Source of the DNA: Thermoplasmata archaeon
Lineage (GTDB): Archaea; Thermoplasmatota; Thermoplasmata; Thermoplasmatales; Thermoplasmataceae
Direction: 5' to 3'
Assembly: GCA_021820405.1 (NCBI GenBank)
Contig: JAKADQ010000001.1
Location: 2,783 to 66,782 of the forward strand
DNA: 64,000 nucleotides
The position numbers and the translations under genes are program-made. Under the pieces are notes generated by a model. The model saw only the letters and a program-made list of their open reading frames with translations, ran no database searches and was not told the origin of the DNA. Positions 1 through 64,000 of this stretch are shown one piece after another; the first letter of the stretch is position 1, and each line of letters opens with the position of its first letter.

Positions 1-2
1 CT

Positions 3-887
3 TCGACAAACTCTCCGGTACTCTCTGTGCATGTTGCAGCTGCCCAGAAGATAAGCGGACATGCAAAGATAACCCTTTCAGTAAATACAGTTTCACTCAG
101 TGGAGCAAATGAAACTTCAATAAAATACAGTGTGAGCCTTTATAACGGTACATCCGGCATAACGGATCTCGCATATTCTGGGGGAGGCAATCTGTTAATC
201 TCATTTTCGAATGCATCAGGATCACCTCCGTTTTCAGGTATAATGACCATCAGGGGATCATCATCTGCAGTATCAGGAGTTTATCATATTGACATATACA
301 CCACAGGTGGAGATCCCTCCATTTCAAACGCAACCATTACTGTAAACTATAAAGGAACAACGCCCACTCCATCCTCTTATACTCCATACATTTTAGGCAT
401 CATTGTCATACTAATTGGCATCCTTGGGCTTGTATTTTCTGTTGCATTCTCTGGGAAGGACAGAAAAAAAGTGGGTGGAATTTCCCTTATAATTTCCTCA
501 GTTATGTCCTTGTATCTTATCATATACGATACAAACCTGAGGACACTTGCTCCTGATCACTTTTACGGCCTAATAATATATCTTGTGCTATCCATTATTG
601 GTTTCATCTTTGCCTTCGGAATTCGACCTCTTCAGAAATTGAGTAGTTTTGCACTCTTTGCCGGTTCCTTAATTTTTGCCATTCTAATGGTAAGCGACGT
701 TTTCCTTGGCCTTCCTCTATCGAAAAGCTCGGGAATATCTCCATCAATTGGCTGGAACTATCTCTTTGGTTTTGGATTCACTTCAGTATCATTCCTGTAT
801 ATCTCGCTGGCCTTTTCACTTCTGTTCATTTTCGTTATGGTTCTTGCCGGAACCTCACTCAGCATGTTTCGAAATATTAAAAAGTGA
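3..887 (+). CDS. Membrane protein with extracellular Ser/Thr-rich beta domain and multi-TM C-terminus (5'-truncated by window edge)
   Basis: Frame is open from position 3 to the stop at 887; S/T/G-rich N-half followed by about 5 hydrophobic helices. Confidence 0.7.
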   Translation, partial: STNSPVLSVHVAAAQKISGHAKITLSVNTVSLSGANETSIKYSVSLYNGTSGITDLAYSGGGNLLISFSNASGSPPFSGIMTIRGSSSAVSGVYHIDIYTTGGDPSISNATITVNYKGTTPTPSSYTPYILGIIVILIGILGLVFSVAFSGKDRKKVGGISLIISSVMSLYLIIYDTNLRTLAPDHFYGLIIYLVLSIIGFIFAFGIRPLQKLSSFALFAGSLIFAILMVSDVFLGLPLSKSSGISPSIGWNYLFGFGFTSVSFLYISLAFSLLFIFVMVLAGTSLSMFRNIKK

Positions 888-893
888 CTATTT

Positions 894-1943
894 TTAATTA
901 TTTTTTTTATTCAGATCAATAACAAACCTGTATTTTACATCAGATTTAAGGACTCTTTCATATGCCCTGTTGATCTCCTGTGGGGTTATCATTTCTATGT
1001 CAGCCGTTATGTTGTGTTTTCCGCAAAAATCAAGCATTTCTTGAGTTTCTCTAATGCCACCTATGTTTGAACCTGCAAGCGTCTTTCTGCCTCCAACCAC
1101 TGCCCCTGCGAACACATTGTACGAATTTCCCCTTTCAGGAAGCCCTACAAGGACAAGTGCCCCCTCTGGCCTGAGAAGGGAAAGATACAGGTTAATATCG
1201 TGCACTGCAGGTATGGTATCAAGAATGAAATCAAATTTCCCTGTGTGTTTTTTGAGTTCATCCTTGTCTTTGGATAGAATCACGTCAGAGGCACCGAGCC
1301 TTTTTGCCTCATCCATCTTCGAAGCAGATGTTGTCAGAACGGTCACATCAGCTCCCATTGCCTTTGCAAGTTTGACTCCCATGTGTCCGAGTCCTCCCAG
1401 TCCGGCCACTGCAACCTTTTCACCGCTCTTAATGTCCCAGAATCTTAAGGGTGAATAGGTGGTGATTCCTGCACATAATAGGGGTGCAGATGCGGCGAGA
1501 TCAAGATTTTCCGGGATTCTCAGGACAAAGTCCTTATCCACAACAATCTGCCCTGAATATCCTCCGTACGTTACACCCCCAGAATGTTTGTCAGGGGAAT
1601 TATATGTGAAAACGGTATCGTTGCAATAATGTTCATTGCCTTTTTTGCATTCTTCGCAGTTTCTGCATGAGTCCACCATGCATCCTACTCCAACGCTATC
1701 GCCAATTTTGTAATTCTTTACATTTTCACCTACCTGCTTTACAATACCGACGATTTCGTGTCCGGGTACAACAGGATATTTAGCTCCACCCCATTCATTA
1801 TTCGCGGTGTGTATATCGCTGTGGCATATTCCACAGTACTTTATGTCAATCAGGACGTCATTTTTGCCAACATCTCTTCTATCTATACTCATTTCATGGA
1901 AAATTCCATGAGGTTGATCAACACCATAAGCAACTGTCTTCAT
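894..1943 (-). CDS. Zn-dependent NAD(P) alcohol dehydrogenase (cinnamyl-ADH/YahK-like)
   Basis: CGICHSD, GHEIVG, structural Zn Cys cluster CRNCEEC...C, GLGGLG; start placed at MKTVAYG. Confidence 0.95.
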   Translation of the reverse strand: MKTVAYGVDQPHGIFHEMSIDRRDVGKNDVLIDIKYCGICHSDIHTANNEWGGAKYPVVPGHEIVGIVKQVGENVKNYKIGDSVGVGCMVDSCRNCEECKKGNEHYCNDTVFTYNSPDKHSGGVTYGGYSGQIVVDKDFVLRIPENLDLAASAPLLCAGITTYSPLRFWDIKSGEKVAVAGLGGLGHMGVKLAKAMGADVTVLTTSASKMDEAKRLGASDVILSKDKDELKKHTGKFDFILDTIPAVHDINLYLSLLRPEGALVLVGLPERGNSYNVFAGAVVGGRKTLAGSNIGGIRETQEMLDFCGKHNITADIEMITPQEINRAYERVLKSDVKYRFVIDLNKKNN

Positions 1944-2318
1944 CTTTAACCATCCGTATAAGAATTGTTTCAGTATAGTTAAGATTTGGGAATATGAAAG
2001 GAAAATAAAAGTCACGGATGACAAAATACGCACTTAAAATTCAATCCCAATAGAAATATTGGGGGTTTTTCAATTCTCAATTGGCCATTTGAACCTCTAA
2101 GAATCAAGATATTAAAGGCTCGCATAATTTTGATAAAGCACATGAAACTTCAAATGAAGGAGTGAATTATTGGATAGCGGGAATGAGGTGTTCACTCGGT
2201 TTTTCACATTAATTAAATATCCATCCAAAAAATACTCATCTAAAATGAACAGAAATAAGGATTTATGAAAGTATTTGAAATGATTTATTCTTCAATCGCA
2301 AAACTTTCATAAAGGTTT

Positions 2319-3239
2319 TTAAAAATAGTCCAGGTCTATACTCATTTCAAGTGATTTCACCTCATCCTGGGTGAGTTGCAGATCACCTGCCACAAGGTTT
2401 TCCTTAACCTGTTCCATATTTTTTGCCCCTGGAATGACAGCAGCACCCTTTTGGATGAGGTAAGCCAGCGCAACTGTTCCCGGTTCGCATTTGTATTTAT
2501 CGGAAAGCTCCCTGAGCCTTTCAAAAAGTCCTGACATACCCTTCAGATTTTCTTTCCGGAATAGGGGATCAGAAGATCGAATCTCACCCGGAGGAAGATG
2601 GCCCTCATCATATTTACAGGTCAGGAGTCCCTTTGCTATGGGGCTATACGCAATCATCGTGATTCCATGCTCTTTCATCAGAGGGTAAGTCTCATCCTCA
2701 ACCTCTCTCTGTAATATATTGTAACGCATCTGGTTGGAGACAAGGTCATGATCCTTCAGCAGGTTGATTGTTTCCCTGATCAGTGGTGCTGGGAAATTGC
2801 ATACGCCAATATGCCTTATGAGGCCCTCATCTGCCAGTTTTTCCATTGCGGCCAGCGTCTCCTTCAATGGCACATAGTTGTCTGGCCAGTGCAACTGATA
2901 CAGGTCTATGTAATCCGTTCCGAGGCGTTTCAGGGAATTTTCGCATGCCTTTATCACATCCTTATACCTGAAGTGGGGTGGCGCAACCTTTGTGGCAATG
3001 ATGAAGTCCTTTCTCTGAAGATTTTCAGTTGCAGCCCTGACCAGTTCTTCTGAATGGCCCATTCCGTACACTTCGGCAGTATCAATGTGATTTCCGCCAT
3101 TTTTCAGTGAATATCTGATGGCATCTATGATGTCTCCGTCACTGTAATCGTTTCCCCATCCAACTTTACCAGCCTGCCAGGCCCCAAATCCAACAACAGG
3201 AATTTTAAATCCACTCCTTCCTAACTGTATTTTCATCAT
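2319..3239 (-). CDS. Aldo/keto reductase
   Basis: IDTAEVYG, IATK, DYIDLYQLHWP, IGVCNF, AYSPI; TTTATAAA box at 3262-3269 suggests a leaderless start at 3239. Confidence 0.95.
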   Translation of the reverse strand: MMKIQLGRSGFKIPVVGFGAWQAGKVGWGNDYSDGDIIDAIRYSLKNGGNHIDTAEVYGMGHSEELVRAATENLQRKDFIIATKVAPPHFRYKDVIKACENSLKRLGTDYIDLYQLHWPDNYVPLKETLAAMEKLADEGLIRHIGVCNFPAPLIRETINLLKDHDLVSNQMRYNILQREVEDETYPLMKEHGITMIAYSPIAKGLLTCKYDEGHLPPGEIRSSDPLFRKENLKGMSGLFERLRELSDKYKCEPGTVALAYLIQKGAAVIPGAKNMEQVKENLVAGDLQLTQDEVKSLEMSIDLDYF

Positions 3240-3315
3240 GAATCTGGGAGTCATTCATGCATTTATAAAGACATCGATTTCCCCTGTTTTGTTTACCAGT
3301 TGTTGATCAACAAAC

Positions 3316-3326
3316 CTTAATTAAAA
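3316..3326 (+). promoter_or_regulatory. TATA-like box for the H/ACA RNA
   Basis: CTTAATTAAAA preceded by A-rich CAACAAAC, about 25 nt upstream of the first hairpin at 3344. Confidence 0.5.
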
Positions 3327-3343
3327 TATATGGATACCTTAAC

Positions 3344-3540
3344 GCCCTGAAAAATAGTATTCCTGATATATGAAGGTATATGACGACTTAGGGCTAGAAC
3401 TTGCCCTTCCATAATGGGCCTCAGCATGAGTTGAGGATCTGTTTCCTGCTATGAAATGCCGATCAGAGGAAGGCGAAAAATTCCCCGTGGGTCAGTGGAA
3501 TCAGGATAATGAATGATTCCCGTTAGATCGGGGAAAAGAT
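3344..3540 (+). ncRNA. Three-hairpin box H/ACA pseudouridylation guide RNA
   Basis: Hairpin 1: GCCCTGA/TTAGGGC stem, K-loop CTGA-tat-ATGAAGG, AGA 14 nt after the pocket. Hairpin 3: TTCCCCG/CGGGGAA stem, upper stem GGAATCA/TGATTCC with K-loop, AGA 15 nt after the pocket, guides GGGTCA and GTTA fit 23S helix 69. Middle hairpin GCCCTTCC/GGAAGGC with a plausible K-turn. Confidence 0.75.
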
Positions 3541-3561
3541 CAAAATAAGGGAAGATATTTA

Positions 3562-4647
3562 ATGGAAAGCAACTCTAATGTGGAGCTTGAAAATCCTGCG
3601 GTAAATCAAATCGTGTCTCTGGTCAGGGAGTATGTGGACAGTTACGAAATAGAGGTATCTCCCGTATCTATAAAATTCAAATTTCTCCAGAGTGACAATC
3701 CGGAAATCCAAAAGAAATTTTCAGATCTTAACAGAATTCTGATGGAACAGGGGTATGTGGCCCAACTTGTGAGGGACTATGAATATTATGTACTCGTATC
3801 AAAGCTGCCTCAAAGAAAATTTACATCCATAAAGGTCAACATCATACTTCTGATACTTACCATTCTTTCAACATTGTATGCCGGTTATCTGTTTTCAGAA
3901 GACTATGTACCAAAAGGCCCTGATATATTCCTAAGAACATTGATGTACAGTGCCCTGTTTTTCTCTGCACCTTTGCTGACCATACTGGGCGTTCACGAAC
4001 TGGGTCACTACTTTGTGGCAAAGCATTATGGGGTAAGAGCATCCCTGCCTTTCTTCATACCATTTATTCCTATCGCCTATTCCATAGGGACCTTTGGTGC
4101 GTTCATATCCCTCAGGGACCCATTTCCAAACAGAAAGGTTATGGCCAATATAGGGGCGGCTGGCCCGATTGCAGGATTCTCCACTGCAGTTCCCCTGCTG
4201 TTTGTAGCAGACTATCTCCAGAAGACAATGATTAAAGTGAGCAACTTCTCACCCTATTTTCTTAACTATCCTCTTATATACAATTTATTAAATCTTCTGC
4301 CCATAAAGCCTCCCGTATTTCCTATGGTTCTTTCAGTATGGGTGGGGATATTCGCGACAGCAATGAATCTCATTCCAGTGGGCCAGCTCGACGGAGGCCA
4401 TGTTTTGAGAGGGATACTGGGAAGGAAATCAATCGTAATAAGTTACGGCTTTCTTCTCCTTCTTTTCTACCTTGGGCTGAATTATTTTGGCTGGATACTC
4501 ATTGCAATACTTGTAATGTTCCTAGGCCTTGAACATCCTCCTGCTCTGGATGATTCTACGCCAGTGGGAATGAAGGAGATCGCCATTGGGATAATCGTGC
4601 TGATCATGTTTATACTATCATTCACACCGGTGCCATTCTATATCTGA
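3562..4647 (+). CDS. Site-2 protease (peptidase M50) membrane metalloprotease
   Basis: HELGH, AAGP and NLIPVGQLDGGH motifs; multiple TM segments. Confidence 0.95.
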   Translation: MESNSNVELENPAVNQIVSLVREYVDSYEIEVSPVSIKFKFLQSDNPEIQKKFSDLNRILMEQGYVAQLVRDYEYYVLVSKLPQRKFTSIKVNIILLILTILSTLYAGYLFSEDYVPKGPDIFLRTLMYSALFFSAPLLTILGVHELGHYFVAKHYGVRASLPFFIPFIPIAYSIGTFGAFISLRDPFPNRKVMANIGAAGPIAGFSTAVPLLFVADYLQKTMIKVSNFSPYFLNYPLIYNLLNLLPIKPPVFPMVLSVWVGIFATAMNLIPVGQLDGGHVLRGILGRKSIVISYGFLLLLFYLGLNYFGWILIAILVMFLGLEHPPALDDSTPVGMKEIAIGIIVLIMFILSFTPVPFYI

Positions 4648-4752
4648 TCATAACAGTATATGAGCAATAATATGGCATGCTCGGCCTGAATCCAGTGAAG
4701 TTATGCCTGGTAACTACAAAAATTATTTGTGCAATAATCATGATTATGGAAA

Positions 4753-6174
4753 ATGGTTGAACGCCTCAGGAAAAATACCCTAGGAATTGAACGATTAATA
4801 TGGCAGGGATGGGGAATGACTGCACCTGCTGCTGATATTGCCTTCCTTCTTGGTGGAATAGCCCTTGTTGCACTGGGCGCTACCCCACTATCCATAATTA
4901 TCGGCTTTCTTATATATCTCACTATTCTGAATACTTCCTATCGCTTTTCCCAGCGATATGTATCTGCAGGGAGTGACTTCACATATGTGGGAAAAGGGCT
5001 TGGTGGGTTTATGGCAACCTTCGAAGGTTGGAATCTGTTTTTTGGGACAATGTTTGCCTTCGCAGGTTTTGGTATGCTTGGGCTGGCTGCATTCTTTGAC
5101 ATTTTTGACAGCCAGATAGTAACATCATATCTTTGGATTCCCATAGTGATCGCCCTTAACATACTGACATTTCTAATTCTTTACAGGGGGATTGTCTTTT
5201 CAACTTCCTACCAGATGATCACCGGGATCATCGAGTTTGTTGTGTTAATTGCAGGAGGGATAGGCCTAGTGATACTTGCAGGGAAGAATAACACATTGGA
5301 GGTATTCAACCCATTGATTTCCAAAGGAGGCGCCATAGGTTTCATTCATTCTTTAACACTATCAGTGGTTACGTTCATAGGCTTATCTATTGCGCTTACA
5401 TCCATATCGGAAGAGGCCAATATCCCAAGAAAAAACGTTCCAAAATCACTGCTTATTTCATCCCTAATAATTGGGGGAACCATAATATTTTTATCCTATG
5501 CAATGACAGTTGCATGGGGTTACAACAACATGCTTTCTTTCGGCAATTCACTGGATAACGGTTTGGTTCTTTTTAACCGCCTTAGCCCTGTCATGTTTGG
5601 GCTGCTCTTCATATTCACAGTGAACAGCTTCATGGGAAACAATATATCCATGGGGACATCCATGACCAGAATATTCTATGCATTTTCCAGAGATAATGTA
5701 ATATTTCCAAATTCCTTTTCCAAGCTTGATAAGAGAGGAACCCCGGTTAATACAACATATTTCATACTGGGAGTTTCCATATTTTTATGCCTTTCTTTCG
5801 GGCTATACTTTGGCCCCGTAGATGGCGGGTATGTGCTTCTTTTTGCAGACGCGTTCTTCTCATTCCTTATAAGATCCATATCATCCGCAAGCCTCATAGT
5901 GGACACATACAAAAAGGGAAAGATGGAATTGAAGGCATTATTCGGATATCTCATTATTCCCATAATTTCCATTGGTTTGCTTGGTTCTGTCCTAATATCA
6001 AATTTCATACCCTTGCCAGAATATCCATATAATTATGCATCCATAATAGGTATCCTCGTAATATTGGGAATAGTGCTGATTACAATTTACACCGCTAGGA
6101 ATCATCCTGAAAAGGTTTCCCAGGCAGGAAAAACATCTGTGGAGGAAATACTTGAATATGAAGTCTCGGGATAA
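4753..6174 (+). CDS. APC-family amino acid permease
   Basis: About 12 TM helices; SAGSDFTYV, SEEANIPRKNVPK, TRIFYAFSRD motifs. Confidence 0.9.
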   Translation: MVERLRKNTLGIERLIWQGWGMTAPAADIAFLLGGIALVALGATPLSIIIGFLIYLTILNTSYRFSQRYVSAGSDFTYVGKGLGGFMATFEGWNLFFGTMFAFAGFGMLGLAAFFDIFDSQIVTSYLWIPIVIALNILTFLILYRGIVFSTSYQMITGIIEFVVLIAGGIGLVILAGKNNTLEVFNPLISKGGAIGFIHSLTLSVVTFIGLSIALTSISEEANIPRKNVPKSLLISSLIIGGTIIFLSYAMTVAWGYNNMLSFGNSLDNGLVLFNRLSPVMFGLLFIFTVNSFMGNNISMGTSMTRIFYAFSRDNVIFPNSFSKLDKRGTPVNTTYFILGVSIFLCLSFGLYFGPVDGGYVLLFADAFFSFLIRSISSASLIVDTYKKGKMELKALFGYLIIPIISIGLLGSVLISNFIPLPEYPYNYASIIGILVILGIVLITIYTARNHPEKVSQAGKTSVEEILEYEVSG

Positions 6175-6188
6175 TATATGAATGAAAA

Positions 6189-8882
6189 TTAGAGGGCAGC
6201 CACAGAAGAGACTCCTGACTCCTTTTTTACTTCGTAAACAATATCCGCTGCAGTCTCCAGTTCTTCGTGATGGGTGATTATAATGATCTGTGGGAATATA
6301 TTCTCATCACTCAGCTCTTTAATGGAATATTTGATTATATCCCTGAGGTCGTTTCTTCTTTCCTCGTCAAGATATACCGTTGGCTCGTCCATGATTATTG
6401 TGCTCATATCTCCACCAAGATACTTAGCAATTGCAAGCCTTATACCTATTGCCAGGGCGGTTCTCTCTCCTCCGCTTAGCTGGGATAGATCCTTAACAGA
6501 ACCATCCTGCATGATCTCAACATCAAGATCATCCGACAGTTTCACATCTTCAATGGCAAGATTGAATCTGGAAATTATGTTTCTTGCTTGAGCCGAAATG
6601 CTTTCCACGGCTATGCCCCTTAAAGCCTTAGGTATTCCGTCTCTGGAAATCCCCTTTCTCAACAGTGATAAAAAACTCAATATCTTTCTTGAAATTTCAG
6701 TTTCTTCAATATATTTCCCAATCTCATCCTTTTCTTTGCTTTTCTGTTCACGTTCCGTTCTCTTTGATGATATATCACTAAGAAGTCTTTCTTTCTCATT
6801 CTGTGTTATTTTAAGGGAATTATCAACTTCTTGGAATTCCTTTCTTAGCTTATCCTCTTCATTTATATACTCATCAAGTGTTTCAATCTCCTTTTTAATA
6901 TCCTGAATTTGTTTTTTAAGAATAGATATATTTTCCATCTTCCTTTCAATATCTATTATGGCTCCGCTATCCTGGACGTCTCTAGAAAGTTTTTCAACAT
7001 CCATCTCGATTTTGTCAATATCATGCTGATTTAGGCCTTTTTCAATCATTTCCATTAGATCAGGATATTTATCTATCAGACTTTTATTGTTTTCAATATC
7101 TTTCTCCTTTTCCTTTATTCTTTCATCAATTTTCATTTCTTCAAAAAGTTTGGTGTTTGCCTCCAAGTCAGAATACTTTTTATGGTCATCGGCCAAGGCG
7201 TCAATCTCATTCTTAACATCTTGGATTTTCTTCTGATCCATTTCATATTTATTCTTGCCCTCTTCATTCTGTTTCATCTTCAACATATACTCTTGTTCAC
7301 TGGCATCATGCTGCCCAATTGCCTCTACTAGATTGAGGTAATCGTTGATTTCACGAGATTCCAGTACGGATAATTCATCTTGTGTCTTCTTTATCTTCCT
7401 TTTTAGTGCATCTATATGATTCTGTATTCCTTCTATTTCTCTCTTTTTATCCTCAATTTCAGAGTTGAAACCATTAAAAATTTCCTCATGTTTGTGGCCC
7501 TCTATGTTCTGGCCACACAATGGGCAAATGGGTGCACTTTCAAGTTTTTCCATCTTCTCTTTTATTTCTAGCATCCTTTCACTATATGATTTAATTTTGC
7601 CCTCTTCTTCTGAAATTTTCCTCTGCATCTCCTCTTTAGTATCCCTCTTCTCTTTTCTTGTAAGTTCAACATAATCTCTGGTAACAATTTTTAAGTCAAT
7701 CCTATCTGATAATGCTTCCTTTATTTTTTCAAGTTTTCTAATTGCATCGGTTCTTCTATTTCTATTATCTTCATATAGGGAAAAATACTTTCTAAATTCC
7801 TCCCAATTCTTCTGGATTATTACTATTCCTTGCTCTAACTCTTCCAAATTTTTTTTAAGTTGGTTGTATCTAGTGTAATTTCCTTCTAAATCTTTCATTC
7901 TTTGAAGGGACTTGAAGTAATTGTCCCTGCTTTTCTTTAAATCATCAAGTTCCTTTCCAATTCTGTTGATTTGATCGATTTTGACAAGAAGATCCCTTAT
8001 TTCCCTTCTTTTGGAATATTTAATATCGTTTTTTAATTTCTCAAGTTCCATCATCTTTGCTTCGTATGCGATTTTCTGTTTTTCTAGAGCTTTAATATCT
8101 CTCTCTAAATTGTATATATCATTTGTTATTTTAGATATATCTTCATTTTTCTGAAGTCGAATTTGCTTTTTGTCCTCTATGGATTTAATTTTTCCAAATA
8201 ATTTATCCCTGTAGTTTCTTAATTCAACCAATTTTTCTTCTATGTCCTTTTCTTGGACGCTATTTTTTGCAATCTCATCTTCAAGTATTTGGATTGCCTG
8301 TGAGATCTCCTTGAACTGATCTCTTTTTTGTTCGTAATCTCTGGTTTCGCTTTCAAGATTTTTTATTATGGGATCAATATGCGATAGGGCTTTGTCATAA
8401 TCTTTCAATCCTATGATCTCACTTAAGATGTCCTTCCTGTCGGCAGGCCTTGATGTGATAAGGCCATCAATGTCACCCTGTTTTACATATACTGAATTGA
8501 TAAAGGCTAACTTCCCAATTTCCAATTCCCTTTCGACGGCCGCAGTAACCTCTGTTGCTCCTTCTCCAATTTTGGTGCCGTCCTTTATTATGAATGCTCG
8601 TTTTGTATTTTCTCTGCCCCTTCTGTTATCAATAACCCGTGTAATTTCATATGTATGCATGTTATGCCTGAATCTGACGGTCACAGATGACTCAGTCTCA
8701 TTATATGATATCATTCTCCTGTCAATATCGTTGTTTCCAAACAGGGCCATCCTCATGGCATCCACAATAGAAGACTTTCCCGCACCATTCTTTCCTATTA
8801 TTATATTGATTCCAGTTGAAAAACCGATCCTGGTATCCCTGTGGGACAGGAAGTTCCTCATGTGTATCTCTTCAATCAGCAT
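6189..8882 (-). CDS. rad50: DNA double-strand break repair ATPase Rad50
   Basis: GKNGAGKSS, long coiled coil with CPLC zinc hook, LSGGE, IIMDEPT; overlaps mre11. Confidence 0.97.
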   Translation of the reverse strand: MLIEEIHMRNFLSHRDTRIGFSTGINIIIGKNGAGKSSIVDAMRMALFGNNDIDRRMISYNETESSVTVRFRHNMHTYEITRVIDNRRGRENTKRAFIIKDGTKIGEGATEVTAAVERELEIGKLAFINSVYVKQGDIDGLITSRPADRKDILSEIIGLKDYDKALSHIDPIIKNLESETRDYEQKRDQFKEISQAIQILEDEIAKNSVQEKDIEEKLVELRNYRDKLFGKIKSIEDKKQIRLQKNEDISKITNDIYNLERDIKALEKQKIAYEAKMMELEKLKNDIKYSKRREIRDLLVKIDQINRIGKELDDLKKSRDNYFKSLQRMKDLEGNYTRYNQLKKNLEELEQGIVIIQKNWEEFRKYFSLYEDNRNRRTDAIRKLEKIKEALSDRIDLKIVTRDYVELTRKEKRDTKEEMQRKISEEEGKIKSYSERMLEIKEKMEKLESAPICPLCGQNIEGHKHEEIFNGFNSEIEDKKREIEGIQNHIDALKRKIKKTQDELSVLESREINDYLNLVEAIGQHDASEQEYMLKMKQNEEGKNKYEMDQKKIQDVKNEIDALADDHKKYSDLEANTKLFEEMKIDERIKEKEKDIENNKSLIDKYPDLMEMIEKGLNQHDIDKIEMDVEKLSRDVQDSGAIIDIERKMENISILKKQIQDIKKEIETLDEYINEEDKLRKEFQEVDNSLKITQNEKERLLSDISSKRTEREQKSKEKDEIGKYIEETEISRKILSFLSLLRKGISRDGIPKALRGIAVESISAQARNIISRFNLAIEDVKLSDDLDVEIMQDGSVKDLSQLSGGERTALAIGIRLAIAKYLGGDMSTIIMDEPTVYLDEERRNDLRDIIKYSIKELSDENIFPQIIIITHHEELETAADIVYEVKKESGVSSVAAL

Positions 8883-9984
8883 CAAAACCCTCCTTGGCTA
8901 ATTTTCTTATTCCCTCCTCAGAAAATTCCCCAGTCTTCAGTTGTTTGAATATTTCGTAGGCTATGTTCCCTTTTCGTTCGCTTCCAAAATATTTTATGAA
9001 GAGTTCGTTCTGTTTTCTCGATGATCCTATTTCTACAGTTTCCCTATTATTGGAGACTTCAAACCTTGGCGTTCTTATTATAAAATATTCTGAATACTCC
9101 TTTATCTTCCCCTTAAGGTATGCATTTTCAACCCCCTCTGTAAATGCCATACTGATCAGCGGTTTCTTTTCATAATTCTCCTTTGTGATCTGATCCAGTT
9201 TCCCAAATATTTCATCGGCATTACCCACCAGATCAAACTGCATCCTTGTACTTTTCAACCTTATTCTTTTTAATTTAGCCTCATCATCTATATCCACTAT
9301 GTTTACACCCTTCCCCTGCCTCAGCAATCCATGGATCTCCTTTGTTGCCTTTACCTCTGTCGATCCGGCATAGGAAAATACTGATCTGCCTATTTTTTCT
9401 TCACGGAACTGATGCACGTGGCCAAAGGCCATGTATGTAAAGTTTACAGGAAGGTCAGATTTCTTAGCTTCACACTGTTCCTCCGGAAAGAAAGGATCGA
9501 TCGCCTGATGGGAAACAAAAATGCATTTTTTCATTTTGGATGCTTCATCGTTAGCTTTCGCATAGATTTCCCTTAGAAGGTCAGACTGATAGAGTTTCAT
9601 ATTTCCAATGCCTGCGATATCCACATCATCCTTCCTTATGATCTCAAGGTTGTCCATTCCGATCATTCTAAGACCAAAAAAGTCAAAGATACCGTGAGCT
9701 GTAAGGTCTTTTCCTCTGGGCCTGTCATGATCTCCGGGTATGCATATCATTTCAATATGTTTCTCATATAATTTCAGCATATTTTCCTTCAGTACATTAA
9801 GGGCCCTGTTGGAAGGCCTGCTTGAATCAAAAAGGTCACCGGAATGTATTATGAAATCCACATTATTGTCAATGGCAATCTGTATTGCTTCAGCAAAGGC
9901 ATCATAGAAATCATTCTCCCGTTCCTCAATTCCATACTGTGAGGCTCCAAGATGAGTATCCGAAAGATGCATAAATCTGGCCAT
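8872..9984 (-). CDS. mre11: DNA repair nuclease Mre11
   Basis: HLSDTHLG, HSGDLFD, PGDHD, FGHVH, YAGS phosphoesterase motifs. Confidence 0.97.
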   Translation of the reverse strand: MARFMHLSDTHLGASQYGIEERENDFYDAFAEAIQIAIDNNVDFIIHSGDLFDSSRPSNRALNVLKENMLKLYEKHIEMICIPGDHDRPRGKDLTAHGIFDFFGLRMIGMDNLEIIRKDDVDIAGIGNMKLYQSDLLREIYAKANDEASKMKKCIFVSHQAIDPFFPEEQCEAKKSDLPVNFTYMAFGHVHQFREEKIGRSVFSYAGSTEVKATKEIHGLLRQGKGVNIVDIDDEAKLKRIRLKSTRMQFDLVGNADEIFGKLDQITKENYEKKPLISMAFTEGVENAYLKGKIKEYSEYFIIRTPRFEVSNNRETVEIGSSRKQNELFIKYFGSERKGNIAYEIFKQLKTGEFSEEGIRKLAKEGFDAD

Positions 9985-10033
9985 AATGCTTCACAACCTC
10001 AATGTTTCCCTTTGATTTTATATTTTTCCATTT

Positions 10034-11563
10034 CTAATCATCGAGCAATCCTCTGATAATCTTCCTGTTCTCCACAGGATTCAATCTTCTGTTTCTCTGC
10101 TCGAGGGACTCTCTTAATAAGTTAACAACATCAACATCCCCACCGCCCTCTCTGGTCTCCCTTTTTCTGATTTTAACTATTACAGGAAATCTTACGAATT
10201 CTCCAACCAGGACGGCTTCACCTGTATTCAATGAAGGAAGGTCATTTATAACACTGGCACTTACGCCTTCGCAGCTCTCTTCAATCGCCTTCTGATCCAT
10301 TGGATTTGTAATTCTCAAAATTATCTGGGAATTACACTGGCTCAGAACATCCTGATCGATCTTCCCTGGCCTCTGGGTGATCACCACCAAAAACATCCCA
10401 AATTTCCTACCTTCAGAGGCAATTTTTTTAATAAGATCTGGAAGTTTGCCTTTGTTTTCTCTGCCAACAAAATTATGGGCCTCTTCAATGAACACGAAGA
10501 CTGGATATCTGAAGGTTCCAGACACCTTTGCATCATAAATTTCATCAAGCACCCTAAGGCAAAAATAAGACATCACATCCTGATCAAGCCCTGATAGATC
10601 AAGGATGGACAGCTGCCCCTCCCTGAGATAGGTTTCAAGGGTTGTTGTGGTATTACCGAATATTCCCTTTATAGCCTTAAGCAGTGAGATTCTTCCAGAG
10701 ATCCTTCCTCTTTCATTCTTTTCTAAAGATTGGTATGATTTCAGAAAATCCTCCAGATCACCCTTGCCTCTGGTTCCTTCAAGGATCTTCCTGGTAATCT
10801 CCCGGAGCGTTGTCCATTCATCATCAATCCGCATTATATCGAAGAGATCATTTTCATCCAGATCCTGAAATCTGATAGTAAACTGCTCTGTCAGGGCATT
10901 CAGTTCTTTGCTGTATCTTCCTGTACTTAAGGGTGTTTTGAAGACCTTTGTGAAATCTCCAATCTCTCTTTCAGCTTTCATTAAGGCATAGTCTGCATGA
11001 GGGTCCAAAACAACAACAGTTGCACCTTTCCTGATTAACTCCTCTATCATTACGGCTGCAGTATTGCTTTTTCCAGCCCCTGTTTGAGCCATGATTGCAA
11101 CATGTCTGCGAAGACCATTGATGGATGCACCAACACCGACAGATCTGTAGTTTGATAGGGTCCCAAGAACTATGGAATCATTGTGGGAATATCCAAAAAG
11201 TGTCCTCATTTCATCCTCGGTCGATCTCCTGACAGGCTCTCCTGGCCTTATGAGAATTCTGTTTCCCTTTAATACTTCACCTTTTGAATTTATGGATCCA
11301 ACAGTTCTGCATACAGCAATATCAACACTCTTTGTTGAAATATTTTTGATCAATTCCTTAAGCCTTTCGTAAGTAATACTCTCCTGAATCATTTCATTGA
11401 AGGACTGCAGCCTCTCTACCCTTCCAATTATTTGAGAAGTACCAATAGTCAATGTTACATATTCCCATTTTTTAATCTCAATGGCAGGGTTCAGAACAAA
11501 CCTGAATACATCACTATCATTCTGTCCAGTTGTGAAACCAATGTTCTGTTCCACTTCATCCAT
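10034..11563 (-). CDS. herA: Bipolar DNA helicase HerA
   Basis: HAS-barrel-like N-terminus, AQTGAGKS, LDPHADY, IEEAHNF, EGRKFG, TQRP; upstream of mre11-rad50. Confidence 0.95.
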   Translation of the reverse strand: MDEVEQNIGFTTGQNDSDVFRFVLNPAIEIKKWEYVTLTIGTSQIIGRVERLQSFNEMIQESITYERLKELIKNISTKSVDIAVCRTVGSINSKGEVLKGNRILIRPGEPVRRSTEDEMRTLFGYSHNDSIVLGTLSNYRSVGVGASINGLRRHVAIMAQTGAGKSNTAAVMIEELIRKGATVVVLDPHADYALMKAEREIGDFTKVFKTPLSTGRYSKELNALTEQFTIRFQDLDENDLFDIMRIDDEWTTLREITRKILEGTRGKGDLEDFLKSYQSLEKNERGRISGRISLLKAIKGIFGNTTTTLETYLREGQLSILDLSGLDQDVMSYFCLRVLDEIYDAKVSGTFRYPVFVFIEEAHNFVGRENKGKLPDLIKKIASEGRKFGMFLVVITQRPGKIDQDVLSQCNSQIILRITNPMDQKAIEESCEGVSASVINDLPSLNTGEAVLVGEFVRFPVIVKIRKRETREGGGDVDVVNLLRESLEQRNRRLNPVENRKIIRGLLDD

Positions 11564-11674
11564 GAATAAGAGATTGGGAATACAGACTTAAACGCTTAGG
11601 TACACATTAGTTAATAAAAAAATCCTGCCATGGTGTATCAGTTATCGCTTTAAAAATTCACTCCATTTATTATA

Positions 11675-12475
11675 GGCTATCTTCTCCTTTGTTTTCGGTC
11701 TGTACGGATAACATAATCTTATCACTATTCCGTAGTATTCAGCAAAGTCCATGAATTTAGGATTGAATCTGGATTCTGATACCTTTATTTTCTAATCTAT
11801 TACGACCTGCTTAAGGTTGTCATATAGAATTATATCTGTGAATCCTCCAAAGAAGGAGAATGCGTTGAGATGCATTTTAATGACATTTTCTGTGAATATG
11901 TCGGTTGTGAATTCAACATAACGCATTCTTGAATAACCCAGTATCATGGAGAATGCGTAGATTTCTCTCCAATTCCATCAATATCTATGTATCCGAATTC
12001 ACCGAAATCCACCTGTGACTGTTTTCCAGGTTTAGTCTCATAGCGGTATACCGCCTGTATCCTGCGATCCTTTCGCAGTTCATGGCAGTAATCCTTCAGT
12101 ATTGTGTATTTGCCATCATATCCTAACTTTCTGATCTCTTCAAATCCTGACAACTGAAAGATTGTGCTCATCTATCAGTGAACGTATATTTTCTTTATAT
12201 GGATCAAGCTTTGATCCCCTGTGCCTTTTCTTTTTCTCCTGTATCCTTGTTTTTCTGAGCATCCTGCTTACTGTATTCCTCGATACACCGAGTTGTCTTG
12301 CTATCTCCCGGTTGCTCATTCCCATTTCTTTAAGATTCCTTATCATTCTCCTCACCTCCAGCCCGTACAATCATGATCCCCTTCCATATGAGGAAATGGA
12401 TCAAAATTAAACCGGCGATCTGGATCACTTTTATTCCGGCGAAAATGCACAAAAATCAACCGGAGATTGTGATCA
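11675..12475 (-). mobile_element. IS21-family remnant (frameshifted, truncated istA with intact left end)
   Basis: HTH N-terminus GMSNREIARQLGVSRNTV, RYETKPGKQSQVDFG, ILYDN, CYPYRPKTK across frames; end begins TG (CA at 12474-12475) with three 24-bp-period repeats (CCGG at 12412, 12436, 12460). Confidence 0.9.
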
Positions 12476-12721
12476 TGTACACTATCAAATGAGAATTCCC
12501 TTCATAATAACCTATCTACCGAGAAATGTAAGAATTAATTTGCTTCACTGATAATCATTACTGCTTTACCTAATAAAATTCAACTTGTTATAATGCTTTC
12601 TATCGCATTGTAGAATTCAGATGATCTAGTATTTTAAAGATTCATGGAGAATGACAATGGAGTAATGAAAAGGTTTTCGGTGATAGTTTTTGAAAATCTT
12701 CATTAGGTTAATTTTGAGATA

Positions 12722-12961
12722 TTACTTATTAACTTTATGTAAAAAAATATAAAGCCTGTTTGTTATAGCAAGGTAAATGCCATATATGGTGTATGCAATT
12801 AGTATGATGACAAATAAGATAGCACCATTCAAACTATTAAGATTTATCAAGACGGGTACATGACTGAAATGATTTACGGATAATATTACACCAGCTGCTT
12901 CATATACAAAGAAGACAAGACCTATGAGCATAAAAATAAAATGTACTATTCCTTTTCTCAT
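12722..12961 (-). CDS. Small two-TM membrane protein (79 aa), candidate immunity protein
   Basis: ATG 2 nt after the upstream stop; two hydrophobic helices with basic ends; function inferred. Confidence 0.65.
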   Translation of the reverse strand: MRKGIVHFIFMLIGLVFFVYEAAGVILSVNHFSHVPVLINLNSLNGAILFVIILIAYTIYGIYLAITNRLYIFLHKVNK

Positions 12962-12963
12962 TT

Positions 12964-13740
12964 TCAGTACCCCCAAGGAATATCGTACTCGGGAGCCGAT
13001 ATGAACCCTCCACCCCAATAAGACATGTCTATGTTAATCCCATTGAAGTCACCGTACGCATCCATAAACGTAATGTATGCCGCACCAAGAGCAAGAACGA
13101 GTGATACTATAGCCGCAACAAGACCTCCGACAACTGTTACTCCTACAATAGCGGCTATAAAAGCAGCTATGGCTGACCCAGCCGACATTAAAGCCGTGAG
13201 TTCTATAGTTTGTTGCTGGTTAAGAGGTATTGCAATTCCCAAAAAACCGTATGAAACACTCATTGGGTGTACATTGGGATATATTGGGTGTATTGTGCGG
13301 TATTCTTTATTTATTGTAAAAGTTATAGGCCCTCTCAGATTATTTGATATAATGGAATAAATAACCACATTCGTTGCTTCGCCATTATTTTTTATTAGTG
13401 TGAACAACGCAGAATGAACCACACCATTCACATACACGACCGTTCCAAGAGCATATTTATTAGCATTTGGTCCATTATATCTGATAGATTCTATGGAAAT
13501 CTTCTGTGCAGAAGTACCTATTACTTTCGTGTCTGAATAGGATTCTCTTAGTTCAAAGTAATTTGCAAACCTTATCATTCTTTCATTCATATTAACATTG
13601 TTGATACTTTTTGCGACAGATATCTCTGTATTTACTGGTTCCATTTGCTTCGCAAAGGGCACTCCTATAAACACAGAGGTTATGATCACTGCAATCACCG
13701 CTGTAGTTCCTAACAACTTCATTTTATTAGTCATTTCCAT
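12964..13740 (-). CDS. Secreted protein with Ala/Gly-rich hydrophobic C-terminal domain, candidate archaeocin precursor
   Basis: N-terminal signal/anchor, polar middle region, C-terminal AGSAIAAFIAAIVGVTVVGGLVAAIVSLVLALGAAY hairpin; AGGGGG RBS upstream. Confidence 0.7.
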   Translation of the reverse strand: MEMTNKMKLLGTTAVIAVIITSVFIGVPFAKQMEPVNTEISVAKSINNVNMNERMIRFANYFELRESYSDTKVIGTSAQKISIESIRYNGPNANKYALGTVVYVNGVVHSALFTLIKNNGEATNVVIYSIISNNLRGPITFTINKEYRTIHPIYPNVHPMSVSYGFLGIAIPLNQQQTIELTALMSAGSAIAAFIAAIVGVTVVGGLVAAIVSLVLALGAAYITFMDAYGDFNGINIDMSYWGGGFISAPEYDIPWGY

Positions 13741-13829
13741 TTACTTCCCCCTTTTTATCTAGTTAAATCAATATGTATATCGATAAATAATATTTAACCC
13801 TTATTGTAGTCTGGAGGTTAGGGTACTAT

Positions 13830-14700
13830 TCTATGACTGCCCACACTGAAAATATTGTGCCACACAGCGGTATAGCACAGAGCATTATCGATCATATAAT
13901 CCCTTCTCTTTGCCACGTTCTATCATAGCATATTCTTGTCTGCTACAAATCCTGATTTGAAATTTCTTCTCTGGTGTTATTGTTCCAGATGTGACATTTT
14001 ATCAGAATCAAACCCCTTCATCGTATCTTTCCATCTCTGTGATCCATTCAGATTAGCATCCTTCTTTGGTATTACAAAGACCTTTGTAACTCCAAGTTTA
14101 TCCACGTATAATGGGGATGAATAATACCTGTCAAGCCCGATAGAATTAATCTCCAACCCAAGGGCTGAGAAAAGGATCCATCGCCCTGTCATATGCCCGC
14201 TTTTCGAATCTTATGTATGACCCGAATGCTATGTAGAGCTAGGATTGCAGATACATTATGGCGAATGAATGTGCAAACAATCATTTCTTGTGACCCCTTG
14301 ATTCCTTTTGGTCCTCTCTTAATTCTGTATTTTGTTTAGCCCTATCCTTAAGATTATGTGCATGTGACTCATAGTTCTGCTTCGCTGTCACGGAATATCC
14401 AGTCCCATCGCCGCTGGCATCCGATCTTGTTATGCCTTTTCTCTTCATCATAAGCAAAAGCGGTACGTATTGCCATTATAACCTCATCATCTGAATATCA
14501 TATTTCCACGATCTTGTATGATGCATCTATTCCAGAAAGCATGCAGAAGACGGCAGGCATGTTTGCAAACATCCTGTTTGATTTGCCGACAAGCTGCTTT
14601 ATGAGAAGAAGCTTAACCCTTTGATCCAGCGACAGTGAATAAGGATGTCATGAACCATGTATAATCTGTATTATGGATAAAGATTCTGATGTGCTCCCTT
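13830..14700 (-). pseudogene. Degraded DDE transposase (ISNCY/ISA1214-like)
   Basis: Fragments RVKLLLIKQLVGKSNR, SGDGTGYS, LDRYYSSP...VIPKKDA, with many stops and frameshifts; boundaries approximate. Confidence 0.7.
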
Positions 14701-14704
14701 TGTC

Positions 14705-14855
14705 GTTTGGATGCTTATAAGATGGAAGGAAAGGTTTAGGAGAATCATAGAAAGGAAATGAATACCAGAAGGAGATTGATGATCTCAAGAGATTGGTGGG
14801 TGATCAGGCACTTGTTATTGATGTACATACCTATAAATGATTTTTAGGGAGGTTA
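14705..14855 (+). pseudogene. IS3-family orfA fragment
   Basis: Reads LIRWKERF and EYQKEIDDLKRLVGDQALVID (end of HTH plus leucine zipper). Confidence 0.6.
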
Positions 14856-14914
14856 AGGAGGGGATCGGTCTTCCGTTCTCACTATCCAGTCAACTGGAAG
14901 TTCCAAACTTTGTG

Positions 14915-16037
14915 AATATACCTGCCTGACAGATCATGATGGAAAGATTGTAGAAGAATATAAGATGCATAATACAGAGAAGAACTGGGCAGACTTCATG
15001 AAGAAGTATAACATAGATACAGAAATTTCAGTTGAAAAATCAACAGCCGGGAAATACGTAGCCCATCTGTTAAGAGATCATGGATTGCATGTGCACCTTG
15101 CAAATTCGAAGGAGTTAAAACTCATATGGAAGTCAAAGAAGAAAGACTGATAAAAATGATGTTAGGATTCTGGCAAGATTACTCCGCACAGGTGATCTTC
15201 TTGAATATTAACTTCCAGCAAAAGAGATAGAGGATATAGATAGAGGATATGATGACAATGATAAGATACAGAAGATCACTGGGTGAAGGCATAACTGCCA
15301 TAAAGAACAGGGTTCATGCGGTTCTGACACGCAATGGAATATCAATATCCTCATCAGATATCTTCGGCAGGCGATCCCTTCAGGTGATACTCGACTCTTC
15401 AAGGAATATGTCATTTGCAGATAATATTGTTCTTGCAGATCTCATATCACAATACAACGATATCAATGCACCTGTAAAGAATATGCAAAATCAGCTTGCA
15501 TCAACGGGAGAAGGGATTGAGAGTATTAAGATATTAATGACAGCACCGGGTATTGAATATTACACCGCTCTCGGTATATATTCTGAAATAGGAGACATAA
15601 CAAGATTTCCTGATGCTGAACACCTCTCATCATATACCGGTCTTGTTCCAAGGGTTGATCAGAGTGGAAACAGATCTGTATACGGGCATATAACAAAATC
15701 AGGCCCATCTGTATCGAGATTCTTCCTTGTGAGTCCGATGCATTCTCTGATCAAGCTGTCTCCATCATTCAAAAAAATATACAGAAAGATGAAGAAAAGG
15801 ATCGGAAAGAACAGGGCTATTATAGCAACAGCAAGGAAACTGGCAGTGATAATATTCAATATGCTTTCAAAGAATCAGCATTTCGTGGATGGTTGCATGT
15901 TTCAAAGGCTATATGAAAGAAAAATCAAGAACATGGAATCAAGTTCTAAAATGGCTCGTGAATTTCAACAGAAGGACACGGAAAAAATAATAGGGGAAGT
16001 TAACATGCGATCATCGTCAATAAAACTTCTTTCATGA
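14915..16037 (+). pseudogene. IS110-family transposase, inactivated
   Basis: VEKST, HLAN, KTDKNDVRILARLLR, TAPGI, EIGDITRF, SYTGLVPRVDQSG, ATARKL; frameshift near 15145, stop near 15209, 13-bp tandem duplication at 15225-15250. Confidence 0.9.
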
Positions 16038-16382
16038 CACCTTCATATATCCTTACAGCAGAGAGGTTATACTTGTCAATCCTCCCCCTTACATAATCGG
16101 TGTAAGGGGCAATGACAGACTGTCTCCCCTCTCTGCTGTATTTGGCAGGTTTCTGCATTGCGATATATTTCCTCACAGTTTTCCTGCTCACTCCAGTTCT
16201 CCTTGCTATCTCACTTATGCTCATTCCCTGTTCTTTCATAACCTTAAACATATGCCAATCCTCCGCTGTAATCGCATTTACCATCTCCAGAATGAAAATA
16301 CATGGGGCAGTAAATATTCAATGGCTCATTCTGGATACTTTTCAATGGCCAAAAAAGGGGTAAATTTGAATGGGCGATTACA
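16038..16382 (-). mobile_element. Second IS21-family remnant (left end plus istA N-terminus)
   Basis: GMSISEIARRTGVSRKTVRKY HTH; end TGTAATCGCCCATT at 16382 with three repeats (ATGG at 16321, 16345, 16370). Confidence 0.85.
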
Positions 16383-16788
16383 CTCTGATAGACTGCCTTT
16401 GCCGTCAACTGAATACTGGCATACTTTAGATGACGTCCTTACACAATACGTTATGCATAACGATAACAAGTTTGATTACGATAATGAAGGAATATCCCAT
16501 AGGAAACACATCATTGCTGATTGGATAAGATACATAGGCAAGGAAACCAATAATCTTGACGAAACACAGATTACTGGTATTGATTCAGATTCATACCTTG
16601 AGTATGATTACCTCAGGGAATTCTATGCATGGGTCTTGACATTGAAGCCTAAAGACGTTAAGGGCGAGAATATATCCGAAAGAGGATTAAGAAATATTAA
16701 ACAGAAAATCAGGAATGGAAGCGGATTAAAAAACAGATCAAAAATTATTAAAATCCTTTTTAAAAAATACTTAAATATGGATAATTAA
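16383..16788 (+). pseudogene. C-terminal fragment of a casposon-type family B DNA polymerase
   Basis: YWHTLDDVLTQYVMHNDNKF...GISHRKHI...IRYIGKETNNLDE followed by an HTH-like tail, as recalled for casposon PolB; cut off exactly at the IS21 end. Confidence 0.65.
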
Positions 16789-16812
16789 AATTCTTAAATT
16801 GAAAATTAAAAA

Positions 16813-16842
16813 CAGCACGTTTTTCGCTCTTATCTATATCCC
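16813..16842 (-). repeat. Putative casposon terminal inverted repeat (single end)
   Basis: Minus strand reads GGGATATAGATAAGAGCGAAAAACGTGCTG, starting 11 nt after the tRNA 3' end; partner end not found in the window. Confidence 0.6.
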
Positions 16843-16853
16843 AACATATAGAA

Positions 16854-16926
16854 TGGGCCTGGCCGGATTCGAACCGGCGATCTTCGCTGTGTGAGAGCGA
16901 CGTCATAACCACTGGACTACAAGCCC
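16854..16926 (-). tRNA. tRNA-Val(CAC)
   Basis: GGGCTTGTAGTCCAGTGGTTATGACGTCGCTCTCACACAGCGAAGATCGCCGGTTCGAATCCGGCCAGGCCCA; cloverleaf, anticodon stem TCGCT/AGCGA, loop CT-CAC-AC, no intron. Confidence 0.98.
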
Positions 16927-17128
16927 TCCATTGTAATTTTATTCAGGTTAAAAGTCTTTTAGATATGACATACCAAAAGGGAGGAAGGAGAGAGCAGAGA
17001 GTGAGCGATTTCATTTTTTAACGTATTTATCTTCAACATGCGATAGGCTGCATTCATATTCATTGTTTTTGTTCTTAAAGAAATTTACAAGAGCAAATCC
17101 TATTTATCATAACATACAATAATTGATC

Positions 17129-18769
17129 ATGAAGGACCAATTTGAAAAGATTTTTCGAGGGAAGGATTTAAATTATTATTCGGACGATCTACCATTGATC
17201 TCCTTTCTTTCATATCTCAAAATAGGAAATAAAAAGGGAATGGAGGAACTTGGAAAATATGTCTCTTCAGAGCTTATTGAAATAATGGATTTTGTCGATC
17301 ATAAGGGAAAGCCTGAATTGATCACATGGGATCTGGACGGCAAAAGGATTGATTATGTCAGGCTTTCTCCTGAACATAGAAAGGCTTTGGATAGATTGCA
17401 GCAACTCGGTGTTGTGAGAAAAAGTGCAAGCGGTGAGGATGACTGGTTATATCATTATATCAGTGGATATGTAATCTCAGACTCCGGAATATTCTGTACT
17501 CTGACACTGACAGCCCAAACTGCCTATGGGATAAAGAAATATGGGAATAGCTCAGAGATGAAGGAATTTTTAATTAAATATCTGGATGAAAAGGAGCCAT
17601 GGTACGGCGCAACCTATTACAGCGAGACTCAGGGAGGCAGTGATCTTGGGGCAAACAATACAATGGCGGTCAATGAGGATGGCAAATGGTATTTAACAGG
17701 TTCAGACAAATACTTTGCAAGCGATGCGGGTATCGCCGATGGTGCCATCGTTACTGCAAAGTATAAGGAAGGGGGAGTAAGATCATTGGCCCTGTTCTTT
17801 GTGCCATCAATTAACACAAAAGGAGGACTTAATTACCAGATCAGAAGATTGAAGAATAAGATGGGAACCATTGCTGTACCGAGTGGAGAAGTTGAGATGA
17901 ATAAATCCGAGGCTTATCTGATCGGAGAGAAGGAAAATGGAATCTATTACGCTATGGAAATTCTGACAGTATCAAGAATAGATGATGCCCTCGCTGCGGT
18001 AGGCATTGCCAGAAAGGCTCTATGGGAGGCATATCTTCATGCTGAGAGAAGGTCGTCCTTCGGTAAAAAACTGATCGAGCATCCATTGATGATCAGGGAT
18101 CTTACAACCATGGAGGTTGAACTAGAGGGTGCCACATTGATATCTCTTTATGCGGCTAAACTTTTCAATGATGTATACGATTCAAAACCACCTTACGATA
18201 ATAATTATAATTACGCAAGGTTCATTTCCCATATTGCAAAAAATATGGCAGCATGGACATCAGACCACATCACTCAATATTCAATGGAAATTTTTGGAGG
18301 AATCGGTTTCTTTGAGGAATTTCCTGTGGCAAAGTTTCACAGAGATGCTCTCGTCACATCCATATGGGAAGGAACAAGCAACATACAATCCTTAGACATG
18401 CTGGAAGCAATAATGAAGAAAAATGCAGCTGAAATGTTCTTCAATAAAATGGAAAAACTCATAGAAAATATAAAAGATAAAGAAGTAAAAGAGAAAATCA
18501 AAATAGCTCAAGAAAAAACCATAAGATACTTCGAAGATGCTATAAAATCTGGCTATGCAGAGTGCCATTCAAAGGAGCTTCTTAGAAAACTTGGAGAGTT
18601 TTGTGAGATCTGCCTTATGTATGATCTATATGAAAATAGCAAGAAGGATAGGGACCTCCATGTTGCAAATCTATTATTTACCACCCTATACAGAAAAGAT
18701 GAGGTAATTGAAACATCCCTATTCAAAATGGACATCATTGATTGGATGTCAAAGAAGCAATATTCCTAA
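17129..18769 (+). CDS. Acyl-CoA dehydrogenase (AidB-like)
   Basis: SETQGGSDLG, KYFAS, RRLKNKMGT, GGIGF, SIWEGTSNI. Confidence 0.9.
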   Translation: MKDQFEKIFRGKDLNYYSDDLPLISFLSYLKIGNKKGMEELGKYVSSELIEIMDFVDHKGKPELITWDLDGKRIDYVRLSPEHRKALDRLQQLGVVRKSASGEDDWLYHYISGYVISDSGIFCTLTLTAQTAYGIKKYGNSSEMKEFLIKYLDEKEPWYGATYYSETQGGSDLGANNTMAVNEDGKWYLTGSDKYFASDAGIADGAIVTAKYKEGGVRSLALFFVPSINTKGGLNYQIRRLKNKMGTIAVPSGEVEMNKSEAYLIGEKENGIYYAMEILTVSRIDDALAAVGIARKALWEAYLHAERRSSFGKKLIEHPLMIRDLTTMEVELEGATLISLYAAKLFNDVYDSKPPYDNNYNYARFISHIAKNMAAWTSDHITQYSMEIFGGIGFFEEFPVAKFHRDALVTSIWEGTSNIQSLDMLEAIMKKNAAEMFFNKMEKLIENIKDKEVKEKIKIAQEKTIRYFEDAIKSGYAECHSKELLRKLGEFCEICLMYDLYENSKKDRDLHVANLLFTTLYRKDEVIETSLFKMDIIDWMSKKQYS

Positions 18770-18956
18770 AAAAATTTATTTTGATTTGACCATATTTACT
18801 TCCAACAAATTTTCTTTTTCAAATGAGCAATATCATTATTGATACGAATCATAAAATTTATGCACTTATTTTATGCAGATCTCAATTATTAAGCCATTTT
18901 GTCTCATGGTTTAAGTAGTCTGGTGAAAAATATTAACATAGAGGATATTTAGGTTT

Positions 18957-20102
18957 ATGGAAGGATTGAGTCAGGAGGAAATCGATGTATTACAATATGT
19001 AAGGAGATTTGCAAAGGAAGAGGTAAAACCTCTGGCAAGGGAAATCGATGCCAAGGAGGAGGTTCCCAAAAAACTTATCGACAGAATGAAGGAGCTCGGC
19101 CTGTTTGCGAGTTATCTTCCGAAGGAATATGGAGGGTACGGAATGAGTTTCTCCTTCTTGATGCACACCATTGAAGAGATTTCCAAAGCATGTCCGAGCA
19201 CCGCTCTTGTGCTTGACGGTGCTCTTACGTTGTTTGCAGAACCAGTTCTGATGTTCGGCAGTGAGGATATTAAGAAAAGATATCTTCCAAGGGTGGTCAA
19301 CGGGGAGATAGGTGGCCTAGCTCTGACAGAGCCCGGTGCGGGAAGCGATGCAGCTGCTATTAAAACATCCGCGGTCAAGGAAGGAAATGATTATGTGATA
19401 AACGGTTCAAAGATATTCATATCCAATGGTAGGCTTGCTAAATTTTATGTCGTAGACGTAGTAACAGATCCAACCAAGGGCCATAAAGGGATTTCAACCT
19501 TTGTGGTCGATGCAGACACCCCAGGATTCAAAATTTCAAGGGATATTCACAAAATGGGAATAAAAGGGTCATCCACTGTGGAGCTTGTATTTGAAAACGT
19601 GAGAGTTCCTGAGTCAAATATGGTTGGAAAGCTCAATGAAGGCTTCAAAGTAGTGATGGAAACCCTCGATGCAGGAAGAATTGGAATAGCATGCCAGGCA
19701 CTCGGAATTGCAAGGGCAGCCTTCGAAGAAGCCGTTGAGTATGTACAGCAGAGAAAGCAGTTTGGACAGCCAATATCAAATTTTGAGGCAATTCAATTCA
19801 TGATTGCAGATATGGCCACAGAGATTGAAGCGGCAAGCCTGTTAACATACGACGCAGCCAGGAAATGGGATGATCATCAACCATGCGTTAAGCCCTCTTC
19901 TATGGCTAAGCTGAAAGCATCAGATGTGGCAATGAAAGTAACTACCGAATGCCTGCAACTGTTTGGCGGATATGGATATACAACAGATCTGGATGCAGAG
20001 AGGCATATGAGGGATGCAAAAATAACCCAGATTTATGAAGGGACAAACCAGATCCAGAGGTTGATCATATCCAAGGAGGTATTCAGGGAAATTCGCCCAT
20101 GA
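18957..20102 (+). CDS. Short-chain acyl-CoA dehydrogenase
   Basis: ALTEPGAGSD, NGSKIFISNG, RKQFG, GGYGY, IYEGTNQIQR. Confidence 0.95.
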   Translation: MEGLSQEEIDVLQYVRRFAKEEVKPLAREIDAKEEVPKKLIDRMKELGLFASYLPKEYGGYGMSFSFLMHTIEEISKACPSTALVLDGALTLFAEPVLMFGSEDIKKRYLPRVVNGEIGGLALTEPGAGSDAAAIKTSAVKEGNDYVINGSKIFISNGRLAKFYVVDVVTDPTKGHKGISTFVVDADTPGFKISRDIHKMGIKGSSTVELVFENVRVPESNMVGKLNEGFKVVMETLDAGRIGIACQALGIARAAFEEAVEYVQQRKQFGQPISNFEAIQFMIADMATEIEAASLLTYDAARKWDDHQPCVKPSSMAKLKASDVAMKVTTECLQLFGGYGYTTDLDAERHMRDAKITQIYEGTNQIQRLIISKEVFREIRP

Positions 20103-20872
20103 TACTTGTCGGTTGCTCAGGGTGGTCCTACAGGGACTGGAAAGAGAGATTTTATGGAAAATCCAATCCCTCGCTTCAATACTATTCCCATTTTTTTAAT
20201 GCAGTTGAAGTTGATTCAACCTATTACAGAATGCCCTCAAAAAATATGGTAAAATCATGGGTCGAAAGATTCAATCCAGGAATTATATTCACTTTAAAGA
20301 TGCCAGGTGACATATCCCATGGAAATTATGAATTGAGCCAGAAGATTAATCTATGGAACACCTTTGAAGAAACCGTTATAAAAACCGTATCCAGAGTCCA
20401 GGGAAGCGTAAAGGTTTTAATGACGATCCCGCCAGGGATTCTGGATATGGAGGATTATATACAAAAAATATCAAAAATTACATCCTCCTATGAGAATCTT
20501 TGCATTGAACCAAGAGTTAAAGATCCAAGAAAATACGAAAGTATATCAAAAATTGTGGAAGATAATGGATTTATACCAGTGAGCATCGATAATTATTTTA
20601 TTAACCTCGATAAGGCAACAGGATCCAGAAATGTATGTTATATCAGGCTTCACGGGCGTAATACGGATTTTTTCAATTCCCTTGCCGGAATGGAAAAATT
20701 CAATTATGATTACTCACAAAGGGAACTTGAAAATATATCTAAAGTTGTGGAGGATGCAACCACACAGTTTCAGGAGGTCTATGTGTTTTTCAACAATCAT
20801 CCAAATGGAAATGCGCCTTTGAATGCAATTGCCCTTTCCAGAATTCTTGGCATCAATAAGGAATTCTTCTGA
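20099..20872 (+). CDS. DUF72 family protein
   Basis: VGCSGWSY, VEVDSTYY, YIRLHGRN, YVFFNNH. Confidence 0.9.
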   Translation: MILVGCSGWSYRDWKERFYGKSNPSLQYYSHFFNAVEVDSTYYRMPSKNMVKSWVERFNPGIIFTLKMPGDISHGNYELSQKINLWNTFEETVIKTVSRVQGSVKVLMTIPPGILDMEDYIQKISKITSSYENLCIEPRVKDPRKYESISKIVEDNGFIPVSIDNYFINLDKATGSRNVCYIRLHGRNTDFFNSLAGMEKFNYDYSQRELENISKVVEDATTQFQEVYVFFNNHPNGNAPLNAIALSRILGINKEFF

Positions 20873-20916
20873 TCTTAATTTGGCAAATATCAAAATACCA
20901 CAATTAATTATGGAAT

Positions 20917-22158
20917 ATGCCCAAAGGTAAAGAGATCAGTGAAGGATCAACTATTGAATTCACCCTTAAAGAAAAGAATCTTAAAGGAAAAGTTTTGGGA
21001 ATAAAGGACAGCTATCTGAATATCAAACTGGAAAATGGATATAACATAATGGTTATCCCGGACGAAATCAAGAAAATTATCAACGAAGATAAAATTAATA
21101 AAATTGAACGTGAGTATTCCAGAGAATCGGGGCAGGGCACAAACATTTCAGTGATAAGCACAGGCGGTACAATAGTCAGCAAGGTTGACTACAGCACAGG
21201 AGCGGTTTTTCCATCACTCGATATCAGTGAAATAACTTCAAGATTCAAATACATCGAGAAATCTTACCATGTAAGAAGTATCCCATTTTTGAATATTCTG
21301 AGCGAAAATATGGAGCCAGAGCAGTGGTTGCAGCTGGCACATAAGATAGTGGAAGAATCAAAAAGATCCGAGGGAATAGTAATATCACATGGAACTGACA
21401 CCATGACATATACAGCAAGCGCTCTTGCTTTTCTTCTTAAGGAGCTCTCTGTACCGATTATAATGGTCGGCTCTCAAAGAAGCTCAGATAGGCCAAGTAC
21501 CGATTCGTATCTCAATATGGAAGCTGCAATAAATTTTGCCGCTTCAGATTTTGGAGAAGTGGGAATATCTATGCATTCCTCTATTTCAGACGATAAGATT
21601 GCACTTCTTCGTGGTGTCCGTGCCAGAAAGATGCATTCATCCAGAAGAGACGCATTCAGATCCATAGGGGAGAACCCCGTTGGATATTTTCAGAATGGGC
21701 TTGTAAACATTTCTGGACCATACAGGAAAAAGTCGGCGAGTACATCCATTTTCGAAAAAATAGAGAAAAGGGCCGGAATTCTCTATTTTCATCCGGGAAT
21801 GGAAACGGAGGATTTATCAGAATATCTGGAGAAAAAGCTGGGTGTTGTCATAATGGGAACCGGCCTCGGGCACATCTCAACGAAATTCATAGATGTAATT
21901 AAGGAGTATACGGATTCCGGAAGGATGGCTGTCATGACAACACAGTGCATTTATGGTACCACTGATCTGGATGTGTATTCCACCGGGAGGCTTCTGTCCA
22001 GAGCCGGAGTAACATGGGCTGGAAATATACTGCCTGAGGCCGCACTTACTAAAATGATGGTAATAATGGGCAACTATCCTGATTTTGAGTGGCAGAAGAG
22101 AATGGTAACCGATATGAGGGGTGAAATTTTGCAGAGAGAAGAGATAGGGGTGTTCTGA
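20917..22158 (+). CDS. gatD: Glu-tRNA(Gln) amidotransferase subunit D
   Basis: Asparaginase fold STGGTI, HGTDT, GSQRSSDRP, KMHSSRRDAF; adjacent to gatE. Confidence 0.97.
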   Translation: MPKGKEISEGSTIEFTLKEKNLKGKVLGIKDSYLNIKLENGYNIMVIPDEIKKIINEDKINKIEREYSRESGQGTNISVISTGGTIVSKVDYSTGAVFPSLDISEITSRFKYIEKSYHVRSIPFLNILSENMEPEQWLQLAHKIVEESKRSEGIVISHGTDTMTYTASALAFLLKELSVPIIMVGSQRSSDRPSTDSYLNMEAAINFAASDFGEVGISMHSSISDDKIALLRGVRARKMHSSRRDAFRSIGENPVGYFQNGLVNISGPYRKKSASTSIFEKIEKRAGILYFHPGMETEDLSEYLEKKLGVVIMGTGLGHISTKFIDVIKEYTDSGRMAVMTTQCIYGTTDLDVYSTGRLLSRAGVTWAGNILPEAALTKMMVIMGNYPDFEWQKRMVTDMRGEILQREEIGVF

Positions 22159-23979
22159 ATGATGGATCTTCCAGAAAACATCAAGATAGGGCTTGAAGTA
22201 CATCTTCAGGTAAACGCAGGAAAGCTTTTCTGCAGCTGCGAATCAGAAGGCAGAGATACCGGTATATCATTTACCCGCATTCTACATGCATCTTCTGGTG
22301 AATTGGGAGGATCCGACGTATCAACACTTTATGAGGCTTCAAGGGAACGCATTTTCAAATATATTGCATCGGATAACTCTTGCCTTGTGGAATACGATGA
22401 AGAACCACCGCACAAAATTAACAGGAATGCCCTGAACACTGCCCTAATGATGGCCTCCTCCTTTGGTTCACAAATACTTGATAGGGTTGTTGTGATGAGA
22501 AAGGTTGTAATAGATGGATCAAATACAAGCGGCTTTCAGAGGACATCTCTGATAGGTTTTGGTGGAGAGGTACGGCGTGGAAACTATAAATCAAAGATTT
22601 CAACCATATGCCTTGAGGAGGATGCATGTAGAAAGGTGGAAGAGAGCGGCAATATGGTAACATACTCGCTAGATCGCCTGGGAATTCCCCTGATCGAAAT
22701 TTCAACTGAACCTGATATTACATCACCGGAAGGTGCCATAGAGGTTGCCAGGGAGATCGGGGAGAGGCTTATATCCTTGGGCCTTTTAAGAAAAGGGGCA
22801 GACAGTATAAGGCAGGACGTGAATTTTTCAATGGGTAATGGCAGGGTTGAAATAAAGGGCGTTTCCAAATTAAATGCCATCGGGGAAATCCTTCAGAAAG
22901 AGATAGATAGGCAGATCGCACTCGAAAAGGCTATTGAAATCTGGAATGCAAGGGGTGGAACGGAACCAATCTCCTTCGTGGTGAATAATTCCATAATGAA
23001 CGGAACCAATTCCAAAATGATTCTTAATGCGACGGAGGCTGGAAAGGATGTACTTCTTGCACGATTAAAAAATGGGCGTAAATTATTGAAAAGTGGCGAA
23101 TTTAGAATAGGAAGGGAAATTGCAGACGCGCTCAAACAGATTGGCATTAAGGGGATTTTACATTATGATGAACTCCCTGCGTACGGAATCACATTAGAGG
23201 AAAAGCAAAGAATAAGTGACTTCCTGGAACTTGGTGAACACGATTCATTTCTGATATTGCTTGAAGAAGAGTCAAATGCCCAATACGTGAGCAATGTAAT
23301 AAATAATAGAATAGAAAAGTTGCTTTCAGGAGATTTCTCAGAGACAAGGGCAGCAATGGAAGATAACACGACCAGATTTATGCGCCCACTTTCAGGATCG
23401 AGCAGGATGTATCCAGAAACAGATATCCCGGTTATTGAGATCACCAGGGATATGATTGAAAATGCCATAAAGAATGCCCCATTGCCCCTGGAAATATCTG
23501 TGAAGGAGATATCAACAAAATATGGAATATCCCCGCAGGATGCCTCCACATTGATATGGAACAATACCATAAGCATCTTTAAGGAAATGGCAGAAAGAGG
23601 TGATCCAAAGATGGTATGTCGCATTCTGGTACAAAAATTGCCAGAGTTAGAGAGAAAAAAGAATATGAAAATTGACAATAAAACACTGAGGAATGTTTTC
23701 GATTTCTGCCTGTCAAACAACTTTGGAAGATATTCCGTTGAAATGGCTCTGGAACTTATATCAGATGGGGTACCTCAGGAAAAAATACTCCTGCAGGAAA
23801 AGTTGAGGCCGGTTGATGAATCAGAACTTACCGAGCTGATGAAATCTATTGAGGAAAAGAGAAATATATCTGCAATAAGCAAGGAAATAGTTTCAATCAC
23901 AGGAAGACCAGTCGATAGTTCCCTGATAGCAAAGGTACTGGGAAATCAATCAAGAAGTAAACATCTAAACAACACTTAA
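22159..23979 (+). CDS. gatE: Glu-tRNA(Gln) amidotransferase subunit E
   Basis: GLEVH, DEEPPH, MRKVVIDGSNTSGFQRT, LDRLGIPLIEI, RMYPETD. Confidence 0.97.
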   Translation: MMDLPENIKIGLEVHLQVNAGKLFCSCESEGRDTGISFTRILHASSGELGGSDVSTLYEASRERIFKYIASDNSCLVEYDEEPPHKINRNALNTALMMASSFGSQILDRVVVMRKVVIDGSNTSGFQRTSLIGFGGEVRRGNYKSKISTICLEEDACRKVEESGNMVTYSLDRLGIPLIEISTEPDITSPEGAIEVAREIGERLISLGLLRKGADSIRQDVNFSMGNGRVEIKGVSKLNAIGEILQKEIDRQIALEKAIEIWNARGGTEPISFVVNNSIMNGTNSKMILNATEAGKDVLLARLKNGRKLLKSGEFRIGREIADALKQIGIKGILHYDELPAYGITLEEKQRISDFLELGEHDSFLILLEEESNAQYVSNVINNRIEKLLSGDFSETRAAMEDNTTRFMRPLSGSSRMYPETDIPVIEITRDMIENAIKNAPLPLEISVKEISTKYGISPQDASTLIWNNTISIFKEMAERGDPKMVCRILVQKLPELERKKNMKIDNKTLRNVFDFCLSNNFGRYSVEMALELISDGVPQEKILLQEKLRPVDESELTELMKSIEEKRNISAISKEIVSITGRPVDSSLIAKVLGNQSRSKHLNNT

Positions 23980-24003
23980 ATATTTTCCACAAATACCTAT
24001 TCC

Positions 24004-24444
24004 ATGTTATTATACGGATACATACCAGCCATAATCACCCTTATATTGCTGGTTCTAGCTATGTATTTAGTATTCACAATTCTTCCAGCCTTAAGTCAGG
24101 CGAGAACAAAATCGGACATGAAAAAAATATCCCTAAGTCCGTCAGAAATTTTGAAAGATCTATCTAAGGAAGCCTCTCCGGTTAAAGGTTCAGCATATAC
24201 TGCCCCATATGAGTCTGGTGAGGTTGCGAGGGGTTCATACAATAATTTTGTCCGGGTTCAGTACTATGTAATTGTACTTCTGTTCGTTCTATTTGATGTG
24301 GATATGGCACTTCTTCTACCATGGGCATTTGACTTTAAGTCGCTGGGGTTTTATGATTTTATGGAAACTATCGTATTTATCTTAATGCCGCTCACAGCAG
24401 TGTATTATGCCTTCAGGAAGGGCTATATGAGGTGGCTCAAATGA
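24004..24444 (+). CDS. nuoA: NADH-quinone oxidoreductase subunit A
   Basis: PYESG, FVLFDVD, PWA; first gene of the operon. Confidence 0.93.
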
Positions 24445-24905
24445 AGACTGGGGATGCTGGCTTTATAACAACAACACTGGAAAAAGCTATGGAATGGAGT
24501 AGAAGCAATTCAATCTGGCCACTCACATTTGGCCTGGCATGCTGTGCAATTGAAATGATGGCAGTTCAGGCATCACGCCTTGATATATCCAGATTCGGAA
24601 GTGAGGTTTTCAGAAACTCGCCGAGGCAATCTGATCTGATGATAGTATCAGGAACAGTTACCAAAAAAATGGCTCCTCGATTGAGAAGGTTATACGACGA
24701 GATGCCATATCCAAAGTATGTAATTGCAATGGGTGTCTGTGTTATACAGGGTGGCCCATATAATCAGGGCTATTCTGTCGTTCTAGGAGTTGACAGGGTT
24801 GTTCCAGTGGATGTATATGTTCCGGGATGCCCTCCAACTCCAGAGGCCCTGACAAATGGAATTATTTTGCTTCAGAAGAAGATAAGAAATGAAGCGGACA
24901 GGTGA
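24432..24905 (+). CDS. nuoB: NADH-quinone oxidoreductase subunit B
   Basis: [20 protein letters not shown]. Confidence 0.97.
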
Positions 24906-25372
24906 TCAGTTTGGTCTACGAAATTAAGGAAGAAACAGGAAAAGATGGAAGGAAAGTATATAGAATAGACAGGGAACACCTTCTGGAGTTAATGGGCGAT
25001 TTGAAAAAGGAGGGATACGATCATCTTTCACTCATATCTTCGGTGGATTTCAGAGATCGGATTGAAGTTGTGTATCATCTTGAAAAATCTTCAGATAACT
25101 TTTCCATAATCGTTGTCAAAACCGAGACCAGAGATACGCATGTGCCAAGTGTCACATCACTCTGGGAAAGTGCCAATTGGGATGAGCGTGAACAATATGA
25201 CATGATGGGAATCATATTTGATGGCCATCCAGATTTAAGGAGAATTCTCCTCCCAGAAGGATGGATTGGTTATCCACTCAGAAAGGATTATGATATGAGC
25301 AAGGTGCAGTATGTGAACATGGATGAAGAAGGCAACGATTATGTCAGTTTTGATCCAGGAGATGGGTGGTAA
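24902..25372 (+). CDS. nuoC: NADH-quinone oxidoreductase subunit C
   Basis: [27 protein letters not shown]. Confidence 0.95.
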
Positions 25373-26493
25373 TAATGGAATCTGATCTTACGCATAAATA
25401 TATTGAATTGAATATGGGCCCTCAGCATCCTTCCACTCATGGCGTTTTACGTCTGAAGTTGACTCTTGACGGTGAGACAGTCAAGAAGGTCGAACCTGTG
25501 ATAGGTTATCTTCACAGAAACGCGGAAAAAATATGTGAACTTGATTTCTACTGTGATGCCCTGATCTACTTTGACAGGATGGATTACGTCGGCGCAATGA
25601 ATATGGAAGTGGGATATCTTGAAGCTGCAGAAAAGCTCCTTAACATTGAACCTCCTGAAAGGGTCAAGTGGATAAGGGTCATAATGGCCGAATTGAACAG
25701 GATTGCATCCCACCTTGTATGGGCAGGTGCATTTGGTCTTGATCTTGGAATGCTTACTCCTTTCTTCTACGTCTTTGAAGAGAGGGAAAAAGTACTAAAC
25801 CTGTTTACAGAAATATGTGGGTCGCGTCAGGAAACAAACTATATGAGTATAGGTGGTGTTTATCAGGATTTCAACGACAAGATTATATATAGAATAAAGG
25901 AGTTTCTCGACGAATTTCCAAAGAAGCTAGAGGAGATATACAATCTCTTTGTTAAAAATGATGTATTTATATCACGAACAAAAAATATAGGGATACTGGA
26001 GCCTGAGGTTGCACTCTCCTATGGAGTTACTGGACCAATGTTGAGAGCATCAGGAGTTCCTTATGATGTAAGGAAGGATGAACCTTATCTGGTTTATGAT
26101 AAGGTAAACTTTACAGTTCCAATATCCCGGAAAAAGGACGTTCTTGCAAGATTTATAGTGAGATTTGAGGAAATGAGGCAATCAGTTAAAATAGTGAAGC
26201 AGGCCCTCGAAAAACTCCCTGACGGTCCTTATTTTAATCCCAAGGCAAGGAAATCACTGATGATAAGACTGAGGGGTGAAGGAGATGTATTTGCAAGGAC
26301 AGAATCAACAAAGGGCGAATTTGGTGTCTATATCGTAGGGGACGGGAGTGTAAAACCGTACAGGGTTCACGTGAGAAGCCCTGCATTTAAGAATCTATCT
26401 GTACTTCCTTACCTCTCCAGGGATGTGCTTATAGCCGATATGGTTGCAATTTCCGGGTCAATAGATCTGGTATTTGGTGAGGTGGACAGATGA
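25366..26493 (+). CDS. nuoD: NADH-quinone oxidoreductase subunit D
   Basis: NMGPQHPSTHGVLRL, GYLHR, GEVDR. Confidence 0.97.
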   Translation: MVIMESDLTHKYIELNMGPQHPSTHGVLRLKLTLDGETVKKVEPVIGYLHRNAEKICELDFYCDALIYFDRMDYVGAMNMEVGYLEAAEKLLNIEPPERVKWIRVIMAELNRIASHLVWAGAFGLDLGMLTPFFYVFEEREKVLNLFTEICGSRQETNYMSIGGVYQDFNDKIIYRIKEFLDEFPKKLEEIYNLFVKNDVFISRTKNIGILEPEVALSYGVTGPMLRASGVPYDVRKDEPYLVYDKVNFTVPISRKKDVLARFIVRFEEMRQSVKIVKQALEKLPDGPYFNPKARKSLMIRLRGEGDVFARTESTKGEFGVYIVGDGSVKPYRVHVRSPAFKNLSVLPYLSRDVLIADMVAISGSIDLVFGEVDR

Positions 26494-27530
26494 ATTTACT
26501 GACAAGAATAGCCACAATACTGAGTTTTCTTGGCCACTATCCTGCATATATCCTGGCATATATTATTGAGACACTGATTGTAATCATATTTGCAACAGTA
26601 GTGGTTGCCGGCATGGTTTATTTCTTTAGAAAATACATGGCAAGGGTTCAGATGAGAATAGGCCCGAACAGGGTAGGAAAATTTGGCATCCTTCAGGTGA
26701 TGGCTGACGGTTTAAAACTGATCCAGAAGGAATCCATTATGCCTCAGGGGAGGGACGACCTTCCATATAAGGTGGCACCTTTAATTATATTTATCGCACT
26801 GATTATGGGATTTATATTTATTCCCTATGGCCCATTAGCCTGGCTCGGAACACTGACAGTGACTCATTCCGATGTCAGTCTCGTCATTTTGTTTGCACTG
26901 ATTGCAATCATGCCAATTGGAGAACTTCTCTCCGGAATAGTTTCAAACAATAAATACGCGGTCCTCGGTTCTCTCAGGGGCGTGGCAAAGGACGTATCCT
27001 TCGAAGTACCTATGATGCTATCCGTACTTGCTATTGTTATGATGGCATCCGCAAGGAACGCCTCACCACTCGATCTTAATGGCATTGTCCAGGCCCAGAA
27101 TATACCCTTTGCAATACTCGAACCACTTGGTTTCTTTGTTTTCCTGATCTCCATGGCCGCCAGGGCCTCCTATTCTCCATTCGATATGGGTGAAAGTGAT
27201 AGTGAACTTGTTACTGGAAACACAACTGAATATAGCGGTCTGAGATTTGGTATGTTCTATCTTGGTCTATTTGGCACCATATTCCTTGGGTCGATGATCT
27301 TAAGCACTCTGTATCTTGGTGGGTATAATGGTCCGTTTGTCAACTATGTGGGTTTCATATGGCTTCTTATCAAGACTCTGGTGATTGTTGTGATTTCACT
27401 CACCATATGGCTGTCTATGCCGAGAGTAAGAATTGATAAGTTTGTATCATTCGGTTGGAAGTATCTTCTTCCAATCTCATTCATAAATCTTGTTCTTACT
27501 GGATTTTTAGTTTTGGGGGGAATTTCATGA
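26490..27530 (+). CDS. nuoH: NADH-quinone oxidoreductase subunit H
   Basis: RIGPNRVG, ADGLKLIQKE, PFD..E...ELV.G..TEYSG. Confidence 0.96.
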   Translation: MNLLTRIATILSFLGHYPAYILAYIIETLIVIIFATVVVAGMVYFFRKYMARVQMRIGPNRVGKFGILQVMADGLKLIQKESIMPQGRDDLPYKVAPLIIFIALIMGFIFIPYGPLAWLGTLTVTHSDVSLVILFALIAIMPIGELLSGIVSNNKYAVLGSLRGVAKDVSFEVPMMLSVLAIVMMASARNASPLDLNGIVQAQNIPFAILEPLGFFVFLISMAARASYSPFDMGESDSELVTGNTTEYSGLRFGMFYLGLFGTIFLGSMILSTLYLGGYNGPFVNYVGFIWLLIKTLVIVVISLTIWLSMPRVRIDKFVSFGWKYLLPISFINLVLTGFLVLGGIS

Positions 27531-27967
27531 TTGAAGTAAAAGAAGTTGAGGAACCAAAGAGAATCCCTATTCTTGGTTCCATCGGGGGAATGTATACTGT
27601 GTTCAAGCACCTTTTCCAAAAACCTGTAACTGTCCAGTATCCTGAGGAAAAGGAGAATCAGGGTGACAGATTCAGGTTCAGGATATATCTAAGTACAGAC
27701 GATTGCGTTGGTTGTACATTATGTGAGCAGGTTTGCCCGAATCTCACAATAACCATGGTTAGTCTCGACAAGGAAAATCCAAGAAATAAGAGAAAGATAT
27801 ATCCATCAGTAAACTTTGGAACATGCACTGTATGTAGAAATTGTGAGGAGATCTGCCCCACAGATGCTATTTATCTCAAAGATGTTTTCGAAACTGCAAG
27901 AACAAAGAACTCATTCTTCTATAGCCCAACGGATCTGGAAAAGAATGAAGATGAGGTGAGAAGATGA
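27527..27967 (+). CDS. nuoI: NADH-quinone oxidoreductase subunit I
   Basis: TVQYPEE and two CxxCxxCxxxCP motifs; ATG overlaps the nuoH stop. Confidence 0.95.
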   Translation: MIEVKEVEEPKRIPILGSIGGMYTVFKHLFQKPVTVQYPEEKENQGDRFRFRIYLSTDDCVGCTLCEQVCPNLTITMVSLDKENPRNKRKIYPSVNFGTCTVCRNCEEICPTDAIYLKDVFETARTKNSFFYSPTDLEKNEDEVRR

Positions 27968-28212
27968 TCTTCACAATAATAGAAATAATTATAGGAATAA
28001 TCCTTCTTATTATGGCTGCAATGTCCGTAGCCCAAAAAGACGTACTCAGGAGTATAGTTTTTTTGATGTTTTTCCTGTTTGTTCTATCAATAAATTTCAT
28101 CTATCTGGGTGCGACTCTGATTGGGGCAATCGAGCTTCTTGTATATGTAGGCGCAATATCAGCACTTATGGTGTTCACAGTAATGATCACAGGAGGTAAG
28201 GAATTTGAATAA
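27964..28212 (+). CDS. nuoJ: NADH-quinone oxidoreductase subunit J, N-terminal part
   Basis: LLVYVGAI motif; three TM helices. Confidence 0.9.
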   Translation: MIFTIIEIIIGIILLIMAAMSVAQKDVLRSIVFLMFFLFVLSINFIYLGATLIGAIELLVYVGAISALMVFTVMITGGKEFE

Positions 28213-28423
28213 AGTAACCGCAATGATTGCGTCCGTCCTCTTTTTTCTGGTGATTGCGTTTGCTGAGGTGACTCTTACAGGTTCCTATACTCCATATCAG
28301 CAGAGCATATCTGGGATATCTTCACTTTTATTTTCCACATATATTATTCCATTTGAGCTCCTGTCGGTAGTACTTGTGAGTGGTATAATAGGCATGTTTC
28401 ATACGGCGGAGGATGAGGAATAA
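28205..28423 (+). CDS. nuoJ: NADH-quinone oxidoreductase subunit J, C-terminal part
   Basis: LFSTYIIPFELLSVVL motif; AGGAGG RBS upstream. Confidence 0.85.
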   Translation: MNKVTAMIASVLFFLVIAFAEVTLTGSYTPYQQSISGISSLLFSTYIIPFELLSVVLVSGIIGMFHTAEDEE

Positions 28424-28722
28424 TGTACGAGAACATGATACAATTATTTGCTCTGGCAATCTTCACGATTGGACTTTATGGTGTTATGATATCCAAACTT
28501 GGCATAAAAATGCTGATTTCAGTGGAAGTGATGTTAAACGCCGCAATATTCAGCCTTGTTTCAGCCGCAATGGGTTCAGGCCATCTTTCCCCTCTGGTAA
28601 TGGCTCTTTTTACAATCGCAATAGCAGCCGTTGAATCTGCGGTAGGCATAAGTTTGCTTGTTTCTATATACAGAAAGTTCGGGAAAATTGATATTTCCCT
28701 CCTCAAGGAGATCAGGTGGTAA
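28423..28722 (+). CDS. nuoK: NADH-quinone oxidoreductase subunit K
   Basis: SVEVMLNA, IAAVESAVG. Confidence 0.95.
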   Translation: MYENMIQLFALAIFTIGLYGVMISKLGIKMLISVEVMLNAAIFSLVSAAMGSGHLSPLVMALFTIAIAAVESAVGISLLVSIYRKFGKIDISLLKEIRW

Positions 28723-30617
28723 TGTTGTTGAATTACGCATGGTTCATATTTTTAACTCCAATTATAGCAAGCCCGATCGCAGCTCTGGCTGCGAGAAAAA
28801 CTAAGGTTCTTGGCGGTATCATAGCTTCCTTAGCCATTACAATATCCCTCGCGCTTTCCATATTTGTATATCTGAATCTCAGAACAACAAACGTGCCTAT
28901 ATATCAAACATACAACTGGTTTGGCAATATTAATGCAGGTATATATGTGGATCATCTTGCCCTTGTAATGGCCCTGATGGTTTCCTTTGTTTCATTGATG
29001 ATCCATCTGTTTGCCATATATTATATGAAAGATGATCCAAGGCAAAATACCTATTTTGGTGAAACTGCACTCTTTACTGGTGGCATGCTTGGGCTGATTC
29101 TATCATCGAATCTTCTTGAATTTTTCCTATTCTGGGAGCTTGTGGGTTTATGTTCATATCTGCTCGTAGGATTCTGGTTTTTCAAACCAAACGCTGCTTC
29201 AGCAGCAAAAAAGGCATTCATTGTAACAAGAGTTGGTGATCTTCTCTTCATCATAGGCCTGGCTATCCTCTATTCGTTACTTACAGTTAGAAATGTTTCA
29301 TCGCCTCTGAGCATACCATATCTTATAAATCATGCAAGCACGATTGCTTCTGAAGTTGGGCCCCAAAATTTGACTATCATAGGTCTGCTGTTTCTTGGGG
29401 GTGCAGCAGGAAAATCGGCTCAATTCCCATTGCACGTATGGATCCCTGATGCAATGGAGGGCCCGACAACAGTTTCTGCTCTGATTCATGCGGCCACAAT
29501 GGTAACTGCTGGTGTTTATCTGATCGCAAGGGTTTTGCCTCTCTATGAACATGCAACTTACGTTGCTTCGTATGCAGTCCTTTTCATTGGAGCCTTTACG
29601 GCAATGTTTGCAGGAACTATTGGAATAGTGGTGAATGACCTTAAGAGAATACTGGCATACTCAACAATTTCTCAGATCGGCTATATGATGGCTTCACTGG
29701 GGATGGTGGCGGTGATAGGTCCCAGTGTGATCGGTTTCTCAGTATATCACCTGGTTGTTCATGCTGTTTTTAAGGCATTGCTCTTTATGACGGCCGGAGC
29801 AATTTTAATTGCGTTGATGGAACTCAGAGACGTTAGGAGAATGGGTGGCCTCTGGAAAAGGATGCCTGTAACAGTCACACTCATGTTCATTGGTTCAATT
29901 ACTCTTGCTGCAATTCCACCAACTGCGGCATATTTCTCAAAGGACACGATAATAGATGCTGCATATATGTTCTATACCAGGAGCGGTGAAAACATATATT
30001 TGATTCTTCCATGGGTCTTTCTGGTTATAGGTGCTCTTATGACCTCACTGTACACCTTTAGGATGTTCTATCTTGTGGCTCTAGGAAAACCCAGATCGAA
30101 ACTTGCGGAAGAAGCAAGAGACCCACCGCTTATTGCCCTTATTCCTCTGATGATTCTTGCTTTCCTGTCATTGACGCTTGGCATAATACAGTACAGATTT
30201 TATGATTTTATCTATCCTGCGACAATTCACGTATCAGTGCCGGTTGCTGTTGAATACACTCCACTGACAATGGTAGTAATCGGAATAATTGTAATTGCAG
30301 CAGTGTATGGCACAGGTATGTGGAAGAATATGGATCTTTCAAAGAATAGATTATACAGGCTGCTTAAGGCCAAGTATTACCTTGATTACCTGTTTACAAG
30401 AATTATTGCAGAGAGAACCATATTGCCTCTTTCATCAGGTTTTTCAAGGATAGAATATGGCTTTTCAAGGGATATTGAAAGCACGGGTGCCGGTGCTATG
30501 AGTTTTGGGTCAGTTCTTAGAAGGATCCAGAATGGTATTGTGGAATACTACTTTGTATTCTTAATAATAGGAGTCGCCGTGCTTATGCTCATCCTCGAAA
30601 TAGCGGGAGGAATTTAA
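28716..30617 (+). CDS. nuoL: NADH-quinone oxidoreductase subunit L
   Basis: GKSAQFPLHVWIPDAMEGPTTVSALIHAATMV, LAYSTISQ. Confidence 0.97.
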   Translation: MVMLLNYAWFIFLTPIIASPIAALAARKTKVLGGIIASLAITISLALSIFVYLNLRTTNVPIYQTYNWFGNINAGIYVDHLALVMALMVSFVSLMIHLFAIYYMKDDPRQNTYFGETALFTGGMLGLILSSNLLEFFLFWELVGLCSYLLVGFWFFKPNAASAAKKAFIVTRVGDLLFIIGLAILYSLLTVRNVSSPLSIPYLINHASTIASEVGPQNLTIIGLLFLGGAAGKSAQFPLHVWIPDAMEGPTTVSALIHAATMVTAGVYLIARVLPLYEHATYVASYAVLFIGAFTAMFAGTIGIVVNDLKRILAYSTISQIGYMMASLGMVAVIGPSVIGFSVYHLVVHAVFKALLFMTAGAILIALMELRDVRRMGGLWKRMPVTVTLMFIGSITLAAIPPTAAYFSKDTIIDAAYMFYTRSGENIYLILPWVFLVIGALMTSLYTFRMFYLVALGKPRSKLAEEARDPPLIALIPLMILAFLSLTLGIIQYRFYDFIYPATIHVSVPVAVEYTPLTMVVIGIIVIAAVYGTGMWKNMDLSKNRLYRLLKAKYYLDYLFTRIIAERTILPLSSGFSRIEYGFSRDIESTGAGAMSFGSVLRRIQNGIVEYYFVFLIIGVAVLMLILEIAGGI

Positions 30618-30618
30618 A

Positions 30619-32103
30619 ATGTTAATTTTAATAATATTCTTGTTGCTTTTGATTTTTGCACTTTTCTCATTTCTCATTAAAGAGAGCTCGTGGAAGATTG
30701 CTACAATGGAGTCTTTCCTGATTCTATTGTTAACTGGAGTATATGCAATTTTGAGATTCACATCATATAATGGGGGTTTCCTGTCGGGATCATCATACCC
30801 CATTGATACTTCAATAGGAATATCTTTCAACATAGGGGTCAGTGCCCTCTCTATGGCATTATTATTCCTATCTGCTGTGGTTATGTTCATTGGAATATAC
30901 GTATCCGGCAGGGAAAAGTTTGACAGGAAGTTTTACGGTTTAATGCTTACAACAGAGCTAGGGCTTTATGGTCTCCTCATCTCAAGGAATTTCCTGTTTT
31001 TCTATGTATTCTGGGAAGCTATAATAATTCCGGTCTTCCTGCTGATAAGTATTTATGGAGGAGTCGGGAAGGAAAAGGCAGCCCTGAAGTTCTTCGTGTA
31101 TACACAGATTGGATCTGTATTTCTACTCCTTTCCATACTGACACTTTTCTCATTTTACGGTACTGCCAACCATGTTTTTACTCTCAACATGGGGAAACTG
31201 TTGAATGCCTCTTTCATCACAAACAATATAACAAAGCCCGATCCATTCTGGACAGATTTCCTTCTATTTGGGTTCTTCTTTTCATTCCTCGTTAAATTGC
31301 CATCATTCCCATTGCACTCATGGTTGCCTGACGCTTATACATCAGCCCCTTACCCGGTTTCAATAGTTCTGGCAGGGGCAATATCCCTAATGGGGGGATA
31401 CGGATTTTTCGCTGTGTTGCTGCCCATCGTTGGAGTAATCAGTAGCGGTATCGCATGGGCAATAATACTTCTTGGAATATTCAGTTTAATTTACTTTGCC
31501 CTTGTAGCAATGTTCCAGACCGACATGAAGAGAATGATGGCCTATGCAAGTGCAGCCTCAATGGGTTTCATTAACATCTCTCTTGGAATAGGAATTCTAT
31601 CTTCTGGAAATATAGCATACCTGGCATTATCAGGCGGAATATTCCAGATACTGGCTCACGGCCTGATAATGGCCCTTGTATTCTCCTCACTGTACATCAT
31701 CAAAAATACTACGGGGAGCCAGTCTAACCTCACAATTTCAGGACTTTTCAGAGAAATGCCTCTGATATCAACATTCTTCCTCGCAGGAGTAATGGCCTCG
31801 CTGGGACTTCCAGGCCTGGCTGGATTCATAGCAGAAGCGTCAATTGTCCTAGCCTCGTACCAGGTTATCGGGGTAATTATTTTCCTGATTATATTCGGTA
31901 TGATTATCACCGCATCCTATCACATATGGATGGTACAGAAATCATTAAACGGACCATATAATGAGAATCTGGGGAAGCTCAGGGATGGCACCAGGATGGA
32001 AATCGCAGTTCTTTCATTTCTGTTCATAATAATCCTTGTCCTTGGTATATACCCCTCGTTGTTCTATCATATGATATTTGTTTATGTAAAGGGGGTTTTT
32101 TAA
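30619..32103 (+). CDS. nuoM: NADH-quinone oxidoreductase subunit M
   Basis: FYVFWE, VKLPSFPLHSWLPDA, SLGLPG. Confidence 0.96.
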   Translation: MLILIIFLLLLIFALFSFLIKESSWKIATMESFLILLLTGVYAILRFTSYNGGFLSGSSYPIDTSIGISFNIGVSALSMALLFLSAVVMFIGIYVSGREKFDRKFYGLMLTTELGLYGLLISRNFLFFYVFWEAIIIPVFLLISIYGGVGKEKAALKFFVYTQIGSVFLLLSILTLFSFYGTANHVFTLNMGKLLNASFITNNITKPDPFWTDFLLFGFFFSFLVKLPSFPLHSWLPDAYTSAPYPVSIVLAGAISLMGGYGFFAVLLPIVGVISSGIAWAIILLGIFSLIYFALVAMFQTDMKRMMAYASAASMGFINISLGIGILSSGNIAYLALSGGIFQILAHGLIMALVFSSLYIIKNTTGSQSNLTISGLFREMPLISTFFLAGVMASLGLPGLAGFIAEASIVLASYQVIGVIIFLIIFGMIITASYHIWMVQKSLNGPYNENLGKLRDGTRMEIAVLSFLFIIILVLGIYPSLFYHMIFVYVKGVF

Positions 32104-33528
32104 ATGAGTGACATATTATTGAGTACAAATCTGACAGTTATGTACCCTGAAATTTTCCTGGGTATAGTTGCCTTTGGGATGCTTCTTCTGGGGCGGAAAT
32201 TCCATAACTGGAAATTATACACGGCGATCAGTTTGGTTTCACTTCTAATCGCCATGATTCTGCTTTTAATACTTGATTCCGGGAACTATTCCCTTTACGG
32301 AGGATCGTTTCAGATTAATAATTTTGGCCTGTACTTCGCACTGATAATGATAATGTCATCGCTTTACGTGGCATTTTCTGCTGGCACATCATTGAAGCAA
32401 AATCCTGAGGTATTCTTTTCCACGTTCCTGTTTGTTAATATAGCGATGATAATAGCTGCCTTCAGTTTCAGCCTGATATTCATATTCATTGCATTTGAAG
32501 GAGTTAGCGTGGGAACATATATACTATCTGCATATGGAAAGAGTAGGAGAAATCTGGAGGCATCGGCTAAGTATTTCTTTACCGGAATTATTGCGACTGG
32601 GTTTATTGTTCTTGGGTCTTCATATTATTATATGGCAACAGGCACATTCAATCTGATTTCGGGGATTCCTGAAAAGGGTGCAATGCTAATCGCCCTGATA
32701 CTTCTCTTTGTAGGCTTCGGGTTTAAGCTTGCACTGGTGCCAATGCAGGGATGGGCGGTTGATGCTTATGATGGAACTTCAAACCCTGTATCCGCCTTTC
32801 TCTCTTCTGGGACGAAAATCCTGGCATTTTTCATACTTCTAAGGGTTTTCCTGGTAGGATTTTCCCATTACTACACTGACGTCTTTTATCTTTTTGTGAT
32901 CGTCTCAATCATTACCATGACCTACGGTAATTTTGCTGCCCTTTCCGAAAATAATCTTAAAAGAATGCTCGCCTACTCGAGTATTGCGCAGGCTGGATAT
33001 CTGATCCTGGTCATTGCGGTTGTTTCCGGATCGTCCTCGGAATTTGCATTTACAGTTGCTGTATTTGCTGCAATGTATTACTCACTGGTCTACATCTTTA
33101 TGAAGGGAGGGTCATTCCTTTCGGTGAGTGCGGTTGATAAGGAGAAGGTTGAAATTAACGATCTGGAAGGGATTGGAATCAAATCTCCACTGTTTGCCAT
33201 ATCTCTGACCATACTTATGCTATCTCTTGCAGGGATACCACCCACAGCAGGTTTCTTCGCAAAATATTACCTGTTTCTCTCACTGATAAGCGGAAATCTA
33301 TGGTGGCTGGCAGTCATAGGTATTCTAAACAGCGCAATATCCGTTTTTTACTATCTCAGAGTCATTACTGTGATGTTCAGGAAGAATGAAAATAATAAAT
33401 TCAATCTTGGAAGTTCAGTTATGCTTCCTCTGGTAATCGCAGCGGTGCTGTCAATCGGCCTTTCTCTCCTGATATTTGTGTATCCGCAACTAAGCGCAAT
33501 TGTAGGTGGACTGGGGGTGGCTAGATGA
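32104..33528 (+). CDS. nuoN: NADH-quinone oxidoreductase subunit N
   Basis: EASAKYF, GFKLALVP, KRMLAYSSIA, SLAGIPPTAGF. Confidence 0.96.
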   Translation: MSDILLSTNLTVMYPEIFLGIVAFGMLLLGRKFHNWKLYTAISLVSLLIAMILLLILDSGNYSLYGGSFQINNFGLYFALIMIMSSLYVAFSAGTSLKQNPEVFFSTFLFVNIAMIIAAFSFSLIFIFIAFEGVSVGTYILSAYGKSRRNLEASAKYFFTGIIATGFIVLGSSYYYMATGTFNLISGIPEKGAMLIALILLFVGFGFKLALVPMQGWAVDAYDGTSNPVSAFLSSGTKILAFFILLRVFLVGFSHYYTDVFYLFVIVSIITMTYGNFAALSENNLKRMLAYSSIAQAGYLILVIAVVSGSSSEFAFTVAVFAAMYYSLVYIFMKGGSFLSVSAVDKEKVEINDLEGIGIKSPLFAISLTILMLSLAGIPPTAGFFAKYYLFLSLISGNLWWLAVIGILNSAISVFYYLRVITVMFRKNENNKFNLGSSVMLPLVIAAVLSIGLSLLIFVYPQLSAIVGGLGVAR

Positions 33529-33875
33529 ATCCTGATTATGATATTGAGGTGATAAGATCTTCCATATATTCTGGAGAAATAGACGACACCGTGAATTTTA
33601 TAAAGAAGAGCATAGTCAAATATGAGAGGGCATACAACGTAAGAAAACAAGAGAATTTCCTGAAGCATATTAATGTCTTGAAGGGAATGATGTCCGTACT
33701 CGAAGGAAACAGCAATACGGATCAGCTGAAAAGCCTCATATTGAATAATTACGTGTATGGAGAAGAGGATGAGGAGAAATTTGTGGATAACCTCATTTAT
33801 ACCTTTGACTACTGCATTGACAGATATAACATAAGATGGCCATCCTTTGATGGAAAGAGGTGCGATGACCTGTGA
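33525..33875 (+). CDS. Hypothetical protein
   Basis: 116-aa ORF overlapping the nuoN stop, GGGGGTGG RBS. Confidence 0.75.
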   Translation: MNPDYDIEVIRSSIYSGEIDDTVNFIKKSIVKYERAYNVRKQENFLKHINVLKGMMSVLEGNSNTDQLKSLILNNYVYGEEDEEKFVDNLIYTFDYCIDRYNIRWPSFDGKRCDDL

Positions 33876-34132
33876 ACATAATGGATCTTGAAAAGATTGA
33901 GAAGCCAGAAGAGATGGCTGAGGAGATACATCTTCTGAAAAAGGTTGGAGAGCAATTTCTTTTTTCGGAAAAGGCTGGAAGATTGATCTGCGGCAGAGAA
34001 TATCCCTTGATAGAAAGGGGAGAGCAATCTCCCTATGAGAAGACAATGAAACACGTGTCGGAAGTCCTTGGAATAAAAGATAGAAAAACATATGAGGAGG
34101 CTGATCTCAGATACAACCTGACGATGTACTGA
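33872..34132 (+). CDS. Hypothetical protein
   Basis: 86-aa ORF with GTGA overlap and GAGGTG RBS. Confidence 0.7.
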   Translation: MNIMDLEKIEKPEEMAEEIHLLKKVGEQFLFSEKAGRLICGREYPLIERGEQSPYEKTMKHVSEVLGIKDRKTYEEADLRYNLTMY

Positions 34133-34146
34133 AGGAAAAATTAAGC

Positions 34147-34839
34147 GTGGAGGAGTTCGATAAATATTATCAGATCTCCATATTTAACCCACCTGAATTT
34201 TCCATAGATATGGAAATACTCCAGTTGCTCCTCCAGAATTTATCAGAAATTTCTGGCTCGGGAAAGTCCATTGTGATAAGATCACGGGGGCCCTTCTTTT
34301 CAATGGGTTACGATTCTTCATGCAAACTGATAAGGGACAGTGAATTTGTCGGAAATATAGTATCTCTGGGCACAGCCGTAATGCAATTGATAAAGAACCA
34401 TAATGCGCCGGTTATTACATATGCATCCGGGCATGCCTGGGGGGCAGCTCTGGAACTTGGCATTATATGCGATGGTTTCATATCGTCCAGCGAATGTGAC
34501 TTTGCATATCCCGATGCAATGTTTCAATTGCCCTGTGTGTTCACTGATCCCCTCACTATGAAGGAATCCCTTGGTGAAAAGGTATTTTCAAGGCTTATCT
34601 CCGGTAGCAGAATAGATGCAACGGAAGCTCTTGCGCACGGCATAATTTCGGACATAGGCAACCTTGAGGATGCTATTGAAAAGTCAATCAGGATGAATAA
34701 CCCAACGTTTATTGATGCCAAGGAAAGTTCTTCAGTGGATCAGTCAAGAATAAGGAATCACATTAAGGGAGTAAGGTCATCCGATACCACAAAAATCGAT
34801 CTGAAGGGACTTGAAGAATACAGAAGATCCCACCTATGA
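34147..34839 (+). CDS. Enoyl-CoA hydratase/crotonase-fold protein (divergent)
   Basis: FFSMGYD, GHAWGAALELGIICD, IDATEALAHGII. Confidence 0.8.
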   Translation: MEEFDKYYQISIFNPPEFSIDMEILQLLLQNLSEISGSGKSIVIRSRGPFFSMGYDSSCKLIRDSEFVGNIVSLGTAVMQLIKNHNAPVITYASGHAWGAALELGIICDGFISSSECDFAYPDAMFQLPCVFTDPLTMKESLGEKVFSRLISGSRIDATEALAHGIISDIGNLEDAIEKSIRMNNPTFIDAKESSSVDQSRIRNHIKGVRSSDTTKIDLKGLEEYRRSHL

Positions 34840-35655
34840 TCAGGTTTTCTGTATAGCTTCTTTCAGGTCACGCTTCTTTTGAACTCTTTTGGAAGCTGCG
34901 ATTCCCACGAAATACAGCACCATAATGGGAATGGCGAGAAGCATCATAGTGACGCCGGTAACTCCGGGTGAAAATATAACTCCAAAAATCAGAGCTCCAA
35001 CGACAGCGTACCTCCAGTTTGCACTCCAGAATTTTGCATTTACAATACCCATGTATGTTAGCCCAACCATTATTACTGGCGTTTCAAAGGACAGGCCAAA
35101 TGCAATGACATATATTAAAAAAAAGGAGACAAAACTGGTAATGCTCATTGTTGGTTGGGCTCCCACACCAATATCGAACTGATACAGTATCTGGAAGACA
35201 AGGGGGGCAACAAAATATATGCCAACAAAAGCACCTATTAAAAATAAGATGAGCGCCGGCATTAATGTTACTCTAATAAGTTTCCTCTCATTTGCCTTTA
35301 ATGCCGGACCTATGAATCGTGAAATCTGGTAATAAAAATTAGGTGACGTGGTTATTATGGAGAGAAACAGGCACGAATAAAAATCAGCAACGACACCATC
35401 AGTAGGCTTTATGGCCAGAAGCTGGAATTTTTCGGTTATTACATGAGAAATCAGAAGCTTGAGGAACTGCGAACCCATATTCTGATATGGGTCAGGATAG
35501 ATTGCGGGGATAGATTCTCCAAAAACATTTACGTATCTCGCGTCAAACATTAAAAAAATCACAAATAGAATCAGTGCGGGAACACCTGATCTAATTACAG
35601 ATACCCTTAAATCTTCAATATTGTCCAAAATGACCTTAAGTGGGCCATCTTCCAT
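34840..35655 (-). CDS. tatC: Twin-arginine translocase TatC
   Basis: FIGPALKANE, FGLSFETPV, WRYA; six TM; adjacent to tatA. Confidence 0.95.
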   Translation of the reverse strand: MEDGPLKVILDNIEDLRVSVIRSGVPALILFVIFLMFDARYVNVFGESIPAIYPDPYQNMGSQFLKLLISHVITEKFQLLAIKPTDGVVADFYSCLFLSIITTSPNFYYQISRFIGPALKANERKLIRVTLMPALILFLIGAFVGIYFVAPLVFQILYQFDIGVGAQPTMSITSFVSFFLIYVIAFGLSFETPVIMVGLTYMGIVNAKFWSANWRYAVVGALIFGVIFSPGVTGVTMMLLAIPIMVLYFVGIAASKRVQKKRDLKEAIQKT

Positions 35656-35963
35656 CAGTTATCACTTTTAAGCTTTTCAGCCAGCTCCTTCTTAATATCC
35701 CCAATAGCCCTGTTATCGGTCTGTATACCCATACTTTTAGCGAGATTAATAGTTTGTTCATCCTTTATTTTGGGGTCTTCAGTCTTTATGGCCTCTCCGG
35801 ACATTGTTTTTCGTATTTCCTCCTGAATCTCGGCCTGACCTTTCTTGAATTCACCAGTTGCTCTACCAAGGTTCCTAGCAAAATCCGGGATCTTCTTTGC
35901 ACTTCCGAAAAGAACAAGGATCACCACACCTACAATAAGCCATTCCCACAATGAATCTATCAT
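35655..35963 (-). CDS. tatA: Twin-arginine translocase TatA
   Basis: TM then LFG..KKIPDFARNLGRATGEFKK. Confidence 0.95.
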   Translation of the reverse strand: MIDSLWEWLIVGVVILVLFGSAKKIPDFARNLGRATGEFKKGQAEIQEEIRKTMSGEAIKTEDPKIKDEQTINLAKSMGIQTDNRAIGDIKKELAEKLKSDN

Positions 35964-36014
35964 AAATGTACATTGAAAGGTATTATTTATAATTTTAAGC
36001 TTACCTTTCTAATC

Positions 36015-36380
36015 TTATGAAAGGCTTACTGGTTCGGTTTTTTCCGTAATTGGCTCAACCTTTACTGCTGTTCCGTATGCGACTATTTCAGTCATAACCT
36101 GGGCAAAGTCTGAGGAATCAAATTTTACATCAAGAACGGCATTGGCACCAACAGTTTTTGCCTCTTCCTTAAGTCTGTCCAGAGCTATTGTCCTGGCCTC
36201 GTTGAGGAGTTGAATATATTCTTTTATCTCACCCCCCTTCAGAGCCCTCAAGCCTGCCATCATATTGCCTCCGATTCCTCTGCTTCTTACTGTAATCCCC
36301 CAGATCGTTCCAAAAACCTTTGTGATTCTGTATCCCGATAGGTAGTTTGTTGATACAACTATTATTTCATTATCTGCCAT
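36015..36380 (-). CDS. YbjQ/UPF0145 family protein
   Basis: GGEIKEY, GANAVL, AYGTAV. Confidence 0.92.
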   Translation of the reverse strand: MADNEIIVVSTNYLSGYRITKVFGTIWGITVRSRGIGGNMMAGLRALKGGEIKEYIQLLNEARTIALDRLKEEAKTVGANAVLDVKFDSSDFAQVMTEIVAYGTAVKVEPITEKTEPVSLS

Positions 36381-36496
36381 ACGCTAACATTCTATCTGTA
36401 TATATTATCTTATCGCTTTATTTAAAGTATATATCAATAATTAATCAATGTATCACATGAGAAATGTTTTAATTGTATTCTCAACATACCAGTTAA

Positions 36497-39400
36497 ATGA
36501 ATAAACCAGTTATGCAAAAAAATCGAATTATAAAGATATTTGCAATTTTGGTAGTTACCGTAATGATTGGATCTGCATTTTATATGGTAAATGAAAATCA
36601 TCAGGGCTTTCAAAGTAATTCTAACATTGTAAATAGTAAAATTGCAACAAAACCGTTAAGCATCCAGGCATCAAAAATGGTGATGGTACCATTTGAACCA
36701 GGAAGTGTAATGAAATCCGGCGGGACCCATTATGATGGAAATGCTCAGGTGATGGTATCATTTAAATTTGCAAACCAGAGTTTGCTGAATGGATATTTGT
36801 CAAATCTTTCAAACCCTAGCAGCCAATATTATCATAAATATCTCACCCAGAGTGAATTCACATCGAAATTTTCAACACCGGATTATATCTACAATGATGC
36901 TGTGAATTATTTTTCCTCTTTTTCTGATCTGAAAGTAAAAGCATTTTCGGATCGCGTCTCGATTCTGGTCGAAGGTAATGCATCCTCAATAGGAAAGGCA
37001 TTCAACACCACCCTGATATCCGAATCGCAGAATTCAAAGACATATTTTGCCTCATCAAGTCCCGAGTTGCCTTCATATATTGGCAACTATATTTCGGAAA
37101 TCTCAGGTCTGACGAATAAGCCATTTCAATATAATTTGAATTTTGGTGTCTCTTCGAAGAATATACCACGAAGTTCATCAACAAAGTATGGATATATCCA
37201 GCCTTATAATGACAGCGGTTTACAACTTATTTATGGGTCAGATCTCCAGAAGGCCTATGATGAGGTTGGCCTTCTGAACATAACGTATCCAACCAGGGAG
37301 GTTGTTGCTACGGTTCTCTGGTCAGGAAATAATTCTTCGGGAAAGGATGTGTCACCATTTGTAAAGAGCAACGTATGCGATTATTTCAATCAGACTCTGC
37401 CTTCCTATGAACCCCATCCCCATGTTTATGGAGCGCCAGTTAACGGAGCACCCTATCCCGGCCCATCAGCTCAGTACGACCGTACAGGAGCAAATTATGA
37501 GAATACACTTGATCTTGAGATGGTCGGAAGCATGGCTCCAGGGGCCACAATATACAACGTCTATGGGCCATCTCCTACACTTACAAATCTATTGAGTGTA
37601 TATGCATTCATTCTGAATCCCAATTCAACAGCAAAGGCTCTACAGAATGTTTCTGTTATAACAAATTCGTGGGGATCTAATGCTATGCAAAACACCTCTA
37701 TGAGGCAGTATCTGAAAGAGGCTCAGGCGAGGGGAATTACTGTACTTGCAAGCAGCGGAGATTCAGGCGATAATCCACACAGTTCCAAATATGTGGGAAC
37801 CATAAATTCGTTTCCAGCCATGTGCAGTTATGACAGTTTTGGTGTGACTTCTGTGGGAGGTACAACCTTAACCCTTAACAGGAATCTTGGCATAGAAGAT
37901 CAGATAGCGTGGAACATATCCTCCGCAGATACATCTGACAAAGGACCAGCCGGAAGTGCCGGTGGAATATGCAATGGTACTTATGAGCCGTCGTGGGAGA
38001 ATAATACGATGGCAAACAACGTAATAAGGGGAAAAGGCCTTGGAATCCCTGATCTCTCCGCAATAGCAAACAATACCCTTGTATACATTTCATCGAGCGG
38101 ATCGACCGAATGTGTTGCAATGTGGGGTACAAGCATTGCCTCTCCGGTTACGGCAGGAATGATTGCTGAAATGAATGCAGTTTTAAATCTGTATAACAAT
38201 TCCAATGTAGGATTTTTAAATCCATTTTTGTTTAAAATTGCAAACAAACAGCTGGAAAAGGCCAATTATGGGCCACAAACTGGGGCCATAGACACAGGCC
38301 CATACAATTCCAGCCTTCCCATGGAGGTCGTCTATAATGTAAACAGAGGGAACAACTACATCTATAACGCAAGTTATGGATACAATCTGGTAACGGGCTG
38401 GGGGTCATTGAATGCCTATAATTTTACCGCATTTCTGTTGAACAGAAGTTTTAACAATAAGTTATTCGCAATGGATGGTGTGAGGGCGTATATGAATCTT
38501 TCAGGGCTGAACGTGACTTCCTATCTGTACAATTCCACAGATAATAAGTATACAGTTAACCAGTTCTACAACGCATCCATACAGCAGAATCTATTCCTTG
38601 CAAACTCTCTGGGTGCTCCCATATACTGGATACAGAACGTGATTTACATTAATGGTTCACAGAGGACAGGTTGGGCCGTAAACTATACTGGATGGAAGAT
38701 AGCACCATTTTATGGGTTATATCCAAACTGTTCTGTATACACATATGACTTTCCTGCCGGTAAGGTAATACATTTTCCCCACGATTTCACAATATCTACG
38801 TGGTTGGGTAATTACACAGGTTCCACGGGAGCGTTAATATATTTCTCGATCAATAACCAAACAATATCTCTACCAGTGCCGGGTGCAAAATATGTAATCG
38901 GTTCATATAATTACACCTATGAATGGAATGGAAATTGCTACTATAACGGGCCATATCCTGATAACAATATCTCTGGCGGCCTGGATCCACAGATTGGCCT
39001 TGTGGGAGGGCCATCCTTGGGTATAGGGAACTTCACATTTCCAACAGGAGGCTCCCTGAAATTCCTTGAAAGGCCAATGGGAACTGCATATTACGTAGAG
39101 GGGGCTGTAAAGCCGTTTACACTGAATGTCGACCAGACAGGCGAAACGTCGAAGAATTTGGTGTATGGGCCATCATCGAATGGTGTATATAACATATCCA
39201 TAAAGAATAATTCAGAGGATCAGGGAATACTGACCTATCAGGTTGCTGGAAGCCAGGTGGCATTCAATGAGGTCGGACTTCCAGGCAATTTACCATGGTA
39301 TGTAAATATCACAGGAGAAAATAGTTCGGGCCCCATAATCGGCAGCCAGTATATTACCCATCTTTCTAATGGTTCATATTCAGTGAGCGTAGTTTCAGAA

Positions 39401-40747
39401 GGGAAGATTTATAGTGCCAGATACAACAGAACATTTATTGTAAAGGGAGAGCCACTATCTATAAACGTAACCTTTAGCCCTTACTATTCCAGAGTCACTT
39501 TCAATGAGGCACATCTGCCATCCAGTATAGAGTGGTTTGTCAATATAAGCAATCGAGACGAAAACCATTCATCAACAGATGTTATTACCTTTAACCTCCT
39601 TAACGGCTCCTATTCATACAATGTATCAACAGTTGATAAAAACTTGAAGGCAAATTCTTCAACATTCACAGTTAGAGGAAAACCTTTGCAGGTAAATGTT
39701 ACTTTTATACCTGTACTGTTGGACGTGAACTTCACAGAGAGCGGGCTTCCACAGGGCTCGCCCTGGTACGTGAATATATCTGGCCAGAAAGGTTCAGGCC
39801 TCATAATTAAAAGTTTCTTCAATATACGACTTGCCAACGGTACTTATAATGTAACAATTCAAACAAAGGACAAGACTTACCACCCTGTATACACAAATAC
39901 ATTTGCAGTGAAAGGCCCGGAAAATATATCTGTGAAATTTGTTCAAACCACTTATAAAGCCACCTTCGAAGAAAGGAATGTTCCAAATGGTACCACATGG
40001 TACCTAAATCTGACAGGCACAACCATTGAAACTCAGACTTCCAGTAGAGAAATAAACATGTCATTGGCCAACGGCACTTATCAATTTGTCGGCTCTTCTT
40101 ACTTCAAGACAAAACTGGCAGCAAATGGCACTTTTACTGTGAATGGTTCAAATTTAACTGTATACGTCAATTTTTCCAGAGCTTTTCTTGTGATTTTCGA
40201 TGAAATCGGCCTTAAATCAGGCACATACTGGTCAGTAACATTATCCAACGGGGTATATGGTCAAGCGATGGCCGGAAATAACATATCATTATACCTGCCA
40301 AACGGAACATACTCTTATATACCAAGCACCAGCGCATCCTCCTATCATGTGAAGTATAACAATACATTCAGAGTATCAGGCACACCCATCATAATAAATG
40401 TCAAATTCTTCCAGCAAAAATACATGATAACATTTACGGAGTCAGGGCTTCCTAATGGGGCAGTCTGGTATGTGAATATCCAATCCATAAACGTATCATC
40501 AAATTCCACATCCATCCTATGGGGCAATCTCACTAACGGAACCTACTCCTTTGTTGTCTATTCAAAGGGATATACCGCCAATGGAACATCCACATTCCAG
40601 GTAAATGGAAGCAATGTAAACATACACGTAACCTTCAGAAGCAATAGGGTAAACTCTGGTATGACTGTGTTACTTATAATTCTGCCAATTATAGCAGCTC
40701 TCATAGTAGTGTTCTTCCTTTTCCTTTTCAGAAAGAGGAGGTGGTAA
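36497..40747 (+). CDS. Membrane-anchored multidomain protease: S53 (sedolisin) pro- and catalytic domains, thermopsin-like domain, beta-sandwich repeats
   Basis: Pro-domain YYHKYLT..EF...F; ENTLD, SSGDSG, GTS catalytic motifs; ASIQQN...YWIQNV; repeated F-x-E-x-GLP-x-G-x-x-W; C-terminal TM plus RKRRW. Confidence 0.9.
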   Translation: MNKPVMQKNRIIKIFAILVVTVMIGSAFYMVNENHQGFQSNSNIVNSKIATKPLSIQASKMVMVPFEPGSVMKSGGTHYDGNAQVMVSFKFANQSLLNGYLSNLSNPSSQYYHKYLTQSEFTSKFSTPDYIYNDAVNYFSSFSDLKVKAFSDRVSILVEGNASSIGKAFNTTLISESQNSKTYFASSSPELPSYIGNYISEISGLTNKPFQYNLNFGVSSKNIPRSSSTKYGYIQPYNDSGLQLIYGSDLQKAYDEVGLLNITYPTREVVATVLWSGNNSSGKDVSPFVKSNVCDYFNQTLPSYEPHPHVYGAPVNGAPYPGPSAQYDRTGANYENTLDLEMVGSMAPGATIYNVYGPSPTLTNLLSVYAFILNPNSTAKALQNVSVITNSWGSNAMQNTSMRQYLKEAQARGITVLASSGDSGDNPHSSKYVGTINSFPAMCSYDSFGVTSVGGTTLTLNRNLGIEDQIAWNISSADTSDKGPAGSAGGICNGTYEPSWENNTMANNVIRGKGLGIPDLSAIANNTLVYISSSGSTECVAMWGTSIASPVTAGMIAEMNAVLNLYNNSNVGFLNPFLFKIANKQLEKANYGPQTGAIDTGPYNSSLPMEVVYNVNRGNNYIYNASYGYNLVTGWGSLNAYNFTAFLLNRSFNNKLFAMDGVRAYMNLSGLNVTSYLYNSTDNKYTVNQFYNASIQQNLFLANSLGAPIYWIQNVIYINGSQRTGWAVNYTGWKIAPFYGLYPNCSVYTYDFPAGKVIHFPHDFTISTWLGNYTGSTGALIYFSINNQTISLPVPGAKYVIGSYNYTYEWNGNCYYNGPYPDNNISGGLDPQIGLVGGPSLGIGNFTFPTGGSLKFLERPMGTAYYVEGAVKPFTLNVDQTGETSKNLVYGPSSNGVYNISIKNNSEDQGILTYQVAGSQVAFNEVGLPGNLPWYVNITGENSSGPIIGSQYITHLSNGSYSVSVVSEGKIYSARYNRTFIVKGEPLSINVTFSPYYSRVTFNEAHLPSSIEWFVNISNRDENHSSTDVITFNLLNGSYSYNVSTVDKNLKANSSTFTVRGKPLQVNVTFIPVLLDVNFTESGLPQGSPWYVNISGQKGSGLIIKSFFNIRLANGTYNVTIQTKDKTYHPVYTNTFAVKGPENISVKFVQTTYKATFEERNVPNGTTWYLNLTGTTIETQTSSREINMSLANGTYQFVGSSYFKTKLAANGTFTVNGSNLTVYVNFSRAFLVIFDEIGLKSGTYWSVTLSNGVYGQAMAGNNISLYLPNGTYSYIPSTSASSYHVKYNNTFRVSGTPIIINVKFFQQKYMITFTESGLPNGAVWYVNIQSINVSSNSTSILWGNLTNGTYSFVVYSKGYTANGTSTFQVNGSNVNIHVTFRSNRVNSGMTVLLIILPIIAALIVVFFLFLFRKRRW

Positions 40748-40769
40748 CAATTTATCTTTATTTATAAAA

Positions 40770-40960
40770 TCGTGAATTAAGTCATTGAACTCGAACTGAA
40801 GACATTTAAAGGCTTCATGTAAAGGCACAGGAAGATAAATGCAATAACTGAACTTTTCCAGATCAAGCTTATGTTTATCAGATGTGCCATGTTCGGACAA
40901 CATCATTGCAGACTCATCAATCCTTGTTTGTATGCTGAAAAAAAGGAGAGAATCATCCAT
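40770..40960 (-). pseudogene. Possible transposase fragment
   Basis: Protein-like fragment FFSIQTRIDE...KHKLDLEKFSY in an intergenic zone next to an accessory cassette; family not recognised. Confidence 0.3.
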
Positions 40961-41368
40961 GTCCTATTTGTAATGGCTGATGTGACAGGTTATTGATAAA
41001 TTAAGGCTCAATAATTCAAATTTAAAGGGTAATGGGCTCATGGGCAATTTTATACCACCTGATTCACCATTACATTATGGAGGCTGAACGATAATCTTGA
41101 AATAAATTGTAAGATAATTTTTCTGAACGATTTCGTTTCGATAATTCCGCCAAAAAATACACAAATTTCACGACAAATTCCCACTTATGATCCTTAAAGT
41201 GTTACAATGAGCTGCCATAAAAGAGATAATCTATCCAATGACCTATGGGTTCCTAAAAAATGCAAGGACCCAACTATGGAAATGCTCCAGATGGGGTATC
41301 CTTAAATTTAAAGAAAATCAATATTTTTGAAATTTTTGGATTGCGCCATTGCCTTTCTTTAATACCTT

Positions 41369-41974
41369 TTACTTGCGTTTGAAACTCCTGTTGAATCTAC
41401 GAATCTCCAAAAAAGATATTCCTGTAAATATCCCTGTTGCAGCAACGGAAGCCAGGAAGGGATAAACATACAATGTGGAAGTCGGCCTGATCACAATAGT
41501 AATAAAATGGCCGGAAGATCCAATTTCTGAAAGAATACTGGAAAGGTTTTCCATCTCTGAGGCTGGCATAACAATATAGAACACTGCAGTTACATTATAT
41601 GTGCCGGGCCTTAGGGATAATTTCAAGTTCCCTACGCTGCCATAGCTAAGGTTGTTTACAACTAACCTGGTACTTGAATGTGTTGAATTGATGTAAACAA
41701 CAAACTCATCCATTATTGGGTGAATTGTGCTATTTATCTTAAGCCCATCGTAATAGGAAATCACACCTCCATTTCCGTAGGAAACTATTTGCTCTGTGGA
41801 TAACAATGACACCGGAACCTTTATCGATAATGTACTGTTACAATAATCGAGATAGGTTGAGGTATGTATCCTGACAGGTGAATTTTGTGCATCAGAATAA
41901 TACCAAAGGCTTGAAAACAATACCATGAATGCCATAGAAATAACTGCCAGCCTCATAAACTGCTTCCACCTCAT
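41369..41974 (-). CDS. Exported protein with C-terminal TM anchor
   Basis: N-terminal hydrophobic segment, beta-rich middle, C-terminal TM plus basic tail; last gene of the ABC cassette. Confidence 0.75.
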   Translation of the reverse strand: MRWKQFMRLAVISMAFMVLFSSLWYYSDAQNSPVRIHTSTYLDYCNSTLSIKVPVSLLSTEQIVSYGNGGVISYYDGLKINSTIHPIMDEFVVYINSTHSSTRLVVNNLSYGSVGNLKLSLRPGTYNVTAVFYIVMPASEMENLSSILSEIGSSGHFITIVIRPTSTLYVYPFLASVAATGIFTGISFLEIRRFNRSFKRK

Positions 41975-41978
41975 GTCC

Positions 41979-42707
41979 TCACCTCCTCACAGGTTTGATG
42001 CCCCTTCTTTCAACCACTTTTATAGACAATGCAAACAGCAAAATGCCCATAACTAATTCCAATATGGCACCTTCCACAAAAACATTCGAAAATGGATGAT
42101 AAGATCCTACATATGAGAATCCGGCAAGAGCGTAAAAAATAGGATTGTTTTTGGCATTATTTCCAAGGAATTGGGGCAAAATGAAGAAGAATAATGCAAA
42201 GAACGAACCTGCAGATACAACCGGATTTCTTATGGAGGAGCCGAAAAGAAGGCTTGCACCCAGGAAAAGTACTGAGAAGGAAACTAGATAGAAAGCCATT
42301 TCTGCAAAGACCGCCGGGAACACTGAGAATTCAAAGAAATAGACGTTAACAGTGAAAATTAATGCAGTGATAATTGTGGGATACAATACGGCCCAAAGGA
42401 ACATATATGCCAGTATGCTTTTCACACTCCTGCCTAATGCCACAAGTGTCAGGATCTTTCCGTTTTCCAGAAAACTAATTACCATAAAACTATTAAAAGA
42501 TAGAACCAATAGATAAGAAAAGTAGATAGCATCTAAAATATCACCAGTAAAATGATATATATTTGGAGAAGAAAATGTGGGTTGCATGCCTAAAAGGTAG
42601 ATTGATGAGTAATTAGCGAAAAAAACAGAAAAAACAATAATCAATTCCACCAGAAAGAACGGATCCATCTCAATGCTTATTAGCCTGATCAGGGGAAATT
42701 TACTCAT
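41979..42707 (-). CDS. ABC-2 type exporter permease
   Basis: Six TM; ENGKILTLVALG loop; overlaps the ATPase gene. Confidence 0.8.
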   Translation of the reverse strand: MSKFPLIRLISIEMDPFFLVELIIVFSVFFANYSSIYLLGMQPTFSSPNIYHFTGDILDAIYFSYLLVLSFNSFMVISFLENGKILTLVALGRSVKSILAYMFLWAVLYPTIITALIFTVNVYFFEFSVFPAVFAEMAFYLVSFSVLFLGASLLFGSSIRNPVVSAGSFFALFFFILPQFLGNNAKNNPIFYALAGFSYVGSYHPFSNVFVEGAILELVMGILLFALSIKVVERRGIKPVRR

Positions 42708-43569
42708 AGATCTTCACCATTTCTTCCGGTATGAGAAAATAAGAAACAATAACAATCCCCTTCTCAGATGCTATTTCTGCGCATCTCTTTATATTCAATG
42801 AAGTGAAAATAGCATCATTCATCAAAGTTGCTCCCTTATCCTCTTCCTTGATGGCAACTATCACCAGATCATTGTTGCTTGTACGCAGCACGCTCATATA
42901 GGATGGCTTCCCGGTTTCTGCTGAAAATCTTGCGCTGCCCTTGTCCAGTACCAGTATCTTGTCATAAATAGTCATCATTTCATCAAGAACATGGGTTGAA
43001 ATCAGGAATGTGCTACCTGACCTATCCGCTTTTTGCCGGATAGCAGTGGATACCAGTGAACGCTTATTGACATCCAAATTGGAATTTGGTTCGTCAAGAA
43101 TGAAAATCGAGGAATCTGTGCTAAGATAGCATGCAATCATCACAAGCTGCATTTCACCCTGGCTCAAGGATTGAAAGGTGGCAGGCAACACATAATCCAC
43201 TCGAAATAGATGGAGGTAGTCAACTATGCGCTCCGTGCCAGTACCTTTTAAGGATGCGAACCAGTAGATGTGTTCTCTCACTAATGATCCACCCAATACA
43301 GAGGGTTTTTCAGTCATGAAAGCAACCTCACTCATGGCTTGCCTGTGTCTTTTCCAAGAGTCAATTCCGTTTAAGGTGGCTATGCCTCTGTCCGGCTTTA
43401 TTATACCGCTAATAAGGTAGAAGAGAGTGCTCTTTCCTGCACCGTTTTCCCCAACAAGAAGATTCACGCCCCCACTCAGGGTAAAGCCCACATCGTCCAA
43501 AACCTTGCGTTTTTTGAATTCCTTTGTAACATTTCTGCACGCAATTGCTTCAAAGGATCCGGATCCCAT
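42700..43569 (-). CDS. ABC transporter ATP-binding protein
   Basis: GENGAGKST, LSQGE, ILDEP, STH. Confidence 0.95.
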   Translation of the reverse strand: MGSGSFEAIACRNVTKEFKKRKVLDDVGFTLSGGVNLLVGENGAGKSTLFYLISGIIKPDRGIATLNGIDSWKRHRQAMSEVAFMTEKPSVLGGSLVREHIYWFASLKGTGTERIVDYLHLFRVDYVLPATFQSLSQGEMQLVMIACYLSTDSSIFILDEPNSNLDVNKRSLVSTAIRQKADRSGSTFLISTHVLDEMMTIYDKILVLDKGSARFSAETGKPSYMSVLRTSNNDLVIVAIKEEDKGATLMNDAIFTSLNIKRCAEIASEKGIVIVSYFLIPEEMVKIYE

Positions 43570-43570
43570 T

Positions 43571-44425
43571 TTATTTCCTCCTTTTTAATGAAGCCCTTCT
43601 AAATATGGAGACCATGTAGATTACACCAAAAACCCAAATTATTGCTACCACAGTAACATATTGTGTGACGTAATGTGACACATTAAGTGTTTCAACTGCG
43701 ACATTTGTGTTTCTTAGGGAAATATAGAGTAGACTCACATTAGACACAGATGTTGAACCAAATAACTGAGAAATAACAGTGGAATTACCTGTGAAACAGA
43801 TATGGCTGAGAAATGAATGTGATTGGGTTCCAATGTAATATACTGAGTTCGCACCCAAGGTACGGGAAAGATTTCCCAAAAAGCCTGATGGCTGTTGCGG
43901 CACATTTATCAGTTTTACCTCCTGCGAGGTGGAATAGAGTGTCTCTCCTCTGCCAACATTTATTTCCGAGTACACATTGGAAGTGCCATTACATTGGCCT
44001 GTGTTGTTGAAGACGTTTACAAATCCCCCTTCTTTTCCAAGGCCTGAAGGAAAGAAAGACTCGAGAAGTTTGGAATTTTCTCCCGCCTTTAAAACAAACG
44101 AATCCGCAAGAATGGTTTTATCTACCCCGCAATCACTAAACAACTTCACAGAGAATGTGGCGTAACCATTATCCATTGTAACATTTATGTAGCTATTAGT
44201 AAAATTAGAATTGCCAATAAGATTGCTAACGGAATTATCACGATAAAAATTTATTTGGCCGCCTATCACATCCATCTCGTAACTGTATGTGGCACCAGGA
44301 CTTACGGCTCCCTGAACAAGTGAACTGTTCTGGCTAAAGGCCTCAAGAAGAGGGGTGAAAATGAGCGCCACGGAAACAATCACAAGTATGGACATAAGCA
44401 ATATTAGAAATCTCTTCAACTTCAT
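43571..44425 (-). CDS. Exported protein with C-terminal TM anchor
   Basis: Signal-like N-terminus, N/S-rich domain, C-terminal TM plus RRASLKRRK. Confidence 0.75.
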   Translation of the reverse strand: MKLKRFLILLMSILVIVSVALIFTPLLEAFSQNSSLVQGAVSPGATYSYEMDVIGGQINFYRDNSVSNLIGNSNFTNSYINVTMDNGYATFSVKLFSDCGVDKTILADSFVLKAGENSKLLESFFPSGLGKEGGFVNVFNNTGQCNGTSNVYSEINVGRGETLYSTSQEVKLINVPQQPSGFLGNLSRTLGANSVYYIGTQSHSFLSHICFTGNSTVISQLFGSTSVSNVSLLYISLRNTNVAVETLNVSHYVTQYVTVVAIIWVFGVIYMVSIFRRASLKRRK

Positions 44426-44909
44426 TTTTCATACCTTCCCATTGATCGTATCTGAAATGAGTTATATAAGATAAAAGTTTGTTTATTTATAAATTTTGGG
44501 CCAACAGTCTTTTGTGGGCAGGAGATTAATAATTACGTAGTTCCACCACAAAACAATAGCTCATAGAAGAGTTGTCATTTTGAATAGATTAGTTCCCGAC
44601 TGAAATTAACGTAGATTAAGCAAAATTCTGATAATATGAAATAAATTTTCGTAGGTCAACCAACCACCAGTGCTGTGAATTAACATTTTTGCAGCGGGTT
44701 CATCTTTTCAAGGACGCTATTAAAATATAAGATCCATTGAAATTTGTTCGGTCACTAAATACAAATTATCTGGGAATTATGCATGATTGGGGTAGCAGCT
44801 TAGTACCATTTTGACTGGAATGCTTGATTCTTGAAATAATGATAATAACTGATTGCTTGCTGTCGTTAATTTTTAATCCGGGATTGATGTTTTAAAATTA
44901 TATAATTTC

Positions 44910-45248
44910 CTATTCAATGTCGAGTTCCACATCATATCCGAGAGATCTGAAGGCTGCGGTTTTGTCCCTGATAAACTGTTTTAGTTCATCGCTTATTCTG
45001 TTGAATGCAAGCGTCATCTTTTTTTTGTTCATGTTAACAACCACAAAGCCCAGGGTTTTATCTTCTGGCATTATCTCGTCTGTTCTCGCAAAATCCCTAA
45101 TAAAATCATCCATATATTCATTGACGTACTCCGATCCAAGCATTTCAAAAAGAAAATTTAGGGAATCATTGAATCTGGACATCTCAACACAAATGGTTGA
45201 TGGGTGGCCCTCACTGAGGGTCATATTATACATGGCACACTCGGTCAT
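44910..45248 (-). CDS. Hypothetical protein
   Basis: 112-aa acidic ORF starting 4 nt after the peroxiredoxin stop. Confidence 0.75.
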   Translation of the reverse strand: MTECAMYNMTLSEGHPSTICVEMSRFNDSLNFLFEMLGSEYVNEYMDDFIRDFARTDEIMPEDKTLGFVVVNMNKKKMTLAFNRISDELKQFIRDKTAAFRSLGYDVELDIE

Positions 45249-45252
45249 CTGA

Positions 45253-45861
45253 TCATTTCACTCTTTTGAGGTACCATCTCTCTGCACCCTGTTTTTCTCT
45301 GTTGTAACTCTCTTCGAGCGTTACAGGTGCACCCATGACACCCTCTTCACCCTCCTGCCAGTTGACAGGTGTTGCGAGTTTCTTATCCCAGTTGAATTTT
45401 AGAGCTTTTATGACCCTTATGATCTCATTTACATTTCTTCCCACTTCTGCGGGGTAGTACGCAATCCACCTTACCTTCTGGTTTGGGTCTATGATGAATA
45501 CTCCTCTTACTGTTAATCCATCCTCAGGGTTAATGACATTGAATTCTGAAGCCACTTCCTTGTTTATATCTGCTATTATGGGAAATGGGATCTCGACTCC
45601 GTACTTTTCCTTTATATCTCTCATCCAGGCTATATGACTGTATATGCTGTCAATGCTTAATCCTATAAGATTCACATCTAATTTCTGGAAGTCAGCATAT
45701 CGCTCAGTAAATCCAAGAAATTCTGTGGTGCATACAGGTGTAAAATCAGCTGGATGCGAGAACAGAAGAACCCATTTTCCTTTAAAGGAAGACAGGGTTA
45801 GAGGGCCTTTCGTCGTGTTTACCGTGAAATCCGGCGCTTTTTGTCCTAATGCTATTGGCAT
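45253..45861 (-). CDS. Peroxiredoxin (1-Cys/Prx6 type)
   Basis: FSHPADFTPVCTTE, VRGVFIIDP, TPVNW. Confidence 0.96.
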   Translation of the reverse strand: MPIALGQKAPDFTVNTTKGPLTLSSFKGKWVLLFSHPADFTPVCTTEFLGFTERYADFQKLDVNLIGLSIDSIYSHIAWMRDIKEKYGVEIPFPIIADINKEVASEFNVINPEDGLTVRGVFIIDPNQKVRWIAYYPAEVGRNVNEIIRVIKALKFNWDKKLATPVNWQEGEEGVMGAPVTLEESYNREKQGAERWYLKRVK

Positions 45862-45948
45862 TTAATCACCAGTAAGACGATATTATTAACTTTATTAACC
45901 ACATTCATAAGATGCAAAAAACGCATCAACCAATCATTTTAAATATCA

Positions 45949-47064
45949 CTAACTGTGATTTTTACCTGCCACTTTGATGTCACGGCCATCTGGAAACGGG
46001 TCTTCTATATCCCACTCCTCCATCATGGAGCACCATGGACATGTTTTCATGCCATTCTCATAATAAATATGTGTACTTGATCTGTTGCATACTTCAAAAT
46101 TTTCATGCCTTAGTTCATATATTTTTTGCAATACTTTTCTCCATTCAGTAAAATCAGGCCTGACCATGGGGCTTTTTAGGCCATATACAAAGGCTCTGAC
46201 AAATAATGGTTTAATTGGATCTGGGATCGTGAATTCTGGAGGTGATCCGAACTGTCTGGTCCCGGTGCCACCAAAGTATGGGGAATTTCCTATCTTTATG
46301 TTATCAGTTTCAGTATATTCCGGATTTTCCCTGAAAATACCCCTGAAAGGATGGTAGCCAAGCATCAGAATCCTGAATATAAGCACGGCGAAGGAAAACC
46401 TCCATGAGACGTCATCCACGTTGCCCATTTTTTTCATTAATAGCCTCTCCGGTGCAGTATATTCGGGGTTGCCAACTATTCTACCAAATTCATTCTCTTT
46501 TCTTATCAAAAAGGAGTCGCAATCAATGAGTGCGACTCGCATATCCTTATCGACCAGTATGTTGGACGGGCTCAGGTCAGGAACGATATAGCCCTTTTTC
46601 CATATGTCTTCCATTATTATGCTTAAGTTTAGGGATATCATAAAAAGGCTGCTCCACATCCTGAGGTTAACCCATCCGTGTTCCGTTATGAGCTCCGACC
46701 TGGTTTCTGAGGTATAAACATTTTCAAGCATCTGCATATCATCAAATCGCTTCATGGTGAAGCCAACGAAATTTTCAGGATCTGGATGGCCATCGTAAAG
46801 TATTGATTCAGGCCATGCAAGACCCTCGATCCTTTCGGGCATTTTAATCATCATTTTTCTTATTTTTTCCATTCTTAACTTTCTAAGCCTTTTATTTTCC
46901 AGGCTGCCGTCAGCATAAATTTTTGCAAATTTTTCAGGTTGGCCCACTATTTCATGTATTTCGCCCTCTCCTCCTGAGTGGATCTTATCTCCAAGCCGGA
47001 TGAAATTTGAAATCTCACGGCCATCAGGGAAAACTTTCAATATGGTGAGTCTTTTGGCCTGCAT
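45949..47064 (-). CDS. Ser/Thr protein kinase, YegI/TerY-P type
   Basis: SGGEG, AKIY, AWP, DLSPSNILV, LIDCDSF, EYTAPE, HPFRG, C-terminal C..H..CPWC. Confidence 0.9.
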   Translation of the reverse strand: MQAKRLTILKVFPDGREISNFIRLGDKIHSGGEGEIHEIVGQPEKFAKIYADGSLENKRLRKLRMEKIRKMMIKMPERIEGLAWPESILYDGHPDPENFVGFTMKRFDDMQMLENVYTSETRSELITEHGWVNLRMWSSLFMISLNLSIIMEDIWKKGYIVPDLSPSNILVDKDMRVALIDCDSFLIRKENEFGRIVGNPEYTAPERLLMKKMGNVDDVSWRFSFAVLIFRILMLGYHPFRGIFRENPEYTETDNIKIGNSPYFGGTGTRQFGSPPEFTIPDPIKPLFVRAFVYGLKSPMVRPDFTEWRKVLQKIYELRHENFEVCNRSSTHIYYENGMKTCPWCSMMEEWDIEDPFPDGRDIKVAGKNHS

Positions 47065-47801
47065 TAGTTTTCACCACTGTAATAAATTACGCCAAAGGTT
47101 TTGTCATCGGAGGAAATGTTTTTGAATCTCTGGCTTTCGAGCATTTCCTTTATGTCTGCTGACATTTCTTCCGAAGATGAATTCTCCTCAGTGAAGGATG
47201 CCATAGTTTCAAAAAAATCCTTGAAGGGAAAAAACTTTGAACTTCTCTTTTCGAGAATTGCATTCTGAATTCCATCAGTGAACGCGAAAAGCATATCATA
47301 ATCTCTGAAAGTTGCGGTTCTCAGAAATTTCATATAGGAAGAGGATGTCAAAAAAACCGTTTCATTTGCATATTCAGTTACCATAGGTTCCGATAGTGTA
47401 TAGAAATTATCCCCCTTTCTTCCGACAACCCCTCCATCACCTATATGTGCGATTCTGATCCTATTTCCATAAGAAATGATAACAATCAAAGTCGTGGCAT
47501 AATCTCTGAATTCGTAACCATCAAGTACTGCGTAGTGTGCAATACTATTTCTTGCATATTTTACCATATTTATTAAATTCACCCTCTCTGGAAATCCTCT
47601 CTCCCTGAGGTATTCCATCACAGACCTTACTGCTACCCTCGAACCTGCTCCCCCTCTGGCTGCACTGCCGGCACCGTCTCCAAGTGCCATAATAGCACAT
47701 TTATCAGTCCTCATAAAATATATATAATCCTGGCACTCCGTGTTTGACGCAATATGTGAAGATCCCTGAACACTCGATCCCGCCAGAATGAATTTTTTCA
47801 T
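47064..47801 (-). CDS. PP2C-family phosphatase, YegK/TerY-P type
   Basis: SVQGSSH...CQD, DGAGSA, ATTL, IGDG, EYANETVFLT, TDG, DDKT. Confidence 0.92.
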   Translation of the reverse strand: MKKFILAGSSVQGSSHIASNTECQDYIYFMRTDKCAIMALGDGAGSAARGGAGSRVAVRSVMEYLRERGFPERVNLINMVKYARNSIAHYAVLDGYEFRDYATTLIVIISYGNRIRIAHIGDGGVVGRKGDNFYTLSEPMVTEYANETVFLTSSSYMKFLRTATFRDYDMLFAFTDGIQNAILEKRSSKFFPFKDFFETMASFTEENSSSEEMSADIKEMLESQRFKNISSDDKTFGVIYYSGEN

Positions 47802-48511
47802 TTTGCTACTCTCTTTCCCCAGCTGTCTGTTGGATCTAGTTTGATCTGCTCAGACGTACTGCTCCTAGAAGTTGATGCAATACTTTTGCTTAGCCAGTCA
47901 AACATTTCGTTGAATTTTTGCTCCTGCATCCTTATGGGGGGCTCCACCGAAATCTGGCCAAGTATTTCCATATCTGCCTCGTCAATTCCGACCGCAAAAA
48001 AGAGAAACTTACCGTTTTTTACTCCATCGTGCACTTTTTCTGTTACAACATTCCACTCAGTCTTCATCTGTTCGTTCCCTTCTGGATGCATATCCGTAGG
48101 TGATCCATCAGTCATAAGCCAGATCCAGGGCCTGAAATACTGAATTCCATTCTTACTGTACTCTAGTTTTCTCTCTTCTATTTGTGAAATCGCAAATAGA
48201 ATAGCCTCGCCCATAGAGGTTTTTCCCTCTGGTTTCATAATAAGAGAATTCTCATCAACGACGTCTACAGTTGAAAATGGCAAAATTTGCCTGACACTAT
48301 CACTGAAAGAAACCACAGAAATCTCAACTCTTTTTCGCGCAAGATCATCCTTTCTTAGATCTTTCAAGAATTTTTTGAGGCCTTTCTTGAGTGCTTCTGA
48401 AGGTTCACCTTCCATTGAACCGGAACTATCTAGCAACAGTACAACCGGGCATTTTGGTTCAGATGGATATCTGAGTGGAATTGCAGAAGATTCCAGTTTC
48501 TTTCTAAACAT
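47798..48511 (-). CDS. vWA domain protein, TerY/YegL type
   Basis: PVVLLLDSSGSM (MIDAS), TSMGEA, YFRPWIWLMTDGSPTD, FDWLSKS. Confidence 0.92.
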   Translation of the reverse strand: MFRKKLESSAIPLRYPSEPKCPVVLLLDSSGSMEGEPSEALKKGLKKFLKDLRKDDLARKRVEISVVSFSDSVRQILPFSTVDVVDENSLIMKPEGKTSMGEAILFAISQIEERKLEYSKNGIQYFRPWIWLMTDGSPTDMHPEGNEQMKTEWNVVTEKVHDGVKNGKFLFFAVGIDEADMEILGQISVEPPIRMQEQKFNEMFDWLSKSIASTSRSSTSEQIKLDPTDSWGKRVAK

Positions 48512-48571
48512 GGTAAGATAAATTTAAAAGCATATAATAATGTTTTCAGATATTCAAAGCAAGAAACTTCA

Positions 48572-50047
48572 TTATCTGTAGCCATCAGCATATGGGAAAG
48601 ATGGTCCACCGTAGTATCCAGACATCTTCTGGGAGGCGGTTGCCTCACTAGATATGGCATTTCCCATATTCCCATAGACTTTTGCTATCTTTTCCTCAAC
48701 TGGCATATATATTTTTAAAGCCTCAACAACATCTTCTTTCTCTATCAACTCATGTCTCATTGAAACTGCAATATCACCAGCAGCTCTCACTAGGCCACCA
48801 AGTTCTCTTAACCTGAGTGTCAGTGAATTCTCCTTCCCGTCCACAATCAAAGCTCTCCTTTTCCCTTCCTCAATTATTAGGTATGCTCCTTCAACAGTCA
48901 TATGAGGTATCTTACCGTCACTGTTAATTTCCTGGGATATAAATTGCAGATATCTGTATGCGTTTTTTTCATTATAGGGCATTGTAACTTCCATCAATAC
49001 CTCATAACCGTTTCCGGATATTCTTGATCTCAGCGGACTCAATATTTGTGGAAGATCCTGTATATTGCATGCTGCCACAAGTATAAAGTCAGTGGGCACA
49101 TTATCCACCCTGACACTGGCACCTGCACTTTGCGGATTTCGGCCTGTAATAGGGAATTTCTTTTCTTGCATTGCCGTTAGAATTGATCTCTGAAGATCGC
49201 CGAGATGTGTTATCTCATCAATAAACAGAACGCCCTCATGGGCCTCATGCACTGCACCAGCAATAACTCTCTCGTAAGGGCTTGTCCCTAACTGGGGGTG
49301 TCCACCATAGGGATCATGCCTTACATCCCCAAGAAGTTCAGTCTCGCTTGCTCCGGTTGCCAGAATAAACGTGTTTCTGTTTATTGGCACAATGACCTTG
49401 CTTGGGCTCTTTCTATCCATCTTTCGCTTTCTTTCAAGGGTCTTTTCGTCCAGAACTCTAATGAATTCATTGGCTCTCTCATACTCAATTACTTCTTCTT
49501 TTTCTCCCACCTTTCTTGTCGTAGTTACCCGCTCGGAATTATTTTGCACGCCCAGCGCCTGTCCAAGAACATTAAACATATCCCCAAAGGGACCCTGGTT
49601 AACATTCTGAACCTTTGCCTGGCCACATCTTGGGCAGGTCGTTTCATTATAGCTTGAAACGAAACCACAGCGTGTGCATTTATAGCCCAAGCGTTCAGCC
49701 ACGTCTGACGGTACCTCTTCGGGGTTTACCAGATAACCTTCTGCTGCATTCATATCCTCCTCTTCCTGTTCAACCTGGGTCCTGCTTTTGATTTCGACGA
49801 AAGGCCTTTCAGGATATCTCGGATTATGTATTACTCTGATCTCGTGATCTGGTTTCTGAATAAGGAAAGACATGGCCTGTGCAATCATTGATTTACCAAC
49901 TCCTGGGGGACCCACGAGCAGAAGATTCCTTCTCTGCTTAGCTGCAACCATAGCTATTCTGACAGCCTCATCCTGGCCTATAACCCTCTCGAGCGGGTCA
50001 GATGGTATCTTCACATCCATTGTTGTAGTTATATTTTCAAATTTCAA
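48572..50047 (-). CDS. LonB-like AAA+ ATPase lacking the protease domain
   Basis: VIGQDEA, GPPGVGKS, LLGDVRHDP, GVLFIDE, PLRSRI, LRLRELGGLVR; ends without a Lon Ser-Lys domain. Confidence 0.88.
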   Translation of the reverse strand: MKFENITTTMDVKIPSDPLERVIGQDEAVRIAMVAAKQRRNLLLVGPPGVGKSMIAQAMSFLIQKPDHEIRVIHNPRYPERPFVEIKSRTQVEQEEEDMNAAEGYLVNPEEVPSDVAERLGYKCTRCGFVSSYNETTCPRCGQAKVQNVNQGPFGDMFNVLGQALGVQNNSERVTTTRKVGEKEEVIEYERANEFIRVLDEKTLERKRKMDRKSPSKVIVPINRNTFILATGASETELLGDVRHDPYGGHPQLGTSPYERVIAGAVHEAHEGVLFIDEITHLGDLQRSILTAMQEKKFPITGRNPQSAGASVRVDNVPTDFILVAACNIQDLPQILSPLRSRISGNGYEVLMEVTMPYNEKNAYRYLQFISQEINSDGKIPHMTVEGAYLIIEEGKRRALIVDGKENSLTLRLRELGGLVRAAGDIAVSMRHELIEKEDVVEALKIYMPVEEKIAKVYGNMGNAISSEATASQKMSGYYGGPSFPYADGYR

Positions 50048-50050
50048 TTC

Positions 50051-51466
50051 TTACGCCTCTTCGAGTGGTACTACCTTCATATCCTCTGGTTTTTTAGTAA
50101 TATTTCCCCTTCTTACACCGTAAATGACTCTTGCCCCCTTCTTATGGCATATATCAATCAATCTCTGGGAAATAACACCACCAGTAAGGACATAGGAAAC
50201 CTTATCCATATTTTCAATCTTTTCGGGTGCTTCTGCTAGTGAGAAAGACCCGGAAGTCTTTCCCTCTTCGTCAAAGACTTCAGTTTCCTTTGAATTTAAG
50301 AGATAATTCAATTTTCTCTTTACATTATCCATATCTTCTGGAGAAAACTCCTTTTTTTGGTCTTCAGGTTCCGTTTTTGATTGATTCTGCATTACTTCTT
50401 CAACATCTTTTTTTGGCTGATTCTCCCTGTTTTCTTCTGAATGGTTTTCCCTTTGCTGAACCCTTTGATTTTCCCTCTGGTCTTTCATCTCCTCCCTTGA
50501 GTGCTGCTGTTCCCTCTGATGCTCATGGTGTTCTCTTTTTTCGTGGACTTCGTGGCTTTCATCATTTGTTGCTTCCTGTTTTTCCTTTTCATTTGATTTG
50601 TCGTTTCTTTCCTGGTAATTTTTCAAATCTTCGTTCATACCCTTCATTGCAAGATATTGTTCTGTTGGCGTCTTGTATCTTAACGCTTTTACTATCTGCT
50701 TATATGTCAGCTCCTCAACCTCAGTACCAGGAGGCGCTCTAGCCACAAAATCCACTTCTGCAACTTGGAGCATTTCCTTTAATATGAGGTCTCCTCCCCT
50801 ATCGCCATCCAGAAAAACCGTGGTTGTTCTCTCCTTTGAAAGTTTTTGAACAGTTTTTGGAATGTTTGTACCCTGAACGGCAATTGTGTTCTTTATTCCA
50901 TACTTCAACAGGTTAAGAACATCATTTCTTCCCTCAACAACTATAACCGCATCTGAATCCTTTATGGCAGGTCCTGCTGGAAGCCTATCTTCGCCGTAAG
51001 ATATGATCTCTCCCCTCTCCACTTCCTCTCTTACAGAAGCGATTATGCTTTCACTGACCGTTTTGCCTGACTCAGACATTCTTTTATAAAGCTGCTCAGC
51101 TCTTTCAATTACTTTCTTTCTTTTCTCCTGTCTTACATCCTCAACCTCTTCAACATCAACCTTAGCCTTGCACGGGCCAATTCGGTCAATGGTTTCCAGA
51201 GAAGCGGCGAGAATTGATGATTCTACCTGGTCAAGACCAGATGGTATTAGCACAGTTCCTTCGGTCCGTCCCTTCTTACTATCTATTTCAACTTCTATTC
51301 TCCCTATCTTTCCACTTTTTTGAAGATCTCTCAAATCAAGTTCTTCTCCAAGGAGACCCTCGGTCTGACCAAAAATTGCGCCAACTACATCCGGCTTTTC
51401 AACCACCCCATCTGCAATTATCTTTACCTTTATCAAATACTTCGTGATATTTGGATCTACATTCAT
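50051..51466 (-). CDS. dnaG: Archaeal DnaG-type primase / exosome-associated protein
   Basis: GVVEKPDVVGAIFGQTEGLLG, TOPRIM VVEGRNDV and DGDRGG. Confidence 0.96.
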   Translation of the reverse strand: MNVDPNITKYLIKVKIIADGVVEKPDVVGAIFGQTEGLLGEELDLRDLQKSGKIGRIEVEIDSKKGRTEGTVLIPSGLDQVESSILAASLETIDRIGPCKAKVDVEEVEDVRQEKRKKVIERAEQLYKRMSESGKTVSESIIASVREEVERGEIISYGEDRLPAGPAIKDSDAVIVVEGRNDVLNLLKYGIKNTIAVQGTNIPKTVQKLSKERTTTVFLDGDRGGDLILKEMLQVAEVDFVARAPPGTEVEELTYKQIVKALRYKTPTEQYLAMKGMNEDLKNYQERNDKSNEKEKQEATNDESHEVHEKREHHEHQREQQHSREEMKDQRENQRVQQRENHSEENRENQPKKDVEEVMQNQSKTEPEDQKKEFSPEDMDNVKRKLNYLLNSKETEVFDEEGKTSGSFSLAEAPEKIENMDKVSYVLTGGVISQRLIDICHKKGARVIYGVRRGNITKKPEDMKVVPLEEA

Positions 51467-51767
51467 TTATGTCACCTCTTGTTACTATGGGTCGAATTTT
51501 AATACCTTTCCATCTAACCCACTTTCCAAGCATCAAATATTAATTGCTTGTTCGTATTTAACTTTTTGAAAATTTACTGATATATTTTGCACATTTTTTA
51601 TTGCAACTAATATTTGAATTTTGAAATCGCTCACTTAGATTTCAATTTTACCTTGGAATGAATCATTGTTTGGTATATTGGATTTTCAACAAAATGTTGG
51701 GTTCCTTCCGATAGCAAGTAGATGATATGATCTGATTTACCCTTCAGGGTATATAAACTAATTAAGA

Positions 51768-51795
51768 AAAATAGGTTCACGGGTGAATCTATTTT
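51768..51795. promoter_or_regulatory. Near-perfect palindrome in the CRISPR leader region
   Basis: AAAATAGGTTCAC-GG-GTGAATCTATTTT, 12 of 13 positions match. Confidence 0.45.
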
Positions 51796-51928
51796 CGGGA
51801 CAGAAAATTCCTACCTAGAAAAAAAATATACTACTTATATTTAAATATGGAAAAAATATCCTATTTGTAAATAACAGAAGCAGAATCTATCAAGAGAAAA
51901 GATATTATAATTGAATTACATATAAACG

Positions 51929-52433
51929 GTTTCAGAAATACTAGTTAGTATGGAAGCTCTCCTATTTTTAGCAACAATTTTTTTAATTACAACATAGTCG
52001 TTTCAGAAATACTAGTTAGTATGGAAGGTAGTCCATTCTCACACTGCGATTTGAAAAACTATCCAAATCGTTTCAGAAATACTAGTTAGTATGGAAGTTC
52101 GTAAGATTTCCAAAGACTTACATATTCCTTTACGTTTCAGAAATACTAGTTAGTATGGAAGTTCTTTTGTTTGAAGTATCGTGAACTTAGCAACTCCCTC
52201 TTCAGTTTCAGAAATACTAGTTAGTATGGAAGCACCTCCTGTATCAATATCCACTTCTTTACAGTCATCTTGTTTCAGAAATACTAGTTAGTATGGAAGT
52301 CAAAATCTCTTTGAAGAGGTTTGACACACCGTACTGTTTCAGAAATACTAGTTAGTATGGAAGACGCATCTTGATAGCTACCCTCTTGCCTTCCAATTCC
52401 TTACTGTTTCAGAAATACTAGTTATTATGGAAA
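51929..52433 (+). CRISPR. CRISPR array: 8 repeats (28 bp, GTTTCAGAAATACTAGTTAGTATGGAAG), 7 spacers of 36-43 bp
   Basis: Repeats start at 51929, 52000, 52070, 52134, 52205, 52272, 52336, 52406; last repeat has 2 substitutions, so the AT-rich leader is probably on the left. Confidence 0.98.
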
Positions 52434-52713
52434 CAATTGATCGAATTAGAGTCCTAAATCCAGTACTTTTCTTATCTGATTCTTAAAAAAAGAATTCAAA
52501 TCTAAACTTAAAAATTAAGAAACTTTTTGGGTTTTTGGAGAGTTTATGGCCGTATCTGTAAATTAGTTCAGGAAAGTAGGAAAAAATTCATGAATCTTCC
52601 TGTCTTGATTTTGTAAATAATACCTGCGATTATGAAGCAAGTTAAATAACCCAACTAGATGAAATTCATGGAAAAGTAATAAATGGTTGTTGAATATATC
52701 AGTTTGCTTAGTT

Positions 52714-53733
52714 ATGATAAGGTATGGTATAGCTGGTATTCCTCTAACCGGAAAGGGGAGGACCTTCATAGATTCTGTTGAGGAGGCTTACAAGCTCGGA
52801 TTAAGTGCACTCGAAGTTCAGTTGCTAAGGGTAAACTTCCAGCAAAATCCAGGCCTTGAGTATGCTGGTATGAGACCAAGAGATAACGAAAATTCAATCA
52901 TAATCGATGTTCTTAGGCCCAATGACGACGGGGATTATTCGAGTATAGGCACTGAGACAGTAATACAGGACGAGGACATCGTCAAGGAACTTTTCTGGAA
53001 CATGGCAAAAAATTACGATGAACTTGAAATGGGTGGTGAACTGGCAAAAGAACTTGACATCCTGCTTTCAATTCACAGTCCTTACTATATGGATATGTTG
53101 AACGGTGGCGAAATCGCTGAAAAATCTATAGATCATTTAAAATGGGCACTCATAATTGGAAAGGCTATGGGTGCCAAGAGAGCAGTCAACCACACTGGTT
53201 TCTATGGAAAAACCAAAAAAGGAAGTTTGAAGGATGCTATAGAAGTATACCAGGCAATAAGTGGTGAAATGGGACATGAAAAGGGCTTTCCTTATATCGG
53301 TGTTGAAACTTCCGGCAAACCTGAGATATTTGGAACTGCAGACGACGTTATAGCCTTGGCCAAAAAGAATAGCAATATAGAGCCTATTCTGAACATGCCA
53401 CACTATCATTCACTTACTGATGGCAGCTTGCTTAATACAAAAGATTTTACAGATATTACTGAGAAATTCAGAGAGTATGCTAAAGGCGATTTATACGTGG
53501 AATTTGCGGGAGTTGAGCATGAGGGCAATGTGGAAACAAAACTTACCGCAATCAAGCATGGTGATCTCAAATTTGAAACATTTGCAGAAACACTTCTGGA
53601 TTACCAAGACGATATAACAATTATTTCATGCTCACCTCTTTTGGAACACGATGCCCAGTATATGGAAGCCATATTTGATAGAAATTTCATAAGGCGCCAA
53701 CAAAGAAAAAAGGAGAGAGGTAAGGAAAATTGA
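52714..53733 (+). CDS. Endonuclease IV-like TIM-barrel protein
   Basis: GLSALEVQ, LSIHSPYY, HTGFY, VETSGK..FG, SPLLEHDA. Confidence 0.85.
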   Translation: MIRYGIAGIPLTGKGRTFIDSVEEAYKLGLSALEVQLLRVNFQQNPGLEYAGMRPRDNENSIIIDVLRPNDDGDYSSIGTETVIQDEDIVKELFWNMAKNYDELEMGGELAKELDILLSIHSPYYMDMLNGGEIAEKSIDHLKWALIIGKAMGAKRAVNHTGFYGKTKKGSLKDAIEVYQAISGEMGHEKGFPYIGVETSGKPEIFGTADDVIALAKKNSNIEPILNMPHYHSLTDGSLLNTKDFTDITEKFREYAKGDLYVEFAGVEHEGNVETKLTAIKHGDLKFETFAETLLDYQDDITIISCSPLLEHDAQYMEAIFDRNFIRRQQRKKERGKEN

Positions 53734-54023
53734 GAAATTATCCTGTTAAGAAAGGTTTTAAAACGGACACGGAGACAATACAAGGAAAGATTGAAAAGTA
53801 CACTAAGGATATTGATATAAGTGGGAATATCATTGAATTTTCACTTCCGGGAATAACTAAAATCAGGATAGAATGTGGGAAGAAAACACTGGACGTGGAG
53901 ACTGAAACAGACACTTCATATAAAGATCCTGTAAGTTCCCTAAAAACCTATAACAATCTTATAACGGAACTAACCGGTTACGATTCAAAAGAAAGAAAAA
54001 AGAGATTATCCAAAGCCGATTGA
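53730..54023 (+). CDS. Small conserved archaeal protein (DUF5611-like)
   Basis: YPVKKG start and LTGYDSKERKK end; GAGGT RBS. Confidence 0.75.
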   Translation: MRNYPVKKGFKTDTETIQGKIEKYTKDIDISGNIIEFSLPGITKIRIECGKKTLDVETETDTSYKDPVSSLKTYNNLITELTGYDSKERKKRLSKAD

Positions 54024-54084
54024 TCTTAAGGTACATAATTAATACAAATATGTAAACACTATTTTTGATCTGTTTTCCTCAGCG

Positions 54085-54455
54085 CGTCTGCAACAAAGAA
54101 TCATAAGCATCACTTTTGATAGAAGGCGCATACCCTTGTGAATGCGATCAGGATCATTGATAAGTTATCACTAACGCCTGCCAATGTACATGATTCAAGG
54201 CTATCGAGACAGAGGATATTTTGGATCTGTGCAAAAAGGTATCAATAGAACCATGGATCGTGCAATGAGAGGGTCCCCATTATCAATCAAGAGATTCGCC
54301 GGAATATCAGAACACTAGGAGTCCGATCCATGGTGGAACATCCCTGTGTATTCTTGATGATGTAGTAGTAAGAACATTAAAAACAATCAGAGTCAAGACA
54401 TACTTCACAGCAATCTGTCATAATATCGTAAGGAGAAAAATCCTTGATCCCATGG
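54085..54455 (+). pseudogene. IS5-family transposase remnant
   Basis: Fragments TKNHKHHF, LTPANVHDS, YRDRGYFG, RSMVEHP, RVKTYFTAICHN in broken frames. Confidence 0.75.
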
Positions 54456-54719
54456 CCTTACGCTATGTACAATTGTATAATTATTGAAAATTAATCGAAA
54501 ACATAGTGAAACACACTATTTTTCACCTCAATTAAGAAAGATTGAAATGCTTGCAGAGCATATTTCAAAGAGGTGGCATTAAAGTTAAGGTTTTAGGAAA
54601 GCCTCTAACGAATATAACGGTCCTATCCATAAATATGCTATGTTAATAAAAAGGACGGTTATTTCAACCATAACGTTATTTCAATGGAAAATTTAAGGCT
54701 TTGTAAGGCATGGAGTTTC

Positions 54720-55562
54720 ATGTTAGAGGGAAGACCGTTTAAGGGGAAATTCTACCTTATAACCGGTGGCGGAAGTGGGCTGGGCCTTGAGATTTCCAAA
54801 ACTTTGGCGTCATATGGGGCAGGAATTTACATTATTGGTAGAGATAAGGAAAAGCTGAGCAGGGCCAAATCACAAATTGAGGATCTAGGTTCAGAATGTG
54901 GATATTTTTCCGTTGATATAAGAGAATATGAAACTGTTAGAGGAATAATAGATAACGTATTTTCGTCTTACGGAATCGATGGGCTGGTCAATAATGCAGC
55001 CGGAAATTTCATTTCAAGGACAGAGGATCTCTCGATGAATGCTTTTCTTTCTGTCATAAATATTGTTTTAAATGGTTCCATTAATATAACTTTGGAAACC
55101 GGAAAAAAATGGATCGAGAAAAAAAGGAAGGGAAGTGTATTGAGCATACTGACCACATATGCTGAAACAGGTTCAGGTTTCGTCGTACCCTCTGCAGCGG
55201 CTAAGGGTGGATTAAATGCCTTCACGAAAAGTATTGCTGTAGAATGGGGCCCAAAAGGAATCAGGGCTAATGGTATTGCTCCTGGCCCATTCAAGACTGA
55301 GGGGGCATGGAAAAACCTTATTCCAGATCAATCTTTTGAGGACTATCTGGTAAATAAGAATCCCATGAAGAGATTGGGAAATGTAGAAGAAATAGCGGAA
55401 CTTGCGGCTTTTTTGCTCAGCGATTATTCATCATTTATAAATGGTGAGGTAATAAGGATAGACGGAGGAGAATTTCTGAAAGGATCCGGTCAATTTAACG
55501 ATTTATCGATCCTTTCAGATGAACAGTGGGAGAACTTGAAGTCCAGGAGGGAAAAGAAATGA
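54720..55562 (+). CDS. SDR oxidoreductase, 2,4-dienoyl-CoA reductase-like
   Basis: TGGGSGLG, NNAAGNF, PSAAAK, NGIAPGP. Confidence 0.9.
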   Translation: MLEGRPFKGKFYLITGGGSGLGLEISKTLASYGAGIYIIGRDKEKLSRAKSQIEDLGSECGYFSVDIREYETVRGIIDNVFSSYGIDGLVNNAAGNFISRTEDLSMNAFLSVINIVLNGSINITLETGKKWIEKKRKGSVLSILTTYAETGSGFVVPSAAAKGGLNAFTKSIAVEWGPKGIRANGIAPGPFKTEGAWKNLIPDQSFEDYLVNKNPMKRLGNVEEIAELAAFLLSDYSSFINGEVIRIDGGEFLKGSGQFNDLSILSDEQWENLKSRREKK

Positions 55563-56035
55563 TGAGCATTTTCATTAATGGGTGGGAAACTAATTTGAAA
55601 TTCTCTGCGGCACATTTTATACCTGAGCACTCAAAATGCCGCAGGCTTCACGGGCATGATTATGCTGTGGATATCACACTATTCGGTGAGCTTGAAAACG
55701 GAATGGTAGCTGATTTTGTCCAGATCAAAAGGGAACTAAGGCAAATGCTTGAAGAAATAGACCATAAGCTGATACTCCCAATAAACGGAGAAGGAATAAC
55801 ATACATATTGGATGGGAACAAATACAAAATAAAATATGAGACATTTGAAATGTCTGTTCCCAAAGAATTTGTCTATCTCTGCGATGTGAAGCACAGTTCA
55901 AGCGAAGAACTCGCGAGATACCTGACGGGTATACTGATTAAAAAAGTCACTCTTGGCAAAAACGTCAAGAAGATAGAGTTCTCTGTATATGAAGGCCCAG
56001 GCCAGAAGGCAACATGGGAAGAGGTTCTGGGATGA
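55559..56035 (+). CDS. queD: 6-carboxy-5,6,7,8-tetrahydropterin synthase
   Basis: FSAAHF, CRRLHGHDY, DF..IK, SSEELA; adjacent to queC. Confidence 0.9.
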   Translation: MMSIFINGWETNLKFSAAHFIPEHSKCRRLHGHDYAVDITLFGELENGMVADFVQIKRELRQMLEEIDHKLILPINGEGITYILDGNKYKIKYETFEMSVPKEFVYLCDVKHSSSEELARYLTGILIKKVTLGKNVKKIEFSVYEGPGQKATWEEVLG

Positions 56036-56724
56036 AAGCCATCGTGCTTATGTCGGGAGGCCTGGATTCTACAACAGTACTGGCATATGCAATTTCTAAA
56101 GGATACGAAATCACAGGTTTAAGTTTTGATTATGGCCAGAGGCATAAAATAGAACTTGAATCTTCCAAAAAAATAGCTGAATTCTATGGAATTAATAGAA
56201 ATGTATTCAAAATAGACTTAAGGCAAATAGGTGGGAGTTCACTTACGGATAAGATCGAAATTGAAAAGGGCAAAATAGGACGGGAAGAAGTCCCAAACAC
56301 ATATGTGCCGGCAAGAAACATAATCTTTCTGTCAATAGCAGGTGGTTACGCGGATGTTGCCCACATAGATGACATTATGATAGGAGTTAACGCTGTTGAT
56401 TATTCAGGCTATCCAGACTGCAGGCCCGATTTCATATCCTCTATGGAAAGAACATTGAGGCTCGGTCTTTCTGGGAGCCATAACATTCAAATTATTGCAC
56501 CACTGCAACACATGTCAAAGTCAGAAATAATTAAGATGGGGATGAACCTCAAGGCACCATATGAGTTAACACACTCATGTTACAGAGGCGGAACCAAGGC
56601 ATGTGGAAAATGCGATTCCTGTCTACTACGCCTCAAAGGATTCATGGAGGCAGGGTATTTTGATCCCATAGAATATGAAGAATACCCGGAATTTTATAAT
56701 AAATATTTGCAAACTAAAAAATAA
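56032..56724 (+). CDS. queC: 7-cyano-7-deazaguanine synthase
   Basis: SGGLDS, YGQRH, YVPARN, YPDCR, SCY...CGKCDSC. Confidence 0.97.
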   Translation: MKAIVLMSGGLDSTTVLAYAISKGYEITGLSFDYGQRHKIELESSKKIAEFYGINRNVFKIDLRQIGGSSLTDKIEIEKGKIGREEVPNTYVPARNIIFLSIAGGYADVAHIDDIMIGVNAVDYSGYPDCRPDFISSMERTLRLGLSGSHNIQIIAPLQHMSKSEIIKMGMNLKAPYELTHSCYRGGTKACGKCDSCLLRLKGFMEAGYFDPIEYEEYPEFYNKYLQTKK

Positions 56725-56748
56725 TTAAATGGTAATATTGATGGGGAT

Positions 56749-57717
56749 CTAATGCTGTGAAAGAACAGCGTCCACTTTCTCTCCATTTTTCTTCACAGAC
56801 TCTACAGTTTTGTTCCACAGGACTTTTTCCTCGTCATTGAAATCTATCCTATAGATCTGCTCGACTCCTTCCTTTCCGATTTTTATCGGCACTCCTATAA
56901 ACAGCCCCTTCGCTGAATAGTGCTTTGCGTCTTCTTCGTCCATATACGCTGCGCATGGGATGACCCTCTTCTTATCCTTTATTATGGATTCAACCATCGC
57001 GGTGATTGAAATACCTGGTGCATAATATGCGCTTCCTGTTTTAAGAAGGTCTACTATTTCACCGCCCCCGAATCTTGTTCTCTTTACGATCTCATCGATC
57101 TTATTCTTTGGAAGAAGAGTGGATATGGGCATTCCTGCAACACTTGAATATCTTATAAACGGAACCATATCGTCGCCGTGTCCTCCCACAACAAAAGCGT
57201 TAACATCTTTAACAGAAACACCCAGCTCCATTGCTATGAATGTTCTAAACCTTGCACTGTCCAGAGATCCTCCTAGGCCAATTATCCTCTTCGGATTAAT
57301 TCCACTTACCTTTTGGAAAGCATAGGCCATCGTATCGGCAGGATTGGATACCATTACTATTATGGATTCTGGCGAATATTTCTTTACGTTCTCTGCAACA
57401 TCCTTTATTATGCCAATATTCTTAACAAGAAGGTCATCTCTGCTCATTCCGGGTTTTCTTGCAAGCCCGGCAGTAACAACTATGACATCCGACCCTTTCA
57501 TATGAGAATAGTTTTCAGGATTTGTAGTTGTGAAGCCTTTTATGTTATTATCAACACCCCAATGTGGAGTACCTTCCATCATATCCAGAGCTTCTCCCTC
57601 TGGTTTTCCATCCACAACATCGAACAAGTAAATGTCGCCCAGATCCTGTATGGAAAGAAACTGAGCAACCGTAGCACCTACATTTCCAGCGCCAATTACG
57701 GAAATTTTTGATCTCAT
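56749..57717 (-). CDS. mdh: Malate dehydrogenase (LDH-like)
   Basis: GAGNVG, ARKPGMSRDDL, LDSARF, GGHGD. Confidence 0.96.
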   Translation of the reverse strand: MRSKISVIGAGNVGATVAQFLSIQDLGDIYLFDVVDGKPEGEALDMMEGTPHWGVDNNIKGFTTTNPENYSHMKGSDVIVVTAGLARKPGMSRDDLLVKNIGIIKDVAENVKKYSPESIIVMVSNPADTMAYAFQKVSGINPKRIIGLGGSLDSARFRTFIAMELGVSVKDVNAFVVGGHGDDMVPFIRYSSVAGMPISTLLPKNKIDEIVKRTRFGGGEIVDLLKTGSAYYAPGISITAMVESIIKDKKRVIPCAAYMDEEDAKHYSAKGLFIGVPIKIGKEGVEQIYRIDFNDEEKVLWNKTVESVKKNGEKVDAVLSQH

Positions 57718-58062
57718 GGTTAGGAGATTTCCTGATATATTATATTGTTATTCCCTTTTAAATATGAGCCATTGAAAAATACTTCTCTATAAATAGGAAA
57801 GCGCTTTTTACTTAGTAATCTATTTACAAAACTGATATGGCCCTTGAAGATAAATGCCAGATTATAAAATCAAATAATTTAGGGTCAATCTCTTGATGTT
57901 GGTGCAAATCAGAATGAAAATTGCCTCCTTTCCCTCATTATGCCGATCAATTGGAAATTCAGCGTTTCAGTAGGTGCCTCTTCCAATAAAGAAAATTTCA
58001 ATAATGCCATGGAATAATCGAAAGAGATTAATTTATTACTTAATTTCCTCTTACCGATCAGT

Positions 58063-59238
58063 ATGAAGGTAGCAATCCTGGGGATCGACGGGTATATAGG
58101 ATGGGCACTTGCTTTGAGACTTTTGAGAAATGGCCACGAGGTTGTTGGTGTTGATTCACTCTATACCAGAAAAAGAGTGGAAGAGGTTCATTCAGGCTCA
58201 ATTACACCCATACTGGATATAAATAAAAGAATAGATGAAGCTTCCAAATTCTTTGGCGGCAAGATCAATTACTATCAGGGTGATGTGAACGATCCAGAGT
58301 TCATCTATCACGTGATCGGAAAGGAACTTCCCGATTCCATAGTGCATCTTGCTGAGCAGAGGTCAGCTCCATACTCTATGATAGGCCTGCGGCAGGCAAG
58401 GGAGACATTAATACAGAATATGGGGGGAACTATAAATCTTGTATATGCTATGAAGGATCTTGTTCCCAAGGCACATTTGTTAAAATTAGGTACAATGGGC
58501 GAGTACGGCACTCCAAATATAGACATCCCGGAAGGCTTCTTTGAGATTGAATATAATGGGAGAAAAGATACACTTCCATTCCCAAAATTTGCAGGTTCAT
58601 GGTACCACTGGAGTAAGGTTCATGACAGCAATAACCTGATGTTTGCAAATCGCCTATGGGGCTTACGAATAACCGATGTGATGCAGGGCGTGGTCTATGG
58701 GACAAGGACAAAGGAGATAAGTGATTCAGGGCTTTACACAAGATTCGACATAGATGAGGTATGGGGTACGGCGTTAAACAGGTTCTGTGTCCAGGCTGTT
58801 CTTGGAATGCCCATAACCGCATACGGAAGGGGTGATCAGAGGAGAGGATTCTTATCCCTTGAAGACAGTATCGCATGCCTTATGCTGGGCCTCGAAAAAC
58901 CTGCTGGTGAAAATGAATACAGGGTATATAATCAGTTTGATGAGCATTATTCCATAAATGAAATAGCTGAATTTGTAAAGGACGGCGGCGAGAAGATACT
59001 CAACAAAGAGATAGAAATAAGCCACGTGCCGAATCCGAGATTGGAAAAGGAGCAGCATTATTATAACCCAGAGCACAAAAAACTAAGAGAACTTGGTTAT
59101 AAGCCTGCAAGAAATTTAAGAGAAGACGTAAATGATATAATATCAGACGTACAGAAGTTTAGTGAAAATGCCAGAAAATACAGAGACAGGGTAGCTCCAA
59201 AGACCATATGGAGAGAAAGTGCAGGCTTTCTAAATTAG
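58063..59238 (+). CDS. UDP-sulfoquinovose synthase (SqdB/Agl3 family)
   Basis: GIDGYIG, AEQRSAPYSM, KLGTMGEYGTP, YHWSKVHDS, GTALNRF. Confidence 0.93.
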   Translation: MKVAILGIDGYIGWALALRLLRNGHEVVGVDSLYTRKRVEEVHSGSITPILDINKRIDEASKFFGGKINYYQGDVNDPEFIYHVIGKELPDSIVHLAEQRSAPYSMIGLRQARETLIQNMGGTINLVYAMKDLVPKAHLLKLGTMGEYGTPNIDIPEGFFEIEYNGRKDTLPFPKFAGSWYHWSKVHDSNNLMFANRLWGLRITDVMQGVVYGTRTKEISDSGLYTRFDIDEVWGTALNRFCVQAVLGMPITAYGRGDQRRGFLSLEDSIACLMLGLEKPAGENEYRVYNQFDEHYSINEIAEFVKDGGEKILNKEIEISHVPNPRLEKEQHYYNPEHKKLRELGYKPARNLREDVNDIISDVQKFSENARKYRDRVAPKTIWRESAGFLN

Positions 59239-59430
59239 TGGCACATTTTTTCGAGTGCTGGTTGAAGCCTCAGTGTTCATCTCATTCGGCTATTATGGGT
59301 TGAGCAGCCGTTTTCAAAGGTTATCTTTTATTGAGAAATGAAATCTTAAACACAGTTGGCAGGCAATTGACATGGTTGTCGATTCCAAATTTTATGGAAT
59401 ATTTATTAATGAATTAACAATTTAAGGTCA

Positions 59431-60885
59431 ATGTCTCGTAAGTTAAACCGGAGTAATATCAATAAATTTCTGGTTGGGACCGTAACAGTTCTTACCGTGT
59501 TCGTGTTTGCATTTTCGTTCCTTTCGTCAGGTATACCGTTGACTACACAACATGCCATTTCAGCAACTCCTCAATATCAGTATAATAAAACCGTTTACAA
59601 ATATCAGTGGATGAACGATACCTCGGTTGTAGGCCCCATGCCAGTAAGCAATGGAACAATGTCCTGTTTTGTACCATCTGAGGAGGTTGTTCTATTTGGT
59701 GGTCAGACTGTGATGAACCTAAGTGTAAACAAGAGTGGCAAAAAAACTTTTGAGATGGTGAATGCATATTCGAACCAGACATGGCTATATCAGAGCGGCC
59801 AGTGGTCAAGGCTCACCAGTCAAAGTTCAATTCCTCAAATGGCCGGATCCTCCAGTTCATATTATCCAAGGGGGGAAAGCATAGTGCTCTTTGGTGGGGA
59901 AAATAATGGCACGTTGTTTAATTATACATGGATCTTCACAGGTCTTACATGGACACCACTCAAGGGTCTTACTACGGTTCCTTCCGCCAGAGCTTTCAGT
60001 GCAATGGCCTATTCAGCCAATATTAAGGGGATCATTCTTTTCGGAGGTAAAACTGCGAGCGGATACTCCAATTCGACATGGCTTTTCAGGGATAATTCAT
60101 GGTCAAAGATTACTACAAAAGGAGATGTGCCTCCAGCCATGGAAGGGGCCGCAATGAGTCAATTACCAGACGGCAATCTTCTCCTCTATGGAGGTTACAA
60201 TGGTTCCTATAGCAACTCAACATATATTCTGAACACTACAACAGATAAATGGTCAAAGGTAGATACAACCATCACGCCACCTGCACTCGCTTTTTCATCC
60301 TTAAATTACTTTAGTTTCAATGATTTTACTCTTTTATATGGTGGAGTCACAGGTAACGGAAAAGCTTCAAATGCCACATATATGTTCAACAGTGCGGATC
60401 AATGGCAAGAATTACATATCAAAACTCCTTCAGCTGAATATGGCCAATCGCTTTCAGTATATTCAGCAAACAATACCGTTGTTCTTTTCGGCGGCGCTTT
60501 TAACAGCACATACTCGGGATACACAAATGATACATATCAGTTCCAGAACAACTCATATAACTGGGTTATATTCAACGAATCAGGTCTCCCATCAGGCCTT
60601 AAATGGGGTATCCAGCTTGGAAATTCATACAATAATACCACAGGGAATTTTGTTGGATTTATGTTAATGACTGGAACGTATGACTATAACATAACTGCTC
60701 CAGCAGGATACCAAACATCATCTCCCTCCGGAAATCTGACAATGTATTTCTCTGAACTTCAGGAATCCGTGACATTTTCTAAAATTCCAGGGTTACTTTA
60801 CTACTCCTACGGAGCGATTGCAGGCATAGTTATAGTGATTCTTGCCATGGCGGGTGCCGAAGTTTACAGAAAAATTACAAAGTAG
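59431..60885 (+). CDS. Membrane-anchored Kelch-repeat protein
   Basis: Repeated LFGG...N.TW units, one FNESGLPSGLKW module, N- and C-terminal TM. Confidence 0.88.
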   Translation: MSRKLNRSNINKFLVGTVTVLTVFVFAFSFLSSGIPLTTQHAISATPQYQYNKTVYKYQWMNDTSVVGPMPVSNGTMSCFVPSEEVVLFGGQTVMNLSVNKSGKKTFEMVNAYSNQTWLYQSGQWSRLTSQSSIPQMAGSSSSYYPRGESIVLFGGENNGTLFNYTWIFTGLTWTPLKGLTTVPSARAFSAMAYSANIKGIILFGGKTASGYSNSTWLFRDNSWSKITTKGDVPPAMEGAAMSQLPDGNLLLYGGYNGSYSNSTYILNTTTDKWSKVDTTITPPALAFSSLNYFSFNDFTLLYGGVTGNGKASNATYMFNSADQWQELHIKTPSAEYGQSLSVYSANNTVVLFGGAFNSTYSGYTNDTYQFQNNSYNWVIFNESGLPSGLKWGIQLGNSYNNTTGNFVGFMLMTGTYDYNITAPAGYQTSSPSGNLTMYFSELQESVTFSKIPGLLYYSYGAIAGIVIVILAMAGAEVYRKITK

Positions 60886-61612
60886 CCACAAAATTTTTAA
60901 AATAATTATATGTTTTTTCCACATTTTTTACGTAATTTTCGACTTTTCCGACACTGACCCATTCCTCTTTTCTGATCAGATTGTATCCCAGCTGGTAATT
61001 TCCCGCCAATGCATTTCCAATATACTCTGTGAATTCCACTCTTTTTCTATCTAAAAATTCATATAGCGGTTTATGGAAGTAATAAATGGCCGCTATGGCC
61101 AGATTGGAAACAGGGTTTTGTGGTTTTTCCACAACATTTCTGACCATGCCCATTCTCTGATCAACAATCGCGTTCCCGTAATTTTGAGGTTTTTCAACCT
61201 CAAACAGGGTAAGTTTCGATTCTTCACCCTTGGTCACATCCTTATAATAGGCAGGGTCAAGAATGAAACCATCTCCGGCGTTAAGAAGGCATCTTTCCTT
61301 AAACAATTCCCTTCCCTCATACACCGCGCTTCCGAATCCATCTGGTTTATCCTGATACATTATCTCCACATCAGGAAATTCCCTGCTGATATAATCAAAT
61401 GTAATTCTGTCATTACTGTTAAGGATCACTGCAATCCTTTTGATTCCTGCAAATTTCATTCGGTATATGACTATATCAATAACCGGCCTCAGAACAAGTT
61501 TTCCATCCCTGATATCATAAAGTGAGAGCATTTCCTTTCTAAACTTTCCATCCAGTCCTGATCTCGTGCCAAGGCCAGCTGCGGTTATTAAGCCATTAAT
61601 GCCGATCACCAC
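60875..61612 (-). CDS. Sugar-phosphate nucleotidyltransferase
   Basis: ITAAGLGTR, Q..PDGFGSAV, GD, VVEKP. Confidence 0.9.
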   Translation of the reverse strand: MVIGINGLITAAGLGTRSGLDGKFRKEMLSLYDIRDGKLVLRPVIDIVIYRMKFAGIKRIAVILNSNDRITFDYISREFPDVEIMYQDKPDGFGSAVYEGRELFKERCLLNAGDGFILDPAYYKDVTKGEESKLTLFEVEKPQNYGNAIVDQRMGMVRNVVEKPQNPVSNLAIAAIYYFHKPLYEFLDRKRVEFTEYIGNALAGNYQLGYNLIRKEEWVSVGKVENYVKNVEKTYNYFKNFVATL

Positions 61613-61985
61613 TTCTCACATAGTCCATTGAAAATAGAATAATATAAATTGCGGGAAAGAGAAAGAAGCCAGTGATCATCGTGGTGTCTGCAACTGAGAT
61701 ATAAAAGCTGTTGCCAAATTTGTAAAGTGCAGATAAATGGGAGGGATTTAATGATATCCCGATAGATATTACTGCCAGAATTACCCCAATGATCTTCAGG
61801 TTTTTGTTTTGATAGAGAACAATAAGTAATGAAAGTGCTACCAACACTATCACTGCTACAGTGGTTAGATAGGTGAGATACAACGGGACAAGTTTTCCCG
61901 CATAAAGCGAAAAGCCACCTATAGTTAGAGACAAAGCTGAAAGAATTAGAAGAATTGAATATTTTCCATCATTCAAAACTAGCAC
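61596..61985 (-). CDS. Four-TM membrane protein
   Basis: Four hydrophobic helices; overlaps the nucleotidyltransferase start. Confidence 0.7.
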   Translation of the reverse strand: MLVLNDGKYSILLILSALSLTIGGFSLYAGKLVPLYLTYLTTVAVIVLVALSLLIVLYQNKNLKIIGVILAVISIGISLNPSHLSALYKFGNSFYISVADTTMITGFFLFPAIYIILFSMDYVRSGDRH

Positions 61986-62423
61986 CTCTGTCTTGAACTA
62001 TGATAATAAGGTTAACTTGGTTAACTTCCATTTTGAAGGTTATCATCCTTAGTTATTTAAAAACACTCAAACCATCAAGATTATGCGTATTTCGAACGAT
62101 ATGCTTTTTGTTAATATATGACGCAAATTTATATTACGGTCACTTGTTATGGTGAACGCATTGAAAATCAGATGGGCACCATAATTTAAGGTGAAGTCTG
62201 GAATGAAATTGCACACTCCTATGAAGATTCATTACCTGAGCCATTATCTTCATGAACGGAAAGGCCGCTTTATTGGGTTGAGGAAAGGTTCCAACTGTTG
62301 CAAGTCTTTATTCATGTTCTATGGCTTTGTTCATTCAGACCCGGTCAGCAATTTTTTGTTTATGAAGGAATATAACGCAAATAAAAGAATAAATCTTCGT
62401 ATATCATTAACCATCGAAAATTT

Positions 62424-63275
62424 ATGTTTAACGGTTTTATGGAAAAGCTCGTGGCAGGAAGATGGATAGCAGGGCCAACAGTTGACGATGCTATTGAAAG
62501 AGGAAAAAGGTTTAATAAGCTTGGTATAGGAGCCATACTGAACTATCTTGGAGAGGCTCTGACGGATCAGAAGGATATCGGTGACGCTATGGAAGCCTAT
62601 AGGGAAATACTGAAAAAGGTAACAAAAGGTGACCCTCTGACACAAATATCCGTGAAGCCGACTCAGATCGGGTTATCAGTAAGCCTTGATCTAGCCAAAA
62701 AAAATTTTGCGGAGATCGTCAGATCAGCAGGCGAAAAAGGGATATTCATATGGGTGGACATGGAAGAATCTAACCTTGTGGATCAGACAATAAACCTTTA
62801 TGAATCGCAGTTACCCAATGAGAATATAGGGCTGTGCGTCCAGGCATATCTTAAAAGGAGCATTGATGATGTCAAACGGCTGACAGAGAAGGGTGGAACC
62901 GTAAGATTAGTGAAGGGTGCATATACAGAGCCTGAAACCATTGCATACAAATCAAAACAGGACATAGATAAAAATTATGTTGAAATAATGCAATATCTCT
63001 TTGATAATGCCAAAAGGTTTATGGTGGCAAGCCACGATGACAAGATAATCGAAAAGGCAAGGGAGATAAATAAGGAAAAAAAGAAGGAGGTGTGGTATGC
63101 AATGCTCAATGGAATAAGAAACCAATACCTCATCAAGCTTCAGCAAGAAGGCGAAAAGGTATTTTCCTATATTCCGTTTGGCAAGAAGTGGATTCAATAT
63201 TCAGTTAGAAGAATGCAGGAAGCTGGCCATATTAGCCTGTTGATGAAGTCTATACTGCACGGCCAGAAGATTTAG
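62424..63275 (+). CDS. Proline dehydrogenase (monofunctional)
   Basis: WIAG, LGE, SVKPTQIG, VDME, QAYL, RLVKGAY, ASHD, YIPFG. Confidence 0.95.
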   Translation: MFNGFMEKLVAGRWIAGPTVDDAIERGKRFNKLGIGAILNYLGEALTDQKDIGDAMEAYREILKKVTKGDPLTQISVKPTQIGLSVSLDLAKKNFAEIVRSAGEKGIFIWVDMEESNLVDQTINLYESQLPNENIGLCVQAYLKRSIDDVKRLTEKGGTVRLVKGAYTEPETIAYKSKQDIDKNYVEIMQYLFDNAKRFMVASHDDKIIEKAREINKEKKKEVWYAMLNGIRNQYLIKLQQEGEKVFSYIPFGKKWIQYSVRRMQEAGHISLLMKSILHGQKI

Positions 63276-63331
63276 TCATCTGACGAATAGAATTTCGTCA
63301 ATTTTTTATAGTATCATGAGTTGGGAGAATA

Positions 63332-64000
63332 ATGGATATAGAGGAGAAGATTGCAGGCGAAATAGCGCTTTCAGACAACTTCGGGAAAACCCTTCAAAAA
63401 TGGAGAGAAGAGTTCCTAATCACAAAAACTGAACTGGCTAAGGAGATGGATGTCCCGCTTTCTATGATCACGGATTATGAATCCGGGAGAAGGAAATCTC
63501 CGGGAATAAATACAATAAGAAAGTTTGTTTATGCACTTATTGAAATTGAAAAAGAGCACGGAGGATCGATTTTAAGGAGGTACAGTTCGGGTGTTCCCTA
63601 TGAGGCCCTGATAGACATCGGAGACTATCATAGGGATGTAAACCTCAAAAATGTCATAAGTAGAATTGAAGGTAAGTCGACCTCTTCAGCAGACCTGAAC
63701 AGATACATTCGAGGATACACCATTGTAAATGGAGTTAAAGCCATACTTTCATTCTCATATTCCGAATACAGCCTCCTGTATGGATGGTCAAGCCAGCGGG
63801 TGATATTTTTCACCGAGGTTAAGATGGGCAGAAGCCCAATGATCGCAATTCGCGTCCATCCATTAAAACCGGCTGCGGTTGTTTACATTCAGGCAGACAG
63901 GGTTGATGAACTTGCCATCCGCCTATCGGATGTCGAGAATATACCTCTTATAACCACAGAACTGCCTCCTATGGAAGTAGCCAAGATAATGTCCCAGATA
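63332..64000 (+). CDS. Archaeal XRE-HTH transcriptional regulator (3'-truncated by window edge)
   Basis: MDIEEKIAGEIALS..., KWRE.F, ITDYESGRRKSPG, LYGWSSQRVIFFT, GRSPMIAIRV; open to the end of the window. Confidence 0.88.
   Translation, partial: MDIEEKIAGEIALSDNFGKTLQKWREEFLITKTELAKEMDVPLSMITDYESGRRKSPGINTIRKFVYALIEIEKEHGGSILRRYSSGVPYEALIDIGDYHRDVNLKNVISRIEGKSTSSADLNRYIRGYTIVNGVKAILSFSYSEYSLLYGWSSQRVIFFTEVKMGRSPMIAIRVHPLKPAAVVYIQADRVDELAIRLSDVENIPLITTELPPMEVAKIMSQI

What the first reader, a model, noticed from the sequence alone, without database searches (positions are those of the whole stretch)
16383..16926. Relic end of a casposon (Cas1-integrase self-synthesising transposon) docked at tRNA-Val
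Seen: a gene tail (H-x-x-x-KF...RKHI...YIGKE-x-NNL-x-E plus HTH-like end) stops at 16788; 24 bp later is a segment reading GGGATATAGATAAGAGCGAAAAACG on the minus strand, starting exactly 11 nt after the tRNA 3' end. Established: Aciduliprofundum and Methanosarcina casposons carry PolB, have TIRs starting GGG(G)ATATA, and insert just past tRNA genes with 14-15 bp target duplications overlapping the last tRNA bases. CCA or CCCA plus TTCTATATGTT gives 14 or 15 bp here. Inference: this is one end of a casposon in a Thermoplasmatales-like host with a tRNA-Val target; cas1 and the other end are missing. The PolB and TIR likeness is from memory, not from an alignment.
Basis: partly seen in the sequence, partly recalled or inferred. 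Interest (0 to 1): 0.85.

Follow-up and report, generated by a model that had tools for sequence, protein, structure and literature searches.

The report
Casposon stump beside a tRNA-Val gene
This is the broken-off end of a casposon, an archaeal transposon whose integrase is related to the CRISPR spacer integrase, left beside a tRNA-Val gene and likely dead; such leftovers are a known kind, but they mark about a third of the related genomes searched, a spread that appears undescribed.

Summary
Confirmed. 16383-16788 is the last 134 codons of a family-2 casposon DNA polymerase B gene, cut exactly at an IS21 end. It is followed by a casposon terminal inverted repeat (TIR), a 14-bp target and tRNA-Val(CAC). 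One correction: the TIR starts 10, not 11, bases after the tRNA, with T for the usual G. No intact cas1, far end or second target copy was found in this 72.5%-complete genome, so it is a remnant, not a complete casposon. Fifteen genus relatives lack the TIR at this tRNA. The same genome holds a second, independent stump at tRNA-Pro. TIRs sit behind tRNAs in 54 of 169 genomes of the order, at Pro, Val, Ile and Met tRNAs; the polB 5' part survives in only 5. A 95%-identical end sits at tRNA-Met in another genus. Unexpected: in 12 of 15 resolvable sites the polB tail lies at the cargo end, with cas1 facing the tRNA, so this stump may be a polB-tail copy rather than the gene's own end. The scan reported similar casposon relics on other DNA. 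Known kind of relic, apparently unreported spread.

The parts
16383..16788 (+). 3' remnant of a family-2 casposon polB: last 134 codons (frame 16384-16785) plus TAA. Corresponds to the C-terminal region, including the terminal helical (HTH-like) part, of an ~880-aa PolB. Open frame; no catalytic motifs included.
   Evidence: BLASTP to G041 PolB 764-894, 34%, E 3e-21; 60% to G031 PolB 740-867; profile positions 758-879 of 884, 134 bits. The full-length relative folds as a family B polymerase. Pfam, NCBIfam and PHROGs give no significant hit for the fragment.
16789..16812 (.). Sub-terminal spacer between the polB stop and the TIR; shared with the closest relative at another tRNA.
   Evidence: Alignment with G140:C69.
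16813..16843 (-). Casposon terminal inverted repeat, TGGGATATAGATAAGAGCGAAAAACGTGCTG read inward from the tRNA side; first base T instead of the usual G.
   Evidence: 27/31 identical to the TIR of the intact G031 element and 10/12 to the G041 TIR start. First 18 positions of the majority consensus of 60 sites: GGGGATATAGATAAGACC.
16844..16857 (-). Single surviving copy of the 14-bp target (CCCA + 10 nt) that would have been duplicated on integration; overlaps the last 4 nt of the tRNA.
   Evidence: Same geometry as the duplicated CCCATTAATTATTT on both sides of the G031 element. No second copy in the upstream island or next to any TIR in G000.
16866..16872 (-). T-loop motif TCGAATC, 8 bp upstream of the target; counterpart of the TCAAATC motif required by the A. 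boonei casposase.
   Evidence: PMC6614799 passages. TCGAATC precedes 20 and TCAAATC 38 of 71 sites.
16854..16926 (-). tRNA-Val(CAC), intact host target gene.
   Evidence: ARAGORN.
16000..16382 (-). IS21-family left end (starts TGT at 16382) with a 94-codon istA 5' fragment; abuts and truncates the polB remnant.
   Evidence: NF033546 IS21 transposase, E 6.8e-14. A paralog on C86 shares the end. In other runs IS21 contigs stop at 16382 while polB contigs continue with polB sequence before 16383.

Best explanation
The region is the tRNA-side end of a family-2 casposon (TIR plus the last 134 polB codons) next to tRNA-Val(CAC), cut off by an IS21 element and likely inactive. Inferred history: a Cas1-solo integrase (casposase) recognised the tRNA T-loop motif TCGAATC and the CC 8 bp downstream, cut the two strands 14 bp apart, and joined the element ends there, duplicating CCCATTCTATATGT and leaving the tRNA intact. 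An IS21 element later landed in the polB sequence, and IS-driven or other deletion removed cas1, the other genes, the far TIR and the second target copy. The proximal stump survives because deletions cannot run into the tRNA gene. Shown: the sequences, their homologies, the boundary geometry, the IS21 junction, the empty sites in relatives. Inferred: the integration chemistry (from A. boonei biochemistry), the order of events, inactivity. Open: whether the polB piece is the gene's own end (about 0.5) or a tail copy at the cargo end (about 0.45; first rival).
For: PolB homology; the full-length relative has DTETT, DFTSMYP and YCDTDS motifs and a family B fold, pLDDT 86. Intact relative G031: tRNA-Val(TAC), TIRs at both ends, 14-bp duplication, polB, HNH, two HTH genes, Cas1 (PF01867, E 2.5e-57), restriction cargo. 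G041 element matches the published AciBoo-C1 duplication and TIRs. TIR-only search: 41 of 48 hits directly behind CCCA-ending tRNA-type 3' ends, 6 far or tandem ends with the reversed target, 1 unexplained, control 0 (counted by eye). 0 of 15 genus relatives carry GGGATATA behind tRNA-Val(CAC). A second stump with PolB 588-864 sits at tRNA-Pro(TGG) in the same genome and on a different branch of the tail tree. dN 0.18-0.30 against dS above 1.5 versus eight relatives shows past purifying selection. Versus G140 there are 6 synonymous and 7 non-synonymous changes in 109 codons; three (A>S, R>W, N>Y) hit residues conserved in most relatives, as expected of recent relaxation.
Against: No second target copy or far TIR, so the duplication at this site cannot be shown. 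No Cas1 Pfam hit in G000, which is only 72.5% complete. The frame is still open, so inactivity is not proven. Pfam and NCBIfam do not recognise even the full-length PolB; PHROGs gives only E 2.7e-4, so the PolB label rests on motifs, a profile search and a predicted fold. TCGAATC differs at one position from the motif tested in vitro. No strain with the intact element at this exact site was found.
Confidence: 0.93

Rival explanations
1. Variant of the best explanation: the stump is the element's cargo end, which in this clade often carries a copy of the polB 3' end next to the TIR (a long, imperfect inverted repeat), so the element lay with cas1 facing the tRNA and the tail was never a whole gene at this place.
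For: Of 15 tRNA-TIR sites where both a polB tail and Cas1 are visible, 12 read tRNA-TIR-polB tail-cargo-cas1 with cas1 facing the tRNA; the 3 with cas1 facing away are the near-complete elements. Cargo ORFs often start at the cas1 stop and end within about 10-90 bp of the tail, and my TIR scan found no inner TIR. Metagenome contigs L241 and L244 begin and end in inverted polB tails 96-98% identical. G002 and G059 carry polB ends at both sides of one target duplication, 81% identical. In the closest relative (G140, 95% identical) a methyltransferase cargo gene abuts the tail.
Against: The window's piece is about 25 codons longer than G140's and ends at an IS21 junction, not at cargo. True polB-end relics that lost cas1 are invisible to the 12-versus-3 count, which biases it. 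Stacked head-to-head insertions followed by deletion give the same layout; such stacks are seen directly (L242, L226). L241 and L244 are contig ends and could be assembly effects.
Confidence: 0.45
2. One-ended integration: only one casposon end was joined at the tRNA and the half-site was repaired, so a full element never lay here.
For: No far TIR, second target copy or core gene in the island between HerA and the tRNA. TIRs at tRNAs are about ten times more widespread than polB 5' parts (54 versus 5 of 169 genomes). Single-end products occur in vitro (PMC6977970 passages).
Against: The break is explained by an IS21 end at base resolution. Remnants by decay of full elements are documented in M. 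mazei (PMC4779613). Metagenome-assembled genomes often break at such elements.
Confidence: 0.06
3. The open polB tail is kept as a small functional protein, for example an HTH-type repressor giving immunity to incoming casposons.
For: The frame is open and includes the C-terminal helical part; polB and cas1 relics in relatives both tend to keep their C-termini. An internal ATG could give a peptide of about 110 aa.
Against: Many tails in relatives carry stops or frameshifts and their lengths range from about 50 to 500 codons. C-terminal retention follows from gene orientation toward the tRNA. The window copy has changes at conserved residues. No expression data were examined.
Confidence: 0.04
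4. The motif is ordinary tRNA trailer sequence or chance, and the fragment came with another kind of integrative element or is an assembly chimera.
For: tRNA 3' ends are hot spots for many elements; in G002 an integrase-like ORF follows tRNA-Val(CAC) (judged by eye, not annotated). One genus relative (G014) has GGGTATAAG at a similar distance.
Against: motif confined to casposon ends, controls 0; junctions bridged.
Confidence: 0.02

Closest known systems
AciBoo-C1, family-2 casposon of Aciduliprofundum boonei (Krupovic 2014 PMC4046053; Beguin 2016 PMC5137440; Beguin 2019 PMC6614799)
   Same: tRNA 3'-end target with a T-loop motif 8 bp before CC; 14-15-bp target of tRNA end plus 10 nt; TIR beginning (G/T)GGGATATA; homologous PolB C-terminus pointing at the tRNA-side TIR.
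   Different: Only 0.46 kb is left; no cas1, HNH, HTH genes, cargo or far end. Target is tRNA-Val(CAC) with TCGAATC, not tRNA-Pro with TCAAATC. TIR diverges after about 12 bp. PolB tail only 34% identical.
Solo TIRs, partial and tandem family-2 casposons of Methanosarcina (Krupovic 2016 PMC4779613)
   Same: Remnants that outnumber complete elements; repeated use of tRNA 3' ends; both orientations; 14-bp duplications.
   Different: There the conserved target start is CGCA and the tRNA is Leu. Here it is CCCA and tRNAs Pro, Val, Ile and Met(CAT), in another archaeal order. PolB tails at the cargo end are not mentioned in the passages I read.
Intact unnamed relative G031:C41 (same family as the host)
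   Same: tRNA-Val target (TAC), TIR 27/31 identical, PolB tail 60-62% identical.
   Different: Complete, about 11.8 kb, with cas1, HNH, HTH genes, Mrr and Eco57I-like cargo, both TIRs and the duplication.

Membership tests
Complete family-2 casposon | Stand-alone cas1 (casposase) with C-terminal HTH | tested here: not met
   No PF01867 match in G000 (genome 72.5% complete); only two 45-50-codon cas1 tails on other contigs. Present in relatives G031 and G041.
Complete family-2 casposon | Full-length family B polymerase | tested here: not met
   Only the last 134 codons; the polB 5' profile finds nothing in G000.
Complete family-2 casposon | HNH nuclease and two HTH genes | tested here: not met
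   tblastn with these proteins from G031, G041 and G002 finds no hit in G000 at E 0.05.
Complete family-2 casposon | TIRs at both ends flanked by a target site duplication | tested here: not met
   One TIR and one target copy only.
Complete family-2 casposon | Cas1-dependent integration activity | not testable with these tools
   Needs biochemistry; shown for A. boonei and M. mazei in the papers read.
Remnant of a family-2 casposon (solo-TIR or partial element, Krupovic 2016) | End sequence homologous to the TIR of an intact casposon | tested here: met
   27/31 identity to the G031 TIR; G031 has both TIRs, the duplication and cas1.
Remnant of a family-2 casposon (solo-TIR or partial element, Krupovic 2016) | Located at a casposase-type target: T-loop motif, 8 bp, CC, 14-bp target, then TIR | tested here: met
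   one base of the T-loop motif differs from the tested TCAAATC.
Remnant of a family-2 casposon (solo-TIR or partial element, Krupovic 2016) | Residual gene sequence from the family-2 core | tested here: met
   PolB C-terminus; nests among Thermoplasmata casposon PolB tails, with weak deep support in a 134-column tree.
Remnant of a family-2 casposon (solo-TIR or partial element, Krupovic 2016) | Orthologous site empty in relatives | tested here: met
   0 of 15 genus genomes with recovered tRNA-Val(CAC) have the TIR; in the 16th the tRNA was not recovered.
Tyrosine- or serine-integrase island at a tRNA | Integrase gene and a direct repeat of the tRNA 3' end | tested here: inconclusive
   No integrase among the ten island ORFs scanned with Pfam and no repeat of the tRNA 3' end in blastn of 15001-17200 against G000 within this island; the island is heavily eroded.

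The most novel reading that the evidence does not exclude
The stump belongs to an apparently undescribed, recently mobile clade of family-2 casposons that has colonised a third of the genomes of this archaeal order, hops between all tRNA genes ending in CCCA (Pro, Val, Ile, Met-CAT, also Trp), and repeatedly copies the 3' end of its own polB onto the cargo end. These long inverted repeats would be footprints of copy-back (template-switch) synthesis at the paired ends during self-replication. Decay then leaves the cargo, mostly restriction-modification genes, as tRNA-anchored defence islands.
Probability: 0.35. Interest if true: 0.62.

Novelty: new member of a known kind. Interest (0 to 1): 0.42.

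Why it matters
The stump itself is an ordinary relic. Its value is as a marker. Casposons are described as rare, and in this lineage I found only A. boonei in print, yet their ends stand behind tRNAs in 54 of 169 genomes. About 70 natural insertions give an in vivo read-out of the casposase target rule worked out in vitro: the 10-nt spacing is fixed, TCGAATC and CCAAATC are used as well as TCAAATC, and a terminal T is tolerated. A 95%-identical end at two different tRNAs in two genera shows recent transfer and target switching. How casposons replicate and excise is still open; if the polB tails at cargo ends are copy-back products they make that question testable. Intact elements (G031 and several metagenome contigs) offer new casposases for biochemistry.

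Tried and rejected
Pfam, NCBIfam and PHROGs scans of the fragment gave nothing significant; a single-sequence PDB search with the full PolB gave no polymerase. A fold without alignment failed (pLDDT 31) and was repeated with 28 sequences. Idea that the 10-nt target spacer travels with the element: the two closest pairs at different tRNAs share 7/10 and 8/10 bases, but over 2243 different-tRNA pairs there is no link between TIR similarity and spacer similarity (rho 0.02, permutation p 0.33); not supported. Idea that all polB tails descend from one chimeric element: tails are scattered among full-length PolBs in the tree (short alignment, 21 of 43 inner branches open); not supported. The GGGGGATATAG on C86 lies inside the IS21 paralog and is not a casposon end. 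Search for the far TIR or second target copy in window 11401-16383 with up to 3 mismatches: no convincing hit. Rows dropped: L066 (host trailer caught by my loose script pattern) was removed before the count of 71; L090 was mis-keyed onto L147's sequence, so the class 'no tail, cas1 toward tRNA' is 5, not 6; 36 of the 71 sites have under 6 kb of contig and cannot be resolved. Literature: six full-text searches found no paper describing casposons of this order other than A. boonei, and none on polB tails in TIRs; subscription journals are not covered. Seen: search listings; passages of PMC5137440, PMC6614799, PMC4046053 (plus supplement passages), PMC6977970, PMC10359463, PMC10354927, PMC12302457; parts 1-2 of 6 and passages of PMC4779613. 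Supplements of the other papers were not read and could list further elements.

Full report
Observation. The window is G000:C128:2783-66782, from a 1.35-Mb, 72.5%-complete assembly. ARAGORN finds tRNA-Val(CAC) at 16854-16926 on the minus strand. Behind its last bases CCCA come 10 nt (TTCTATATGT) and then TGGGATATAGATAAGAGCGAAAAACGTGCTG (16843-16813); 24 bp further a + strand frame ends at TAA 16786-16788. The 14-mer GGGATATAGATAAG occurs twice in the genome: here and behind tRNA-Pro(TGG) on contig C52.

The protein fragment. Family libraries do not recognise it. A search of 61 related genomes found matches in 27. One of them, G041, is a 9,076-bp element with cas1 (PF01867, E 5e-63), HNH-like and HTH genes and an 899-aa protein. 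Its flanking duplication CCCCACTACGAGGAG and its TIRs equal those published for AciBoo-C1 of Aciduliprofundum boonei. The window fragment aligns to residues 764-894 of that protein (34%, E 3e-21). A closer full-length homolog (G031, 883 aa, 60% over the tail) has the DTETT, DFTSMYP and YCDTDS motifs. A profile of 28 full-length homologs hits solved family B polymerases (best E 1.5e-5) and scores the window tail at 134 bits, positions 758-879 of 884. The predicted structure of the G031 protein (pLDDT 86) matches family B polymerases such as phi29, RB69 and Pol alpha (best E 6e-14). Krupovic 2014 states that family-2 PolBs end in an HTH similar to that of their Cas1 (passage), which fits the helical end of the model. 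So the fragment is the last 134 codons of casposon polB.

The left break. The fragment begins at 16383, where an IS21-family end (TGT at 16382, minus strand; istA fragment E 6.8e-14) abuts it. A paralogous IS end on C86 stops at the same base. In another run five contigs continue before 16383 with polB sequence, while IS21 contigs end at 16382. Contigs with no differences bridge both this junction and the TIR-tRNA junction in four runs of one study, possibly the source sample and so not independent. The rest of the island up to herA (11563) holds IS21 and IS110 pieces and no casposon gene, far TIR or second target copy. The herA-tRNA interval is 5.3 kb here, 9.8 kb in G013 and 3.2 kb in G007.

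The TIR and target. G031 carries an intact element at tRNA-Val(TAC): TIRs at both ends, CCCATTAATTATTT duplicated, polB, HNH, HTH genes, Cas1 (E 2.5e-57), Mrr and Eco57I-like cargo. The window TIR is 27/31 identical to it. In 71 tRNA-linked sites collected from relatives, base 11 after CCCA starts GGGG in 62 and TGGG in 4. The element therefore starts at 16843 with T and the target is 14 bp. Beguin 2019 reports that the casposase needs TCAAATC 8 bp upstream and CC at the start of the target, and cites that the terminal C of the TIR can be replaced by A (passages); a 5' T is that variant. The window has TCGAATC at the same spacing, as do 20 of the 71 sites. All 15 genus relatives with a recovered tRNA-Val(CAC) lack GGGATATA there; one has GGGTATAAG at a similar distance.

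Other relics in this genome. C52 has tRNA-Pro(TGG), 10 nt, GGGGATATAGATAAGACC and PolB residues 588-864. It is 73% identical in protein but nearly saturated at synonymous sites (dS 1.6) and lies on another branch: a separate invasion. C17 and C50 each have a 45-50-codon cas1 tail directly followed by a DNA methyltransferase. No intact cas1 was found.

Spread. A tRNA-end-plus-TIR pattern hits 54 of 169 genomes of the order (21 of 74 high-quality ones; 23 of 37 genera; control 0). The polB 5' part is found in 5 of 169. A TIR-only pattern gives 48 hits: 41 behind CCCA-ending tRNA-type ends, 6 far or tandem ends with the reversed target, 1 unexplained. Targets among the 71 sites are Pro 33, Val 23, Ile 7, Met(CAT) 3, unassigned 5, and Trp once outside that set; these are the tRNA classes ending in CCCA in G000, where 2 of 8 pattern-matching tRNAs are occupied. 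The closest relative of the window stump is in another genus (G140): 95% identical over 380 bp, but at tRNA-Met(CAT) (tree support 100/100). That points to recent transfer and a change of target. The named records closest to this polB are titled Thermoplasmata, Thermoplasmatota, Cuniculiplasmataceae and Aciduliprofundum, with one titled Woesearchaeota, and the best runs are mine-drainage metagenomes, so a Thermoplasmatales host is inferred. Kin are not independent and most genomes are incomplete assemblies, so these are counts, not rates.

An unexpected layout. In intact elements polB points to one TIR and cas1 plus cargo to the other. Among the 71 sites, 39 have a polB tail; where Cas1 is also visible (15 sites) it faces the tRNA in 12 and away in 3, the near-complete elements. 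In the 12, cargo lies between cas1 and the tail, often bounded closely on both sides, and no inner TIR was detected. Of 34 cargo regions examined, 18 have a DNA methyltransferase or restriction domain; others hold FkbM or TylF methyltransferases, beta-propeller proteins or thermopsin. Two metagenome contigs begin and end in inverted polB tails 96-98% identical; G002 and G059 have polB ends on both sides of one duplication at 81% identity. This can arise from copying of the polB end onto the cargo end, or from stacked head-to-head insertions and deletion; real stacks exist (L242, L226). The IS21 cut hides which case applies to the window. G140's cargo-abutting tail favours a cargo end; the window's 25 extra codons favour the gene's own end.

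Mechanism and status. Most likely a casposase inserted the element at the tRNA end with a 14-bp duplication, an IS21 then hit the polB sequence, and deletion removed the distal part. The chemistry is inferred from A. boonei and M. mazei work; the order of events and inactivity are inferred. It fails the membership test for a complete casposon and passes that for a remnant. Remnants, tandem insertions and both orientations are described for Methanosarcina (PMC4779613), and this scan noted similar relics elsewhere. Six literature searches found no account of this clade's spread, its tRNA range or the polB-tail ends; subscription journals and unread supplements could hold one. Verdict: real, correctly interpreted, a new member of a known kind; interest 0.42, carried by the census and the polB-tail layout rather than by the stump.

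Noticed in passing
G000:C52:1032-2183 (L001): Second, independent casposon stump in the same genome: PolB residues 588-864, TIR GGGGATATAGATAAGACC, tRNA-Pro(TGG); a transporter-like gene lies directly upstream.
   Followed up: yes
G000:C17:55687-59673 and G000:C50:8698-10054 (L211, L210): Two cas1 C-terminal tails, each followed by an N6/N4 DNA methyltransferase; no tRNA or TIR seen nearby. Probably cargo left by further casposons.
   Followed up: partly
window 11792-12449: Second IS21 fragment (frameshifted istA pieces), same orientation as the one at 16382; its left end is inferred at 12449.
   Followed up: partly
window 14965-16037: Broken IS110-family transposase gene (Transposase_20 E 1e-18; NF033542 E 5e-42) abutting the IS21 piece.
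   Followed up: partly
window 13936-14640: Further short ORFs that look like pieces of another transposase; no Pfam hit for the two pieces tested.
   Followed up: no
window 12722-13740: A 258-aa protein with a hydrophobic N-terminus plus a small membrane ORF, both on the minus strand; a similarly built pair lies next to IS21 pieces on C86. No strong Pfam hit.
   Followed up: no
window 6189-11563: herA, mre11-like and rad50-like genes (by sequence appearance) border the island; herA and mre11 lie at the same side of tRNA-Val(CAC) in G013 and G007.
   Followed up: partly
L035:7847-17044 (G002:C8): Element at tRNA-Ile with two different TIR types, frameshifted full polB at the far end, polB tail at the tRNA end, and a further TIR after the second target copy (a stack).
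   Followed up: partly
L177:231-300 and L186: A 30-bp tandem duplication inside the TIR, shared by G140 (tRNA-Met) and G160 (tRNA-Pro).
   Followed up: no
L147, L155, L192: Casposons carrying large thermopsin-domain proteins as cargo; others (L150, L168, L169) carry beta-propeller proteins.
   Followed up: no
L309, L311, L312, L329, L330, L264: Related casposons in records titled Micrarchaeota, Aenigmatarchaeota and Nanoarchaeota, at tRNA-Pro, -Arg or -Glu; some with TGGGATATAGAT TIRs. Possible exchange between small archaea and Thermoplasmatales.
   Followed up: no
G022:C1 (L036-L041, L180-L182): One closed genome with at least eight casposon ends at different tRNAs, including Trp, and no polB 5' part.
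   Followed up: partly
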